A stretch of DNA of 64,000 nucleotides from an uncultured SAR86 cluster bacterium (lineage in GTDB: Bacteria > Pseudomonadota > Gammaproteobacteria > Magnimaribacterales > AG-339-G14), in assembly GCA_902595715.1 (NCBI GenBank), contig CACJRI010000002.1, positions 53,449-117,448 of the forward strand, in the 5' to 3' direction. The position numbers were made by a program, and so were the translations under genes. The first letter of the stretch is position 1, and each line of letters starts with the position of its first letter. The notes below the pieces were generated by a model, which saw nothing but the letters and a program-made list of their open reading frames with translations, made no database searches and was not told where the DNA came from. Shown here in pieces: positions 1 to 64,000 of the stretch.

Positions 1-1
1 C

Positions 2-250
2 TGTAATGAAAAATACGAGATTTACTTTTGTGGTGGTGGAACAAAAAATAATTATTTAATGGATAGATTTAAAGAACTGAATATAGAAAATCTGCAATTC
101 CTTAAAACTTCAGATTTAGGAATTGACCCACTTGATGTGGAGGCTATGACTTTTGCCTGGTTGGCAAAGAAAAGACTAGAAAAACAAAAAATTGAGCTTA
201 CCAGCGTTACTGGATCTAAACCTTGTTTGATGGGTGAAGTAATAAACTAA
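2..250 (+). CDS. anmK: anhydro-N-acetylmuramic acid kinase, C-terminal fragment (gene begins upstream of window)
   Basis: Frame 2 is open from base 2. The translation [23 protein letters not shown]...[13 protein letters not shown]...TSVTGS matches the conserved AnmK C-terminus (CGGG..N.LM, EA.AFAWLA, SVTG). It lies next to erpA-argC, as in Pseudomonas. Confidence 0.7.
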
Positions 251-594
251 ATTGAAAAAGAAGCCCCACAACCACAGGTCGTAGTTGCATTTGGATTTTC
301 AATGATGAATTTAGATCCTTCTAAATTTTCTACATAATCCAAAGTTGATCCAAAAAGGTATTGGATACTTAGAGAATCAATCAATACCGATACTTCGTCT
401 TCTTTTAAGACCGTATCATCGTCTTCAGCATTATCATCCAACTTAAAACCATATTGAAAACCTGAACAACCTCCTCCGGTTACAAAAACTCTGAGGTGAA
501 GATTTTTTTTGTTTTCTTCAGCTATTAGGTTTTTAACCTTTAAAACAGCATTTTCAGTAATGTTAAGTTCTTTTGGAATAAATTTTTCAACCAT
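247..594 (-). CDS. erpA: iron-sulfur cluster insertion protein ErpA (A-type carrier)
   Basis: 115 aa. Motifs [17 protein letters not shown] and C-terminal [16 protein letters not shown] align almost residue for residue with E. coli ErpA. Confidence 0.9.
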
Positions 595-595
595 A

Positions 596-1576
596 TCAGC
601 TACTCATTATATCCAAACATTGTATAGCTTGGCTTGCGGCACCCTTTAAAAGGTTATCAATTGCCGAATTAACGACAATTGTATTACTTTGAAAAGCATA
701 TGAAACAGATATATCGCAATAGAATGTATTAATTACATCTTTGATTTCAGCAATTTCCCCCTTTTCTTTGACCCTCACTAATTGATGCTTCTCATAATAA
801 CTTTCATACAATTCATTCAGATTTAAATCATTATGGCTCACTTCACAATAAAGCGTCACGTATTCTCCTCTAAAAAGCGGCAAAAGATGCGGGATGAAAA
901 TTATCTCGTGATCAAGATTGAATTCCATTTTTAAGAAATCTTTTATTTCTGGTTGATGTCTATGAAAACCAACGTTATAAGATTTAAAATTTTCTTTGAT
1001 TTCCTCTTCAAGACCATTTTCTACAGAAGATTTGCCAGCCCCACTTATTCCAGATTTAGCATCCAAAATAATTTTTGAATTTTTTTGTAGGTGTGGAATG
1101 ACTGGAAGCAATCCAAGTATAGAAGCAGTAGGATAACATCCAGGTACTGCCACTAAATTTGCTGCTTTAATTTTTTCTGCAGAATGTTCAGGTAAGCCAT
1201 AAATAGCTTTGGGCAAAAGATCATCTGCCCTATGTTTGCTGTCATAAGTTTCTTGCCAAAGTTTTCCATTTGATAGTCTAAAATCCGCTGATAGATCAAT
1301 AACTTTTACCCCTTTTTTTAAAATCTCAGGAACATAGTCCATTGAGTAGTCATGTTTAGTTGCAAAAAAAACATAATCAAGATTGTCAGGCATTTGATCT
1401 ATAGGTTGTAATACTAATTTACTATTCGTTTGAGGATGAACCTCTTTATATTCCTTTCCTTCGTGCGAAAAAGAAGAGACAAAGGCAAGGCTCAAATCTT
1501 CCCTAGATTCGATTATTGAAGCAAGCTCCTCTCCCACATAGCCTGTAGCGCCTACTATTCCAATATTTAAAGACAT
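596..1576 (-). CDS. argC: N-acetyl-gamma-glutamyl-phosphate reductase
   Basis: N-terminal [13 protein letters not shown] Rossmann motif and the active-site PGCYPTA motif; 326 aa. Confidence 0.9.
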
Positions 1577-1617
1577 TTATTTATTTTTAATTTTGCAAAA
1601 ACATTATACTTTATTGC

Positions 1618-2379
1618 ATGATCAAGGATGACAACCTAATTCTATCTATTGCTGGACACGACCCTACGGGTGGAGCCGGAATGCAAGTTGACGCACAAAT
1701 TGCAAATCATCTCGGAAAGCATTGTCTCTCAATTCTTACTTGTGAGACTATTCAAAATTTAAAAAGTTTTGAAAAAATTATTCCTCAAGAAGAGAAATAT
1801 ATTCAAGAATCTTTTAACAATCTATTAAAAAACTTTTCACTAAAGTATTTCAAGATTGGCTTGGTCCCAAACATCAAAATAGCTCATAAATTGGGCAGCT
1901 TAATTTCTTCAAACAAGCCTGAATTAGTAGTCATAGATCCCATTTTGAAATCTGGAACTGGAAAAAAGCTTTTTCTGAAAAAAGATTTGATTTCACTTAT
2001 TCAAAAGCTCTATAGGAAGGCAACTTTATTGACACCAAACATATACGAATTAAAAACACTGACAAACACAAAAAATATTTTTGATGGTATTTTATTTTTA
2101 CAAGATCAAGGCATTGAAAATATTTATGTAACTGGAGAATTAAAAAAAGGAAAAATTAGAAATCATCTCTACTCAAAAGGCGAGCTAGTAAATATCGATG
2201 AAGTTCCTAAGATTAAAACTACTATTCACGGTAGCGGGTGTGCTTTATCAACATCCATCCTATGCTTTTTGGTAAATAAAAACAATTTGAAGGATGCTTG
2301 TTCTAAATCACAAAACCTCATGAAAGTTTTAGTAAAAAGCTCAAGAAATCATATTCATCAGAATATTCTTAAAATCTAA
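1618..2379 (+). CDS. thiD: hydroxymethylpyrimidine/phosphomethylpyrimidine kinase
   Basis: ILSIAGHDPTGGAGMQVD N-terminus and C-terminal HGSGCALS motif typical of ThiD. It lies immediately upstream of thiE. Confidence 0.85.
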   Translation: MIKDDNLILSIAGHDPTGGAGMQVDAQIANHLGKHCLSILTCETIQNLKSFEKIIPQEEKYIQESFNNLLKNFSLKYFKIGLVPNIKIAHKLGSLISSNKPELVVIDPILKSGTGKKLFLKKDLISLIQKLYRKATLLTPNIYELKTLTNTKNIFDGILFLQDQGIENIYVTGELKKGKIRNHLYSKGELVNIDEVPKIKTTIHGSGCALSTSILCFLVNKNNLKDACSKSQNLMKVLVKSSRNHIHQNILKI

Positions 2380-2381
2380 TA

Positions 2382-3008
2382 ATGATCCAAGGACTTTATG
2401 CAATAACCCCTTCTGGCTTGGAAGAAAACGATTTGCTTACTAAAACCGAAGTCTTGCTTAAAGAAGGGGTTAAACTCATTCAGTACAGAGACAAAATTCT
2501 TGATAAAAAGACTTTTCAAGAAACAGCTCATGCACTTTTGAAATTGACCAAAAAATATGGAGCCAAGTTAGTTATCAATGATCACGTTGAAATTTGCTTG
2601 GAAATAAGCGCAGATGGTTTTCACCTGGGTTTAGAAGATTACTCTTCTGAAGGAAACGTAGAGCTCTTAAAAAAGAATAAAGAATTTATTTCAAAAAATT
2701 TGATATGCGGCTTATCTTGCAAATGGAATAAGGAGCTGGTGGTCAATCCTCCTGAAAAGGAAATCAAATGGACTTATTTGGCAGTTGGGTCTTTTTATCC
2801 ATCCAATACCAAGTCAACTATTTCGGAGACAAATGAGAACGTAAAAAGAAAATTCCTAAGCTATACTGATAAGCCTCTCGTGGCTATTGGAGGTATCAAT
2901 AAGAAAAACATCGGAGAAGTTAGAAGTTTAGGCTATTCTTGTTTTGCTCTAAGTGAAGCCCTCTTTAAAAATCCCGAACATGTTTTAAATGAGTATAAAA
3001 GGTTATGA
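2382..3008 (+). CDS. thiE: thiamine-phosphate synthase
   Basis: GLYAITP start, IQYRDK, VINDHVEI..ADGFHLG and AIGGI motifs of ThiE. The spacer to thiD is 2 nt. Confidence 0.8.
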   Translation: MIQGLYAITPSGLEENDLLTKTEVLLKEGVKLIQYRDKILDKKTFQETAHALLKLTKKYGAKLVINDHVEICLEISADGFHLGLEDYSSEGNVELLKKNKEFISKNLICGLSCKWNKELVVNPPEKEIKWTYLAVGSFYPSNTKSTISETNENVKRKFLSYTDKPLVAIGGINKKNIGEVRSLGYSCFALSEALFKNPEHVLNEYKRL

Positions 3009-3985
3009 AAGTTATTGGTTTTGGCGCAGCACTAGTCGATAAGCAATTTCTTATTAAAGATGATGCGCTAAATGCTCTTGGTATAGAAAAAGGTTTAATG
3101 ACTTTAAATTCTGAAGAGGAGCAGAATGAGCTACTCACTTTTCTACAGGATCAAAATTACGATCAAATATCTTCGTGTGGTGGGTCAGCAACTAATAGTA
3201 TTTATGCAGCAGCAGCTTTAGGAACAAGTTCTGGTTTCATTGGTAAAGTTGCGCAAGATGAAGATGGTGAAATCTATAACACCGATTTGAAAAACAATAA
3301 CATTGAAATATCAAACTGCATTACATCGTCAAATGGTAAAACTGGTAACTGTATTGTTTTAATTACTCCTGATGCAGAAAGAACGATGAATACTTATCTA
3401 GGAGTGAGTTCTGAAACAAAATTTTCTGAAATAAATTTCCAGCAAGTTTCTGCAACAAATTTGCTCTTTATAGAAGCTTATGTAGTTACTTCACTTGATA
3501 CAAAAGATACTGCAAAGAAACTCATCAAAAGCTGTCACGAATCCAATATCAAAATAGCTTTGAGTCTATCTGATCCTGGAATTGTGGCCGGTTTTAAAGA
3601 TGAACTGAAATCTTGGATGAACGTGAAAATAGATTACGTATTTTGTAACCATGAAGAAGCAAAAACTTTTTGTGATGCCAATGAGTTCGATGACTTACGA
3701 AACTATGCAAAAACAATTTTTATTACCAACGGATTGAACCCAACTATAGTTCTTGAAGAAGATCAAACCTATGAGGTGTCTGCTTATAAGGCTAAGGCAG
3801 TTGACACTAATGGTGCTGGGGATATGTTTGCGGGTGGCGTAATTCATGGTTTAAGTGAAGGCTGGGAAAATGCTGAATCAGTAAGATTTGGTAACTTTTT
3901 GGCCTCAAAAGGAGTTGCTGAAATTGGACCAAGACTTAAAAAAAATAAGTATATGGAATATTTAAAGGAGTTTTCAAAAAAATAA
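3005..3985 (+). CDS. PfkB-family carbohydrate/nucleoside kinase (adenosine-kinase-like)
   Basis: GGSATN and DTNGAGDMFAGG PfkB signature motifs. ATGA start/stop overlap with thiE. Confidence 0.75.
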   Translation: MKVIGFGAALVDKQFLIKDDALNALGIEKGLMTLNSEEEQNELLTFLQDQNYDQISSCGGSATNSIYAAAALGTSSGFIGKVAQDEDGEIYNTDLKNNNIEISNCITSSNGKTGNCIVLITPDAERTMNTYLGVSSETKFSEINFQQVSATNLLFIEAYVVTSLDTKDTAKKLIKSCHESNIKIALSLSDPGIVAGFKDELKSWMNVKIDYVFCNHEEAKTFCDANEFDDLRNYAKTIFITNGLNPTIVLEEDQTYEVSAYKAKAVDTNGAGDMFAGGVIHGLSEGWENAESVRFGNFLASKGVAEIGPRLKKNKYMEYLKEFSKK

Positions 3986-4039
3986 AAAAATTAACTGGAT
4001 ACTTTCATCTTCTTTTGATAAATTCTGCTCTTCAAAATT

Positions 4040-4648
4040 ATGGCTACTAAAAATTCCAAAAAACCAACCAAAGCAAAAAAGCCTGCAGCTAAAAAAGTAA
4101 CTAAGGTACAAAAAAAACCAGTAAAGAAGCCCGTTGCGAAGAAACCAGCTAAACCAGTAAAAAAAACAGCTGCTGCTAAAAAAGCACCAAAAAAAGCAGC
4201 AGCCAAAGTCAGTGCTTCTCCAACGGATTTTTCAGCTTTCTTAAAGAATTTCCAACCTTATAGGTCAAAAAAATCAGAAAAATACATGAACAAAAATCAG
4301 CAGAAGCATTTTCTTGGAATGCTGACCGCTTGGAAAGAAGCTCTTATTGAAGAACAAGAAAAAACTGAACAATTAATTCAACAAGATCAAAGTAATTTTC
4401 CAGATTCTTTGGATCGTGCTGCAAAAGAAGAAGAATTTATGCTGGAATTGAGAAAAAGAGAAAGAGAAAGAAAACTCATAGCAAAGATTGATCTTTCTCT
4501 GAAAGATTTAGAAGATAATCTCTACGGTTATTGTGAATCCTGTGGTGTTGAAATTGGCATCAAAAGACTGGAAGCCAGACCGACTGCAACCAAATGCATC
4601 GATTGTAAAACCGTCGACGAAATTAAAGAAAAGCAACAGTTCGGTTAA
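4040..4648 (+). CDS. dksA: RNA polymerase-binding transcription factor DksA with Lys/Ala/Pro-rich N-terminal extension
   Basis: Residues ~60-202 align with E. coli DksA: FPDSLDRAAKEEEF (DxxDxA tip), RERERKLI and the C4 finger YGYCESCGVEIGIKRLEARPTATKCIDCK. The first ~55 aa are KKP/AKK repeats. Confidence 0.9.
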   Translation: MATKNSKKPTKAKKPAAKKVTKVQKKPVKKPVAKKPAKPVKKTAAAKKAPKKAAAKVSASPTDFSAFLKNFQPYRSKKSEKYMNKNQQKHFLGMLTAWKEALIEEQEKTEQLIQQDQSNFPDSLDRAAKEEEFMLELRKRERERKLIAKIDLSLKDLEDNLYGYCESCGVEIGIKRLEARPTATKCIDCKTVDEIKEKQQFG

Positions 4649-5088
4649 TGTCGTCGCATCTTGCGTACTTGGTTTTAGGCTCTAACTTAGGGAGTCGATC
4701 AACAAATCTCGCAAATGCCAAGACAGAAATAAGCGCCCTTTCTGAAACAAAAATTCTAAAAGAAAGCGAAATCTATAAGTCTCCTGCTTACGGTCCAATT
4801 GACCAGCCATTTTTTTTCAATCTTGCTTTGGAAGTCGAAACGAAGTTCTCGCCTTTGGTGCTTCTTGAGCATCTACAAAAAATTGAAACGAAACTCAAAC
4901 GTGAAAAAGATTCTCACATGAAACCTCGAACCATTGATATCGATATTGTATTTTTTGATGATGAAACAATAGAAACGCCTCTTTTAAAAGTGCCGCACTA
5001 CGATTGGCAAAACCGAGAATTTTTCATAAACCCGCTCAAAGAAATAAATTGCCAAGCTCAAGAATTTAAAAACTTTAGCTTTGACTAA
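4648..5088 (+). CDS. folK: 2-amino-4-hydroxy-6-hydroxymethyldihydropteridine diphosphokinase
   Basis: AYLVLGSNLG start, YKSPAYGP, PRTIDIDIV and the PHYDW..REF motifs of HPPK. Confidence 0.85.
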   Translation: MSSHLAYLVLGSNLGSRSTNLANAKTEISALSETKILKESEIYKSPAYGPIDQPFFFNLALEVETKFSPLVLLEHLQKIETKLKREKDSHMKPRTIDIDIVFFDDETIETPLLKVPHYDWQNREFFINPLKEINCQAQEFKNFSFD

Positions 5089-5111
5089 AGTTTTCAAGAT
5101 AGAATTATTTA

Positions 5112-7040
5112 ATGAAAACTTATTCGATAAGCGAAGCAAAAAAGAAAAATTCCATAATCTCTGAAGAAGATTTCAATACTGAATATCAAGAGTCAATAAA
5201 TAATCCAGAGAGCTTCTGGCAAAAAAAAGCTGAAGAAACCTTGGACTGGTTTTCAAATTGGGATGAAGTGACTGCATCTTATTTGGAAGCCGGCGAAGTA
5301 GCTTGGTTCAAAACAGGAAAATTGAATGCTTGTTTTAATTGTGTTGACCGTCACTTGGAAAATCATGCGAACAAAACTGCAATCATTTGGGAAGGCGATG
5401 ATCCTTATGATAGTAAAGAAATTTCCTTTCAAGAGTTGCATAAGAACGTTTGTCAGTTCGCCAACCTCTTAAAATCCAGAAATATAAAAAAAGGTGATCG
5501 AGTTTGCATTTACATGCCTATGATTCCTGAGGCAGCTTATGCGATGTTGGCTTGTGCCAGAATTGGCGCAATTCACTCAGTGGTTTTTGGAGGATTTTCC
5601 ATCGAATCTCTGAAAGATAGAATTTTGGACTCGGATTGCACCGCAGTCATAACCGCAAACGAAGGAATCAGAGGAGGAAAACTTGTCCCGCTAAAAAATA
5701 ATGTGGATGAAGCTCTGAAGGACTGTCCTAATGTGCACAGCGTAATTGTCGTAAATCGAACGGAAAGAGCTCTTAACAAAGAAAATGAAGTGGATGTCGA
5801 CTATTACCAAGACATTGAAAACTTTGATACAGATTGTCCTTGTGAAGAGATGGATGCCGAAGACCCGCTTTTCATTCTTTATACTTCAGGTTCGACAGGA
5901 AAACCCAAAGGAGTCCTCCACACCACCGGAGGATATTTGTTGGGTGCAGCCTTGAGTCACAAATACATTTTCAATTTAAAAGAAGACAGTATTTACTGGT
6001 GCACCGCTGACGTAGGCTGGGTTACTGGTCATACTTATATTGTTTATGGTCCTTTAGCAAATGCCTCAACTACTTTGATGTTTGAGGGTATACCGACATT
6101 CCCCGATGTTTCCAGATTCTGGAATGTGATTGATAAACATCAAGTTAATATTTTCTACACGGCTCCTACTGCAATCAGAGCGCTTATGGCCCATGGCAAT
6201 GAGCCTTTGCAATCCTCTTCGAGAGAATCTTTGGAAGTATTGGGTACGGTTGGAGAACCTATAAATCCAGAAGCCTGGGAGTGGTATTACCATGAGGTTG
6301 GCAAAGGCAGATGTCCGATAGTCGATACTTGGTGGCAAACCGAGACTGGCAGTATCATGATTTCGGGTTTGGCAGGATTTTCTGATCAAAAACCTGGTTG
6401 TGCAGGTAAACCTTTCCTTGGAATAAATCCTGCGCTTGTGGATGAAGAAGGCAATGAAATCGAAGGACCGGGTAAAGGCAATCTGGTTGTCAAAAGTTCT
6501 TGGCCATCACAAATCAGAACGGTTTATGGAGATCATCAAAGATGTGTTGAAACCTACTATTCAACTTACAAAGGTTTTTATTTCACAGGAGATGGCGCTG
6601 AGCGAGATGCGGATGGTTTTTATAGAATCACAGGACGAGTTGATGATGTCTTAAATGTCTCTGGGCATCGCTTGGGTACTGCAGAAATAGAGAGTGCTTT
6701 GGTTTTGCACGAAGCAGTCGCAGAAGCTGCGGTAGTTGGTTTTGAACATGAAATCAAGGGACAAGGAATTTATTGTTATGTGAACCTTATGAAAGAAGCA
6801 CAAGCTTCGGATGAAATCCATCAAGAATTAATTGGACTCATCGTTAAAGAAATCGGTCCTATTGCAAAACCGGATTCCATTCAATTCTGTTACGATTTAC
6901 CTAAAACGCGATCAGGAAAAATCATGCGTAGGATTTTAAGAAAAATTGCAGAAAACGAATTGGACAATTTGGGAGATACCACTACCCTTGCTGATCCCAG
7001 TATCGTAGACATCTTGATCAAAGAAAGATTAAATAAATAA
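5112..7040 (+). CDS. acs: acetyl-CoA synthetase
   Basis: 642 aa. [15 protein letters not shown]-binding motif, [28 protein letters not shown] and the [12 protein letters not shown]-terminal motif. Confidence 0.95.
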
Positions 7041-7667
7041 ATGTTTGGATTTAAAAGTTTAGAAATACCTATAAAAGAAGATTGTCTGCCTGGTAGGACT
7101 CAGGCAATTTACAATCCAGAAAATCATTTCGTCACAGGTGCGCCTATGTCCGAGTGCATGTCTCAAGATAGTCCCAGAATACTTTTTGGTATGGGCTGCT
7201 TTTGGGGAGCAGAAAAAATGTTTTGGGATTTGGATTGTGTCAAGGTTACCGGTGTTGGCTATGCTGCTGGACACACGCCCAACCCTACTTATGAAGAAGT
7301 TTGTTCAGGATTAACTGCACATTCTGAAATTGTTTTTGTGACTTATGAAGATGCTTCCAATTTAGAAGAATTGTTGCAAGTCTTTTGGGAAGGACACGAC
7401 CCTACCCAGTTCATGCGTCAAGGTGGCGATGTGGGCACGCAATATCGTTCTGGGATTTATTTTTTTGATAAAGCTCAAGAAGAACTGGCTCTCAAAACCA
7501 AAGAAATTTATCAAGCAAAACTTGACGCCAATGGCTTTGGTGAAATTGTCACGGAAATCTTGCCTGTTTCAGAGGAATTTTACGCTGAAGATTACCACCA
7601 ACAATACTTAGCAAAAAACCCAAACGGTTACTGTGGACATGGTGGTTGTGGGGTAAGATTCAAGTAA
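7041..7667 (+). CDS. msrA: peptide-methionine (S)-S-oxide reductase
   Basis: GMGCFWGAE active-site motif, QYRSGIY and YHQQYL. Confidence 0.95.
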   Translation: MFGFKSLEIPIKEDCLPGRTQAIYNPENHFVTGAPMSECMSQDSPRILFGMGCFWGAEKMFWDLDCVKVTGVGYAAGHTPNPTYEEVCSGLTAHSEIVFVTYEDASNLEELLQVFWEGHDPTQFMRQGGDVGTQYRSGIYFFDKAQEELALKTKEIYQAKLDANGFGEIVTEILPVSEEFYAEDYHQQYLAKNPNGYCGHGGCGVRFK

Positions 7668-7672
7668 AAAAC

Positions 7673-8029
7673 TTAAGAAAAAGTTTCTTCGCCTGGCTTT
7701 TTCAAAATTCTTTTTGCAATCTCGTTATCTCCATTCTCATCTTCTTCATATTCTCTACCTTCTATATTGGAATTTAAAAGAGATTCTCTTAGTGGGTAAT
7801 CTTGATTTTCAATTAAATTTTCAAAAAAGGACCAAGCCGAGTCACAACTCCATGCGCCTGTGAACATTACTTCTATGTAATCAGTTCCATCTACAGAGCC
7901 CTCCATAATATCTACAGGACCTCCATAACTAAATATTTTGTTTTCGTTACTTATTTTTTCCTTAAGATCTGAAAGCAAGTCCTTATCATTTGAGTCTATA
8001 CATACGTATCCTTCTGCAATATTTGCCAT
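7673..8029 (-). CDS. hypothetical acidic protein (118 aa)
   Basis: This ORF fills the gap between msrA and the MBL gene. I recognise no motif. Coding is inferred only from ORF length and packing. Confidence 0.5.
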   Translation of the reverse strand: MANIAEGYVCIDSNDKDLLSDLKEKISNENKIFSYGGPVDIMEGSVDGTDYIEVMFTGAWSCDSAWSFFENLIENQDYPLRESLLNSNIEGREYEEDENGDNEIAKRILKKPGEETFS

Positions 8030-8062
8030 TTAACAAACCTCTTTATTCATAATTTAAAAATT

Positions 8063-8887
8063 CTATCCTTTCCAATGAAACTCTTCACCTTTACTGACTG
8101 CTTTATCTTCTTCAATCAATTTATTCAAGTGGGCTAATAGCGAAGCTCGCGCGATGCCATGAAGCCTTTCATCGACATCATCATAAACTTTTTCAACCAA
8201 TTGGTCTAAATTAGCTTTTGAAAATTCTGTTAGAGCGTCTACAACTTTCTTTTCTCTAAACATTCTATGACTGACAATCCAATCCACAACGCTTTTGGGA
8301 TCTTTCATGAGATTTCCATGCCCTGGAGCAATCATAGAAATATCAAATTGTTTGAGTTTTTTCAAGGATTCAATGTATTGCTTCATGTTGCCATCAGGTG
8401 GACCTATGACCACTGTGGACCCTTCCATAATGTGATCGCCGGTAAAGATCATTTTCTCTTCTTCTAAGAGATAACAAAGGTGATTTGAAGCATGTCCTGG
8501 AGTATGAATGGCTTTTAAGGTGTACTCGATTTCTCTGATTTCATCACCATCTTCCAACACTTTGTTGGCTTTGAAGGTTTTATCCTGAGTTTGTTTGTGA
8601 AGAGCATACATTCCCATAACTGGTGCTGCAGTTCTTTGATGCAGTAATTTTGCTCCAGGAGAATGATCGGGATGAGTGTGAGTTACTAGGATTTGCTTGA
8701 TGTCATCGCCACAGGCTTTAGCAATATTTTCAATATGCTCTGGCATTGCAGGGCCTGGATCAATCACCGTGATTTCTTCTTTGCCCACAAGATAAGTATT
8801 CGTTCCTGGGCCGGTAAATACACTGGAATTACCCGCTGTGATTCTTCTGACTAATGGCGATAACTCAGTGATCGTCATAACCTTCAT
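8063..8887 (-). CDS. MBL-fold metallo-hydrolase (LACTB2-like)
   Basis: VTHTHPDHSPG (HxHxDH) motif, a later HTPGH, and GDH. The start is ambiguous (ATG at 8917, 8887 or 8878). All candidate starts overlap the stop of the upstream Nudix gene. Confidence 0.8.
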   Translation of the reverse strand: MKVMTITELSPLVRRITAGNSSVFTGPGTNTYLVGKEEITVIDPGPAMPEHIENIAKACGDDIKQILVTHTHPDHSPGAKLLHQRTAAPVMGMYALHKQTQDKTFKANKVLEDGDEIREIEYTLKAIHTPGHASNHLCYLLEEEKMIFTGDHIMEGSTVVIGPPDGNMKQYIESLKKLKQFDISMIAPGHGNLMKDPKSVVDWIVSHRMFREKKVVDALTEFSKANLDQLVEKVYDDVDERLHGIARASLLAHLNKLIEEDKAVSKGEEFHWKG

Positions 8888-9734
8888 CTCCTGGCATAAG
8901 CAAGACCATTTTTCCATCTTGCATGAAAATTTTTGGCTCCACAGTCACAATATTATTTTGGTCTTCCACTTTATTCTTTAAAAGAGTTTCAGTGTCGGTG
9001 AAACCTCTAATGGATTCTAAATTCTTGATGGTTGGGAAAATTATTGGGAACTCCCCCTTTTCTCCCTGAGCAAGAGCATCTTCTGGTTTGATCCAAATAC
9101 TTTTTACGCCTTCACTGCCATCATGCTTGGCAGTTTGACCTTCTGGAAATAGCGCAATGAAAAAATGCGTGCTGTATCTTTTAGCTTCGGATTTTGGTGT
9201 AACCCAATGTGAGATGTAAGCCAAGCGATCAACAGCAAGTTGCAAGTCCAACTTTTGGCACAATTCCAATAAAACCGGTTCGCCTTTATTTAGTTTATCT
9301 CGATACTCTTTAAGAATTTCTTTTTCACTTTCATTTGAAGAGCCAAAGACTTCGCCACTGCTTCTATAAGCTAGCAAGACGCCACATTCCTCAAAACATT
9401 CTCTGATGCAAGCAATCCAATAGTTAAGCCCTCCTGATTTAACTCCTAATAATTGGGAAGCAACTTCGTCGGTCAAACCGCGACAATAACTGTTGATGTC
9501 GTCTTTTAGATCGTATTCATCGAGCTTCCCTCCAGGAAATACCCAGGCGCCGCCAAAATTTGTTTTGATTGATCTTTGTATCATAAATACTTCTACTGCT
9601 TCTTCGATGGTTCTAACCAACAACACCGTAGCTGCAGGTTTAGGTTTTGAAGGAGGCAAAGAAGGATCAGCTTGTTGAATGTTGATCTTAGGATTTCTTT
9701 CTACTTTGATATCTTTGGAATCTTTTTCTGACAT
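8865..9734 (-). CDS. Nudix hydrolase, CoA-diphosphatase-like with interrupted Nudix box
   Basis: A QRS...GGAWVFPGG segment (NuCoA-like) is followed, about 40 aa later, by RECFEECG (the REUxEExGU part of the Nudix box). Confidence 0.75.
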   Translation of the reverse strand: MSEKDSKDIKVERNPKINIQQADPSLPPSKPKPAATVLLVRTIEEAVEVFMIQRSIKTNFGGAWVFPGGKLDEYDLKDDINSYCRGLTDEVASQLLGVKSGGLNYWIACIRECFEECGVLLAYRSSGEVFGSSNESEKEILKEYRDKLNKGEPVLLELCQKLDLQLAVDRLAYISHWVTPKSEAKRYSTHFFIALFPEGQTAKHDGSEGVKSIWIKPEDALAQGEKGEFPIIFPTIKNLESIRGFTDTETLLKNKVEDQNNIVTVEPKIFMQDGKMVLLMPGDEGYDDH

Positions 9735-9754
9735 ATAAATTTTAGATTTCAGGA

Positions 9755-10630
9755 TTGTTTGTACATAATATATTTAATAAATTTTTATACAAATTGAAAA
9801 TCAAAGAATTTAAATCTAAAAATATCGAAAAAAAGCTCATAAGAAATCCTAATTCCAATAAAGGGGACTATGGTCATGTTTTAGTCATTGCAGGAAATAT
9901 AGGTTTTGGAGGCGCTGCCCTTCTTTCTTCAAAGGCTGTTCTTGCGAGCGGTGCAGGTTTGGTAACCTTAGCTACAAGAAAAAATCATCTGTCAGCTGCT
10001 TTGGCATATTGTCCAGAAGTTATGACAAAAACTGTGGAAAGCATCTCTGACTTAGAAAATCACTTGTCCAATAAAACAGTCATTTGTATCGGTCCAGGGT
10101 TGGGTAGAAATTATTGGGCTGATCAGATGCTTTATAAAACAACAAACTTTGCAGCAAAAGAAAATCTGCCGATTTTGATTGATGCTGATGGATTGAATAT
10201 CCTCTCTGAAGACAGACTGAAAATTAAATCACCAAAAAAATTAATTCTTACGCCTCATCCTGGAGAAGCAGCACGTTTGCTCAAGACAAAGGTCTCGACC
10301 ATTCAAAAAAATAGGCCACAAGCATTAGCTAAGCTTTGCGAAAAATACAATGCAACGGTCATTCTTAAAGGTCATGAAACATTGGTTGGTAACAAAAGAA
10401 CTTCATTTGTGTGTAAAAAAGGCAATGCTGGTATGGCAGTAGGCGGCATGGGCGATGTACTCTCTGGACTAGTTTCTGGATTAATTGCTCAAGGTTTATC
10501 GTCTATAGATGCTGCTTGCTTAGGAGTGGATATGCATGCAAGCGCAGCAGATAGTTATATTGAAAAGCACGATATGAAATCTTTGATGCCTTCTGATTTA
10601 TTTAACTTTATGAAAATGAAGAATGAATAA
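9755..10630 (+). CDS. nnrD: ADP-dependent NAD(P)H-hydrate dehydratase (dehydratase domain only)
   Basis: KGDYGHVLVIAG, TPHPGEAARL and GNAGMAVGGMGDVLSG motifs. TTG start as in the ORF track; a TTG ~13 codons downstream is an alternative. It lies upstream of tsaE, like E. coli yjeF-yjeE. Confidence 0.85.
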   Translation: MFVHNIFNKFLYKLKIKEFKSKNIEKKLIRNPNSNKGDYGHVLVIAGNIGFGGAALLSSKAVLASGAGLVTLATRKNHLSAALAYCPEVMTKTVESISDLENHLSNKTVICIGPGLGRNYWADQMLYKTTNFAAKENLPILIDADGLNILSEDRLKIKSPKKLILTPHPGEAARLLKTKVSTIQKNRPQALAKLCEKYNATVILKGHETLVGNKRTSFVCKKGNAGMAVGGMGDVLSGLVSGLIAQGLSSIDAACLGVDMHASAADSYIEKHDMKSLMPSDLFNFMKMKNE

Positions 10631-11075
10631 AAAACTTGTCTTATCAAGCTTAGAAGAAACTAAAAAATTTGCCGAAAAAATCGCTTCTTTTCTTACTGAA
10701 GAAAATAATTTTCCAATATCTATTCATCTTTCTGGAGACTTAGGCACAGGAAAGACCACTTTGGTAAAAGAAGTTTTAAATTATCTTGGTATAGAAAATT
10801 TCATCAATAGTCCAACCTTTACTTTGATTGAGCCTTATGAAATCGATGATTTGAAAATCTTTCATATCGATTTATACCGTGTGGAAAAAATAAGCGAACT
10901 AAGCGCAATCGGTTTAGAAGAATATCTGCAAGAAGCGAATTCCATTAACTTTATTGAATGGCCTGAAAAAGGATCTGGTTTTTTAAAAGAGCCTGACATT
11001 GCCATTTCGTTAAATCACCAAGGTGAAACCACAAGAGAATGTGAAGTTCAAACTTCTTTAGACTTAATTCTTTAA
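10623..11075 (+). CDS. tsaE: tRNA threonylcarbamoyladenosine biosynthesis protein TsaE
   Basis: GDLGTGKTTLVK P-loop, SPTFTL, HIDLYR and IEWPE motifs. Confidence 0.85.
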   Translation: MNKKLVLSSLEETKKFAEKIASFLTEENNFPISIHLSGDLGTGKTTLVKEVLNYLGIENFINSPTFTLIEPYEIDDLKIFHIDLYRVEKISELSAIGLEEYLQEANSINFIEWPEKGSGFLKEPDIAISLNHQGETTRECEVQTSLDLIL

Positions 11076-11076
11076 G

Positions 11077-13242
11077 CTAGTTGAGTGGATCCACATCAAT
11101 TCCAACTCTGACATTTTTTGAATAATCGCTTTGATCGATCATCTTGATAACTTGATTTGCAAGAGTATGTATTTTTTTTCGATTTTCAGATTTTAGAGTT
11201 AAGACCCATCGGAAATAATTTTTTCGCTTTTCAATAAGCTCTGGTTTTGGTCCTATAAATTCATCGTCATGTAGGTTTAATGAACAGGAGATTTCCATCA
11301 AAACTTTCTCAGGCAGGGGTCGTTTTAGGGACTCCGCATGAATGTTAATTTGATAAACAAAAGGCGGAAGCTTGCTGGTTTGTCTTTCTTCTAAAATTTC
11401 GTTGGCAATCCTATCGTAATCAAAAGAAGAAATTTTTTCTAAAAAAGGATGTTCTGGTACAAACGATTGCAAAATGACTTTGCCTTCTTTATCTTCCCTG
11501 CCAGCTCTTCCTGATACCTGAATCAATAACTGAGCCAACCTCTCAGAAGCTTTGTGATCAACTGAAAAAAGACCGCTGTCAGCATCTACTACCACCACTA
11601 AAGTCAAATTTGGCATGTGATGGCCTTTAGCTAAAATCTGCGTTCCCACCAATATGAGAGGCTCTTTGGAATCTGGTAATACCGAGTTGGATCTTAATTG
11701 CTCTTTACCCAGAGCTTCTCGGTCAACTCTAATCACAGGAGTGTTTTTAAAATACTCTTTTAAAAATTCTTCAAGTTTCTCGGTTCCCGTATGAAAAAAT
11801 TCCAAACTTTCTTCTTTACAGTTCAAACAAGCAATAGGCATAGGATGCTTGGTACCACAATGATGACAAACTAATCTTTTGGGATTGATGTGATAAACCA
11901 TTGATACGTCGCAATTACTGCATTCCGGAGTCCAGCCGCATTTGTTACAAAAGACCATTGGTGCATAGCCTTTTTTGTTGAGGAAGACTAAAACTTGATT
12001 GCCTTTACTCAATTCTTTGGAAATTTCATTAAGACTGTCTTCAGTTAAACCTGACTTTAATTCAGATGATCTTAAATCAGAGATTTCAAACTTAGGCTGT
12101 CTTGCGTCTTTTACCCTTCGAGTTAATTTGTGTAAGCAGTATTTTTCATCCTGACAATTTTTAAGACTTTCCAAGCTTGGCGTTGCTGAACACATGATGA
12201 TAGGAATTTTTTCGAGATTTGCTCGATAGACTGCAACGTCTCTAGCTGAATATCTAAAGCCATCAATTTGTTTGTATGAAGAATCATGCTCTTCATCTAC
12301 CACTATCAAGCCTAAATCCTTGAACGGCGTAAAAATTGCTGATCTTGTTCCAATCAAAATAGATTTAAAACCTTTGTTAATATCATTCCAAGCGTGAGCT
12401 CTATCTTTTTCTGACATTTCCGAGTGCAAAAGAGCGACATTGTCTTCGCCAAATCGCCTTTCAATTTCGGCCTTGAGATTTGGAGTCAGACCAATTTCTG
12501 GAACCAAGATTAGAACTTGTTTGCCTTTTTCAACGTAGTCTCTAATGAGATGAAAATATATTTCGGTTTTACCACTTCCCGTAACACCAAAGATTAGATG
12601 CGTAAGATTGGTTGATGAATTTTTAATGGACTTATAAATTTTATTTTGCTCATCATTCAATTCATAAAAAGCTTCTGAGTTAAGTTCCTTGTTAGTTTTC
12701 AATTCATTTCGATTGAGGCTTTTTTTCTCAAGATAACCTTTTGAAATTAAAGCATCCAAGATGGCTTTAGAGATTTTGTTTGCTTTTAAACCCGGACGGG
12801 ATAACTCCGATTTGTGTTGAAAAACTTCTAGGGCTTCAAATTGCTTTTTTGCACGCCCAAAGGATTCTTTGCTTGCTAATTTACCCAAGTTTGTAATTTC
12901 GTACACCTCTATGGAATCCTTTATTTCTTTGCCTTTTCTCAAGAAAGGAGGGAAATAGGATTTAAAAATTTCTCCAATAGGTGCTTTGTAGTAATTAGCT
13001 ATCCAATGAATGAGGTCGTATGAGGGCTTGTCGATTAGAGAATTTCTATCTAAAACTTTAGTTATGGGTTTTATAGATTTTACATTTGGGCTGGATTGTT
13101 TTTTTAAAACATATCCGACAATTTCTCGGTTTCTAAATGGAACTTGAACTCTGGAGCCGATGGAAATTTTGATGTTTGAACTATAAGTAAAAGAGTTTCT
13201 TAATGGTAAAGGAAGCGCTACTTCATAATATAAATTTTTCAT
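11077..13242 (-). CDS. priA: primosomal replication-restart helicase PriA
   Basis: 721 aa. GVTGSGKTE Walker A, VVDEEHD, and a Cys-rich insertion (CNKCGW..CSNC...CHHCG...CLNC). Confidence 0.95.
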   Translation of the reverse strand: MKNLYYEVALPLPLRNSFTYSSNIKISIGSRVQVPFRNREIVGYVLKKQSSPNVKSIKPITKVLDRNSLIDKPSYDLIHWIANYYKAPIGEIFKSYFPPFLRKGKEIKDSIEVYEITNLGKLASKESFGRAKKQFEALEVFQHKSELSRPGLKANKISKAILDALISKGYLEKKSLNRNELKTNKELNSEAFYELNDEQNKIYKSIKNSSTNLTHLIFGVTGSGKTEIYFHLIRDYVEKGKQVLILVPEIGLTPNLKAEIERRFGEDNVALLHSEMSEKDRAHAWNDINKGFKSILIGTRSAIFTPFKDLGLIVVDEEHDSSYKQIDGFRYSARDVAVYRANLEKIPIIMCSATPSLESLKNCQDEKYCLHKLTRRVKDARQPKFEISDLRSSELKSGLTEDSLNEISKELSKGNQVLVFLNKKGYAPMVFCNKCGWTPECSNCDVSMVYHINPKRLVCHHCGTKHPMPIACLNCKEESLEFFHTGTEKLEEFLKEYFKNTPVIRVDREALGKEQLRSNSVLPDSKEPLILVGTQILAKGHHMPNLTLVVVVDADSGLFSVDHKASERLAQLLIQVSGRAGREDKEGKVILQSFVPEHPFLEKISSFDYDRIANEILEERQTSKLPPFVYQINIHAESLKRPLPEKVLMEISCSLNLHDDEFIGPKPELIEKRKNYFRWVLTLKSENRKKIHTLANQVIKMIDQSDYSKNVRVGIDVDPLN

Positions 13243-13312
13243 TTAAGTTTATTTGAGAATAAATAGTCTTCTGGTATAGTGCGGCAGCATATTTTTTTAA
13301 TCAAGAAGAATA

Positions 13313-13795
13313 GTGAAAAAAGAGATTCATCCAGAATACAGAACGGTTTTATTTCATGATGTGAGTGTCGATAAGTACTATCTTATTCCATCAACATTAG
13401 AAACTGACCAAACTAAAGAATGGGAAGATGGTAAGACCTATCCTTACTGTCCTCTTGATGTATCGTCAGCCTCTCATCCTTTCTATACTGGTCAGAATAA
13501 AATCATCGATACTGGCGGAAGAGTTGAAAGGTTCAAAAAACGTTTTTCAAAGAAAGCTGCTGTAAAGGCTGCTCCTGTTGAAGAAAGTCCTAAAGAAGAA
13601 ACTCCTCCAGCAGAAGAAAAAAAAGAAGATGTAAATGCTTCAGCTCCTGCTGAAAAAGTTACAAAAGAGGCTCCTGAAGCCACAGCTGAAGAAACCACTG
13701 AAGCCGTTGAAGTAGCTCCTTCTGACGCTCCTCAAGAGGAAACTTCTGCTGAAGAAGCTAGTGATGAATCTTCTAATTCTTCAGAAGAAAAATAA
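13313..13795 (+). CDS. rpmE2: 50S ribosomal protein L31 type B (no CxxC zinc site) with long acidic C-terminal tail
   Basis: GTG start. [14 protein letters not shown]...[10 protein letters not shown]...[10 protein letters not shown] aligns with YkgM-type L31. About 80 further residues are rich in E/A/P/S/T. Confidence 0.85.
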
Positions 13796-13837
13796 ATTTT
13801 CATACTTGATTTTTTAGACTCCTAATCAGTCACTCAT

Positions 13838-15625
13838 ATGAATCCTGAATTTATTAGAAATATCGCCATCATTGCACACGTCGATCATGGGAAAACCACT
13901 TTAGTCGATAAATTACTAGAACATTCCGGTACCTTAGATAGAAAAAATATCGGCTCGGAGAGAATCTTAGATTCCAACGATCAAGAAAGAGAAAGAGGAA
14001 TAACGATTCTTTCTAAAAATACTGCCATCAAGTGGAAAGATTACAAAATCAATATCGTAGACACTCCCGGTCATGCTGATTTTGGCGGAGAAGTGGAAAG
14101 AGTTTTGTCTATGGTAGATTCAGTTTTGTTGCTAGTTGATGCCGTCGATGGGCCGATGCCACAAACCAGATTTGTGACTCAAAAAGCTTTTGAAAAAGGA
14201 CTAAATCCCATTCTGGTTATAAATAAAATTGATCGTCCAAGCGCCAGACCCGATTGGGTACAAGATCAAGTTTTTGATCTCTTCGATAGATTGGGTGGGA
14301 ATGATCAACAGATGGATTTTCCTACAATCTATACCTCTGCATTGAACGGAACGTCCGGTTTGGATTTGGATAAAATTGAAGAAGATATGTCTCCACTCTT
14401 AGACCTCATCATAACTAAAGTGAATGAACCTCCTGTGAGTTTAGAAGAACCTTTTCAAATGCAAATCAGTGCTTTAGATAGTAATAGCTATGTGGGTGTA
14501 ATCGGCATCGGCAGAATATCTCGTGGTAATGTTAAACCAAACGATCAAGTTGTAGTGATCAATGCTGAAGGAGAACAAAAAACAGGAAAAATTCTTCAGG
14601 TTTTGGGTCATGAAGGTTTGGAAAGAGTTGAGGTCGATAAAGCTGAAGCAGGTGACATTGTCTGTGTGACTGGTATTGAAAAATTGTATATCTCAGATAC
14701 TTTATGTGACTCAGAGAATGTAGAACAACTCCCTCCTCTCTCTGTAGATGAGCCGACTGTGAGTATGACCTTTCAGGTGAATGATTCCCCATTTGCTGGT
14801 AAGGAAGGTAAGTTTGTAACTTCAAGAAACATTAAAGACCGTCTTGAACAAGAATTGCTAAGTAATGTCGCTCTGAGAGTTGAGCAAGGTGAAAGTGCTG
14901 ATAAATTCAAAGTCTCTGGCCGTGGTGAATTGCATTTATCGGTTTTGATAGAAAACATGCGTCGAGATGGTTTCGAATTGGGAGTTTCAAAACCTGAGGT
15001 CATTCAAAAAGAAGTGAATGGTGAAATTCATGAACCTTTTGAACAAATAGTAATTGATATCGAGGAACAACATCAGGGGCCTGTAATGGAAGAGATGGGT
15101 TCAAGAAAAGCAGAACTGAAAAATATGGAACCCAGCGAAACGGGAAGAATAAAATTAGATTTTATTGCACCTTCCAGAGGTATGATTGGGTTTAGGTCTC
15201 AGTTTCTTACCTTGACGAGCGGCACCGGAATTCTAACTAGTATCTTCGATCATTACGGCCCTGCAAAAAAAGGTGAGATTACTACGCGTCAAAATGGAGT
15301 CTTGGTCTCTATGGCTGAAGGAAAAACCTTGGCCTATTCTTTATTCAACCTACAAAACAGAGGAAAGCTTTTTGTCGGACATGGATTGAATGTTTATAAA
15401 GGTCAAATTGTTGGCTTACATTCCAGAGATAATGATTTGCCGGTCAATCCAACCAAAGCGAAACAGTTAACTAATATCAGAGCCTCAGGTACTGATGAAA
15501 ATCTTATCTTAGTCCCCCACATTGAACATTCTTTGGAACAAGCATTGGAATTTATCGAAGAAGACGAATTAGTGGAAGTAACGCCTTCAGCGATTAGATT
15601 GAGAAAAAAAGCTTTCAGATTTTAA
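13838..15625 (+). CDS. typA: translational GTPase TypA/BipA
   Basis: [31 protein letters not shown] and NKIDR G-motifs; 595 aa. Confidence 0.95.
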
Positions 15626-15626
15626 T

Positions 15627-16178
15627 TTATTTGGTACCCGAAGAACCAAAGCCCTTGGAACCCCTTTCCGAGAAATCGAATTCAGAAACCAACTTGAAGT
15701 TGGGTGAAGTAACTGCAAAAAACATCATCTGAGCAATCCTGTCTCCAGGGTGAACCTCGAATGATTCTTTGGATCTATTCCACAAAGAGACCATGATCTC
15801 TCCTTGATAATCGGAGTCAATAAGACCCACTAGGTTTCCCAAAACGATTCCATGTTTGTGCCCTAAGCCTGACCTAGGAAGAATCAAGGCTGCATATTTA
15901 GAATCTTTTATATGTATTGAAAATCCAGTAGTAAATAAAAAAGTCTCATCGGGCTGAAGAACTTTTTTTTCTTTGATATTGGTCCTCAAATCTAAGGCTG
16001 CAGATCCTGCGGTACTGAATTTAGGTAGGGGAATTTTGTTGCCTAGTTCGTTATCATGAATTTTGAATTCAACGTTAAGTGCGATATTTGAGGTTGTTTG
16101 TTGTCCGGGACTAACAGCTTTTGATATCAAAGATGGTAGAAAGATTCCTACTAATTTAAGCAAAATCCATCTAATCAT
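15627..16178 (-). CDS. dut: dUTP diphosphatase (with ~30-aa hydrophobic N-terminal extension if the ATG at 16178 is used)
   Basis: PLPKFSTAGSAALDLR, RSGLGHKHGIVLGN, IDSDYQGE and C-terminal ERGSKGFGSSG match Dut. Homology to E. coli Dut begins near residue 33. Confidence 0.9.
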   Translation of the reverse strand: MIRWILLKLVGIFLPSLISKAVSPGQQTTSNIALNVEFKIHDNELGNKIPLPKFSTAGSAALDLRTNIKEKKVLQPDETFLFTTGFSIHIKDSKYAALILPRSGLGHKHGIVLGNLVGLIDSDYQGEIMVSLWNRSKESFEVHPGDRIAQMMFFAVTSPNFKLVSEFDFSERGSKGFGSSGTK

Positions 16179-17373
16179 TAAGGATGTTTTTTGAAATAAA
16201 TTGTACTATTTTTCGAGCAACCTTTTCTTTTGAAGTTTTAGGTATTTTTAATTCTTCTTTTTCAGTAATCAATGTCACCTCATTATTATTTGAGTCAAAA
16301 CCTATAGAACTATCCGAGACATCATTGGCAACAATTAAATTCAAATTCTTTGAAGATAATTTTTTTCTAGCGTTATCAATCGTATTTTCCGTTTCTGCGG
16401 CAAAACCGACTATTTTTAAATCAGGATTGTTATCAGAAACGTATTTCAAAATGTCTTCATTTTTTTCTAAACTCAGATTCATATTTTTAGATTGGTCTTT
16501 TTTTATTTTTTGAGTTTCAACATTTTTCATTTTGAAATCTGCAACTGCTGCAGTTGATATAAACAAATCGATATCGGATAGATTTGCAATGACGTGCTCT
16601 TTCATTTCCTCAGCAGATTCGATATCTATTCTTTTGACTCTTTCTGGTGTATGTAAAGTTACCGGACCAGAAATCAAAGTCACTATTGCGGATTCATCAA
16701 CAGCAGCTTTGGCAAGCGAAAAACCCATCTTTCCAGAGCTTTTATTAGAGATGTATCTAACGGGATCTATTTTTTCTCTTGTGGGTCCAGCAGTGATAAG
16801 TACTTTTTTACCAGCTAATAATCCAGAAGAAAATTCTTTAGCTACCTCTTCAATAATTTCCTTAGGTTCTGACATTCTGCCAGGACCCACATCACCACAA
16901 GCTTGATCACCTTCATTAGGTCCGATTTGGTGAAAAACAGGTTTTTTCAGTAATGAAAGATTTTTTTTGGTACGTTTATCCTTCCACATGCCTTGATTCA
17001 TTGCTGGGGCAAAAAATATTTTAGAATCTGCAGCAAGACATACCGCGGACATTAAATCATCGCCTCTTCCAGCAGCAAGTTTTGCAAGGCTATCTGCCGA
17101 ACAAGGAGAAATGACAATGGCATCAGCCCATCTTGCTAATTCTATGTGTCCCATAGCTGATTCTGCATTAGTATCTAAAAGATCTGAATGAACTTCATTA
17201 CCAGACAATGCCTGCATGGTAAGAGGTGTGATGAATTCTTTGGCTGCTTCAGTCATGAGCACTCGAACTTCGGAGCCTGAGCTCTTAAATAGCCTAATTA
17301 ACTCAGCAGCTTTATATGCAGCAATACCACCTGTGACGCAAAGCAAAATTTGTCTATTAGCCAATTGTTCCAT
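16171..17373 (-). CDS. coaBC: bifunctional phosphopantothenoylcysteine decarboxylase / phosphopantothenate-cysteine ligase
   Basis: ILLCVTGGIAAYK flavoprotein N-terminus, PAMN, ITAGPTRE.IDPVRYISN.SSGKMG ligase motifs. coaBC-dut order as in E. coli dfp-dut. Confidence 0.95.
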   Translation of the reverse strand: MEQLANRQILLCVTGGIAAYKAAELIRLFKSSGSEVRVLMTEAAKEFITPLTMQALSGNEVHSDLLDTNAESAMGHIELARWADAIVISPCSADSLAKLAAGRGDDLMSAVCLAADSKIFFAPAMNQGMWKDKRTKKNLSLLKKPVFHQIGPNEGDQACGDVGPGRMSEPKEIIEEVAKEFSSGLLAGKKVLITAGPTREKIDPVRYISNKSSGKMGFSLAKAAVDESAIVTLISGPVTLHTPERVKRIDIESAEEMKEHVIANLSDIDLFISTAAVADFKMKNVETQKIKKDQSKNMNLSLEKNEDILKYVSDNNPDLKIVGFAAETENTIDNARKKLSSKNLNLIVANDVSDSSIGFDSNNNEVTLITEKEELKIPKTSKEKVARKIVQFISKNILND

Positions 17374-17447
17374 ACAAAAATTATAACTCAGATAGGTTTC
17401 TTTGAACTTAGGATTCTGGTATAAAGCTCTTCTTGCAAAGGAATATT

Positions 17448-17684
17448 ATGAGCAAAGAGTGTCAAGTTACAGGTAAAACACCAATGGCAGGGAACAACGT
17501 TTCTAAGGCTGTTAATAAAACTAAAAGAAAGTTTATGCCTAATTTGCATCGTCATAAGTTTTGGGTAGAGTCTGAAAACAAATATGTGACTCTTACTCTT
17601 TCTGCTAAAGGTATGAGAATCATTGATAAAAAAGGCATTGATGTAGTTTTAAAAGAAATCAGAGATCGAGGTGAAAAGATATGA
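17448..17684 (+). CDS. rpmB: 50S ribosomal protein L28
   Basis: [10 protein letters not shown]...GNNVS...[37 protein letters not shown] aligns with E. coli L28. I prefer the ATG at 17448 (AAAGGA 5-10 nt upstream) over the track's TTG at 17433. Confidence 0.95.
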
Positions 17685-17836
17685 GAGAAAAAATTAAACT
17701 CGTTTCCTCTGCTGGAACGGGTCACTTCTATACAACAGATAAAAATAAGACTAAAACTCCAGATAAAATAGAATTTAAAAAATATGACCCTAGAGTCAAA
17801 AAACACGTCATCTACAAAGAAGAAAAAATCAAATAA
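17681..17836 (+). CDS. rpmG: 50S ribosomal protein L33
   Basis: Not in the ORF track (51 aa). Hand translation gives [51 protein letters not shown], the L33 signature. ATGA overlap with the rpmB stop; canonical rpmB-rpmG order. Confidence 0.9.
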
Positions 17837-18449
17837 TTTCGATATTTATCTTGCTTCTAGTTCTCCTAGAAGAGCCGAAATCCTTAAAAATCTAAAAGTT
17901 AACTTTGAAATCCTTAAATGTGATTTCGATGAGTCCAATATTACTAATGAAAGTCCAGAGGATTTTATTATTAAAAATACTCAGCAAAAATGTCTTGCTG
18001 CTCATGCGATTAGACAAAAAAAGAAGTTGCTCAATAAACCTATTTTAACTGCTGATACTATTGTTGCTCTAGATGGCAAAATATTTGGAAAACCTGAAAA
18101 CAAAGATCATGCCATTGCGATGCTACTTGAGTTTTCAGGAAGGAAACATACAGTGATGACCTGCGTTTGCTTTGGTGAAACCGAGCCACAATCTGATGCC
18201 GAAGTAAAAATGATGTTTGATCTTGTCAGAACCGAAATTCAATTTGCAAACTTAACTGCCAATCAATGTGCAAAATATTGGGATACCAATGAACCAAAAG
18301 ATAAGGCGGGTGCTTACGGTATTCAAGGTTATGGCGGTTTATTCGTTGAGTCATTGGAAGGCAGCTATAGCAACGTTGTGGGATTGCCGATCGTTGAGAC
18401 TTGTAAGATTTTCAAAGAAAAGAATATTGGCTATTGGCTGAATCAATAA
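17784..18449 (+). CDS. maf: Maf-like nucleoside triphosphate pyrophosphatase
   Basis: [29 protein letters not shown] and NVVGLP motifs. The only in-frame ATG/GTG/TTG upstream of the conserved core is at 17784, inside rpmG. Confidence 0.85.
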
Positions 18450-18474
18450 CCTTTTAATTCAGATAAAATAAAGT

Positions 18475-20001
18475 GTGAATTTTTCTAAATTTCTCGCTGG
18501 ATTTTTTTTAGGTTCTTTGGTTGTCCTAGCTTTTCAGCCTTTTAATTATTGGTTTTTAACTTTTCTCATTCCAGGGCTTTTATATCAATTGATTAAAAGT
18601 GAGGGCATAAAAAATACTTTTTTTATTTCCTATTTTTTTGGTTTTGGCCTTTGGGCATTTGGAACATTCTGGATAGAAAATAGCATAACTGTTTATGGAG
18701 GAGCCTCCCCAATTTTAGGAAGTTTTCTTACATTATTACTAGCAGCTTTTTTAAGCTTGTTTCAGGCTATCAGTTTTACCATATTTAAACTTGTTAATAG
18801 CCAAAGAAAAACTTATGAAGTATTTCTTCTTTTCCCATCCACTTGGGTATTGAGCGAATGGTTGAGAGAATTTCTATTTACTGGTTTTCCATGGTTGTAC
18901 TTAGGTTATACCGCTGTAGATAACTCTCTCTTGCAAGGTTACATTCCGATTCTTGGGATTTTTGGGATAAGTTTTCTCATGGTTTTAATATCTCAAATAT
19001 TTCTTTATTTGTTAGGAAGCTTAAGAGATTTGACCCAAAGAAAATCTTTATATTTATCTTCCTTTGTCTTAATAATAATTTTTATCGGCAATCAACCGCT
19101 TGAAAATATCAATTGGACTGAATCAACTGGAAAGATCTCAGCAACAGTTGTTCAGCCTAATATTGATATCAAAGAAAAATGGACACAAAAAGGATTACAA
19201 AAAATTGAAAGCGAAATCGAAAAGAAAATAAGACAAAATTCACTGCAAAATCTTACTCAGATCTCAGTTATATTTTGGCCAGAGGTAACTCTCCCATCAT
19301 TGATTCAGAAGGACAAAGTTAATGAATTCAGAAATAACATTCTTAATCAAAATAATATCCTTGGAATGGTCATAGGTGCTTTATCTACAAACGAATCAGA
19401 AGAAATAAATAATTCATTAATTGGAATTGGCAATATCTCAGGTATTTATGATAAGAAGTTTTTAGTGCCCTTTGGTGAATACGTTCCTTTCTCAGGACTA
19501 TTCAATGTTTTCTTTGATTTTTTTAACTTTAATAGACCGCAAATATTTTCAGGTAAAAACAATGACCTTATCGGGAATAATTTAATTAAAATATCTTCAG
19601 CAATTTGTTATGAAATTGCATATCAAAATGTATTTTTATCCAATAGCAAAAAATCCAATATCTTATTTAATGCTAGTAACGACAATTGGTTTGGAACTGG
19701 CTTAGGCCCTCATCAACATTTACAGATTGCAAGATTTAGAGCAGCTGAACACCAAAAATATTTAATTAGATCGACATCGACTGGTATCAGTGCACTCATA
19801 AACGATCGAGGTCAAATCATCAAAAAAATTGAAACTTCTACTATCAAAAATGATTTAGAGAGTTTTCAAGAAGATGTGATTCTTAGGTCAGGTCAAACTC
19901 CTCATGCAAATTTTGGAAAAAACCCTTTCTTATTCATATTGGTTATTATCTTTTTTATATCGGCGATATTAAAATTTAAACAAGATGAAAAGATTATTTA
20001 A
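18475..20001 (+). CDS. lnt: apolipoprotein N-acyltransferase
   Basis: Multi-TM N-terminal half followed by a CN-hydrolase domain with WPE and the AICYEIAY (catalytic Cys) motif; 508 aa; GTG start. Confidence 0.85.
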   Translation: MNFSKFLAGFFLGSLVVLAFQPFNYWFLTFLIPGLLYQLIKSEGIKNTFFISYFFGFGLWAFGTFWIENSITVYGGASPILGSFLTLLLAAFLSLFQAISFTIFKLVNSQRKTYEVFLLFPSTWVLSEWLREFLFTGFPWLYLGYTAVDNSLLQGYIPILGIFGISFLMVLISQIFLYLLGSLRDLTQRKSLYLSSFVLIIIFIGNQPLENINWTESTGKISATVVQPNIDIKEKWTQKGLQKIESEIEKKIRQNSLQNLTQISVIFWPEVTLPSLIQKDKVNEFRNNILNQNNILGMVIGALSTNESEEINNSLIGIGNISGIYDKKFLVPFGEYVPFSGLFNVFFDFFNFNRPQIFSGKNNDLIGNNLIKISSAICYEIAYQNVFLSNSKKSNILFNASNDNWFGTGLGPHQHLQIARFRAAEHQKYLIRSTSTGISALINDRGQIIKKIETSTIKNDLESFQEDVILRSGQTPHANFGKNPFLFILVIIFFISAILKFKQDEKII

Positions 20002-20593
20002 GTATTTAATTTTTGTGTTTTTTAGTTCTGCTTTTTTTTATGGTTGTAGCTCAGTACCTCTGGATTATTCATCTTATGAAAATATTAATTTTCAAGAATT
20101 TGGTGAAATGAATAAAAACCGAACTCACATTTTGATAAATTTAGCTAAACAGGAACTTACAATAAAAACTCCATATTCTAGTAAAATTTACCCTATTTCA
20201 TCTTCTGCTTATGGTATCGGCAGTGTTCGAAATAGCTTAAAAACTCCTCTCGGTGCTCATGTAATTTCTGAAAAAATCGGCAATGGGGCAAAAATAGGTT
20301 CTGTTTTTAAGGCAAGGAAATTCACCGGAGAGGTTGTGGTACCAATAACAGAAAAAATAGATATTAAAGAGGATGTCATCACCACAAGAATTCTATGGCT
20401 GGACGGATTGGAAATTGGAAAAAACAAAGGAGGAAATGTAGATTCAAAAAGTCGTTATATTTACATTCACGGTACTGCCGAAGAAGGCTTAATTGGTCAG
20501 CCTGCAAGCTTGGGATGCATTAGAATGAAAAATATAGACGTTATAAAGTTATTCAATAGAGTGAGAAAAGGTACACAGGTATTGATTTACTGA
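19985..20593 (+). CDS. L,D-transpeptidase (YkuD-domain) lipoprotein
   Basis: Lipobox FFYGCSS and the catalytic HGT...GQPASLGCIRM motif. Confidence 0.8.
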   Translation: MKRLFKYLIFVFFSSAFFYGCSSVPLDYSSYENINFQEFGEMNKNRTHILINLAKQELTIKTPYSSKIYPISSSAYGIGSVRNSLKTPLGAHVISEKIGNGAKIGSVFKARKFTGEVVVPITEKIDIKEDVITTRILWLDGLEIGKNKGGNVDSKSRYIYIHGTAEEGLIGQPASLGCIRMKNIDVIKLFNRVRKGTQVLIY

Positions 20594-20616
20594 GTTTTAT
20601 TATTTACTTTAGATTT

Positions 20617-21213
20617 ATGAGAATTGCTTTAATTTTATTTTCCTACCTCCTTGCTAGCTGCTCTCAAGGAAATGCCGAAACAGAAAATTTTAACGCTATT
20701 AACTTTCAACCTGATTTAAATAAAATCCCTGTGGAGGGTTGTCCGGCAATTTTAAATCATAATATCCGCGTGCTTGACTCAAAAGAAATCGTCAATTTAT
20801 GTGACCATAAAGATAAGGTAGTTCTGGCAGTAAATGTTGCTAGTCGATGCGGTTTCACTTATCAGTATGAAGCTTTGCAAGCACTATTTGAAAACTATCA
20901 AGAAAAAGACTTTGTGATTTTAGGCTTCCCTTCTAGAGACTTTATGTTTCAGGAGTATAGTGATGAAGGTCAAGTTAAGGAGTTTTGTAATTCCAAGTAC
21001 GGTGTAACCTTTCCTATGTTTGCTACGTCTAGCGTCAAAGGAAAAAAAGCCAATAGCTTTTATCAAAACCTTGCAATGATCACTGGGAAATCTCCTGATT
21101 GGAATTTCACTAAATATTTGATCTCTAAAGATGGTGAAGTTTTAAAACCTTTCTCCAAGAATATAGAGCCCGATAGCGAAGAAATAATTTCTGCTATCGA
21201 ATCTCTGCTCTAA
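20617..21213 (+). CDS. glutathione peroxidase family protein with lipoprotein signal
   Basis: Lipobox LLASCSQ, then VNVASRCGFT (Cys-type Gpx active site), FPSRDF and WNFTKYL motifs. Confidence 0.9.
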   Translation: MRIALILFSYLLASCSQGNAETENFNAINFQPDLNKIPVEGCPAILNHNIRVLDSKEIVNLCDHKDKVVLAVNVASRCGFTYQYEALQALFENYQEKDFVILGFPSRDFMFQEYSDEGQVKEFCNSKYGVTFPMFATSSVKGKKANSFYQNLAMITGKSPDWNFTKYLISKDGEVLKPFSKNIEPDSEEIISAIESLL

Positions 21214-21262
21214 ATCATCATCTCTCTTATTTGAGAAACTTTCCCATAGAGGCGAGGAATAA

Positions 21263-22489
21263 TTACGAACTTAATAATAAATTTTCTCTTCTTCTAATGT
21301 TCATAAAAAATAAAGCAAGAATAAAGAGATTGGCAATTCCAGTTATTCCGGCAAAAGCAAAGGCCCAACTATAATCCCCATAGATATCGAAGAAATAGCC
21401 TCCTAAGAATCCTCCTAAACCCATTCCTATCCATCCAAAGAGAGAAGTTAAGCTCATTGCTCGTGCTCCAAATTTTGCAGACACCATAATACGCGTACAG
21501 ACTAATATGCTAGACATTACACCTGAATAAGTGAAGCCAAACAATGCCGCTAAAACATAAATTGAAGAGGGAGAAATTAAATGAGGGAACCAAACTACAA
21601 AGATTGTCTGACCAAATGACATTAAGATATATCCGGGTAAGGCTCCAATATAATCTCCCAGCATTCCACCAAGAATCCTCCCAAAGGCTCCACAAATCAT
21701 CAGTATCATCAACACAGAAGTGGCAAACTCAAGAGAAAAGCCCTTATCGGTGAGCAAAGGAACCAAATGCATTATTGGAATGGACATACAAATGCAACAA
21801 AAAATAACCGCAACACTGATCCAAGAAACTACTTCTTTTTCAGATAGAGGAAAGTTTCTGTCTTCCTCTTCTTCTTGATTTCTTGCATTGATTCTCCATG
21901 GTGATTCCTTGATAAGAAAAGCAATCGGTAAAGAAATTAATATATAGATGATAGCAAGGTTAACATAAGCCATTTTCCATCCTGAGCTCTCAATTAGAAT
22001 TCCACTAAGATGAGGTATGAAAGCCTGACCAATCGCTCCTCCCGAGGCAGCTAGGCCAAGAGCAAGTCCTGGATTTTCTTTAAACCAAAAGCCCACATTT
22101 GCATACAACGGAGAAAACAGTAAGGCGCTACCCATTGCTCCAAACAAAAAATATAAAGTATAAAACTGGAATATGGAATCGAGACTGCTAAGGGCAAACA
22201 AAACAAGGCTCATACAAATGGCGCCAACAAAACCAAACCACTTGGTTCCATATTTATCTGCGACTTGACCCCATAAAACACCAAAGACTGCTGAAGAAAG
22301 GGATGCGACAGTGTATGCGAATGATGTCTGACCTCTAGACCATCCAAATTCTAGAGAAACTGGCTTCAAGAAAACTGAAATTGAAGCCATAGAGCCAAAA
22401 GCTAAACCGCTTAACACAAAAACAACTAGGACCATTACCCAGCCATAATTAATACCTTTGTCCTGAAAAAAATCCTCTATCGTTTTCAT
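21263..22489 (-). CDS. MFS transporter
   Basis: 408 aa, about 12 predicted hydrophobic helices in 6+6 layout with a charged central loop (NQEEEEDRN). Substrate unknown. Confidence 0.75.
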   Translation of the reverse strand: MKTIEDFFQDKGINYGWVMVLVVFVLSGLAFGSMASISVFLKPVSLEFGWSRGQTSFAYTVASLSSAVFGVLWGQVADKYGTKWFGFVGAICMSLVLFALSSLDSIFQFYTLYFLFGAMGSALLFSPLYANVGFWFKENPGLALGLAASGGAIGQAFIPHLSGILIESSGWKMAYVNLAIIYILISLPIAFLIKESPWRINARNQEEEEDRNFPLSEKEVVSWISVAVIFCCICMSIPIMHLVPLLTDKGFSLEFATSVLMILMICGAFGRILGGMLGDYIGALPGYILMSFGQTIFVVWFPHLISPSSIYVLAALFGFTYSGVMSSILVCTRIMVSAKFGARAMSLTSLFGWIGMGLGGFLGGYFFDIYGDYSWAFAFAGITGIANLFILALFFMNIRRRENLLLSS

Positions 22490-22561
22490 ATTTTCATCAA
22501 AAAAATGACTAGTCTGCTTTAGAAATCTCGTCTATTAAGCTGGAGAAGCTTTTTTTCTAAA

Positions 22562-23239
22562 TCACTGCTCTAAAACTTCCGGAACTCCATTTTTATCTAT
22601 AACTAAACAATCAGCCTTTCTTGCTGCAAATATACCATTGGCTACGACTCCAGGAATGTTATTGATTTCATTTTCAAAGTCATACGGTACGTTAAGTTTT
22701 AAGTTGCGAACGTCTATTATTTGATTACCGTTGTCAGACACAAATCCTACTCTATATTCTGGAGCTCCCCCTTTTACCACCATCTGTCGTGCGACATAAC
22801 TTCTTGCCATTGGAACGACTTCAATAGCAACTGGAAATTTTCCAAGTACTTTTACTTTTTTAGAAGAATCGCATATGCAGATGAATTTTCTAGATGCTGA
22901 AGCAATGATCTTTTCTCGAGTCAATGCTCCGCCACCACCTTTAATCATTTCAAAGCGATCATTGATTTCATCAGCACCATCAATATAAAAATCTGGCGAG
23001 CCAACGTCATTTAATTCGGATACTTCCAAACCTGCCTCTTCCAATAGTTGCGTGCTTGCAATTGAACTGGATACGATGGCTTTGATTTCAGGTTTTTTAT
23101 TGATTAATTCTTGGATAAAAAAATTAGTAGTACTTCCTGTACCAATACCCAAAATACAATCCTTATGAAGCTTTGTGGCCAGATACTCATAAGCTTTGCG
23201 TGCAACAGCTTGTTTGGTTTCTGAGATAGAATTTTCCAT
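22562..23239 (-). CDS. rpiA: ribose-5-phosphate isomerase A
   Basis: GIGTGSTT, DGADE and KGGGGALTREK motifs. Divergent from ilvA, as in Pseudomonas. Confidence 0.9.
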   Translation of the reverse strand: MENSISETKQAVARKAYEYLATKLHKDCILGIGTGSTTNFFIQELINKKPEIKAIVSSSIASTQLLEEAGLEVSELNDVGSPDFYIDGADEINDRFEMIKGGGGALTREKIIASASRKFICICDSSKKVKVLGKFPVAIEVVPMARSYVARQMVVKGGAPEYRVGFVSDNGNQIIDVRNLKLNVPYDFENEINNIPGVVANGIFAARKADCLVIDKNGVPEVLEQ

Positions 23240-23293
23240 GTCTATGGCTTATAAGAGAACTCTACGTATAATACCTCGCTTTCCAGAATTTTT

Positions 23294-24826
23294 ATGAAAA
23301 AAGTAATCAAAAACTACATAGATAAAATAGAGAACTCTAAAGTTTATGAGGTTGCTAGTATTTCGCCTCTAAGTAAGGCTGATAATTTATCAAAAGAACT
23401 GGCAAATAGTATTTACTTAAAAAGAGAAGATTTACAGCCTACTCACTCTTTTAAAATTAGGGGTGCTTACAACAAGATTGCTCACCTTTATCAATCCAAA
23501 CAGATTACTGAGGTGGCAACAGCATCCGCGGGAAATCATGCACAAGGAGTAGCTTATTCGGCAAAAGAGCTAGGCATTAAAGCCACTATCTTCATGCCAA
23601 AAACCACGCCTTTAATCAAAGTAAATGCGGTGAGAGCTTTAAAGGCTAAGGTAGTTTTGATTGGTAATAACTTTGATGATGCGCTTAAAGAATCGAAAAC
23701 ATTTTGTAAGAAAAATAAAGTAAATTTCATCCACCCATTTGATGATCCATTAGTAATTGCAGGACAAGGTACAGTTGGCATGGAAATTTCAGAACAATTT
23801 CCTGAAAATCTTTATGCTGTATTCGTTGCTGTTGGTGGTGGTGGTTTGATTGCTGGAATTGGAACTTACTTAAATAAGGTTCACCCTAATGTAAAAATAA
23901 TAGGTGTTGAAGCAGCAGATTCAGCTGGATTACATGCCTCTATAAGTGCAGGGAAAAGAGTGAAACTCAAAGAAGTTGGATTGTTTGCTGATGGAGCTGC
24001 GGCAAAACAAATAGGAAAAAAGAACTACGAACTTATAAGAAATTTCTTGGATGATTCAATTACCGTTGATACCGATGAAATTTGTGCTGCTGTAAAGGAT
24101 ACTTTCTTGGAAACTAGGACGGTTCCTGAACCTACCGGAGCATTAGCGCTTGCAGGATTAAAAAAATACATTGGCCAAAAAAGAATTAAGAATAAAAATC
24201 TTATCGCCACTTATTGCGGCTCAAATCTCAATTTTGAGTCTTTAGGACATATTGTTGAAAGATCCAAAATTGGAGAAAAAAAGGAAATTATTTTAAGTAT
24301 AGCTATAGACGAAAAAAAGGGTTCGTTTAGAAAACTTTGCAAAGACATCGGTCAAAAAAGTATCACCGAGTTTAGTTATAGAAAAGATGGCAGTTCTAAA
24401 GCAAAAATTCTTTTGGGATTGGAGCTTCAAGATTCAAAGAGAAGTAAAGATACCTTTTTAAAAACCCTAAAAAATAAAAAGTACTCTTTTACAGATTTAA
24501 GTAACGATGAAATTTCTAAAAAGCATCTTAAATTCATGCATGGCGGCAGAGGACCCCAACTAGAAAGTGAATTCATAGAAGAAGTTTACAGTGTAGATTT
24601 CCCTGAAAAACCAGGCGCCCTTCTCAATTTTTTAACCTTGCTAAAAGACAAATGGGATATCTCCCTTTTTCACTATAAAAATCAAGGTGCAATCTATGGT
24701 GGTGCTTTGGTAGGATTTACAATAAGACAAAACCAAGTAAAAAGTCTGGAAAGAGACCTGTTTAGGATATCCTATCCATTTACCAGAGAGACTGAAAACC
24801 TAGGTTACCAAGCCTTTTTAAAGTAA
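23294..24826 (+). CDS. ilvA: biosynthetic threonine ammonia-lyase (with C-terminal regulatory domains)
   Basis: LKREDLQPTHSFKIRGAYN PLP-lysine motif, SAGNHAQG and GGGGLIAG; 510 aa including the tandem ACT-like C-terminus. Confidence 0.95.
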   Translation: MKKVIKNYIDKIENSKVYEVASISPLSKADNLSKELANSIYLKREDLQPTHSFKIRGAYNKIAHLYQSKQITEVATASAGNHAQGVAYSAKELGIKATIFMPKTTPLIKVNAVRALKAKVVLIGNNFDDALKESKTFCKKNKVNFIHPFDDPLVIAGQGTVGMEISEQFPENLYAVFVAVGGGGLIAGIGTYLNKVHPNVKIIGVEAADSAGLHASISAGKRVKLKEVGLFADGAAAKQIGKKNYELIRNFLDDSITVDTDEICAAVKDTFLETRTVPEPTGALALAGLKKYIGQKRIKNKNLIATYCGSNLNFESLGHIVERSKIGEKKEIILSIAIDEKKGSFRKLCKDIGQKSITEFSYRKDGSSKAKILLGLELQDSKRSKDTFLKTLKNKKYSFTDLSNDEISKKHLKFMHGGRGPQLESEFIEEVYSVDFPEKPGALLNFLTLLKDKWDISLFHYKNQGAIYGGALVGFTIRQNQVKSLERDLFRISYPFTRETENLGYQAFLK

Positions 24827-25369
24827 TTGCTTATCTGTAAAAACTACATCTAACTTTAAGTCAAAGTCTTCAAGTTTTAATTTTTTAATAAATTGAAACT
24901 CATAAGCTAAGCCAATAAATTCTGGTTCGGTAACTCCTGAAAAAGTTTGGTCATAGAAACCTCCTCCGAATCCCAATCTTTGAAAGTTCTCATTGAAAGC
25001 GCGCAAAGGAACAATAACCGCATTTAATTTCTCGATCTGAATGGTTTCCTCGCTAATGGGTTCAAGGATATTTAAAGAATTTTTTTTAAATTTAGTTTTT
25101 TTATTACAAAGTACAAATTCCAATTTATTACTCTTGGAATTAATTTTTGGCAGGTATAAATGATTTTTGGAATCTGCAAGAAATTTATTTATTTTCTCAG
25201 TTGATACTTCATGAGGTAGAGACACATAACTTGCAACGTGTGATAAATTTTTTTTCTCCAAATGAACTTTTATAAAATCTAAGTGAACTTTTTCTTGATA
25301 ACTTTTGGAGAAGGAAGTTAAGCTTTTGAAGCCTTTTGAAATTAAATCTCTTGCTTCGGTTTTATTCAT
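24818..25369 (-). CDS. 5-formyltetrahydrofolate cyclo-ligase
   Basis: LGFGGGFYD motif near the C-terminal third; ~180 aa. It lies directly downstream of the 6S RNA, as for E. coli ssrS-ygfA. Confidence 0.8.
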   Translation of the reverse strand: MNKTEARDLISKGFKSLTSFSKSYQEKVHLDFIKVHLEKKNLSHVASYVSLPHEVSTEKINKFLADSKNHLYLPKINSKSNKLEFVLCNKKTKFKKNSLNILEPISEETIQIEKLNAVIVPLRAFNENFQRLGFGGGFYDQTFSGVTEPEFIGLAYEFQFIKKLKLEDFDLKLDVVFTDKQLL

Positions 25370-25371
25370 AT

Positions 25372-25555
25372 TTAAGAGAGCTTCCCAAGTTATCGCCGTT
25401 AAATAAAACCCGAACCGTAAAGTTCAGGTCGGGAAGAATCACCATCTATCAGGCTGCCCTAAGGGCGCTCAACAAGAGAAGTATCAAATTCCCTGTTTAT
25501 TTTGCATCGGCTCGAAGTGTTATATAACTAGCAAATAAGCCAGGAAGCTTTGAAA
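25372..25555 (-). ncRNA. ssrS: 6S RNA (approximate ends)
   Basis: A 200-nt non-coding gap sits exactly at the conserved zapA-ssrS-5FCL position. On the minus strand, 5' AGCUUCCUGG (from ~25549) pairs with UUGGGAAGCU (ending ~25379), giving a ~170-nt RNA closed by a 10-bp terminal stem. There is an internal hairpin CCCGA..UCGGG. Confidence 0.7.
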
Positions 25556-25569
25556 ATTATAGCAATATT

Positions 25570-25938
25570 TTAAAGCTTAGATAATTCAGAAATCTCGTCT
25601 ACTAACTTAAGGCTTAAATTTTCTTCTTCAGATGAATCGACTTTTTCTTCTGAAACATTTGCGGCTGATTTTTCATCTGTAGCTTCCGGTGATTCATCAT
25701 TTGTCTCGGTTGAAGAAGCTCCTTCGTTTGAGAGGAATTCATTCACTACATCAAGACCTGCTAATACGGCAACTTTTTCAATTGGAAGATTTCTAGTTTT
25801 GCGTTTGATGGATTTGATTCGCTTATCCAAGATTTCTCCAGCTTCAATCAAAGTGGATTGTTCCTCGGGAGGACAATATAGCTGATACTCGATGCCAGCT
25901 ATTTTAAGCGTTACTATGTCTTGATCGTCTTCACTCAT
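25570..25938 (-). CDS. zapA: cell division protein ZapA (with acidic/Ser-rich C-terminal region)
   Basis: The N-terminus VTLKIAGIEYQLYCPPEEQSTLIEAGEILDKRIKSIK...VAVLAGLDV aligns with E. coli ZapA. Synteny with ssrS. Confidence 0.8.
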   Translation of the reverse strand: MSEDDQDIVTLKIAGIEYQLYCPPEEQSTLIEAGEILDKRIKSIKRKTRNLPIEKVAVLAGLDVVNEFLSNEGASSTETNDESPEATDEKSAANVSEEKVDSSEEENLSLKLVDEISELSKL

Positions 25939-26123
25939 AAAGCCTCTAATTTTGAAATCAATATTTCTAACTTATTTCTTGATAATTCTATATTATCTTT
26001 TAGACGATTATTCTCTTTTTTAAGTCTTAAATTTTTGTTTCGTAAATCTTTATTTGCCTCTCTAAGTTTTTTAGAAAGTTCTAAAAGTTCTTTTAGATTT
26101 TTCTCTAATTCCTTCTGCGACAC
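25935..26123 (-). CDS. small coiled-coil protein upstream of zapA (ZapB-like)
   Basis: 62 aa with a heptad-like pattern rich in L/K/E/N. ATGA-type 4-nt overlap with the zapA start. Confidence 0.6.
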   Translation of the reverse strand: MSQKELEKNLKELLELSKKLREANKDLRNKNLRLKKENNRLKDNIELSRNKLEILISKLEAL

Positions 26124-26190
26124 AGATATTATTTTATTCTTATATCAATAACGTTTCTATAAAGACTTTATATTGAAGTAAAATCAACAT

Positions 26191-27471
26191 ATGGACATTT
26201 TTCTAGAAAGAAGAAAAAAATTAGCTGATCTGTTGCCTGATGGATCGGTAGCAGTAATTCATTCAGCCAATCAAAAAATCAGAAATGGTGATACTGACTA
26301 TTCTTTCAGACAAGATAGCGATTTTTTGTACTTAACTAACTTTAATGAAGCCGATGCTGCATTAGTTATTGAAAAAAAAGGGAGTACGATTTTTCATCTC
26401 CTCTGTGCGGAAAAAGATGAAGTAAGAGAAAAATGGGAGGGACCTCGATTGGGTCCTGAAAATGTGACCCAACTGGGTTTTGATAGCGGTTTTAAAATAG
26501 ACGATCTTATTTTAAAAACCACTGAATTTCTCGAAGGTGCAGATCATTTATTTTGTCAAAAGAAAAGTCAAAAAAAATTATTCTTTGCATTAACCAAAGG
26601 GTTAAAAGGTAAAAAGATCAACTTTGATTTAAATCCAAAAAACATTAAGAGTGTTGATTTTTTAATACACGAATTAAGACTTTTAAAATCAAAAGAAGAA
26701 ATTAGTATTATTCAAAAAGCATGTGATATCTCATCTTCGGCTCATGAAAGAGCAATGAAAGCTGTAAAACCAGATATGTACGAATATCAACTTGAAGCAG
26801 AATATATGCATGAATTTATGGTCAATGGAGCAAAGGAGTGTGCCTATCCTTCTATCGTGGGAGGAGGAGAAAATGCATGTATTCTTCATTACAGCAAGAA
26901 TACAGATTTGCTAAAAGACGGCGATTTGGTTCTAGTCGATGCAGGCTGCGAATACAAGGGCTACGCGAGCGATATCACTAGAACTTTTCCTGTTAATGGA
27001 AAATTTTCGTCAGAACAGAAACTTATCTACGAGATCGTTTTGGAATCTCAAAAGCAATCTATTGAAAGCATTTCAGAAAAATCTAATCCTCTTGAGACGC
27101 ATAGAAAATCTTTAGAGGTCATTGTTGAAGGACTATTAAGCTTGGGTTTGTTAAAAGGCTCTAAAGAAGAGGTAATTGAAACTCAATCTTATTCAAAGTT
27201 CTACATGCACCGCGTCGGTCATTGGTTGGGTCTTGATGTGCATGATGTCGGAGGCTATGAGAAAGATGGCAAGGTAAGGTCTTATGAAAATGGGATGATT
27301 ACCACTATCGAGCCAGGAATCTACATCAGCAAAGAAGAAAACGTACCTGAAAAATTCAAAGGAATTGGAATTCGAATCGAAGATGATGTACTAGTTGAAA
27401 ACAATCAGCCAAAAGTTCTTAGCTCAGCCATTAAAGAGCTTGATGACATTCAACAACTGATGGCGAGTTAA
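26191..27471 (+). CDS. pepP: Xaa-Pro aminopeptidase
   Basis: FRQDSDFLYLT, LVDAGCEY.GYASDITRT, HRVGHWLGLDVHD, EPGIY and IRIEDD metal-ligand motifs. Confidence 0.9.
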   Translation: MDIFLERRKKLADLLPDGSVAVIHSANQKIRNGDTDYSFRQDSDFLYLTNFNEADAALVIEKKGSTIFHLLCAEKDEVREKWEGPRLGPENVTQLGFDSGFKIDDLILKTTEFLEGADHLFCQKKSQKKLFFALTKGLKGKKINFDLNPKNIKSVDFLIHELRLLKSKEEISIIQKACDISSSAHERAMKAVKPDMYEYQLEAEYMHEFMVNGAKECAYPSIVGGGENACILHYSKNTDLLKDGDLVLVDAGCEYKGYASDITRTFPVNGKFSSEQKLIYEIVLESQKQSIESISEKSNPLETHRKSLEVIVEGLLSLGLLKGSKEEVIETQSYSKFYMHRVGHWLGLDVHDVGGYEKDGKVRSYENGMITTIEPGIYISKEENVPEKFKGIGIRIEDDVLVENNQPKVLSSAIKELDDIQQLMAS

Positions 27472-28604
27472 TGAAATATGATGTCCTCATTGTTGGTGCT
27501 GGCGTAACTGGTGCCCTCCTTTTTCTTGCATTGAAGAATAAAAATATAAACGTCGGTCTAATAGATGGTCGAGATAAAGCACCAAATAGTTACCGCCATC
27601 TATCATTGAATAACAAGAGTATGACATTTCTAAAAGAGCTAGATGCATGGAATGTCATAGGTAAAACTGCTTTTGAATACAACCAGATAAAGGTTTGGGA
27701 TCAAGAAGGCACTGGATTCATAGATTTCAATGTAAATGAATTGGAAAAAAATATTCCGAATATTGGCTTCATAGTCAAAGAAGGAGACATTCAAAATTCT
27801 CTGTTATCTCTCGTTTCCGATTCAAAAAATCTTTTGTGGAGTTGTAATTTAGAAAAAATAGAAAAAATTAATGGAGATATTCATTGCGAAACATCAAAGG
27901 GAAAGTTGGAGACAAAAATTTTAATAGGCGCAGATGGCATTCAATCAAGTGTAAGAAACCTTTCTTCGATTTCTTCAAGAACTTGGAGTTACAATCAGAC
28001 AGCAATAGTTGCTAACTTTTCTGTACCCCAAACAGACCCATGCATTAGACAAACTTTCACCTCGGTGGGACCGCTTGCTTTGCTCCCAATGAATGAGACT
28101 GAACTTACCATGATATGGTCCATTGACGATACCAAGGCCTATGATTACTTAGGTATGAATGAAGATGACTTCATAAATGAAATTCATCAATCTTTCGGGG
28201 AAAAACTTCCAGAAATAAAATTCTCAGCCAAAAGGCAGTCATTTCCTCTAAAACACCTTTCTGCAAAAACTTTTGCCAGAGGTAATGTTTTTCTTGTGGG
28301 AGATGCTGCGCACCATATACATCCGTTAGCAGGATTGGGATTAAACGCAGGAATCGGTGATGTGAAATCTCTATCGGATTTAATTACTCCTGAAAGTTTG
28401 CTTCAAGTTAAACAAATTGAAGATAAATATAATCAACAAAGAATTCCAATCAATTTAGCCCTAGCAGCTGCTATGGAAGCCTTCAAAAGAGGTTTCGAGC
28501 AAAAAAATATCTGGATAAGACTTATTAGAAATCATGCTTTTAGTCTTACAAATAAACTAACTTTTCTAAAAAATAAATTTATTGAGCTCGCTACTGAGCT
28601 TTAA
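27471..28604 (+). CDS. ubiH: FAD-dependent ubiquinone-biosynthesis monooxygenase (UbiH/UbiF/VisC family)
   Basis: YDVLIVGAGVTGA dinucleotide fold, GADG..S.VR and GDAAHHIHPLAGLGLN motifs. pepP-ubiH order as in E. coli. Confidence 0.8.
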   Translation: MKYDVLIVGAGVTGALLFLALKNKNINVGLIDGRDKAPNSYRHLSLNNKSMTFLKELDAWNVIGKTAFEYNQIKVWDQEGTGFIDFNVNELEKNIPNIGFIVKEGDIQNSLLSLVSDSKNLLWSCNLEKIEKINGDIHCETSKGKLETKILIGADGIQSSVRNLSSISSRTWSYNQTAIVANFSVPQTDPCIRQTFTSVGPLALLPMNETELTMIWSIDDTKAYDYLGMNEDDFINEIHQSFGEKLPEIKFSAKRQSFPLKHLSAKTFARGNVFLVGDAAHHIHPLAGLGLNAGIGDVKSLSDLITPESLLQVKQIEDKYNQQRIPINLALAAAMEAFKRGFEQKNIWIRLIRNHAFSLTNKLTFLKNKFIELATEL

Positions 28605-29125
28605 TTCTTAATTAATGATTTGGAAAAATCCTCAACTCTTTTCCAATCAGTAAATTCAAATCTAGCCTTGGCGTCTGTGGGGCCATCGGTGATCCACATG
28701 ATAAATCTAATCATAAATCTATCGAAAAAATTATAAGTTGGGTAATCTACAACGCCAGCAAAAACATCCATTTTTTTTGGTCTCCATTTTGTAGCTTGGA
28801 GAAATTTTGCAACGTAGGGATTGGTTTCTGGAGAATTTTTTTCTGGCTTTCTAGCAACTACATTTACACTAAAAAACGCGTTATCTTTGCTTGAGAGCTC
28901 ATCAAGGTTTTGTTCGATAAACTCGAAAAGTTCTTTTCGATATTTACCATATCTGATGCTAGCACCAATAATAATTTGTTGATAATTTTTTAAGCTCAGC
29001 GATTGAGCTTCAACTAATGAGGTTAGGTCAACGTTAACATTACGCTTGATATGTTCAGCAATTTTGCTCGAAATTTTTTGTGTGTGACCATCTACAGAAG
29101 AATATATTACAAGAGTATTTCTCAT
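28601..29125 (-). CDS. hemG: menaquinone/quinone-dependent protoporphyrinogen IX dehydrogenase (flavodoxin-like HemG)
   Basis: IIGASIRYGKYRKELFEFIEQN...FFSVNVVARKPEKNSPETNPYVAKFL...WRP...DRFMIRFIMW...FTDW aligns along its length with E. coli HemG. Confidence 0.85.
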   Translation of the reverse strand: MRNTLVIYSSVDGHTQKISSKIAEHIKRNVNVDLTSLVEAQSLSLKNYQQIIIGASIRYGKYRKELFEFIEQNLDELSSKDNAFFSVNVVARKPEKNSPETNPYVAKFLQATKWRPKKMDVFAGVVDYPTYNFFDRFMIRFIMWITDGPTDAKARFEFTDWKRVEDFSKSLIKN

Positions 29126-29126
29126 C

Positions 29127-29945
29127 TTATTTCCACTTCGCTGATGGTGGCATGGACATCAGGATGGCTTCTGTAGATCCTCCTGTTTTTAAACCAAACA
29201 AAGTGCCTCTATCCCAAATCAAATTGAATTCGACATAGCGCCCTCTTTTGATTAGTTGTTGTTCTTTTTCTTCCTCGGTCCAGTCTAAGTCTTTTTTGTT
29301 AGATACGGTTTGTTTAATAATATTCAGAGTGGTTGAACCAAGCTCTTTTACAAAATCAAAATCGTCTTCCCAGTTTCCGGTATTCAAATGATCAAAAAAA
29401 ATGCCGCCGACTCCTCTAGGCTCATCTCGGTGTGCAAGATAGAAATATTCATCACAATTTTTTTTAAAATCCGAGTAATAGTTATCGTCTGATTTATCAC
29501 ATGCTTCTTTTAATTTGGAGTGAAAAAGCTTGGTTTCTTTATCGTCTGGAATTGATGGAGTCATATCTGTTCCGCCTCCAAACCAATTTTCACCGGTAGC
29601 TAAAAATCTCGTATTGAAATGAAAAGCTGGCACCTTGGGTGATTGCATGTGAGCAACCAAACTGATCCCCGAAGCCCAATACTTTGCAGATTTTTCTGTT
29701 CCTTTGATTTGAGATTTAAAATCATCAGAAAATTCACCCGCAACAGTTGAAATATTTACCCCAACCTTTTCAAACACCTCGCCCTTTAGAATGCTTATTT
29801 CGCCTCCGCCAGAACCTTTATGATTCCATTTTTTTCTTTCAAACTTTCCGCCATCTAATTCTTCAAAGGCAGCGCAAAATTGATCTCTCAAAGATCTAAA
29901 CCATTGAGATGCTGAATCTTTTTTTTCATCTAAACTGTTGGTCAT
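29127..29945 (-). CDS. hemF: oxygen-dependent coproporphyrinogen III oxidase
   Basis: GGGEISILKGEVFEKVGVN, WFGGGTDMTP, HRDEPRGVGGIFFD, RRGRYVEFNL..DRGT.FGL motifs. Confidence 0.9.
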   Translation of the reverse strand: MTNSLDEKKDSASQWFRSLRDQFCAAFEELDGGKFERKKWNHKGSGGGEISILKGEVFEKVGVNISTVAGEFSDDFKSQIKGTEKSAKYWASGISLVAHMQSPKVPAFHFNTRFLATGENWFGGGTDMTPSIPDDKETKLFHSKLKEACDKSDDNYYSDFKKNCDEYFYLAHRDEPRGVGGIFFDHLNTGNWEDDFDFVKELGSTTLNIIKQTVSNKKDLDWTEEEKEQQLIKRGRYVEFNLIWDRGTLFGLKTGGSTEAILMSMPPSAKWK

Positions 29946-30958
29946 AGTTGGGATATTTTATTTGCAATTAAATTATTGATGGCTTCTACGTGCTCGTCAT
30001 TATCATTTAAGCAAGCTATGTAATGGAAATCTTCGCCTCCAGAATCCAAGAATATTTCTTTATTTTCTTCATCGATTTCTTCTATGGTTTCTAAACAATC
30101 CATACTAAATCCTGGTGATAAAATTAGGATTTTCTTTACTCCTTCTTTTGGTAATTTTTCCATCAGCTCACTTGTATAGGGTTTTAACCACTCTCTTCCG
30201 GCTGCTGCTAATCTCGATTGAAAACTGGTGATGTACTGATTTTCTTCAAGCCCTAAAGCTTCTGCAACTAAGCGAGAAGTCTTCTGACAAAAACAATGGT
30301 AAGGATCTCCTTCTTCAAAATATTTTTTTGGAATGCCGTGATAAGAAAAAACCACCATGTTCTGTTTTCCATAAAATTCATGAGTTTTTATAGTTTTAGC
30401 CAATGAGTTTACATACTCAGAATTGTCATGGTAGCCGCTCACAAAATGCAAACTAGGTACCCATCGCCATCTTGAAAGAATTGCGCTCACCTTATCGAAT
30501 ATTGTTGCTGCAGTTACTGCAGAATATTGAGGAAACAAAGGTAAGAGTAAAATTTTTCGACAATTTTTCTCCTTCAAACTCAATAAAGCTTTTTCAAGAC
30601 TTGGATTTCCATAGCGCATGGCTAATTCAAATTCTAAAGATTCAGAATTTTCATTGAGGTTTTTTATCTTGCTTAAAAATCTCTTTGAATAAACCAGCAA
30701 CGGCGAGCCGTCTTCAAGCCATACTGATTTATAAAGAGCTGCTGATTTTCTTGGTCTAAAAGGCAAAATAAAGAGATTAAGTACAAACCACCAGATTATT
30801 TTTGGTACTTCTATGACTCTCGTATCTGATAAAAATTCTCTAAGGTATTTTCTTACATCTTTTGTAGAGTAACTATCTGGCGAACCAAGATTGCATATAA
30901 TCACTCCAACTTTTTGCTTGTCTTCATGGGAAAAATTCTTTTCACCTAAAAAACTCAT
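29942..30958 (-). CDS. hemH: ferrochelatase
   Basis: GVIICNLGSPDS, LFPQYS, FSYHGIP and FQSR motifs; 338 aa. Confidence 0.9.
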   Translation of the reverse strand: MSFLGEKNFSHEDKQKVGVIICNLGSPDSYSTKDVRKYLREFLSDTRVIEVPKIIWWFVLNLFILPFRPRKSAALYKSVWLEDGSPLLVYSKRFLSKIKNLNENSESLEFELAMRYGNPSLEKALLSLKEKNCRKILLLPLFPQYSAVTAATIFDKVSAILSRWRWVPSLHFVSGYHDNSEYVNSLAKTIKTHEFYGKQNMVVFSYHGIPKKYFEEGDPYHCFCQKTSRLVAEALGLEENQYITSFQSRLAAAGREWLKPYTSELMEKLPKEGVKKILILSPGFSMDCLETIEEIDEENKEIFLDSGGEDFHYIACLNDNDEHVEAINNLIANKISQL

Positions 30959-31974
30959 AAATAAGACCTTACCTTTTTTACAAAATGTTTAACATTTTCT
31001 TGAGGTGTGGTCTTGATAACGCCATGGCCAAGTCCACATACCCAACCTTTTCTATCCTCTAATGAAAGAGAGGAAATGTCTTCTAGAAATAAGTTCAGAG
31101 CTTTATCAAATTCATTGAAATCCATAGATATAGCCTTTTCACTGAAATTACCTTGAATGAACCCATCTTTCCTTTTTGCGAAAATATCTTGAATTCTTAC
31201 ATTTGAATCTACCCCAATTCCTGCAAAAGGAACTTCATAGCTGTCAGATGCAGCAAAGATATCATCATAAGAAACTCCATCTTTTGCATAGTAACCAACT
31301 TGGTTAGGAAAATTCTTTACCAACTTACTTAAAATTTTATTGAGGTAAATAGATAAATCATCTTTAGCAAGCTGGTGAGCACAAGAATCAAAAATCATTA
31401 CCAGTTCAGCTCCAGCCTGCAATTGCAAAGAAATATTTTTATGTAAAAGAGGATAGATATAATCTTCTAAAATTGCCCATTGGTAGCTTTCTATTTTTCC
31501 TATCTTGTCTAATTTATTTTTCGCTGAGGCAAAAGATAACAATGTCCATGGTCCACCAATAAAGCCAATCATCGACTTATCGTCTGGAAGCAGTTCCATC
31601 GTTCTTTCAATAGCCTCCCCTTGGAATTCCAGAGAAGAAATAGGATCATTGTTAACAAGAATTCTGGAGGCGTTTTCTTCTGCTAGATGTTCTTTGAATA
31701 TTGGACCGGGATCATAAATCAAATCCATGCCTAAAGACTCCAAGGGAAAAAGAATGTCGCTGAATAAAATAGCGACATCAAAGTCAAATTCTTCTATTGG
31801 GCCCAGAGCAGTTTGAGCTGACAAGGCAGGACTTTTACAAAGCTCAACGAAAGAGTGAGATTTCTTAAGATTTTGATAATGATCATGATATCTGCCAGCT
31901 TGGCGCATAAACCATATTGGCGGAATTTCCTGAGGAACCCGATTCAAAGCATTTTGAAACCTGGAGTTACGCAT
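30955..31974 (-). CDS. hemE: uroporphyrinogen decarboxylase
   Basis: PPIWFMRQAGRY N-terminal signature and ILFSDIL. 4-nt overlap with hemH. Confidence 0.9.
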   Translation of the reverse strand: MRNSRFQNALNRVPQEIPPIWFMRQAGRYHDHYQNLKKSHSFVELCKSPALSAQTALGPIEEFDFDVAILFSDILFPLESLGMDLIYDPGPIFKEHLAEENASRILVNNDPISSLEFQGEAIERTMELLPDDKSMIGFIGGPWTLLSFASAKNKLDKIGKIESYQWAILEDYIYPLLHKNISLQLQAGAELVMIFDSCAHQLAKDDLSIYLNKILSKLVKNFPNQVGYYAKDGVSYDDIFAASDSYEVPFAGIGVDSNVRIQDIFAKRKDGFIQGNFSEKAISMDFNEFDKALNLFLEDISSLSLEDRKGWVCGLGHGVIKTTPQENVKHFVKKVRSYL

Positions 31975-31981
31975 ATAAAAA

Positions 31982-32977
31982 TTATAGATTTTTTGCTATC
32001 TCTTTTGCGGCATAAGTTAAGATGCAATCTGCACCAGCTCGCTTAAATGAAAGAAGCGATTCAAATATAACATCCTCACTCAGCCAGTTTTTTTCAACTG
32101 CTGCTTTCAACATAGCGTATTCACCGCTTACTTGATAAACAAAGGTTGGCATTTGGAATTTTTCTTTAACTGCCTTTACTACGTCAAGATAAGGCATACC
32201 TGGTTTTACCATAACAATATCAGCACCTTCATTTATGTCCAAGGCAACCTCGTGAAGAGCTTCATCAATGTTTGCAACAGCCATTTGATAAGTATCTTTT
32301 GTTTTGTTTCCAAAAAATTTTGCAGATTCTACTGCCTCTTTAAAAGGACCATAGAACTTAGAACTGTATTTTGCTGAGTAAGCTAGAATCATAGTATTTT
32401 TAAAGCTCTTTTCTTCAAGGGCTTTCCGTATAACTCCAACTCTGCCATCCATCATGTCAGATGGAGCAATAATGTCTGTACCTGCTTGAGCTAGCTGCAA
32501 TGCCTGACCTTCCAGAATTTTGAGTGTCGTATCATTATCAACATCACCAACTGAATTTAATAAGCCATCATGTCCATGAGTTGTGTACGGATCTAAAGCT
32601 ACGTCAGCAATAACTAGAATTTCCGGAAAATTTTGTTTTATTGTCTTTATGACTTTATTGAGAAAATTATTTTCATTTATTGCCTCAGAACCTTTCTCGT
32701 CTTTCTTGTCTTCATCTATCACAGGAAAAATTGCTACCGCCTTGATACCTAAACTCACTAGCTCTTCGATTTCTTTGAGAATACTTTTTTCTGTGTGTCT
32801 AAAAATTCCAACTAGGGATTCTATTTCTTCTTTTTCTTTTATGGATTCCTTAACAAAAATAGGCTGAATTAAATCGTCAATTGACAATTTATTTTCTGCC
32901 ACAAGATCTCTAATAGATTGATTTGATCGTAGTCTTCTCAGTCTAGATAGTGGATATTTTCTCTTAAAATTTGCCAT
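31982..32977 (-). CDS. hemB: porphobilinogen synthase (Asp-rich, Mg-type metal site)
   Basis: RLRRLR, ADVALDPYTTHGHDG (Asp-rich rather than Cys-rich site), PSDMMDGRV, the active-site Lys context MVKPG, and YQVSGEYAM. Confidence 0.95.
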   Translation of the reverse strand: MANFKRKYPLSRLRRLRSNQSIRDLVAENKLSIDDLIQPIFVKESIKEKEEIESLVGIFRHTEKSILKEIEELVSLGIKAVAIFPVIDEDKKDEKGSEAINENNFLNKVIKTIKQNFPEILVIADVALDPYTTHGHDGLLNSVGDVDNDTTLKILEGQALQLAQAGTDIIAPSDMMDGRVGVIRKALEEKSFKNTMILAYSAKYSSKFYGPFKEAVESAKFFGNKTKDTYQMAVANIDEALHEVALDINEGADIVMVKPGMPYLDVVKAVKEKFQMPTFVYQVSGEYAMLKAAVEKNWLSEDVIFESLLSFKRAGADCILTYAAKEIAKNL

Positions 32978-32999
32978 ATCGGGTAAACAGGTGCGTAGC

Positions 33000-34508
33000 T
33001 TACTTTGCTTCGTTTATTTTTTCCAGCCAGTCTTCATAGTTTAAAAAAGGCTTTATTTTATTAGGATATAGTTTGTTCAACTCATCAAAAGTTTTGCCCA
33101 AACCACAGGAATGTTCTGCTTTTTCAATGCTTGGAAATCTTTTCAAAGCTTCTTGGAATGAACTAATAGACATCCAATAGAAATGAGAATATTTAGATAA
33201 ATCTTCTATATCTTTTTCAGGAACTAATTTATATGTAGCAAGGAGTTTTTTATCCTTAGATTGTGAATCAATATGAGAAACCAAAAACCATTTTACCTCT
33301 TTCAGGAACGATTCCGGTTTAGACTGTTCTTCACCTAAACTGTCTGAAGTCCCATTTACCCATATTCCTTTCTTAGCTAATTTAAACCAATTTTCTATGC
33401 CACTTGTCCAAATGACATTGGATAAATCAATTTCTGTGCCTGTTTCTATTGAGCTTGCTCTAGATATGTACAAACCAGAATTTTTAATAGTCTTTATCTC
33501 ATTAATACCGTCATTGATTTTTGATCGGGAAAATAATTTGAAATCCTTTTTTAACTTTGGGTAGAAATCTTTTATGGGATTTTCAAGTCTAGAAAATTCT
33601 TTCTTGAAAGGTATAAAAGACCTTTTATCAATGAGTTCATTATCTGGCGTTAGGCCTTTCTCAGTCGTGATTTTTCCTAGTGGGTGATTTTCTATACTTA
33701 CACCAATTTTTTGATGACAGCCTCCACCGTATTTTTTGAGTTTCTTTCTTTCATCTTCTACATCTTTAAAAACATCTAAATCATTGATTTCATTGAGTAA
33801 TTCAAATACTTTTTTATTTCCTGATTTTACCTCAATAGCCAATGCTCCCTGACCAGGCGCACATGGATTTTGCGAACATGGAATCACCATCCACAAAAAT
33901 GTATTCAGGTCTTCTTTAAAAGAATCTAATTCACTAAAACCCTTTTCTGAAGAAAATAGCAATCGGTCTAAAGCAGCTTTAGCTATTACTAAACCATCTG
34001 CATTTGAATCTTTAAGTTTTTGAACTCTAGTCAAAATATTACCCCTGATATCAGGAAAGCTGAGAGAGTCTATTTCAAAAGGAAAAGCTTTCTTTAAAAA
34101 CTTTGATAGATTTTCTTGTCTTCTTGGCGATGAAGTAAAGATTTCTAATTTTTTATTTTTGAAGGAGCTCTTCTTAAAGATCAATACGTCCCTTTGATCT
34201 GCTCTTTTTATGGTTGCAGCAACTTCTGTCCCTTCCTCAAGATTAACCGGAAGGTCTTTCCAAGAATGCACAGCAATATCTGCTTTGTTAGTTAATAATT
34301 CTTCCCTAATGTCTGAAGTAAAAACACCCATTTCAGGCATTTTGTGCAGGGGCGTTGTTAAATCTATATCTCCTGAAGTATCTTTAGTCTTAAAAATAAT
34401 TTTAAGTTCAGGAAATTTTCTTTTAATCGCCTCAGAAACTTCAATTGCTTGAAGTTTTGCAAGAGTACTTTTTCTAGAAATGATAGTTAACTCATTCATT
34501 ATAACCAA
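33000..34508 (-). CDS. hemC: hydroxymethylbilane synthase with ~200-aa C-terminal extension (candidate HemC-HemD fusion)
   Basis: The N-terminal ~295 aa carry HemC motifs: ISRKSTLA..Q, ADIAVHSWKDLP, TSSPRRQ, RGNILTRVQKL, GQGALAIE and the cofactor-Cys context GGGCHQKIG. Residues ~300-502 have no HemC counterpart. Confidence 0.75.
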   Translation of the reverse strand: MVIMNELTIISRKSTLAKLQAIEVSEAIKRKFPELKIIFKTKDTSGDIDLTTPLHKMPEMGVFTSDIREELLTNKADIAVHSWKDLPVNLEEGTEVAATIKRADQRDVLIFKKSSFKNKKLEIFTSSPRRQENLSKFLKKAFPFEIDSLSFPDIRGNILTRVQKLKDSNADGLVIAKAALDRLLFSSEKGFSELDSFKEDLNTFLWMVIPCSQNPCAPGQGALAIEVKSGNKKVFELLNEINDLDVFKDVEDERKKLKKYGGGCHQKIGVSIENHPLGKITTEKGLTPDNELIDKRSFIPFKKEFSRLENPIKDFYPKLKKDFKLFSRSKINDGINEIKTIKNSGLYISRASSIETGTEIDLSNVIWTSGIENWFKLAKKGIWVNGTSDSLGEEQSKPESFLKEVKWFLVSHIDSQSKDKKLLATYKLVPEKDIEDLSKYSHFYWMSISSFQEALKRFPSIEKAEHSCGLGKTFDELNKLYPNKIKPFLNYEDWLEKINEAK

Positions 34509-34609
34509 TCCTTATAAACAACTATATTATTATAATCCTCTTAAATTTAAATATTTAGTTTGAACGCTTTTACGTCTATAGTAATGTTCAAATCCTTCTT
34601 GGAGATGAA

Positions 34610-35860
34610 ATGAACTACAAAAAATATTTTTCTGATGAGTTAACCTCGTTAAAATCTCAAGGTCTCTACAGAAAATTTAGAGAAATTAATAGAGATAAAA
34701 AACATTTCCCTCGAGCTACAGAAAGATTCGAAGGTAATGAAAGACCGGTTGAGGTTTGGTGTAGCAATGACTACTTGAATTTAAGTCAACATCCAGAAGT
34801 AATTAAAAGATCTATCGAGGTAATCCAAGAATTAGGAACCGGTTCTGGAGGAACAAGGAATATTTCTGGAACCTCTTCATATCATGCTGACTTGGAAAAG
34901 GAACTTGCAGACTTGCACCATAAAGAATCCAGTTTAATCTTCCCTTCTGCATATACTGCTAATCAGTCAACTCTTTGGACATTATGCAAAAAACTTGAAG
35001 GTATCGAAGTATTCTCTGACGAACTAAATCATGCATCCATGATTCAGGGAATCAAAAATGCAAATGTTCCTTGTCATATTTTTCGTCATAATGACGTTAG
35101 TCACTTGAGAGAGTTGTTAAATACCTCTAATGCTAGTGTCCCTAAACTTATAGTTCTAGAGTCGCTTTACTCTATGGAAGGTCTCAGATCACCTCTCAAG
35201 CAAATTGTTTCCTTAGCAAAAGAATTTAATGCTTTAACTTATCTTGATGAGGTTCACTCCGTCGGCCTTTATGGGTCAGAAGGCAGAGGAATTGCAGAAG
35301 AGCAAAGCATTAGTGACGAAATAGACATTATAAACGGTACTTTATCCAAAGCTTTTGGCCAAATGGGGGGCTACGTTGCAGCTAGTTCCGACATTATTGA
35401 TTTCATCAGAAGTTTTGCTCCAGGTTTTATTTTTACTTCTTCTGCAAACCCAAGTATCGCGGCTGCTTCAATTAAAGCAATCGAAATAGCAAAGAAATCT
35501 GAACATCTTAGAGAAGATATCAGACAAAATTCCAACTTAATAAGAGCTGGGTTAAGAGACTTGCAAATTCCTCATCTAGATAACGATAGTCATATCATTC
35601 CCATTCATCTTGAAGACCCAAGATTATGTAAAAATGCTGCGAATCTTTTGATTGAGGAGCACGGAATTTACATTCAACCTGTGTTCTACCCAACAGTTCC
35701 AAAAGGCGATGAGAGATTTAGGGTGACCATTACTCCAAAACATCAAGCTGAAGATATACAAAGATTTTTGCTCTCATTAAATCAAGTGTGGGATAAGTTA
35801 AGTCTTCGAAGGGAAGCAGTTTCTGACAAATCTGATAATCAAGTTAGAAAAATTTATTAA
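34610..35860 (+). CDS. hemA: 5-aminolevulinate synthase (Shemin/C4 pathway)
   Basis: YRKF..I.R....FP.A, VWCSNDYL, GSGGTRNISGT..YH..LE.ELADLH.KE, LNHASMIQGIK, IFRHNDVSHLRELL, YLDEVHSVG, NGTLSKAFG..GGY.AAS, APGFIFT and YIQP..YPTVPKG.ERFR all track Rhodobacter ALAS. The fit is better than to KBL or BioF. Confidence 0.9.
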   Translation: MNYKKYFSDELTSLKSQGLYRKFREINRDKKHFPRATERFEGNERPVEVWCSNDYLNLSQHPEVIKRSIEVIQELGTGSGGTRNISGTSSYHADLEKELADLHHKESSLIFPSAYTANQSTLWTLCKKLEGIEVFSDELNHASMIQGIKNANVPCHIFRHNDVSHLRELLNTSNASVPKLIVLESLYSMEGLRSPLKQIVSLAKEFNALTYLDEVHSVGLYGSEGRGIAEEQSISDEIDIINGTLSKAFGQMGGYVAASSDIIDFIRSFAPGFIFTSSANPSIAAASIKAIEIAKKSEHLREDIRQNSNLIRAGLRDLQIPHLDNDSHIIPIHLEDPRLCKNAANLLIEEHGIYIQPVFYPTVPKGDERFRVTITPKHQAEDIQRFLLSLNQVWDKLSLRREAVSDKSDNQVRKIY

Positions 35861-35876
35861 TGCTCTATAAAGCGAA

Positions 35877-35903
35877 ATCCCGCCGTTAAGCGGGATCTCT
35901 TTT
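35877..35903 (+). terminator. intrinsic terminator after ALAS
   Basis: 7-bp GC-rich stem ATCCCGC / GCGGGAT (35877-35883 / 35890-35896) with a 6-nt loop, followed by CTCTTTTC. Confidence 0.6.
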
Positions 35904-36022
35904 CTAAAAACTTTAATGAAAAATCAGGGGGAGATCTTTAAGAGATATGCCATGAGATGAAATGAAAAGGCTACTCTAAAAATCCTCTATATTTCCATTA
36001 ATGTTTTTTACCTCTCCTAAAA

Positions 36023-38128
36023 TTAAAAATTTCGAGAATAGGATATTCTTACATTCTGAGACTCTCCTACAGAAACCTGATGATTTGAGTGAGAATGAGG
36101 ATAGTAGGTTTCATCACCTAAATTCTCTATATTTATTCTCACAGAGTCATTTTCGTTTGGAGTTATGCTCATAGCCATATCAAACCTAGTGTAATCCGGC
36201 AATAAAGGTCCAGTAGCCGAGTTAATTACTGACTCATCCTGATAAGTTGCTCCTAAACTAATTGAGAACATCTCATTAGCTTGATGCGTGTACCATATAG
36301 AATAAGTTAACTCAGGAACTTCTCTTGCTTTGTCACCGGCGGTATTTCTTTCTGCATCAACAGAGGCTAAACCAAATCTAATAGCATTACTTTCGTTTAT
36401 TTCACCGTTCAAGGTTATTTCAAAACCGTCCATGGCAAGCGCTCTAGTTTCAGTATTACCTGATCCATCTTCGGCAGCTTTTATCTGCTCCATGTCAAAA
36501 TAACTAACTGCAAGTGAGAGACCTGAATCGGTATCATACTTAAAACCAACCTCAGTGTTTTCGAAAACATCTGGATCAAATTTTTCACCGCTAGATCCAA
36601 AAGTTTTATATTGCTCGCCAGAACGAGGCAGGAAACTTTCGCTGTAACTCAAATACAAAGACATATTTTCTTGTGGCTTGAAGATAAGACCTAATCTAGG
36701 AGAAACGTAAGAATCATCTCTTCCTTCATTAGCGTCTGTTCCGTTGACAGCTCCTTTACCTTCATTGACTCCGCTAGATGGTGTAGTTATGCCGTATTGT
36801 TTAATTTTTGTGCTGACATCATCATAACGTGCGCCCAAAACCATTTTCCATTGATCAGACAAATCTAGGTTCCCAGAGATATAAAGAGAGGTTACTTCTA
36901 TATCAGTATCTGATTTATTATTTAAATCGGATGTGTAATCAACATAAGTTAAATTACCATCGGCATCAACATTGAAGTTCAAGGGTTTTACGGTTTGCGA
37001 CGTGAGTGCAAATGTTTCATTATCGTCCTTCGTTGTTGACCAAAAAGTGTTGTAACGGAAATTTTTGTTTTCGGTATCTAAAATTTCAAGTCCCACTGCT
37101 AATGTACCTCTATCAAACTCGTTTACATTGCTCAGAGCAATTGCAAGGGTTTCTCGGGCCGTTACATCTCGATAACCATCAAGAGTAACAATGCCAGCAG
37201 CATAGTCTGAGGCATAAAGGTTTTTATACATTTTATTAAAGTCATTAGCTGTAACGTTGAAAGTTAGTTTTCCTTTATCAGAATAATTATGGACTAATGT
37301 ACCTTTAAGAATATTGGCTTCAAGAGTTGTTTTATTTAGATCAGAAGTTCCAATAACAAAATCATTTAGTGCATCGATAGGAAAATTAGTTCCTCCTGTT
37401 ACGTCATCTGTAGGTATACCTCTGTCAACAAACCTTTCGTGATTTGCATACTCGTAAGATATGTCTATAGATGTGTCTGTATCAATTTGAAACTTCATTG
37501 TGGGATTAATTCCAACTCTTTCACCATCAAACATATCTCTATGATTTGCAAGCGAGTCAGCATGGAAATTTAAACGAAAAGCTATGTTATCGCTTACTTC
37601 AATGTTTCCATCTAAAGAAATATCATTACCCCCAAAAGAATCAACACCTGTATCTAAATTACCGAAAGTCTCTCCAATCTGAGCAGTTTTAGATACTCTG
37701 TTAATCAAACCACCTGTTCCACCTCGACCAAATAAAAGGGCATTAGCACCTTTGATTATTTCAACTTGTTCAACGTTGTACAGTGATCTGTAATATTGGA
37801 CATCATCTCTGACTCCATCTTGATAAAAGTCTGCTGTAGACCTTACGCCTCTGAAGACTACTGCATCCCTGTGACCCTCTCCTTGAGAAGTATTAACTCC
37901 AGGTGTATATCTTATAAGGTCTCCTATTTGTCTAAAACCTTGATTTCTGATGTCATCGTCAGTAATGACTGATACTGATTGAGGCACATCTAATACAGGC
38001 ATCGGAGGTTTAAGCGAATTAACTTGATCTTTGAAAAGAATCTTCCCCTTTACTTGAAGTTCTTCATCTTGAGCAAATACTGGAGATATAGATAAAACCA
38101 GTGCAATAGAATAAATAAATTTTTTCAT
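36023..38128 (-). CDS. TonB-dependent siderophore receptor (catecholate/Fiu-like)
   Basis: Signal peptide MKKFIYSIALVLSISPVFAQ from the ATG at 38128 (AAGGGGA SD upstream). Plug motifs VITDDDIRNQG, GEGHRDAVVFRG, FYQDGVRDD.QYYR and GRGGTGGLINRVSK. C-terminal ...RISYSRNF ends in Phe. The track's longer start (38215) would run through the promoter and Fur boxes. Confidence 0.85.
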   Translation of the reverse strand: MKKFIYSIALVLSISPVFAQDEELQVKGKILFKDQVNSLKPPMPVLDVPQSVSVITDDDIRNQGFRQIGDLIRYTPGVNTSQGEGHRDAVVFRGVRSTADFYQDGVRDDVQYYRSLYNVEQVEIIKGANALLFGRGGTGGLINRVSKTAQIGETFGNLDTGVDSFGGNDISLDGNIEVSDNIAFRLNFHADSLANHRDMFDGERVGINPTMKFQIDTDTSIDISYEYANHERFVDRGIPTDDVTGGTNFPIDALNDFVIGTSDLNKTTLEANILKGTLVHNYSDKGKLTFNVTANDFNKMYKNLYASDYAAGIVTLDGYRDVTARETLAIALSNVNEFDRGTLAVGLEILDTENKNFRYNTFWSTTKDDNETFALTSQTVKPLNFNVDADGNLTYVDYTSDLNNKSDTDIEVTSLYISGNLDLSDQWKMVLGARYDDVSTKIKQYGITTPSSGVNEGKGAVNGTDANEGRDDSYVSPRLGLIFKPQENMSLYLSYSESFLPRSGEQYKTFGSSGEKFDPDVFENTEVGFKYDTDSGLSLAVSYFDMEQIKAAEDGSGNTETRALAMDGFEITLNGEINESNAIRFGLASVDAERNTAGDKAREVPELTYSIWYTHQANEMFSISLGATYQDESVINSATGPLLPDYTRFDMAMSITPNENDSVRINIENLGDETYYPHSHSNHQVSVGESQNVRISYSRNF

Positions 38129-38146
38129 AATAAGTATCCCCTTTTT

Positions 38147-38170
38147 AATAAGAATGATTCTCATATGATA
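38147..38170. promoter_or_regulatory. weaker Fur-box-like site upstream of the siderophore receptor
   Basis: AATAAGAATGATTCTCATATGATA contains the GAATGAT/ATCAT-type hexamers. About 12/19 match to GATAATGATAATCATTATC by hand. Confidence 0.35.
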
Positions 38171-38194
38171 GTGGTTCTCATTATATTTGTAAAT

Positions 38195-38213
38195 GAGAAT
38201 GATTATTATTTTC
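38195..38213. promoter_or_regulatory. Fur-box-like site upstream of the siderophore receptor
   Basis: GAGAATGATTATTATTTTC matches 15/19 positions of the Fur consensus GATAATGATAATCATTATC (hand alignment). It lies in the 108-nt spacer between the FTR1 stop and the receptor start. Confidence 0.5.
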
Positions 38214-38236
38214 AAAAAAGAATATAGTTATTTCTT

Positions 38237-39136
38237 TTATGTTTGGCTGAAATAGAACCTTCTCCAAAAACTAAGACCAACAAGTAAAGATATGATCCAT
38301 GCATATAGTTCAATGTAGTTTGGATTACTGTTGTAACCAAAAAAACCTTTCAAAAATGCTCCTATACTTCCGCTATCGTGCATGATGTGGGTGTACTTCC
38401 CTTTTCCTTTAACATCGTAAGAGTAAAAAATAGGATTGTCAGAAACTTCAAGTTCTTCTTTGGGAACCAAAATGTCCCAAGGTCTTTTTATTTCAGCTTT
38501 TTCCTCTAAACCAACCAAATGTAGATTGTCTGATTTAACCAAGTAACTTTCCACTTCGTGCGTGCCATAAGCGATCATTCCGGAGGCAAGAAATACCAAA
38601 AGCAAAGTCGTGTACTTAAAAAATTCTCTGATATTAAATCGGCGTCCTTGAATGATTAATAAATAAACTAGGAATAATGCAGCAATCATTCCACCGAAAA
38701 AGCCCAAATAAGAAAAGCTTTGTGTCATTGAGAAACTAGCCAATAAAAATACTACAGTTTCAAAGCCCTCTCTGATAATAGAAAAAAATACCAAGAAAAA
38801 TATTCCCCAGGAAGAACTCATTGCTACTGCGGAACTTTCTTCAAGTTGTTTTCTGTCACTCACATGCTTTGAAAGCCAAAAAATCACATACCATATAAAG
38901 CCGGCAGTAATGAACATAAAAATACCTTCAAAAAGCGCTTTAAGTGAGGTGTTTCCTAGGGCTTCTTGGGCTGAATAAATGAAGTATGCAACGATTACAC
39001 TTGAGATGATTGAAGCTAAAACAGCCAGCCATAACTTTTGAGTTGATGCATTATTACTTGTTAAAAAAAGATAGATGATTCCAACAATTAAAGCTGCTTC
39101 TAAGGTTTCTCTGAAGAGAATAATAAATTCATTCAT
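38237..39136 (-). CDS. FTR1/EfeU-family high-affinity iron permease
   Basis: Two REXXE motifs in hydrophobic helices (FRETLEAAL and IREGFETVVFL); multi-TM; 299 aa. Confidence 0.8.
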   Translation of the reverse strand: MNEFIILFRETLEAALIVGIIYLFLTSNNASTQKLWLAVLASIISSVIVAYFIYSAQEALGNTSLKALFEGIFMFITAGFIWYVIFWLSKHVSDRKQLEESSAVAMSSSWGIFFLVFFSIIREGFETVVFLLASFSMTQSFSYLGFFGGMIAALFLVYLLIIQGRRFNIREFFKYTTLLLVFLASGMIAYGTHEVESYLVKSDNLHLVGLEEKAEIKRPWDILVPKEELEVSDNPIFYSYDVKGKGKYTHIMHDSGSIGAFLKGFFGYNSNPNYIELYAWIISLLVGLSFWRRFYFSQT

Positions 39137-39191
39137 GTTGAGTTTTTTTACATAATTTTTTAAAACTTAGATTATATGAAGTTTTATATAT

Positions 39192-39213
39192 AAATGATAC
39201 TCATTCTCATTTA
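39192..39213. promoter_or_regulatory. Fur-box-like site in the divergent FTR1 / TonB-receptor promoter region
   Basis: AAATGATACTCATTCTCATTTA: the core AATGATAcTCATTcTCATT differs at 2 positions from AATGATAATCATTATCATT. Confidence 0.55.
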
Positions 39214-39342
39214 TATTCTTATACGTTGTGGTGATATTTAGTCTTTGTAGATATCCATTTTTTTTAAGTAATTACTCGACTTAAAGCTAAAATTTAAGGT
39301 AGTATTCACACATAAATTTATAATTATCTCAGGGGGGGTAAA

Positions 39343-42300
39343 ATGTATAAAAAACTATTGCTTGCGGGAGCTATGTTCTCGCTTTTCTCTGGTTTGAGCA
39401 TGGCTCAAGATGAGGAAGTAACAGTGATAGGTTCCTTGATTAAAGGTACGCCTATCGATTCAGGATCTCCCATATCAACTTTCGATGCGGAATCTATTTC
39501 TGCTCAAGGAAATCTTAACATCGTAGAACTCGTTAAGATGGTTCCTGGAAGTTCTGGTATGGATGGAGAAACAAACCAATTCGGTTCAAATGGTGCTGAA
39601 GGTGTTTCGAACATAAACCTTAGAGGTTTAGGTACGCAAAGAACTTTGGTTTTAATTAATGGTAAAAGACAAGTAACGGTTCCAATTAGAAGTGGAGCTG
39701 GAAGATCTGTGAACCTTCACGATTTACCAATGGGTGCTCTTAGCAGAATAGAAATTCTAAAAGAGGGTGCTGCCGCGACTTATGGTTCGGATGCAATATC
39801 GGGTGTGGTTAATTTCATTACCGATTCTACTTTTGAAGGTTTAAGAGTGAACTTGGCAGCTAAAGGAATTCCTAATGCTGTTGATGAAGGAAGAGAATTC
39901 TCACTTACCTACGGAACTTTAGTTGGCGATACTAATTTTATGATGTCTCTAAGTCACCAATACAAACCTGAATTGGCTGCAAGAGATACTGATTATGCGA
40001 TTCAACCTTATGCAAATAATGACAAAGGTGGTTGGTCTACAATGGGTAATCCTCCAACTTTTGTATCTCCTGGTGGTGCACCTGCCAATGCGGCTTTAGG
40101 CCTTGGCGGATATTCATTGCTAGCTGACCCAGGATGTAACAATGCAGGTGGTTTTAATACTTCACTTGCTGCACTTGCAGGTGGTGTCTTTGGATCTCAA
40201 GTTGCAACTGGTCGTGAATACGGTGGTATTTGTAGATACCAATATACTTGGTTTGACAACGTCCAAGAAGAACAAGACAACACCCAGCTTTGGATGGAAT
40301 TCAATGGTGATATTGACGGTCATGATTTTCACGTAGAATTTGCTTACGGAAAAACTGATGTCCCTAACTGGGCTACTTCACCTTCTTACCCGCCAAACAA
40401 CCCTACTTCAAACACCATGCCTGACTTCAACCCAGGAATGGTTCAATTGTGTGCTGACTATGTGGACTTCTGTAATGACTTAAAAGATGCTAACTATGGT
40501 GGTGATGGCACAAACAGATCGCCTTACCATCAATTGAGAACTAGAGCCCTGGCTGCTGCTGGTAATCCAAATGGAAATTTCCGAGGCGCAGAAGTAGAGT
40601 CTAGAGAATACGATACTTACAGATTTGCCTTTAGTTTTGAAGGTGCTCTATCTGATACTGTTGATTACTCAACTAGCTTGAACTACTCAACTAGTGAAGG
40701 TTTGACAACTTCATCAGATACTCAACAAGGTAAGTTCCTAGCTGCCCTTTGGGGATACGGTGGACCTAGTTGTGATGCAGAAATTACTGCTCTTACAACT
40801 AGTGCTTCTGACTTAACTCCTCAATTCAAAGTTAAGTCTACTGGAGCTGCTATAGCTGCTAACACAGTTAAAGCTGCAACTAGACCTACCGGTTGTTTAT
40901 ACTTCAACCCAACGTCTAACGCTATTGCTCAAGGAAATCAGCCTAACCAAACAACTGGTGAAAGAGTGGCTGCAAACCCTGACTATAATGCTGCAACAGC
41001 TAATGATCCAGCATTGATTAGATGGTTAATTGATAAAAGACACACTGAGTCTACTTCAGAATTACTGACTCTTGACTTCATCGTTCAAGGTACTATGGGT
41101 GCTTTAGCAGGTGGTGATGCAGCTTGGGCATTTGGTTATGAACGTCGTGATTACAGCGTTGAAACTACCCTTCCTGCACTTCAAGTACTTCCTGCTGGAA
41201 ACTCAATGACGAATATTCATGACGGAAGTTTATATCCATGTGATATTCCTCAAAACAATGAGACAGAAGCTGGCAGAGCTGCTTGTGCTTCTAACCCTGT
41301 AGGATTATTCATGTTCTTGGCGCCAACTTTCCCAGAAAATAATGATCAAACTGTTGATTCATTATTCACGGAGTTTGCATTACCAATAACTGATACCTTT
41401 GACATGCAATTGGCTCTTCGTTATGAGGATTACGGTTCTGATGATTCTATTGACCCGAAATTGGTTATGAGATGGATGCCAATTGATTCTCTTACTTTGA
41501 GATTTACAGGACAATCTACTTTCAGAGCGCCTCATCCCGATGAGACTTCTGCAACAAGAGTTACTGCCCTGCAATACGTGAACCAAGCGGGAGCATTTAA
41601 AGCAGTAGATATTTCTGGAAACACTAACCTAGATCCAGAGCAAGCAACCACTTACAACTTTGGTTTCATTACTGACTTTGGTACTGATAGTTGGACCGCA
41701 ACTTTAGACTTTTACGAGTTTGATTTTGATAATCCAATCATCATCGAAAACCACCAACAGTTAATGAATGCCTATGCAGCTGGTGGAGCTGCTAAAGCTG
41801 CAGTTCAAAGTCAAATTTACAGTGGTACGCCTCTTGTCAACGACGGTTCTTTCGGAGCTGGTGCAGTTGGAAGAATTGCTGCTAACTTTGTAAACGGACC
41901 AAGAACAGTAACTAACGGTGTAGACCTATTCGTTGAATACGAAACCGACTACGCTGACGGAATAATGACTGCTGGTCTTGAAGCAAATTATGTAGCTAAA
42001 TACAGTGTAGATGCTTATTTCAAAGGTACTACTAAAGTTGCAGATGCATATGAGTGTGATGGTTTCTTTAATATCAACAATCCTTGCCGACCTATTCCTA
42101 CAATGAAAGGTAAGGCATTTGTTAATTACAGAACTGATGCTCATAACTTCTACGGTGCTATAAATTACATCTCTGCTTATGACGACAGAAGATCAAGCAA
42201 AGAAATTACAGCGCACACTACTGTAGATGCTACTTACACTTACACTTGGGATGACGCTTTTGACATCTCTTTATCAGTTTATAACTTAACTGACGAACAG

Positions 42301-42396
42301 CCCCCTTTCACTGTTTGGGAAATGAACTATGATGCTTATACTCATAGTCCATTAGGAAGATTTGTTAAAGCTGGTTTCACTTACCGTATGCAGTAA
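39343..42396 (+). CDS. large TonB-dependent outer-membrane receptor (1017 aa), substrate unknown
   Basis: Strong SD (GGGGGGG) 5 nt upstream. Signal peptide ...GLSMAQ. Plug motifs VTVIGS, NINLRGLG..RTLVLINGKR and EILKEGAAATYGSDAISGVVNF. Long beta-barrel with a C-terminal ..GRFVKAGFTYRMQ strand. Confidence 0.85.
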   Translation: MYKKLLLAGAMFSLFSGLSMAQDEEVTVIGSLIKGTPIDSGSPISTFDAESISAQGNLNIVELVKMVPGSSGMDGETNQFGSNGAEGVSNINLRGLGTQRTLVLINGKRQVTVPIRSGAGRSVNLHDLPMGALSRIEILKEGAAATYGSDAISGVVNFITDSTFEGLRVNLAAKGIPNAVDEGREFSLTYGTLVGDTNFMMSLSHQYKPELAARDTDYAIQPYANNDKGGWSTMGNPPTFVSPGGAPANAALGLGGYSLLADPGCNNAGGFNTSLAALAGGVFGSQVATGREYGGICRYQYTWFDNVQEEQDNTQLWMEFNGDIDGHDFHVEFAYGKTDVPNWATSPSYPPNNPTSNTMPDFNPGMVQLCADYVDFCNDLKDANYGGDGTNRSPYHQLRTRALAAAGNPNGNFRGAEVESREYDTYRFAFSFEGALSDTVDYSTSLNYSTSEGLTTSSDTQQGKFLAALWGYGGPSCDAEITALTTSASDLTPQFKVKSTGAAIAANTVKAATRPTGCLYFNPTSNAIAQGNQPNQTTGERVAANPDYNAATANDPALIRWLIDKRHTESTSELLTLDFIVQGTMGALAGGDAAWAFGYERRDYSVETTLPALQVLPAGNSMTNIHDGSLYPCDIPQNNETEAGRAACASNPVGLFMFLAPTFPENNDQTVDSLFTEFALPITDTFDMQLALRYEDYGSDDSIDPKLVMRWMPIDSLTLRFTGQSTFRAPHPDETSATRVTALQYVNQAGAFKAVDISGNTNLDPEQATTYNFGFITDFGTDSWTATLDFYEFDFDNPIIIENHQQLMNAYAAGGAAKAAVQSQIYSGTPLVNDGSFGAGAVGRIAANFVNGPRTVTNGVDLFVEYETDYADGIMTAGLEANYVAKYSVDAYFKGTTKVADAYECDGFFNINNPCRPIPTMKGKAFVNYRTDAHNFYGAINYISAYDDRRSSKEITAHTTVDATYTYTWDDAFDISLSVYNLTDEQPPFTVWEMNYDAYTHSPLGRFVKAGFTYRMQ

Positions 42397-42413
42397 GTCA
42401 GACTTAATAAGTC

Positions 42414-42447
42414 AAAAAAAAGACCTCTCTCTGAGAGGTCTTTTTTT
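42414..42447. terminator. bidirectional intrinsic terminator between the TonB receptor and tesA
   Basis: A-run, 9-bp stem AGACCTCTC / GAGAGGTCT (42421-42429 / 42433-42441), 3-nt loop, then a T-run. It is symmetric, so it can serve both convergent genes. Confidence 0.8.
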
Positions 42448-42460
42448 ATGTAAATTAAAC

Positions 42461-43093
42461 TTAAGGATTCTCAATAATTTTCGCTAAAGATTTTTGAACT
42501 TCTGAGGCGATAAGACTTTGCGCTTTTTGATTTGGATGAATGCCATCCAATTGCATGAGATCTTTGTTTAAAGCAATATTTTCAAGCATAAATTTAACCA
42601 ATGGAATATCGTGCTCAATAGACAGTTCTCGATAAATTTTTTCAAAAGCCTCAACATATCTCTTTCCATAATTTGGAGGTATTCGTATTTGCATCAATAT
42701 TGGTAATGAATCATTTTTTTTAATTAGTTCGATAGTAGTCGATAAATTCTTTTTTATTGAGTCTATTGGATATCCTCGCAGCGCGTCATTCCCTCCTAAC
42801 TCAATTAATATATAAGATGGATCGAACAAAAATAGATCTTTTTTTATTCTCCCTAAACCACCGATGGTCGTATCACCTGATACACTGGAATTAATTATCT
42901 TTATATCAAGATCTCTCGCAGTGTAATTTTTTTCTAGAAGCGTGACCCAATTATCTGCCTCTTTAATGCCATAGCCTGCTGAAATACTGTCTCCTAAAAT
43001 CAAAAGCGTCTTTGATTGCGCAGTGATAGAATAAGAAACAAGCAAAATAAAAATCAGTATTAGTTTTAATCTGTATTTTTCTAAAAAATTCAT
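42461..43093 (-). CDS. tesA: SGNH/GDSL arylesterase / acyl-CoA thioesterase I
   Basis: Signal peptide, then LILGDSISAGYG (block I), GGNDALRG (block III) and DGIHPN (block V). Divergent from the ybbA-ybbP-like genes, as in E. coli. Confidence 0.85.
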   Translation of the reverse strand: MNFLEKYRLKLILIFILLVSYSITAQSKTLLILGDSISAGYGIKEADNWVTLLEKNYTARDLDIKIINSSVSGDTTIGGLGRIKKDLFLFDPSYILIELGGNDALRGYPIDSIKKNLSTTIELIKKNDSLPILMQIRIPPNYGKRYVEAFEKIYRELSIEHDIPLVKFMLENIALNKDLMQLDGIHPNQKAQSLIASEVQKSLAKIIENP

Positions 43094-43096
43094 TTG

Positions 43097-43756
43097 ATGA
43101 TTATAGAAGCAAGAAATTTGTCAAAAAAAGTTATTTTCAATGATGAAGAAATAGTTATTCTAGATGATATCAATTTAAAAGTAAGTGCTTCTTCCTCATT
43201 AGCAGTTGTAGGTCCATCTGGATCAGGTAAATCAACTTTATTAGGAATATTAGCAGGCTTAGATTCGCCTTCATCTGGAGAGATATTTATCAATCAAAAA
43301 CCTCTGCATGACTTACCTGAAGAAGCTAGAGCAAAGATAAGAAAAGATTCAGTTGCTTTTGTTTTTCAAAACTTTGAACTTTTATCGGGCCTTAATGCTC
43401 TTGAAAATGTCATGCTTCCCTTGGAACTTAAGAATAAAAGAGACGCAAAAGAAATAGCGTTGAATTATCTTAATAAAGTTGGCATGGAAAATCGTCTCAT
43501 GCATTACCCTCAACAACTCTCAGGAGGAGAACAACAAAGAGTTGCTATTGCTAGAGCTTTCGCTTGCGAAGCTGAAGTTTTATTTTGCGATGAACCAACA
43601 GGAAATTTAGATTCCAGTAATAGTGAACTTATAGCCAATCTTATTTTTGATGCCTTTGAGCAATCTTCTAGTGCTTTAATCATCGTTACACATGATCTCG
43701 CCCTTGCAGATCGATGCGATCAAAAAATAGAACTTACTGATGGCAAAATTCTATGA
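43097..43756 (+). CDS. ybbA: ABC transporter ATP-binding protein (YbbA/LolD-like)
   Basis: GPSGSGKSTLL Walker A, LSGGEQQRVAIARA signature, LFCDEPTGNLD Walker B. Start is the ATG at 43097, or the TTG at 43094 directly abutting the tesA start. Confidence 0.9.
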   Translation: MIIEARNLSKKVIFNDEEIVILDDINLKVSASSSLAVVGPSGSGKSTLLGILAGLDSPSSGEIFINQKPLHDLPEEARAKIRKDSVAFVFQNFELLSGLNALENVMLPLELKNKRDAKEIALNYLNKVGMENRLMHYPQQLSGGEQQRVAIARAFACEAEVLFCDEPTGNLDSSNSELIANLIFDAFEQSSSALIIVTHDLALADRCDQKIELTDGKIL

Positions 43757-46191
43757 CGATTATTTCTTTAGCTTCAAAGATTTTTTTCAGAGAACTTAAA
43801 TCAGGTCAACTGCTTCTGATGTTTTTATCTCTATCTTTAGCGGTAGGTATTGTTGCCTCGATAACGTTTTTCACAGACCGCTTGGATAGTTCGCTGATGT
43901 TTGAATCCAAACAGTTTTTAGGAGGAGACCTTAAATTTGAATCAAGCACCCCTTTGGATGAATCAGTTTTTCCTGCGGGAGATTATTCTTATACGACAAT
44001 CTATGAATTTGGTTCGGTTCTAGGTTCTGACACAAACTTTCAACTTGCCTCAATTAAATCAGTTTCTTCTCCTTATCCTTTAGTAGGAGAAATAGAAATT
44101 CTAGATATCAATAGCAAAAAAATTATTAAAAAAAATCCACCAACGGGTGGAAAAGTTTGGCTTGATGCACGTTTGGCAAGTCTTCTAGAGGTAGTTGTTG
44201 GCGAAGTGGTTAATATCGGTGAGAAGGATTTTTCAGTAAGTGGAATCATTCTATCCGAATCTGACCGAGGAGCAGGATCTTTCGCTTTTGCTCCCAAAGC
44301 TATTATGAATTCAGTTGACCTTGAAGAAGCAAATGTTATTCAACCTGGTTCAAGAGTTAGATATTCCTATACTTTTATTAGCTCAATTGAAACCATCAAA
44401 ACATTAGAAACTTTTTTTCAATCAATAAAAAAGCCCGGTGATGACATAGAAACGCCTAACAATGAGGCAAGTCCATTGGGCAGAGCCATAAAAAGAGCGT
44501 CCAATTTTTTTCTTTTAGGTGCTTTACTTGCAATAATTTTATCGTCTTTGACTATAGCAATTTGTTCGTTGCAATTTATCAGACGACATGTGGATTATGT
44601 TGCTGTTTTTAAAGCCCTTGGGCTTGCTCCATCGCAAATAAGAAACACATATTTTTTGGTCTTTGGCTTGATAGCGTTATTTTCATTTTTAACTGGTATT
44701 TTAATTGGCTGGGTTGTTCAAATTTCATTTACAGAATTATTAAGAGATTACTTTCCTTCTAATTTGCCTCTGCCAGGTTTAGAGCCTTATCTGATCTCTT
44801 TTGTCACAGCATTTTTATGTTTGATTGGTTTTGCATATCCAATGTTAAAAAATCTTTTTGGTCTTGCGCCAAACGTTATCTTAAGAAAATCCAACCGTAA
44901 TTTGAATTATTTTGATTCCTCAATATATGTAATTGGTGGTTTATCTTCTTTTTATTTGTTACTTATTTTCTTTATCAAAGATTTTTTACTTACGAATATA
45001 ATTTATTTCTCAATCTTAGGATTTGCAGCAATTATATTCTCCTTAATATTTGGCGTATTTAAGTTCATCAAGCCATTGGGGTTAAATCCTCTCAAACCAT
45101 TCAAGATGCTTGCCTTTGAACTTAGCAGAAGAAGACTTTTTAATTCCATGCAAATAGTTGCCATGACAGTAGCTATTGCCTTGAGTTTGGTAGCTTATTC
45201 TGCTTCAACTAATTTAATTTCTGCTTGGGAGAACTCTCTTCCAGAAAATGCGCCTAATAACCTTCTTTTTAATATATATGAAGGAGAAAAAGATAATCTA
45301 ATTGACTTCTTAGGGCAAAATGAAATTGATTCTAATAAAATTTATCCTGTAACAAGTGCAAGATTCCAAAGGAAATCTTCTGGGAAAGAAATTGATAGAA
45401 CTTTTAATTTTACTTGGATGAGTGAGCTTCCAAGCGGAAACGAAATAATCGCTGGTAATTGGTTTGAGGATAAAGAAAATGGCATTTCAATATCAACCGA
45501 GATTTCAGAAGATTATGATTTAAGAATAAATGACGAAATTGTCATAGATATTGCAGGGGAGAAAATAGAAAGTTACATTCAAAGCATTAGAGAAGTCAAT
45601 TGGGAGAACTTCAGTCCTAATTTTTTTGCTATAGGCTTTCCAAAAAGCTTCCAAGATATTTCATCAACTTATATAACTTCTTTTCATGTTCCCAAGGAGA
45701 AAGAATCGCTTTCAGCAGAATTGATAAAAAACTTTCCGACAATTTCTCTGATTTCATTGGATGCAATAATTTCAGAAGTTCAATCTATAATCTCGAAAGT
45801 GTCTCAAGCATTAAAACTAATTCTTGGGCTGACTTTGATAGCCGGACTTTTTCTAATGCTTGCAACTATTCAAGAAAGTTTTAAACAAAGAGAAAAACAA
45901 AATGCGATTCTGAAAACTTTGGGTTTAAATAGAAGAGTTATGCAAAAAAATACTTTTCTTGAATTCTTAACAATTGGATTTTTTGCTGGATTACTTGGCA
46001 GTTTGTTAGCTGTGATATCAACCTTTTTTATTGAAAAAACTGTCTTTGAAATAAATCCCAAAATCTACTGGGACGTGATTTTAATTGGCGCAATAAGCTC
46101 GATATTGGTAATTGGGATCATTGCTGCGTTGTTTACTTTTTATTTAAATGCCAAGACACCAAAAGATGTTTTAAGAGGTGCAGATGCCTAA
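43753..46191 (+). CDS. ybbP: FtsX-like ABC transporter permease, duplicated (YbbP-like, 812 aa)
   Basis: Two repeats, each a large loop plus a 3-4 TM FtsX-type bundle. ATGA overlap with the ATPase gene. Confidence 0.8.
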   Translation: MTIISLASKIFFRELKSGQLLLMFLSLSLAVGIVASITFFTDRLDSSLMFESKQFLGGDLKFESSTPLDESVFPAGDYSYTTIYEFGSVLGSDTNFQLASIKSVSSPYPLVGEIEILDINSKKIIKKNPPTGGKVWLDARLASLLEVVVGEVVNIGEKDFSVSGIILSESDRGAGSFAFAPKAIMNSVDLEEANVIQPGSRVRYSYTFISSIETIKTLETFFQSIKKPGDDIETPNNEASPLGRAIKRASNFFLLGALLAIILSSLTIAICSLQFIRRHVDYVAVFKALGLAPSQIRNTYFLVFGLIALFSFLTGILIGWVVQISFTELLRDYFPSNLPLPGLEPYLISFVTAFLCLIGFAYPMLKNLFGLAPNVILRKSNRNLNYFDSSIYVIGGLSSFYLLLIFFIKDFLLTNIIYFSILGFAAIIFSLIFGVFKFIKPLGLNPLKPFKMLAFELSRRRLFNSMQIVAMTVAIALSLVAYSASTNLISAWENSLPENAPNNLLFNIYEGEKDNLIDFLGQNEIDSNKIYPVTSARFQRKSSGKEIDRTFNFTWMSELPSGNEIIAGNWFEDKENGISISTEISEDYDLRINDEIVIDIAGEKIESYIQSIREVNWENFSPNFFAIGFPKSFQDISSTYITSFHVPKEKESLSAELIKNFPTISLISLDAIISEVQSIISKVSQALKLILGLTLIAGLFLMLATIQESFKQREKQNAILKTLGLNRRVMQKNTFLEFLTIGFFAGLLGSLLAVISTFFIEKTVFEINPKIYWDVILIGAISSILVIGIIAALFTFYLNAKTPKDVLRGADA

Positions 46192-46885
46192 TTCAAGAAA
46201 TATCATTGCAATTGGCGGGGGTGGTTTTGGCGCAAATCCTGGACAAGGCTTAATTGAAAATTATATTTTGAAACAAACCAGAAAGAAAAATCCAAGAATT
46301 TGTTTTATTCCAACTGCGACAGGAGATAATGAGGCTTATAAAGTTAATTTTTACTCTACGTTCACAAACTTAAACTGCCACCCTTCTCATTTAGACTTCT
46401 TTAAAAGAACTCCAGACTTAAATGAATTAATTCTCAATCAGGATGCCATCTTTGTTGGTGGAGGAAATACTAAAAGCATGTTGGCTGTTTGGAAAGAATG
46501 GGGGTTAGATAAAATTCTAAAAAAAGCCTATCTACGTGGCACAGTCATGAGTGGTGTCAGTGCAGGAGCGATATGTTGGTTTCAAAACGGTATAACTGAC
46601 TCTTGGGCATCAAATCTAAAAATGATGCCATGCCTTAACTTTGTTAAAGGTACCTGTTGCCCTCACTACGATGAAGAACCAGAGCGAAAACCAGCCGTAA
46701 AAAACTTTCTACTTAGAAGTAAGATCAAAAATGTCTATGCGGTTGATGGTGGAGCAGCACTACATATTAAGGATGAAAAAATTTTTAGATCTGTAATTTT
46801 TAAAAAAAATAAGAGTAGCTATCTAGTTGACATAAAGAAAAAAAGTATAAATGAGAAAAGTTTTAAAAAAACAATTCTTATTTAG
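46178..46885 (+). CDS. S51-family peptidase (dipeptidase E-like)
   Basis: IAIGGGGF, FVGGGNT and the nucleophile context MSGVSAGAICW. Confidence 0.75.
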   Translation: MQMPNSRNIIAIGGGGFGANPGQGLIENYILKQTRKKNPRICFIPTATGDNEAYKVNFYSTFTNLNCHPSHLDFFKRTPDLNELILNQDAIFVGGGNTKSMLAVWKEWGLDKILKKAYLRGTVMSGVSAGAICWFQNGITDSWASNLKMMPCLNFVKGTCCPHYDEEPERKPAVKNFLLRSKIKNVYAVDGGAALHIKDEKIFRSVIFKKNKSSYLVDIKKKSINEKSFKKTILI

Positions 46886-46929
46886 TAAGAATGATTTGAT
46901 TTTTAATTATAAATTTTGAAATTTAAAAT

Positions 46930-47217
46930 ATGAAAAAAGGTTATTGGATTGCTAAAGCTAATGTCATTTTTCCAGAAAAACAGCAAGCTTATGGGAAATT
47001 AGCTGAGGAAGTCTTGAAAAAATATAATGGAAAATTTATTGTTCGAGGCGGCCTTCAGGAAACAAAAGAAGGAGAAGATTATATGAGAAATGTAGTAGTT
47101 GAATTTCCTTCTTATGAAATTGCCCTTAAAGCTTACGAAAGCAAAGAATATCAAGCTGCTTTGAAGGTTTTAGATGGAGGAGCAAAAAGGCTTTATGCTG
47201 TTGTAGAGGGATATTAA
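46930..47217 (+). CDS. DUF1330-like small alpha/beta-barrel protein
   Basis: 95 aa. The Y.I....V.....Y..YA......KY.GKF.VRGG......EG......VVVEFPS...A...Y.S.EYQ pattern is typical of DUF1330. Confidence 0.7.
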   Translation: MKKGYWIAKANVIFPEKQQAYGKLAEEVLKKYNGKFIVRGGLQETKEGEDYMRNVVVEFPSYEIALKAYESKEYQAALKVLDGGAKRLYAVVEGY

Positions 47218-47228
47218 TACTTAATATT

Positions 47229-47387
47229 ATGTTTTACTTTCTTCTTATTGCTTGGTTAATGGCATCATATATGGCCTTATTTTCTTCTAGAATGAAAGAC
47301 AGTCCTCTAAAACCCTATGGATGGTCGATATGGTTTATCGTTACAGTCATAGTTTTAGGGAGTTTGATAAGTGAGACACTAAGATAA
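47229..47387 (+). CDS. possible 52-aa two-helix membrane protein
   Basis: Not in the track. Hand translation gives MFYFLLIAWLMASYMALFSSRMKDSPLKPYGWSIWFIVTVIVLGSLISETLR, two hydrophobic stretches. It fills an otherwise empty 173-nt spacer and stops 3 nt before the next ATG. Confidence 0.4.
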   Translation: MFYFLLIAWLMASYMALFSSRMKDSPLKPYGWSIWFIVTVIVLGSLISETLR

Positions 47388-47390
47388 AAT

Positions 47391-47801
47391 ATGCAAAATA
47401 AAGAAAGATTAAAAAAATTTTCTGAGGAATTCTTTGGTAAATCCATGGAGTTCTTGAGTCTAAAGTATATTGAGACCAAAGAAGAAGAAATGGTCTTTAC
47501 ATGCAACTTTAAAAAAGAATGTTCTAACCCAATGGGATTTGTTCAAGGAGGCATGATAACAGCGGCATTAGATGACGCAACTTCAGCTGCAATGATTTCT
47601 GGTTACGAGGAAAAAAAAGCACCCATGACAACAGATTTGCATGTCTTATTTCATAGACCTTTGCCAATAGGCCCAGCGACAATGAAAGTTAAAATTATAA
47701 AGCTGGGAAGAAGTAGCGCCACTTCTGAAGGCAGAATTTATAATGAAGAAGGTAAGTTAGTCGCAACTCTTCTTCATACTGCTCAACCAGTAGATAGATA
47801 A
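47391..47801 (+). CDS. PaaI-family hotdog-fold thioesterase
   Basis: 136 aa. NPMGFVQGGMITAALDDA motif (the G.VHGG....L.D pattern of PaaI/4HBT class II). Confidence 0.75.
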   Translation: MQNKERLKKFSEEFFGKSMEFLSLKYIETKEEEMVFTCNFKKECSNPMGFVQGGMITAALDDATSAAMISGYEEKKAPMTTDLHVLFHRPLPIGPATMKVKIIKLGRSSATSEGRIYNEEGKLVATLLHTAQPVDR

Positions 47802-47808
47802 AAAATAT

Positions 47809-48609
47809 TTATTTTCTTAACTTGAAGATTGCTAGCTGATTAATACTCATACAACACTGCTTTGATTTTTCTTCAAATAAATTTACTTCCACTTCAATGA
47901 ACTCATGGCCTTTTTTTTCATAAAAGTCGATAACAGACATTTCTGCGATTAAGGTTGTCTCTAAAGATACAGTTTTATAATTTTGAGATTTTGTTTGAAG
48001 ATGAACCCAAGGATTCATAAATGCATTGCCAGCCAATATCCAATTAGCACATCCCAAAAGAAAGCTCAGATTTGCATGACCAGATTTACTTGGTTGCAAA
48101 ATTAAAGGTAATTTTTTTTCATCAGAAAGATAAATGAGGGGATTATCTCCACCCCAATGAAATTTAAATGCTTTGCAACCCTCTTTTTTGAGCTTCTCCC
48201 ATTCATCTAAAGATGCAACAGGAGCCTTGAAACCCTCTTGAATCAGAGGATCTCCTCTGAATTTTGGTCTAGAAGATATATTCTCTAAAATTTTTGATTC
48301 TGCATTTGCAACGATTTTTCCGTCTTGGTTCTTTAAAAATGTGTTTGTATGCCCTTCTCTAGAGCTTTCAGATATAACTTCAAAATTTTCTCCATCATAT
48401 AAAGGAGATGTAATTTTGCAGTTGGCATATCCTTTCTCAAGCCAACCCATGCCTGCGGATTCGATCACAGGATGGAGCAAATAAGCTGAAACTGTGACTC
48501 CAGGAACTAATCCGCCTTTAAAGCCATACTCTTTTGCCAGTTCATCGCTATGAATTTGATTTTCAGAATCCGGAGCAGTATTCAAAGCAGTTGCTTGCCA
48601 ATTATTCAT
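47809..48609 (-). CDS. MaoC-dehydratase-like (double hotdog?) protein
   Basis: The N-terminal NQIHSDELAKEYGFKGGLVPG resembles the MaoC IH.D...A...GF...I.HG motif. The rest is unrecognised. Confidence 0.55.
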   Translation of the reverse strand: MNNWQATALNTAPDSENQIHSDELAKEYGFKGGLVPGVTVSAYLLHPVIESAGMGWLEKGYANCKITSPLYDGENFEVISESSREGHTNTFLKNQDGKIVANAESKILENISSRPKFRGDPLIQEGFKAPVASLDEWEKLKKEGCKAFKFHWGGDNPLIYLSDEKKLPLILQPSKSGHANLSFLLGCANWILAGNAFMNPWVHLQTKSQNYKTVSLETTLIAEMSVIDFYEKKGHEFIEVEVNLFEEKSKQCCMSINQLAIFKLRK

Positions 48610-48618
48610 AAAACAAGA

Positions 48619-49452
48619 CTATACTTCAGCTTTCTTTTTTTGATAAGAAATCATTAAACCCAAAGCAATGGGAAAACTGCCTAGCAAGAACTCTCCAATA
48701 AATATTTGATTATAGTCTGTGCCGTGAGCATAAATAGCTATGAGATTGAAAATTCCTGCCCCAACATAAATAATGCCGGCAGAGAAAAACCATGCAGAGT
48801 TTAAAGTAATTACGCCAATGATAGAAAACAAAAAAGTTGCCACAAAAAACGAGGTAAAGTCTCTAAGCAAAGCATTTTGAGCGCTAGAATTAAGCTCATT
48901 AAAAATAAATCCAAAATCAGAGGCTGCGCTAATAGGCGTAAAAATCCAGTTTAAGACCAATCCTAAAATTAAATAAGCATAGATAATGCCTAAAGTTCTT
49001 ATAACAAAAGAAATCTTTCTGTCTCTAGAAATAAGAATGTTGAATAAATATCCTCCAGCAAAACCAGCAAGACAATGTAAGAATTTTCCCAGAATAGTCC
49101 TATTGCCTCCAAGAACTTCAGTTTGTGTCGTAAATTCAACCAATAAAAAAAGGGTTAAACCTGTGATAAAGGCACCTGCAATTGGATAAAGGTACTTTGT
49201 CTCTGGGACATACTTTTGAATGATACCAACTAAAGAAAATGCTATAGCGAATTCAATGATAATGATTCCATAAAGAAGAATTCCAAGTCTTTGAAAATCA
49301 AACAAGATGATTTCTAGGGAAGAAAAAAAATTTACAGGCAGATTCATTGAAGAAAGCCATATTATGTTTGCAAATGATGAAATCGGAGTGGTCAAAGCTA
49401 CGGTAAACAATGCCGCAACAAGAATTGCAAATGGGTATTTTGCTATTTTCAT
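48619..49452 (-). CDS. polytopic membrane protein of unknown function (~8 TM)
   Basis: Hydrophobic throughout. ATGA overlap with the stop of the upstream PQQ-type dehydrogenase gene. Confidence 0.6.
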   Translation of the reverse strand: MKIAKYPFAILVAALFTVALTTPISSFANIIWLSSMNLPVNFFSSLEIILFDFQRLGILLYGIIIIEFAIAFSLVGIIQKYVPETKYLYPIAGAFITGLTLFLLVEFTTQTEVLGGNRTILGKFLHCLAGFAGGYLFNILISRDRKISFVIRTLGIIYAYLILGLVLNWIFTPISAASDFGFIFNELNSSAQNALLRDFTSFFVATFLFSIIGVITLNSAWFFSAGIIYVGAGIFNLIAIYAHGTDYNQIFIGEFLLGSFPIALGLMISYQKKKAEV

Positions 49453-50516
49453 TCCTTAGTAGAAAGTACTTTCAATAATTTTCCCCTTCTTCCATCTGTC
49501 AAAAGATAAAGTTCGCCGCTTGGGGAGACTCCAATACTTCTCAAACGACTATTTAGACTAGAAAAAATGGATTCTTCAGAAAGAAGAGTATTTGTCTTTT
49601 TAATTTTTTTCACATCTCTGGATACTAAAGCGGTGATGAGAAAACTATCTTTAAGCTCAGGATATAAGTCTCCATCATAATAGATCATATCGGAAGGAGC
49701 TATAGATGGTACCCAATACTTTAAGGGTTGCTCCATGCCATCCATTTTTGTGAATGGGCTAATAACTGCGCCTGAATAATCTATGCCATAAGTAATTGCA
49801 GGCCAACCATAGTTTTTTCCTGGTTCAATTAAGTTAAATTCATCTCCTCCTCTAGGCCCATGCTCATGTTCAAAAATCCTTCCATCATCCATAACAACAA
49901 GTCCTTGCATATTTCTATGACCATAAGTAAATATTTCTGGAAGTATAGTTTTGTCACCGACGAAAGGATTATCAGAAGGTACTGATCCATCTTTATTAAT
50001 TCTAATTATTTTTCCAAAATGATTATCCAAACTTTGGGCTTTTTCTTTATGATCGAAACCATCGCCGCTGGTTAGAAGTAAAGTTCCGTCAGAGAGAAAA
50101 TCAATTTTTGCTCCCATATGAATTGGAACTCTTCTGAATGCTTTAGCTTCGAAAATAATTTTTTTGTTAATTAAAGCATTATTACTTAATTCAGCAGACA
50201 TCAAAAAAAGAGTGGATTTTCCTCTTTCGTTTAAAGCTGAATAAGTGAGATATAAAATATTATTCTTTTTGAAATTAGGATCTAGAACTATTTCGGATAA
50301 ACCGCCTTGGCTTGCATATTGGACTTTTGGAGCACCTTTGACCTCAACTATTTCTTCTGATGAAATTGTTATTATTTTTATTCTTCCTGGTTGCTCTGTA
50401 AAAATTATTTGATCTTCATTTAAAAAATCAAAACTCCATGCATCATCTAGGTCAGAAGCTACTGTTTTAAATTGGTAGTTTGCAAATATTAAATTTACAA
50501 AAAAGATTAAACTCAA
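49449..50516 (-). CDS. soluble PQQ-dependent aldose/sugar dehydrogenase (YliI/sGDH-like beta-propeller)
   Basis: Signal-like N-terminus. Motifs GLSEIVLDPNF, GHRNMQGLV, EHGPRGGDEFNLIEPGKNYGWP and PSIAPSDM. Confidence 0.85.
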   Translation of the reverse strand: MSLIFFVNLIFANYQFKTVASDLDDAWSFDFLNEDQIIFTEQPGRIKIITISSEEIVEVKGAPKVQYASQGGLSEIVLDPNFKKNNILYLTYSALNERGKSTLFLMSAELSNNALINKKIIFEAKAFRRVPIHMGAKIDFLSDGTLLLTSGDGFDHKEKAQSLDNHFGKIIRINKDGSVPSDNPFVGDKTILPEIFTYGHRNMQGLVVMDDGRIFEHEHGPRGGDEFNLIEPGKNYGWPAITYGIDYSGAVISPFTKMDGMEQPLKYWVPSIAPSDMIYYDGDLYPELKDSFLITALVSRDVKKIKKTNTLLSEESIFSSLNSRLRSIGVSPSGELYLLTDGRRGKLLKVLSTKE

Positions 50517-50639
50517 TAAATAAGATTTGATTTTATTTCCCCTTTAACAATAAATGGCAGTATAACTGTCAAAACTTTATAAGTCTTAATTTATTTGAAG
50601 TTATAATCATAAGTTTAATGACTATAATAATTACATTAA

Positions 50640-51860
50640 ATGAAATTTGAACATTCTAAAAAAACCAAAAATCTTATAAAGAAAGTTTCCGATTTTATGG
50701 AGGAGAATGTTTATCCAGCAGAGGAAATATATGCTTCGGAAATGAAGACTTTTCGCACAGCTGGTAATCCCTGGCAAGTCCCAAAAGTAATAAATGAGTT
50801 AAAGCGGAAAGCAAAAGCTCAAGGCTTATGGAATTTCTTCTTGCCCGAAAGTAATAACGGTTTCGGCTTAACTAATCTCGAGTATGCTCCTCTTGCTGAG
50901 CTGATGGGAAAAGTAAGCTTTGCTTCAGAGATATTTAATTGTTCCGCTCCAGATACTGGAAATATGGAGGTTTTGGACAAATTTGGATCGGATTATCAAA
51001 AAGATAAGTGGTTGCAACCTCTCCTAGATGGCGAAATCAGATCAGCCTTTGCGATGACAGAACCGAATGTAGCATCCTCTGATGCGACTAATATTGAAAG
51101 TAAAATTGAAAAGGATGGGGATGAATATGTTATCAATGGTGAAAAATGGTGGACTTCAGGATATGGCAGACCCGACTGTAAGATAATGATTTTTATGGGC
51201 GTAACAAACTCAGAGAATCCAAAACATCAAAGACAATCTCAGATACTCGTGCCTACAGACGCCAAAGGTATTGAAAATCTTAGGATGTTAACTGTTTATG
51301 GAGCAGATCATGCGCCCAATGGACACGCTCATCTTAAATTTACCAATGTGAGAGTTCCCAAAGAGAACTTAATTTTAGGAGAAGGTAGAGGTTTTGAGAT
51401 AGCTCAAGGAAGACTCGGCCCAGGTAGAATTCATCACTGTATGCGAATCATAGGAGTCGCTGAGAGAGCTTTGGACTTGCTATGCAAACGTTCATTAAAT
51501 AGAAAAGCCTTTGGAAAACCTTTGGCTGAACTAGGAGGCAATTATGATGTAATCGCTGACTGCAGGATAGAAATTGAAATGTGTCGGTTAATGACTTTAA
51601 AGGCAGCTCATATGATGGATACCGCTGGGAATAAAATTGCTAAAAGTGAAATTGCCCAGATTAAAGTCGCCATTCCTTTAATGGCAACTAGAGTCATTGA
51701 TAAAGCCATTCAAATTCATGGCGGTGCAGGAGTTTCACAGGATACGCCTCTGGCAAGCTTATATGCTTCTGTTAGATATTTGAGAATTGGTGATGGTCCC
51801 GATGAAGTTCATCGACGCACAGTTGCAAGATATGAACTAGGAAAACACGAATCTTTATAA
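50640..51860 (+). CDS. acyl-CoA dehydrogenase (ACAD10/11-like subfamily)
   Basis: N-terminal ...VYPAEE.Y.........NPWQ.P....LK.KAK..GLWN.FLPE, then [19 protein letters not shown] and [12 protein letters not shown] motifs. Confidence 0.9.
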
Positions 51861-51877
51861 AGTATATAATAGTAATA

Positions 51878-52405
51878 ATGTTGGCTTTTAAAGAACAAAA
51901 CTGCGAACTTACTCTGGCTGAAGGTCTAGAGATTTATCTGAGTTATTTAAAAGAAAATAACAAAAAAATTGGTACGGACGGTTCGGATGATGATTATAAG
52001 ATTTGGCAATGTCACGATTGCACTCATGTCATTTTTGGTAATGGTGCTACTTTTGAAGAAGAATCCATAAATGATCTGCATGGACTTATTTTGTGTTCCT
52101 ATAAATGGAAAGATTATCTAGCTTATTTTGAAGATCCTTTTTTAAAAAATCACATGAAATATTTATGGAAAGAAGTAGGTTTCAAAAAAACAGTGATTTC
52201 CATGTTTTATGCTTATAAATCTCTTTTTGGTATTTTAAAAATGAGATTCAGAATGAAGAAAAAATGGCCTCTTAAAGTTCCAGAATCCTACTTGTCGAGG
52301 AAAATTTGCGATTTAAGAGAGGAATACGGAATACAAATACTTTCTGAAAAACAAAGACCTAAAAATTTTATTGAATGGTCCGGATCAATCAAAAACCCTA
52401 GGTGA
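51878..52405 (+). CDS. hypothetical protein with HDxxH-x11-E motif, paralog 1 (175 aa)
   Basis: QCHDCTHVIFGNGATFEEE fits the Coq4-family putative zinc motif HDxxH-(x)11-E. It is clearly paralogous to the 53957-54487 product. It starts 17 nt after the ACAD stop. Confidence 0.6.
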   Translation: MLAFKEQNCELTLAEGLEIYLSYLKENNKKIGTDGSDDDYKIWQCHDCTHVIFGNGATFEEESINDLHGLILCSYKWKDYLAYFEDPFLKNHMKYLWKEVGFKKTVISMFYAYKSLFGILKMRFRMKKKWPLKVPESYLSRKICDLREEYGIQILSEKQRPKNFIEWSGSIKNPR

Positions 52406-53193
52406 TGTTTCCTTCAAATATCTGGCTTTACATTCTTATTTTTGTAATTGTCGGTGTGATTTTGAGCTTTCCTTTTAAATCAAAATTTCAAAAAAACTTT
52501 TTTCTAGCAAATGGTAAGGTTGTTGATTTACCAATGATGTTAAGCTTTTTGATGATTTGGGGAAGTATATATTTAGGCTTTCAAGCAGAGACTGATAGCT
52601 GGAAAGATTACAGACAAGGTATTTTTAATGCAGCAGGTTTAGAAGGTGATAATCACCCTGCTGGGATAATTTTAAGTAAGTCAAATTCTAAATCAGAATT
52701 AATAGATAATTTATTTGAAGAGCAATCGTACTATAAAGCTTATGAAGGATATACGTTAGAAAAATGGAAAGAAAATGGTTGTGTTTATCCAAAATTAAAT
52801 GGGGGCTGCGATGATCGTGCAAAAAAAATATATAAAGAAATTGAAATAATAGTCTCTGATTTATTCCCTAGAAAAGCTGAGTTTTTTGAGACACAGACGC
52901 ATTATTTCAATCTAGCTGAATATAAAAATCCCAATGCAATGTATTTTCAATACTTTTTTATTTTTGTATTTTTAATAATTTTGTTGATACATATTCAAGG
53001 ATCAAATCTAATCTGGGGAATAATTCAAACAATTTTTCGAGTGCCGATTATGGGTCCCCTTGCAGGAGCTTTAATTATTTTCAACTTGTTTTCTTCTGCA
53101 AAAAGTGCAGAGAACGCCATCGAAACTAAGAAAAAAGGTAAAGCAATTTCTGAAGGTATAAAGAAATCAAAAAGAGAAAAATATGATATCTGA
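52402..53193 (+). CDS. hypothetical membrane protein (263 aa, 2+2 TM with ~110-aa central loop)
   Basis: GTGATG start overlapping the upstream stop. Hydrophobic helices at both ends and a Lys-rich C-terminus. No recognised motif. Confidence 0.55.
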   Translation: MMFPSNIWLYILIFVIVGVILSFPFKSKFQKNFFLANGKVVDLPMMLSFLMIWGSIYLGFQAETDSWKDYRQGIFNAAGLEGDNHPAGIILSKSNSKSELIDNLFEEQSYYKAYEGYTLEKWKENGCVYPKLNGGCDDRAKKIYKEIEIIVSDLFPRKAEFFETQTHYFNLAEYKNPNAMYFQYFFIFVFLIILLIHIQGSNLIWGIIQTIFRVPIMGPLAGALIIFNLFSSAKSAENAIETKKKGKAISEGIKKSKREKYDI

Positions 53194-53644
53194 AAAAGAA
53201 AATAATGATTTTAGCGATAAAGGTACTTTTCTTTGTGCATTTTTAGCTTTGACACTTGGACCTTTAGGAGTTCATAAGTTTTATGTTGGCAGGATAAAGT
53301 CTGGGTTCCTTCATATTCTCGCTTCTTTTTTTATTATCGGCATTCCATTAGCAATGTTTGATCTATATCAAATCTTTAAAGGAAATTTTATTGACGTCAA
53401 TGGCAAAAAACTTAAACCAGGGAGCAATCTGACTAAAGGCATGACTTACGAAGAAAGAGTAGAAGCAAATAAAGAGTGGGTAGACAGCACCCCCGTGATG
53501 AAATCGATTAAGGAATTTGAGAAATGGATTAAGGAATTTGATGAAAAGTATGGACTTTCATCAAAAGAAAAAGAATTGCTCAAAAAAGGAGATGTCAAAG
53601 GAGCCTTTGAGGAAGCTCAGAAGAGAATGGATGAAAGCCAATAA
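53183..53644 (+). CDS. TM2-domain membrane protein with charged C-terminal helical region
   Basis: FLCAFLALTLGPLGVHKFYVGRIKSGFLHILASFFIIGIP matches the TM2 (PF05154-type) G..G.H.FY.G pattern. 11-nt overlap with the upstream gene. Confidence 0.7.
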   Translation: MISEKENNDFSDKGTFLCAFLALTLGPLGVHKFYVGRIKSGFLHILASFFIIGIPLAMFDLYQIFKGNFIDVNGKKLKPGSNLTKGMTYEERVEANKEWVDSTPVMKSIKEFEKWIKEFDEKYGLSSKEKELLKKGDVKGAFEEAQKRMDESQ

Positions 53645-53949
53645 TGTATTTGTGCAAAGCTGACTCAACTGTTTACTTTCTTAATCAAAATGGATCCGAT
53701 AAATGGGTTAATCCTCTAGATATAGGAAATGAACGTGAGCTTTACCCTTTAGATTTCATTCCAAATACTCTTTCGATAGTTCCATTATACAAAACCGACT
53801 TTCTTTCATGGGGAGATGAGAAATTCTATGCAGATAATCGCGGTGGAATTCATATTTTTATCTCGCTTTCAGAAAAAAAAGTGGATCACCCTGACATGTT
53901 TGCGATTTATGCGGATGACTTAGTTTATAAAGATAACGCTAATTTATAA
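53644..53949 (+). CDS. hypothetical soluble protein (101 aa)
   Basis: TAATG start/stop junction with the TM2 gene. No recognised motif. Confidence 0.5.
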   Translation: MYLCKADSTVYFLNQNGSDKWVNPLDIGNERELYPLDFIPNTLSIVPLYKTDFLSWGDEKFYADNRGGIHIFISLSEKKVDHPDMFAIYADDLVYKDNANL

Positions 53950-53956
53950 TTATTAG

Positions 53957-54487
53957 ATGCTCATTTATCAACAAGAGACTTGCGAACTGACCTTAAAAGA
54001 AGGAATTGAAGAATATCGAAGTTATTTAAGAGAAAATAATCGCCACGTATTAGGTGAAAATTGCTCAGAAGACGAAAAATTTAATATCTTATGTCATGAT
54101 GCAACTCATGTGATTTTTGGTTTGGATACTTCTTTGGAGGAAGAAGCCATGCTGGACTGCTGGATATTTTTTGGTGGCGATTACTTTAAAGTTTCGATGG
54201 AATATTTTAAAGGCTCCTTAGATATAAAAGAAACAAATGAAAAAGTTTTTGATCTTCTTAAGGAAGTTGGATATTTGAAATACACTTATCTGTACTTAAG
54301 AGTGGTATTCCGAAAATGGCCCAAGATTTTTTTTAGAACCAGAAAGATGAAAAAATGGTCTTACTTTTTTCCTTCAGACTTTCTTGAAAAGAAAATCTCA
54401 GACCTCAGAAAAGACTTCAATATAAGGATACTTTCTCCTGAAGAAAGAAAAATGAAGAAAGTCATTTGGCAAAGAGCTATTTCTTAA
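53957..54487 (+). CDS. hypothetical protein with HDxxH-x11-E motif, paralog 2 (176 aa)
   Basis: LCHDATHVIFGLDTSLEEE carries the same motif. It shares CELTL.EG.E.Y.SYL.ENN, LKEVG, KKW and I.DLR....I.ILS.E.R blocks with the 51878-52405 product. Confidence 0.6.
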   Translation: MLIYQQETCELTLKEGIEEYRSYLRENNRHVLGENCSEDEKFNILCHDATHVIFGLDTSLEEEAMLDCWIFFGGDYFKVSMEYFKGSLDIKETNEKVFDLLKEVGYLKYTYLYLRVVFRKWPKIFFRTRKMKKWSYFFPSDFLEKKISDLRKDFNIRILSPEERKMKKVIWQRAIS

Positions 54488-54499
54488 TTTATTGAAACT

Positions 54500-54576
<77 letters not shown>

Positions 54577-54603
54577 TAAAAGTTAATATCATTCTGAATG
54601 AGT

Positions 54604-56382
54604 TTATTCGTCTAGGAAAGTTTTAAGATGTCCTGATCTTGATGGATGCCTAAGCTTACGAAGTGCTTTTGCTTCAATCTGTCTAATTCTCTCTCGGGTG
54701 ACATCAAATTGTTTGCCAACTTCTTCCAAAGTGTGGTCGGTATTCATACCGATTCCAAATCTCATTCTCAATACTTTTGCCTCTCTAGCGGTTAAGCTTG
54801 ATAAGACACCATCGGTTGCATCATGCAAATTATTTTCCGTAGCCGCATCAATTGGAGAATCTTGTAAAGGGTCTTCAATGAAATCGCCTAAAGTAGTATC
54901 GTCTTCATCCCCTATTGGAGTTTCAGTAGAAATGGGCTCTTTGGCAATTTTTAAAACTTTTCTAATTTTTTCTTCTGGCATATCCATTTTTTCAGAGAGT
55001 TCTTCTGGTGTTGGCTCCTTACCGTGTTCTTGAAGCATTTGACGAGAAATTCTGTTTAGTTTGTTGATAGTTTCAATCATATGCACTGGAATACGAATGG
55101 TTCTTGCTTGATCGGCAATCGATCTAGTAATCGCCTGTCTAATCCACCAAGTAGCATAGGTTGAAAACTTATATCCTCTTCTGTATTCAAATTTGTCAAC
55201 CGCCTTCATTAAACCAATATTTCCTTCTTGAATAAGATCCAAGAATTGGAGTCCTCGGTTGGTGTACTTCTTTGCAATAGAGATAACTAATCTTAGATTG
55301 GCTTCAATCATATCTTTCTTAGCTCTTCGAATTTTGGTTTCTCCTTTTGCCATTTTAGAAGTTATATCTTTGAGCTCTGTAACTGTCATACCAACGTTGT
55401 TAGTAAGATTGATAATTCTTTTTTGGATTTTATTTACATTTGGTTTCGCATCTTTAAGGAGCTTTGCATAGTTTTTCTTTGAGCGAATGGTGCCATCAAG
55501 AAACTTAAGGTTTGTTTGATTATCTCTAAAGATTTCTAAGAAGTCTTTTCTTGGCATGTTGCAATCTTGTGTGCAAATATCATAGATTTCTCTTTCAGAG
55601 TCTCTAATTGCTTTTGCTAAAGCCCTAGCTGTAAGAGATATAGTTTCGAATCTTTTTGGCGATAATTTAAGAAACTTAAAAAGCTCTCCTAATTTATCAA
55701 GATCTTTTTGAGCTTTATCGTTATTTCTACCCGAAGAATCAATGGTTTTCTGTGACTTGTTGTATTGTCTTTTAATAGAAGAGAATCTTTTAGCAAGTTC
55801 TTCCATATTTATACCCACATCTTCTTCTTCATCTTCTTGAGCAGAAACTTCTTCAGTTGAAGGCGGCAGATCTTCTTCTTCATCCATAAAACCCACTACT
55901 AAATCTGTAATTCTTTTATCTTCTTTTTTGATAAGTTCATATTCCAACAATACATCTTCAATGATTCCTGGATAGAAAGCACAAGCATGAAGTAAATCTC
56001 TCGCTCCTTCTTCGATACGTTTTGCAATTGCAATCTCACCTTCTCTAGTTAGAAGGTCTACAGAGCCCATTTCTCTCATGTAGAGCCTTACTGGGTCAGT
56101 AGTTCTGCCAACTTCAGACTCAATGGTGCCCATTTCGTTTTCAGTTGGTGTTTCAGGAGTATCTTGATTGGCAGGGGTAAAATTAGAACCTTCTTCTGGA
56201 GCCTCTTCTAAAACTTGGAGGCCTAAATCATTTATTATCTGAATTACCTCATCAAGCTGATCAGGATCAGAAACTTCATCGGGTAAGTAATCGTTTATGT
56301 CAGCAAAGGTGATGTATCCCTGTTCTCTACCTTTTTCGATGAGCTCTCTCAGCCCACTATTCTCTAAATCGTCGTCAATCAT
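54604..56382 (-). CDS. rpoD: RNA polymerase sigma factor RpoD (sigma-70)
   Basis: Regions 1.1-4.2 are recognisable: [101 protein letters not shown]. Confidence 0.97.
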
Positions 56383-56440
56383 ATTTTGGGTTGTTGATTA
56401 TATATAAGTTTGAAACTCTTAACTATTAAATTTTTATCAA

Positions 56441-58189
56441 TTAGAGTTTTTTAAATAAAGATAGTTCGTCCTCAGTAAGTTGTTCAAATTTAGAAGTAAG
56501 TAGTTTTTTCAGCTCTATTTTTTCTTTGGAATCCAGCTCATTTTTTTCATGCTTTACCTTCAATTTTTGCAAGAGATTATCTCCTTGATTTCTTTCAATA
56601 TAGTCAACTGCCTGTTTTATGAACTTCAAACCCTCATCAGGACTAATTAGGTTTTGATCGTTTGAAAGATCAATTAGGATGTTTTTTTGATCGGGAAACT
56701 CTTGAATAATCATAGGAAAAGATACTTCAGATTTAGCTCTTAAAAAAGAAATTAAGGGACTAATTAAGAATTCATTATTATCTATAAAATAATCTAGGTA
56801 TTCAGATTTAGCTAAATCCGGATTATGAATAATGCATTTGAGTAAGCTCTTAGTTACCTTGCTCAAATCCATTTGCAAGTCTTCTGATTGAGAGTGTGTT
56901 TTAACTTCTGGTTTTGTTGGAGAAATCTCACTCAGATCGATATCCATTTTTTTTGAAAACTCATTGATCAAAATACTTTTAAAATTACCTTCCTGCATGG
57001 GCTTCACTAAAGAAACAAACTCTTTGGATGCTGCAGCTTTTCCCTCTAAAGAACTGTCATACTTTTCTAGAATACTTTCAAATAAATAATCTGAAAGATT
57101 TTTGCCATCATTTATTAGCTTAGATAATTCATCTTTTCCTTTTTCTAGCAACAGACTTGCTGGATCGTGATTATCTGGAAGGAATAGAAACTTAACTCTT
57201 TTGCCATCTTTCACAACCGGAATAGCTATTTCGAGTGCTAATTTTGAAGCATTTCTTCCCGCCTCATCTCCATCAAAGCAAAAAATAACTTCATCTGTCT
57301 TTTTAAATAGGGTTTCTAAATGAAATTTATTGGTAGCAATTCCCAATGTTGCAACGGAAATGGGTAAGTCGAAGCTAAAACAAGCCAAGACATCCATATA
57401 ACCTTCCACCACCAAAATCTGTTGTGGCCTAGAGTTTCTTACTAAAACATTTGGAAGTCCATAAAGCTCCCTGCTTTTTTTGAATACTTCAGATTCTGGG
57501 GTATTAAGATATTTAGGCTGATCTGCGTCATCTAAAACCCTTCCGCCAAATCCAACAATCTTATTTTTTCTGGAAGCAATAGGAAAAATTAATCTATTTC
57601 TGAAGACATCATACTTTCTTTCATTTTTTGCGATTTTAAAAAGTTTCGAGGATTCCTTAGCGTCAATCTTTTTTGATTCAAAATGTTTAACGAGATTATC
57701 CCAGCCTTCTAAACTTAACCCCAATTCAAACTCCTTTGAAATTTCTTCTGAAATTCCTCTTTCTTTCAAATAAGATCTAATTTGTTCTCCTTCCTTAGGT
57801 TTTAAAAGATTATTTTTGTAGAAGTTTTTAGCTTCCTCATTAAAACGAAATAATTCATCAAATTTTTCCCTGTCATAATTTGATTTTGTCCTTGGAATTT
57901 CCAAGCCGAGGTTTTTTGCTAAAATTTCTACAGCTCCAACAAAATCTTTTGACTGATAATTCATTAAAAAACCAATTGCATTGCCTGAAGCTCTACATTT
58001 AAAACAATAGTAAAATTGTTTTTGATCACTAACGCTAAATGATGGGTTGCTGCCATCGTCACAAAAAGGACATTGTGCCCAATGGTCTTTGCCCTTTCTT
58101 TTTAAAGGAACATAAGAATCAACCAAAGAGACAATATCTGAGTCTTCGAGAACCTTTTGGATAAAATCTTCTGGAATGAAATCAGACAT
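56441..58189 (-). CDS. dnaG: DNA primase
   Basis: Zinc ribbon CPFCDDGSNPSFSVS...YYCFKCRASGN, RNRLIFPI, the TOPRIM motif VVEGYMDV, and DGDEAG. Confidence 0.95.
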   Translation of the reverse strand: MSDFIPEDFIQKVLEDSDIVSLVDSYVPLKRKGKDHWAQCPFCDDGSNPSFSVSDQKQFYYCFKCRASGNAIGFLMNYQSKDFVGAVEILAKNLGLEIPRTKSNYDREKFDELFRFNEEAKNFYKNNLLKPKEGEQIRSYLKERGISEEISKEFELGLSLEGWDNLVKHFESKKIDAKESSKLFKIAKNERKYDVFRNRLIFPIASRKNKIVGFGGRVLDDADQPKYLNTPESEVFKKSRELYGLPNVLVRNSRPQQILVVEGYMDVLACFSFDLPISVATLGIATNKFHLETLFKKTDEVIFCFDGDEAGRNASKLALEIAIPVVKDGKRVKFLFLPDNHDPASLLLEKGKDELSKLINDGKNLSDYLFESILEKYDSSLEGKAAASKEFVSLVKPMQEGNFKSILINEFSKKMDIDLSEISPTKPEVKTHSQSEDLQMDLSKVTKSLLKCIIHNPDLAKSEYLDYFIDNNEFLISPLISFLRAKSEVSFPMIIQEFPDQKNILIDLSNDQNLISPDEGLKFIKQAVDYIERNQGDNLLQKLKVKHEKNELDSKEKIELKKLLTSKFEQLTEDELSLFKKL

Positions 58190-58604
58190 TTTTACTTTTT
58201 CCTCTCAACCAAGATTCTAATATAACTTGAGCAGCTAAAGCATCAATGCCAGGGTTAGGTTGCTTCTTGTTTTTTTTAATAAAATCCATTTGCTGCTTTG
58301 CTTCAAAAGAAGATAGTCTTTCGTCATGAAGTCTACATTCTATGTTTAGCGATTTTTCAATTTTTTTCTGAAAACTTCTAACCTCTTTAGACATTTTACT
58401 TTCTGTGTCATCCATATTTAATGGTAGACCCAAAATAATCAACTTTATTTCCCACTCATTTACTAAATTCTGTATTTCTTGAAAGATTTTTTTCTGATTT
58501 GTATTAATAATTGTTCCTTGGGTAGAGGAACTGTAAGTAATGTCATTACCAACAGCATAACCGATATACTTTTGTCCGTAATCTATGCCTAAGATATTTG
58601 CCAT
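58182..58604 (-). CDS. ruvX: Holliday-junction-resolvase-like pre-16S rRNA nuclease YqgF/RuvX
   Basis: ILGIDYGQKYIGYAVG N-terminus, GLPLNMD, DERLSS and DALAAQVILE. Confidence 0.9.
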   Translation of the reverse strand: MANILGIDYGQKYIGYAVGNDITYSSSTQGTIINTNQKKIFQEIQNLVNEWEIKLIILGLPLNMDDTESKMSKEVRSFQKKIEKSLNIECRLHDERLSSFEAKQQMDFIKKNKKQPNPGIDALAAQVILESWLRGKSKNV

Positions 58605-59539
58605 TAAAAAGCTTTTTCTATCTGCTCAATTAAATCCTTGGCAAGGTTTATTCCCTGTTGATCATATAACTCTCTAAAGCAAGTAGGACTTGTAATGTTT
58701 ATCTCTGTTAGAAAAGATCCCAAGATATCTATGCCAGCCACTAAAATACCCTGTTCGATCAGTTTTGGCTTTATGGCATTTACAATCTCAAAGTCTCTAT
58801 CATTCATCTCTCTTACTTCTGCCTTACCTCCAGCAGCAAGATTTCCACGAAAATCGTCGCCTTGAGGAATCCTAGTCACGGAGAAGCCACAATCTTTTCC
58901 AGAAATTAAAATAACCCTTTTATCTCCTTCAAATACCTCAGGAATGAATTTTTGCACCATCATTTTCTCGTTTTTTTGTTCGATGGAATCTAGAGTTTCA
59001 AGAAGATCTGCATCTTCTTCATGGAGTCTTCTGATCCCTTCCCCACCCATCAAACCTAAAGGTTTGATAACTACTTCGGAATTTCTACCAATGAAATCTT
59101 TAATAATTTTTTTTGAAGAAGACACTATCGTATCGGTAATCAAAGAGGGATAATCAAGAATTGCTAACTTTTCATTGCTATCTCTTAAGGTTTTTGGATC
59201 ATTGAATACCTTGACTCCCAATTTTTCAGCAGACTCCAAAATATACGTATTATTAATGTAGTCCATATTAAAAGGCGGATCTTGTCTCATTAAAATTGCA
59301 TCAAAAAAATCTAAGGATGCGGTTTTGTTTTCTCCCTTTTCATACCAGTTAGATTCTTCATACTTTACGGAAATAGAAGAATATTCTGCACAGGGTTTAT
59401 CAGAATCGAAAAAAAGACAATTAGGTTCAATGTAAAAAATTTCATGTCCTCTTTCTTGAGCTTCAATCATCATTGCTAACGTTGAATCCTTTCTATAAGA
59501 AATGTTAGAGATGGGATCCATTACAAAAGCTAATTTCAT
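58604..59539 (-). CDS. gshB: glutathione synthetase
   Basis: MKLAFVMDPI..I...KDST.AM..EAQ.RGHE start and ATP-grasp motifs (VIKPL.GMGG.GI, DKR......., NLAAGG, EIN.TSP). Confidence 0.95.
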   Translation of the reverse strand: MKLAFVMDPISNISYRKDSTLAMMIEAQERGHEIFYIEPNCLFFDSDKPCAEYSSISVKYEESNWYEKGENKTASLDFFDAILMRQDPPFNMDYINNTYILESAEKLGVKVFNDPKTLRDSNEKLAILDYPSLITDTIVSSSKKIIKDFIGRNSEVVIKPLGLMGGEGIRRLHEEDADLLETLDSIEQKNEKMMVQKFIPEVFEGDKRVILISGKDCGFSVTRIPQGDDFRGNLAAGGKAEVREMNDRDFEIVNAIKPKLIEQGILVAGIDILGSFLTEINITSPTCFRELYDQQGINLAKDLIEQIEKAF

Positions 59540-59540
59540 T

Positions 59541-60242
59541 TTATTTATTTAATATTTTTAACATTGATAATAATACAGTAGGCACTGTTTCTGTTTTAAT
59601 GACTAACTCTCCAAGAGAGACGCCCTCTAAACCGTTAGATTTCATTTTATCAATTTCCTTAGCAGAAAAGCCTCCTTCTGGGCCTATGGAAAAGAAAATT
59701 TCATCTAGATTAGATACGGATTCAATATTTTTATTCTCTCCTGGGTGTAGATAAAACTTATTTGCCGAAGGTATTTCCTCTTGCCATTGGTCTAAGGTCA
59801 TATATCCAAGTTGAGGCATCCAATTATTTCCAGATTGTTCGCAAGCTCCAATAATGACTTTTTTCCATCTTTCGAGTTTTTTCTCTGATGGTTTTTTCAA
59901 AAACTTTGATCTTTCAGAAGATAAGCAATCAACTCGATACACTCCCAATTGAGTTACTTCATTTAAAATTTTTTCAAAGTTTTTAATTTCAGAAATGCCT
60001 AATGAAATTTTTGGAAAATTGATTTCTTTAATTTTTACCTCGCCAGTTAAAAAAATTTCACAGGTTTTTTTGTTAATTAAGGAGATAGATGCCTCAAGAA
60101 ATTGTCCTTTCGAGTTAAATACTTCTATCTTGTCTCCTTCTCTTTTTTTGATAACTAAAAGATGGTGAAAACTATCTTTATCTAGTATGTAAGTTTTGTT
60201 TTTTGTGAGTTCCTGATCGAGAAAAATTCGTGGTATTCTCAT
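59541..60242 (-). CDS. rsmE: 16S rRNA (uracil1498-N3)-methyltransferase
   Basis: MRIPRIF start, HHL..V.R...GD PUA-like N-terminus, and C-terminal GPEGGFS..E SPOUT knot motif. rsmE-gshB order as in E. coli. Confidence 0.85.
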   Translation of the reverse strand: MRIPRIFLDQELTKNKTYILDKDSFHHLLVIKKREGDKIEVFNSKGQFLEASISLINKKTCEIFLTGEVKIKEINFPKISLGISEIKNFEKILNEVTQLGVYRVDCLSSERSKFLKKPSEKKLERWKKVIIGACEQSGNNWMPQLGYMTLDQWQEEIPSANKFYLHPGENKNIESVSNLDEIFFSIGPEGGFSAKEIDKMKSNGLEGVSLGELVIKTETVPTVLLSMLKILNK

Positions 60243-60283
60243 ACTTTTATCTTACTGCAAATATTTAGCTTGTTTTAATTTTA

Positions 60284-60838
60284 ATGAAAATTTATCTAAT
60301 AAGACATGGAGAAGCTGCTCAGTCTTGGGACCAATCAGCAGACCCAAGCTTAAGTGAGCTTGGAAAAGAACAAGCATTGGAATGCTTCAATTCTCTCAGT
60401 AAGAAAGAAGACCTAAGTCAATTTAATTTAATATCCAGTCCTTTAAAAAGAGCTCAAGAAACAAGTTTACACTTTAAAAAAAATCTTAATAAGCAACTCT
60501 CTTTGAATGAAGCCTTCAGAGAAATTCCATCTCCGGGAATATCGTTGTTAGAGAGGAAAAATTGGTTGCAAGAAGTTTTCAAAAAAAATATTAATGATTT
60601 AGACAAACCTCAACAGAACTGGCAATCAAATATTCTTTCAACTCTAAAAAATTTATCTGAACCGACAATCATTTTTTCTCACTTCATGGTTATCAATATT
60701 GTTGTCAGCACTTTAAAAGATGATCCAAGAGTGGTTTCTTTCTATCCTGATAATTGCTCAATTACTGAATTAGAAAGTGATGAAGGTAAGCTAAATTTAT
60801 TATCTACTGGGAATGAATTACAAACACACGTAAATTAA
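60284..60838 (+). CDS. histidine phosphatase (PGAM/SixA-like) family protein
   Basis: IYLIRHGEA catalytic RHG motif, SSPLKRAQET, and a later SH motif. Confidence 0.7.
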   Translation: MKIYLIRHGEAAQSWDQSADPSLSELGKEQALECFNSLSKKEDLSQFNLISSPLKRAQETSLHFKKNLNKQLSLNEAFREIPSPGISLLERKNWLQEVFKKNINDLDKPQQNWQSNILSTLKNLSEPTIIFSHFMVINIVVSTLKDDPRVVSFYPDNCSITELESDEGKLNLLSTGNELQTHVN

Positions 60839-61110
60839 TGAAAAGCAAAGACCCAAAAAAAGAAGATAGAAAATCGCTAAAATATCAAGTTGGATTAGCC
60901 CTTAGAAGATACTTCAAAGAATTGGATGGTAATAAAGCAACTAATGTTTTTGAAATGGTGATAAAAGAGGTAGAAAGACCAATGCTTGAAGAAGTTATGA
61001 AATTTTGTAGTGGAAATAAATCTCAAGCTAGCAAAATATTAGGTATTAATAGAGTGACTCTCAGAACAAAACTAAAACAATACAACCTGGATAATGGCAA
61101 AAAATCGTAA
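60838..61110 (+). CDS. fis: DNA-binding protein Fis
   Basis: 90 aa. VE.PMLEEVM....GN.SQASKILGINR.TLR.KLKQY helix-turn-helix C-terminus. fis-purH-purD order as in Pseudomonas. Confidence 0.85.
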   Translation: MKSKDPKKEDRKSLKYQVGLALRRYFKELDGNKATNVFEMVIKEVERPMLEEVMKFCSGNKSQASKILGINRVTLRTKLKQYNLDNGKKS

Positions 61111-62656
61111 AATAAAAATCAAACGTGCACTTGTGAGTGTTTCTGACAAAACCGGTATCGTCGATTTTGCTAGAAAACTTCATAAGTTGAATATAGAAAT
61201 TGTATCAACAGGAGGTACAGAAAAATTATTAAGAAAAAATAAAATTCCTGTAGTTTCTGCTGAAAAGTTTTCAGGTTCTCCGGAAATGATGGGTGGTCGA
61301 GTAAAAACCTTAGTGCCACAAATTCATGGAGGAATACTTTCACGCAGGAAAGAAGATAAAGAAGAAATAAAAAAACACGATATCAAAGAAATTGATCTGG
61401 TTGTGGTGAATCTCTACCCATTTGAAGAAACAATAAAAAAACCTAACATCAAATTGGATGAGGCAATAGAAAATATTGATATAGGAGGTCCCACAATGCT
61501 GAGATCGGCTGCTAAAAACTTTTTTCATGTAGCAGTAGTTTCATCCCCAAATCTTTATGGTTCATTTATGACAGACTTACAAACTGAAAAGGGAAAATGT
61601 TCCTATGAAACTCGAAAAAAATTATCCTTAAAGGCTTTTGAACATGTGGCTAACTATGACATCGCGATTGCTAACTTTTTATCTAGCTATGATGATGAGA
61701 TACCAGAAAACTTTTTCAGTAGTCATAAACTAAAACAAGTATTGCGGTACGGAGAAAATCCTCATCAGGAAGCAAATTTTTATATAAATTCGGGTTCTGA
61801 AGGCGCGGGCATCACATCAGCAGAACAAATTCAAGGAAAAGAACTTTCTTATAATAATATTGCTGATACTGATGCAGCCATTGAATGTGTTGCAAATTTT
61901 GAGAAACCCTCTTGTGTCATTGTCAAACATGCAAATCCTTGTGGTGTTGCCTCTGGGAGAACATTGTTAGAAGCCTATGAGAAAGCTTTTTCTTGTGATG
62001 AAACCTCTGCATTTGGAGGCATTATTGCTCTAAATAAAGCACTTGATAAATTTACGGCAAAGAAAATTATTGATAATCAATTTGTTGAAGTAATTGCTGC
62101 ACCAGCCATTAACCCTGCTGCAAAAAAAATAATTGCTACAAAAAAAAATGTACGTCTGTTATTAGTTAAAGATTTATTTCAAAAGCCAACCGGATTTAAA
62201 ACCTTAACTATGAATCAGGGTATTCTGGTTCAAAATGTTGATGACGGTGTGGTTTCAAAAAAAGATCTCAAAGTAGTAACTAAGAAAAAACCAACTCCCA
62301 AACAAGTTAACGATGCCTTATTTGCTTGGCGTGTAGGAAAATACGTCAAATCCAATGCAATTGTTTACGCGAAAAATAATATGACTCTTGGTATAGGAGC
62401 GGGTCAAATGAGTAGAATCGATAGCGCTGAAATTGCAGTCAGTAAAGCCAAAAAAGCAGGTTTTAATCTTCAAGGAGCTACTATGGCTTCGGATGCGTTT
62501 TTTCCATTCAGAGATAGCATTGATGAAGCTGCAAATAATGGAATCCAATGTGTTATTCAGCCTGGTGGATCGATAAGAGATAAAGAAGTTATTGCAGCGG
62601 CTAATGAAGCTAATATGATCATGTTTTTCACCAGCATGCGTCACTTCAGACATTGA
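61094..62656 (+). CDS. purH: bifunctional AICAR formyltransferase / IMP cyclohydrolase
   Basis: RALVSVSDKTG, STGGT, GRVKTL.P.IHGGIL, VVNLYPF, RYGENPHQ, KHANPCG and the C-terminal RHFRH. Confidence 0.95.
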   Translation: MAKNRKIKIKRALVSVSDKTGIVDFARKLHKLNIEIVSTGGTEKLLRKNKIPVVSAEKFSGSPEMMGGRVKTLVPQIHGGILSRRKEDKEEIKKHDIKEIDLVVVNLYPFEETIKKPNIKLDEAIENIDIGGPTMLRSAAKNFFHVAVVSSPNLYGSFMTDLQTEKGKCSYETRKKLSLKAFEHVANYDIAIANFLSSYDDEIPENFFSSHKLKQVLRYGENPHQEANFYINSGSEGAGITSAEQIQGKELSYNNIADTDAAIECVANFEKPSCVIVKHANPCGVASGRTLLEAYEKAFSCDETSAFGGIIALNKALDKFTAKKIIDNQFVEVIAAPAINPAAKKIIATKKNVRLLLVKDLFQKPTGFKTLTMNQGILVQNVDDGVVSKKDLKVVTKKKPTPKQVNDALFAWRVGKYVKSNAIVYAKNNMTLGIGAGQMSRIDSAEIAVSKAKKAGFNLQGATMASDAFFPFRDSIDEAANNGIQCVIQPGGSIRDKEVIAAANEANMIMFFTSMRHFRH

Positions 62657-62657
62657 T

Positions 62658-63923
62658 ATGAAAGTTTTGGTAATAGGTTCTGGCGGAAGAGAACACGCGC
62701 TAGTTTGGAAACTTGCTCAAAGCAATTTGTGTGAAAAAGTTTTTGTTGCTCCTGGAAATGCTGGTACTGCTGATGAGCCAAAAACAGAAAACGTTGACTT
62801 AAATGCCGAAGATTTAAATGGATTACTGGATTTTGCAAAAAATAATGAAATAGATCTTACTATTGTTGGTCCTGAGGCTCCTTTAGTCTTAGGTCTGATT
62901 GATTTATTTGAAGAAAATAATTTGCTTTGTTTGGGCCCTAATAAATTAGCTGCGCAAATGGAAGGCTCAAAAATTTTCATGAAAGATGTTTTAAGGAAAG
63001 GAAACATTCCTACTGCAACTTATGAAGTATTTTCAGATCCTGAACCTGCAAGAGAATATTTAGCGACATGCGATATCCCAATTGTCCTTAAAACAGATGG
63101 CCTTGCAGGCGGGAAAGGTGTAATCGTTGCTTTTTCTAGAGAAGAGGCCTTAGAAGCTTTGAATTCCTTAATGGTAGATCAAAAACTTGGTTCTGCAGGA
63201 GATAATCTTGTTATTGAAGAATTCCTTAAAGGCGAAGAGGCTAGTTTCATAGTTTTGTGTGATGGTGAAAATGTAATTCCTTTGGCAAGTTCTCAAGATC
63301 ATAAACAAAGAGATGATGGTGACAAAGGACCTAATACAGGTGGGATGGGAGCATATTCCCCTACCCCTTTAATTACTGAAGAGCTTAATGAAGATATTAT
63401 GAAAGAAATAATATATCCAACCTTGGCTGAATTAAAACGAAGAAATATAGAATATAAAGGCTTCTTATATGCCGGTTTGATGATCGATGATCAAGAAATT
63501 AAAGTCTTGGAATACAACTGTAGGTTTGGAGATCCAGAAACTCAACCAATATTAATGAGAATGAAAAGTGATTTTCTTGAATTATGTTTAAAGGCTGCAA
63601 AGCAAGAATTAAAGGGAGAACAAATAGAGTGGGATGAAAGATTTGCATTAGGTGTAGTAATGGCTTCAAAAGGCTATCCTGAAAAATACGAAACTGGTTT
63701 TCCAATCTCGGGAATAAATGAAGAGAGTGAAACTACAAAGGTATTTCATTGTGGAACAAAGAAAGAAGGAGAAAAGATTCTTTCAAATGGCGGTCGAGTT
63801 CTTTGCGTTACTGGATTAGGAGATGATTTAGATTCCGCTTTTGAAAAAGCTTACGAAGCTACTTCTAAAATTAGTTGGAGTGGCGCTTTTTACAGAAAAG
63901 ATATTGGAAAAAGGAATCAGTAA
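62658..63923 (+). CDS. purD: phosphoribosylamine-glycine ligase
   Basis: MKVLVIGSGGREHAL.WKL, APGNAGT, VVGPE.PL, DGLAAGKGV-type motif, NTGGMGAYSP and EYNCRFGDPETQ. Confidence 0.95.
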   Translation: MKVLVIGSGGREHALVWKLAQSNLCEKVFVAPGNAGTADEPKTENVDLNAEDLNGLLDFAKNNEIDLTIVGPEAPLVLGLIDLFEENNLLCLGPNKLAAQMEGSKIFMKDVLRKGNIPTATYEVFSDPEPAREYLATCDIPIVLKTDGLAGGKGVIVAFSREEALEALNSLMVDQKLGSAGDNLVIEEFLKGEEASFIVLCDGENVIPLASSQDHKQRDDGDKGPNTGGMGAYSPTPLITEELNEDIMKEIIYPTLAELKRRNIEYKGFLYAGLMIDDQEIKVLEYNCRFGDPETQPILMRMKSDFLELCLKAAKQELKGEQIEWDERFALGVVMASKGYPEKYETGFPISGINEESETTKVFHCGTKKEGEKILSNGGRVLCVTGLGDDLDSAFEKAYEATSKISWSGAFYRKDIGKRNQ

Positions 63924-63926
63924 ATT

Positions 63927-64000
63927 TTAGACAAGTATTTCTCGAAGTGCTTTTCCTGGACTTGGCTCTCTCATAAAACTTTCGCCAATGAGAAAAGAAT
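63927..64000 (-). CDS. 3' end of a gene continuing beyond the window; possibly indole-3-glycerol-phosphate synthase
   Basis: Reverse-strand translation gives ...SFLIGESFMREPSPGKALREILV-stop. FLIGESFMR..DPG.A...L resembles the IGPS (TrpC) C-terminus. Only 24 codons are visible. Confidence 0.4.
   Translation of the reverse strand, partial: SFLIGESFMREPSPGKALREILV

Follow-up and report, generated by a model that had tools for sequence, protein, structure and literature searches.

A probably composite, gene-content-variable block beside an acyl-CoA dehydrogenase gene of SAR86 and a truncated Coq4-like protein family with a proposed role in ubiquinone synthesis

The window, the whole 64,000-nucleotide stretch of SAR86 cluster DNA that was analysed, holds at positions 51878-54487 five open reading frames, all on the plus strand and directly 3' of an acyl-CoA dehydrogenase (ACAD) gene, with a convergent tRNA gene beyond them:

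50640..51860, plus strand: ACAD, Pfam Acyl-CoA_dh_N/M/1 on its orthologs
51878..52405, plus strand: pA, short Coq4-like protein of 175 aa, diverged paralog of pB
52405..53193, plus strand: p262, orphan membrane protein of 262 aa with four hydrophobic segments
53183..53644, plus strand: TM2-domain protein of 153 aa, Pfam TM2
53644..53949, plus strand: p101, small soluble orphan of 101 aa, optional third gene of the insert
53957..54487, plus strand: pB, short Coq4-like protein of 176 aa, the resident copy
54500..54576, minus strand: tRNA-Met(CAT), located with ARAGORN, 3' end toward pB

Packing is close throughout. pA begins 17 nt after the ACAD stop (51860), its own TGA (52403-52405) overlaps both a GTG at 52402 and an ATG at 52405, the p262 and TM2 genes overlap by 11 nt (53183-53193), the TM2 gene and p101 meet in a TAATG at 53642-53646, and a spacer of 7 nt (53950-53956) leads to pB. 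The original prediction of five tightly coupled same-strand ORFs behind an ACAD gene is borne out at the level of sequence in all its statements, with one refinement: the 4-TM protein given there as 263 aa does have four hydrophobic segments, and its start is most likely the ATG at 52405, because orthologs in strains without pA begin MLPSN at the equivalent ATG, which makes it 262 aa. No terminator-like site was seen between ACAD and pA, and no promoter- or terminator-like site within the block exceeds shuffled expectation. ACAD is the conserved upstream neighbour of pB and pA in the SAR86 clade (syntenic in L001-L003, L008-L022 and L034) and probably heads the transcription unit; from its promoter all genes of the block may be read through. 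Purifying selection acts on each of the five genes, with dN/dS from 0.06 to 0.43.

The outermost genes of the block encode paralogs that are 36% identical over their full length (BLASTP E=3e-29), in agreement with an earlier estimate by eye of about 35-40%, and both do carry the HDxxH-x11-E motif attributed to them, as HDCTH-x11-E in pA and HDATH-x11-E in pB. In an AF2 model of pB (pLDDT 90.2, pTM 0.86; helices 38-53 and 60-73) the putative metal ligands H47, D48, H51 and E63 are placed on a helix-loop-helix. These H, D, H and E positions are the only invariant columns across 109 diverse members, which upholds the view that pA and pB form a distinct, shorter family with the Coq4 metal site. 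pA (dN/dS 0.08) retains every invariant residue of the family, namely H46, D47, H50 and E62, together with the MKKKW block. The family amounts to 545 clusters at 50% identity, with hosts in the alpha-, beta- and gammaproteobacteria, Variovorax and SAR86 included, and on cyanobacterial plasmids; no member was found in IMG/VR viral contigs. Genomes were scanned with a SAR86-centred pattern (A1), since the broad alignment was too diverse, so that taxon counts are biased toward SAR86 and Halieaceae. A literature search found no paper on short bacterial Coq4-like proteins.

Kinship with Coq4 emerges from profile comparisons. Against Pfam Coq4 (PF05019, gathering cut-off 22.9 bits) pB scores 14.5 bits and pA gives no match, so that the window's own pair falls short of this profile while some relatives do pass: weak matches are seen for 73 of the 109 members, relatives range from no match up to 26.9 bits, an Acaryochloris member (a ‘Coq4 family protein’ in RefSeq) and P0476 clear the cut-off, scores above it including 26.9 and 26.7 bits, and P0464 (22.6), P0467 (21.2) and P0457 (20.4) lie just under it. 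Aligned with hhalign, the family and Coq4 match over 96 columns with a probability of 95.3% and E=2e-8. Searched against the PDB, the broad A2 profile reaches the Coq4 structures 3MSQ (E=1.9e-4, motif to C-terminus) and 6E12 (E=2.3e-3) and no other credible match; the narrower A1 profile found nothing relevant there, and pB as a single sequence gave spurious matches only, glutamate mutase being one. Foldseek with the pB model returned the chains of 6E12 (Alr8543) as its top two and sole plausible matches, at weak values (TM 0.39-0.40, probability 0.63-0.69, E 0.24). The Coq4 matches cover only Pfam positions of about 120-221 and 3MSQ residues 124-220, and the alignment of the family N-terminus with the Coq4 LPEGTLG region is of low confidence.

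Judged on these alignments the family appears to be truly, if remotely, homologous to the C-terminal half of Coq4, with a likeness that goes beyond the motif; the suggestion that it shares the metal site holds, and that it shares only this proves too narrow. Membership of pA and pB in the Coq4 superfamily of metal-binding proteins is very probable. Common to both are HDxxH-x11-E on a helix-loop-helix within the surroundings HDxxHVvxGxdT...E, the stretch from the motif through a C-terminal R-E-x-G-I end, an all-helical fold (predicted for the short family), and occurrence in alpha-, beta- and gammaproteobacteria and cyanobacteria. In contrast to Coq4 with its 220-265 or so residues, members of the short family have about 150-176; the Coq4 N-terminal half is missing and in its place are some 45 residues with an invariant LTLxEGLxxY block of their own, and neither of the two solved Coq4 homologs showed the short family's invariant (M)KKKW block. 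The short proteins would on this comparison be N-terminally truncated forms of Coq4, running from just upstream of HDxxH-x11-E through the C-terminus.

What such a protein might do is suggested by COQ4 itself, a Zn-dependent C1 decarboxylase whose activity is abolished by the double mutants H142A-H146A and D143A-E158A, between them covering the four motif residues (PMC7615680), and which compensates for ubiD and ubiH defects in E. coli (PMC10680789). UbiD/X are missing from about 28% of ubiquinone-producing Pseudomonadota, and Table S1 of a preprint, which spans 3,928 genomes, credits one SAR86 and two Variovorax genomes with UbiA, B, E, G, I and Coq7 and with none of UbiD, X, H, F, L, M and N (10.64898/2026.03.05.709815); in that preprint the alternative decarboxylation falls to UbiB, a point against such a role for the short family. 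Since these three genomes are without UbiD, UbiX and the known C1 hydroxylases, a Coq4-like C1 (oxidative) decarboxylase is plausible, the link being drawn between three Table S1 genomes and carriage of the family by SAR86 and Variovorax as taxa. The H, D, H and E on the helix-loop-helix would coordinate divalent metal, as a single ion or a pair (Zn in COQ4), the substrate may be a hydrophobic aromatic carboxylate, and the reaction would most likely be C1 decarboxylation of prenyl-4-hydroxybenzoate, possibly oxidative, in bacteria without UbiD/UbiX and UbiH.

We tentatively propose, at somewhat less than even odds, that the short family could serve specifically as a ubiquinone C1 decarboxylase. 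A fuller scheme is speculative and, taken whole, rather unlikely: the family would be the missing C1 decarboxylase of SAR86 and of other aerobic Proteobacteria without UbiD/UbiX or a known C1 hydroxylase, perhaps using one O2-dependent oxidative step that also installs the C1 hydroxyl, a half-size Coq4 core would be enough for catalysis, and pA and pB might be heteromeric or substrate-diversified. Were the proposal right, the family would take the same step as UbiD/UbiX, UbiH, UbiN and UbiB, that is, removal of the C1 carboxyl from prenyl-4-hydroxybenzoate with or without C1 hydroxylation, although it has no sequence or fold kinship with any of these; whereas UbiD depends on prenyl-FMN, UbiB is kinase-like and ATP-dependent, and both UbiH and UbiN work as flavin mono-oxygenases, the short family is a candidate small metal enzyme.

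The short Coq4-like proteins may instead be metal-dependent enzymes, or binders of lipid or aromatic ligands, with no connection to ubiquinone, engaged maybe in aromatic or secondary-metabolite modification or in detoxification, or working as a binuclear metallohydrolase; this we consider improbable and yet a serious competitor. It would account for the gene-neighbourhood analysis, in which no ubi gene was a conserved neighbour in any context, for the cyanobacterial plasmid members adjoining genes for a BBE-domain oxidase, a TetR regulator, a methyltransferase and an ester cyclase, and for the SnoaL-like neighbours of the Luminiphilus members. Cyanobacteria to our knowledge make no ubiquinone, and the oxidase, methyltransferase and ester-cyclase neighbours on their plasmids suggest other aromatic chemistry there. 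The metal site of COQ4 is also described as close in geometry to those of binuclear metallohydrolases (PMC10680789). However, those relatives that have been characterised all act on carbon C1 of ubiquinone, most hosts of the family are quinone-producing alpha-, beta- and gammaproteobacteria, and the family behaves as a near-core single-copy gene in SAR86, for which Table S1 lists no known C1 enzyme.

The other question posed by the locus is whether its five genes belong together, which was addressed by tblastn over 91 loci, the samples including 80 species-representative genomes, with metagenome contigs L092-L096 added. pB is present in every related locus. The arrangement ACAD-pA-pB with a 15-nt spacer occurs in L001-L003, L008-L011, L014, L019, L020, L022 and L034, and ACAD-pB alone in L015-L018 and L021; pA is absent from these last five and from L093-L096, and metagenome contigs present ACAD-p262-TM2-pB with neither pA nor p101. 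Among the 80 species-representative genomes the middle genes are found only in L012 and L013, two near-identical SAR86 genomes at 98-99% identity to the window. The full five-gene set recurs only in L013 and L092; L012 and L093-L096 have partial sets, and the other 78 genome loci and L001-L011 lack the set. p101 occurs in the window and in L013 and L092 and is missing from L012, L095 and L096. In the other 55 of the 80 genome loci the family is represented by one gene placed elsewhere, most often flanked by engB and polA, and no TM2 or p262 homolog lies near it. Relatives also carry extra cargo between pB and tRNA-Met, either CotH or a 403-aa gene with a 206-/230-aa gene, and the tRNA-Met is the boundary of a gene-content-variable spot. 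In a neighbour-joining tree pB falls with the resident lineage and pA forms a separate long branch. The insert matches its neighbours in GC (30-34%), and its composition therefore gives no hint of a recent arrival from outside.

It seems very likely from this distribution that the block is a composite, non-conserved operon. Within it pB would be the resident SAR86 gene of the locus, pA an optional, older and faster-evolving paralog, and p262 plus TM2, with or without p101, a strain-variable insert that may have entered the 15-nt pA-pB spacer, or directly 3' of ACAD in strains without pA. Calling the block accessory, as was done at first, suits pA and the three middle genes and not pB.

The insert genes themselves offer few clues. 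Hydropathy gives p262 its four hydrophobic segments, around a Cys-containing soluble middle region, and gives none to pA, pB or p101. p262 has no match in Pfam, NCBIfam, PHROG, PADLOC, the PDB or phage sequences, its single-sequence model reaches a pLDDT of 54, and its orthologs (89-97% identity, dN/dS 0.17-0.19) are confined to L012, L013 and L092-L096, always paired with the TM2 gene; the window's exact 263-aa product has no entry in the assembly index. The TM2 assignment of the 153-aa protein is confirmed by Pfam TM2 (PF05154; residues 19-54, E=6.6e-9, 36.3 bits against a cut-off of 27.9); a hydrophobic stretch spans residues 38-65, and the protein resembles TM2-domain proteins in its two-helix hairpin with a GxxGxHxFY-type motif and differs in a charged, variable and lineage-specific C-terminal tail (the protein being 140 aa long in L012 and 146 aa in L013; dN/dS 0.33-0.43) and in the orphan 4-TM partner gene. 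For p101 (dN/dS 0.06-0.12) the sole signal is a resemblance of residues 2-22 to a PQQ-type beta-propeller blade. Searches of all five proteins against NCBIfam, PADLOC and PHROGs gave nothing beyond generic TM2-type PHROG families, to which no function is assigned there. A phage or defence origin of the insert is unsupported, because p262 is without phage or PDB match and the TM2 match to viral contigs spans only 28 residues of the generic domain. We know of no function established for bacterial or phage TM2 proteins, and a literature search found no paper on the bacterial ones, so that comparison with them yields no mechanism.

The original prediction had suggested that the five genes may form one membrane-anchored, metal-dependent module, possibly acting on quinone or lipid; on this reading pA and pB would attach to the 4-TM and TM2 proteins. 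Tight coupling in a single orientation, the absence of internal promoter or terminator signals above shuffled expectation, purifying selection on every gene, and the constancy with which p262-TM2 lies at this same locus, adjoining pB wherever the contig extends that far, are all as such a module would have them. However, the cassette is confined to one species-level lineage, there in several combinations with and without pA and with and without p101, sister genomes fully conserve pB and pA without it, and the 55 lone family members have no such partners nearby. The neighbourhood survey found co-conservation of the five genes essentially absent beyond the lineage, the very outcome named beforehand as refuting, and a single module is now very unlikely. 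It would be a mistake to take the TM2 and 4-TM genes for partners of the Coq4-like proteins.

Least probable of all is that the short proteins serve in a Ubi complex as scaffold or chaperone subunits with no catalysis of their own, which is how yeast Coq4 was originally viewed: Coq4 was long regarded as an organiser of complex Q (PMC10680789) and the proteins are small, helical and soluble by prediction, but strict invariance of exactly four metal ligands in 109 divergent members argues for catalysis or at least metal binding, and both 2023-24 studies give COQ4 a catalytic role (PMC7615680, PMC10680789).

Overall, a composite block together with a truncated Coq4-like family of proposed ubiquinone role is the explanation we favour, at a probability of roughly 0.6 for the whole. 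SAR86 is among the most abundant heterotrophs of the surface ocean, and Coq4 is a human disease-linked enzyme. For removal of the C1 carboxyl in the 28% or so of ubiquinone-producing Proteobacteria without UbiD/UbiX, UbiN and UbiB are recent partial answers, and SAR86, by the published table, is also without every known C1 hydroxylase. The short Coq4-like family, which is large, unnamed and uncharacterised, is a concrete and testable candidate for this SAR86 ubiquinone step that is without a known enzyme. If the proposal is true, the family would mark out the smallest catalytic core of Coq4, and hundreds of ‘hypothetical proteins’ would gain names.

The block in the window runs from an acyl-CoA dehydrogenase gene (ACAD) to a tRNA-Met gene and is composed as follows.

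Genes of the block (window positions)
50640-51860: ACAD, stop 17 nt before the pA start
51878-52405: pA, 175 aa, HDxxH-x11-E carrier
52402/52405-53193: p262, membrane protein with four hydrophobic segments, 263 aa from GTG or 262 aa from ATG; no Pfam match
53183-53644: TM2-domain protein, 153 aa; Pfam TM2 above cut-off
53644-53949: p101, 101 aa; no Pfam match
53957-54487: pB, 176 aa, HDxxH-x11-E; Pfam Coq4 sub-threshold
54500-54576, minus strand: tRNA-Met, downstream of pB; rpoD and dnaG next

The five reading frames, their coordinates and all four junctions described in the original prediction are reproduced in the sequence, as are the TM2 domain and the HDxxH-x11-E motif in both pA and pB, and the paralogy it claimed for these two proteins holds at 36% identity over their full length (E=3e-29). 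The p262 start is probably ATG 52405, because orthologs that lack an upstream pA begin there. Selection on all five genes is purifying (dN/dS 0.06-0.43), and simple scans for promoter or terminator signals inside the block found none above shuffled expectation.

pA and pB are members of a large unnamed family. An exhaustive profile search assigns 545 clusters (50% identity) to it at E<=1e-3, of which 293 reach E<=1e-10; their length is almost always 145-180 aa, and HDxxH-x11-E is present in almost every one. Only H47, D48, H51 and E63 are invariant in an alignment of 109 sequences (mean column identity 22%), and in the all-helical AF2 model of pB (pLDDT 90.2, pTM 0.86) HDxxH closes helix 38-53 while E63 opens helix 60-73. 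The window's pA and pB fail the formal Pfam Coq4 membership test, with pB matching sub-threshold in the motif region (14.5 vs 22.9 bits). The Coq4 connection, initially drawn from the motif, is real and now stands on firmer ground, with four independent lines converging on it. The broad family profile, run against all PDB sequences, matches just two entries: 3MSQ, titled 'putative ubiquinone biosynthesis protein', at E=1.9e-4 with an alignment that extends from the motif as far as the C-terminus, and 6E12/Alr8543 at E=2.3e-3. Comparison of the family with the 3MSQ and 6E12 chains by hhalign gives 95.3% probability and E=2e-8 over 96 columns, ending at a common R-E-x-G-I C-terminus. Weak Pfam Coq4 matches occur in 73 of the 109 members along a gradient in which some pass (26.9 and 26.7 bits), several miss the cut-off narrowly and those from SAR86 lie far below; the RefSeq name of the Acaryochloris protein is already 'Coq4 family protein', and a few others are assigned to Coq4 by IMG. 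Foldseek with the pB model returns 6E12 as its top and sole plausible match, a weak one (TM 0.40).

All Coq4 matches are confined to profile positions ~120-221, and so the family lacks the N-terminal half of Coq4; in its place is an LTLxEGLxxY block of its own, which in a low-confidence sequence alignment may correspond to the Coq4 LPEGTLGxxY segment. We accordingly class the family as a divergent Coq4-superfamily branch that is truncated at its N-terminus. The Coq4-like genes belong to a truncated, uncharacterised form of a family already known.

In the SAR86 single-cell/MAG assemblies AH-326-N13 and AH-321-K11 the pB counterparts are 98-99% identical and synteny is the same, which places the window in SAR86. 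All window proteins were mapped onto 80 species-representative genome loci, fetched by the family pattern, and onto metagenome contigs, and inside the window's own SAR86 clade the interval from ACAD to tRNA-Met/rpoD takes at least five gene-content states.

States of the interval (L numbers are relative loci compared with the window)
ACAD-pB: L015-L018, L021
ACAD-pA-pB, spacer 15 nt: L001-L003, L008-L011, L014, L019, L020, L022, L034
ACAD-p262-TM2-pB, without pA and p101: L095, L096 (in L093 and L094 the contig stops short of pB)
ACAD-pA-p262-TM2-pB: L012
Full five-gene state: window, L013, L092

These states and the alternative cargo described below mean that pB is the constant gene of the locus, pA and p101 are optional, p262 and TM2 move together, and the site by the tRNA-Met 3' end is a hot spot. 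The 'operon' is very probably composite in nature (probability about 0.9). The original prediction is supported in part: it keeps its observations and its Coq4 link but loses the single five-gene module, that arrangement being lineage-specific.

Some relatives have cargo between pB and the tRNA, which is either CotH-like or made up of a 403-aa gene with one of 206 or 230 aa (L015, L019, L020). In the window, where 54488-54603 reaches from the pB stop to the rpoD stop and includes the tRNA, the gap between pB and the tRNA 3' end is empty, and no integrase was seen at the hot spot. The CotH-kinase-like gene (~695 aa at L008 7136-9223) also lies downstream of pB in L022 and L034, directly upstream of the family gene in L050, L053, L057 and L071, and on the opposite strand in L069. 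It adjoins a short Coq4-like gene in both the window's SAR86 clade and Luminiphilus/HTCC2080, and its identity between the two orders, 56-58% vs ~40% for the adjoining Coq4-like proteins, hints at lateral exchange; the two genes are perhaps functionally linked. Upstream of ACAD, a 266-aa soluble protein (47809-48609, minus strand) and a 277-aa multi-pass membrane protein (48619-49452, minus strand), both lacking Pfam matches, are kept throughout the window's SAR86 clade.

p262 has four hydrophobic segments around a ~115-aa soluble region with two conserved cysteines, and a Lys-rich C-terminal tail. The TM2 protein, a canonical hairpin with a variable charged tail, is under the most relaxed selection of the block (dN/dS 0.33-0.43); its tail varies in length and sequence among near-identical strains, giving 153 aa in the window, 140 in L012 (7551-7973) and 146 in L013 (7248-7688). 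The soluble p101 resembles a PQQ-type propeller blade at residues 2-22 (window 53647-53709), its N-terminus matching both the blade repeat of PQQ-type beta-propellers and the designed 'Cake' propellers derived from these (summed E down to 5e-6, no single stretch significant); it may be a fragment of one or two blades which forms oligomers. The insert has the GC of its surroundings, no relatives of it were found in phages, defence systems or viral contigs, and it looks like flexible-genome cargo circulating in the lineage and not a recent foreign element. We see no evidence beyond co-transcription that ties p262, TM2 and p101 to the Coq4-like proteins.

Outside the window's clade, a single family member located elsewhere is what 55 of the 80 loci from genomes hold, and none of these 55 has a TM2 or p262 homolog near it. 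Some 27 SAR86 species house the gene in the engB-polA interval, a classical gammaproteobacterial synteny. In most SAR86 its start is the last base of engB, a YihA-type GTPase gene (L004 5423-6516 and ~20 other loci), which suggests translational coupling; polA is convergent on the other side, and cytochrome c4/c5 and dsbA are nearby. In a third SAR86 group the gene lies close to those for a cyclase, PsiE and an acyltransferase, and in Luminiphilus and other Halieaceae it adjoins CotH/DUF3604 or SnoaL-like genes. Named proteobacterial carriers are SAR86, Halieaceae/Luminiphilus/HTCC2080, Rhizomicrobium, Caulobacteraceae, Ramlibacter, Variovorax, Rubrivivax and Caldimonas. In a rough NJ tree pB falls within the resident SAR86 lineage and pA forms a separate long branch, and therefore pA is no recent tandem duplicate. 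The family is also carried by Acaryochloris and Nostoc plasmids. The Acaryochloris marina pREB1 member (L099 6001-6456) neighbours a BBE-domain oxidase, an MBL hydrolase and an acyl-CoA dehydrogenase, and has its Coq4 annotation in a host that lacks ubiquinone synthesis; the Nostoc sp. MS1 member (L100 5058-5483) neighbours a TetR regulator, a methyltransferase, an isochorismatase and an ester cyclase.

COQ4 coordinates Zn through the H, D, H and E of the motif, strips the prenylated ring of its C1 carboxyl in vitro, and loses activity in the double mutants H142A-H146A and D143A-E158A, which cover these four residues (PMC7615680). In vivo, E. coli defective in ubiD and E. coli defective in ubiH are each rescued by COQ4 in an O2-dependent manner, and a cyanobacterial homolog has a binuclear metal site adjoining a hydrophobic tunnel (PMC10680789). 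A generic Coq4-type metal-binding function is very probable for the family, and pB and pA would be small metalloenzymes whose substrate is an aromatic carboxylate of hydrophobic character. That its specific role is the ubiquinone C1 step is a tentative and rather doubtful proposal. A 2026 preprint reports UbiD/UbiX to be absent from ~28% of ubiquinone-producing Pseudomonadota. Among the rows of its Table S1 that were covered, the only complete SAR86 genome, GCA_023703575.1, is scored positive for UbiA, B, E, G, I and Coq7 and negative for UbiD, X, H, F, L, M and N, the same pattern being given for Variovorax GCF_014843395.1 and GCF_014303735.1 (10.64898/2026.03.05.709815). On that scoring all three genomes are without a known enzyme for either decarboxylation or hydroxylation at C1, the very pair of reactions ascribed to COQ4, and the family occurs in both taxa, SAR86 and Variovorax. 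This link, drawn from three genomes at the level of taxa, is suggestive though slender. The same preprint attributes the alternative decarboxylation to UbiB, and no ubi genes were found beside family genes. The cyanobacterial plasmid members have genes for an oxidase, a methyltransferase and a cyclase around them, a setting that points to a different aromatic chemistry. As to the ubiquinone C1 role, the family provides a candidate, simple to put to the test, for a step of bacterial ubiquinone synthesis in an abundant marine clade.
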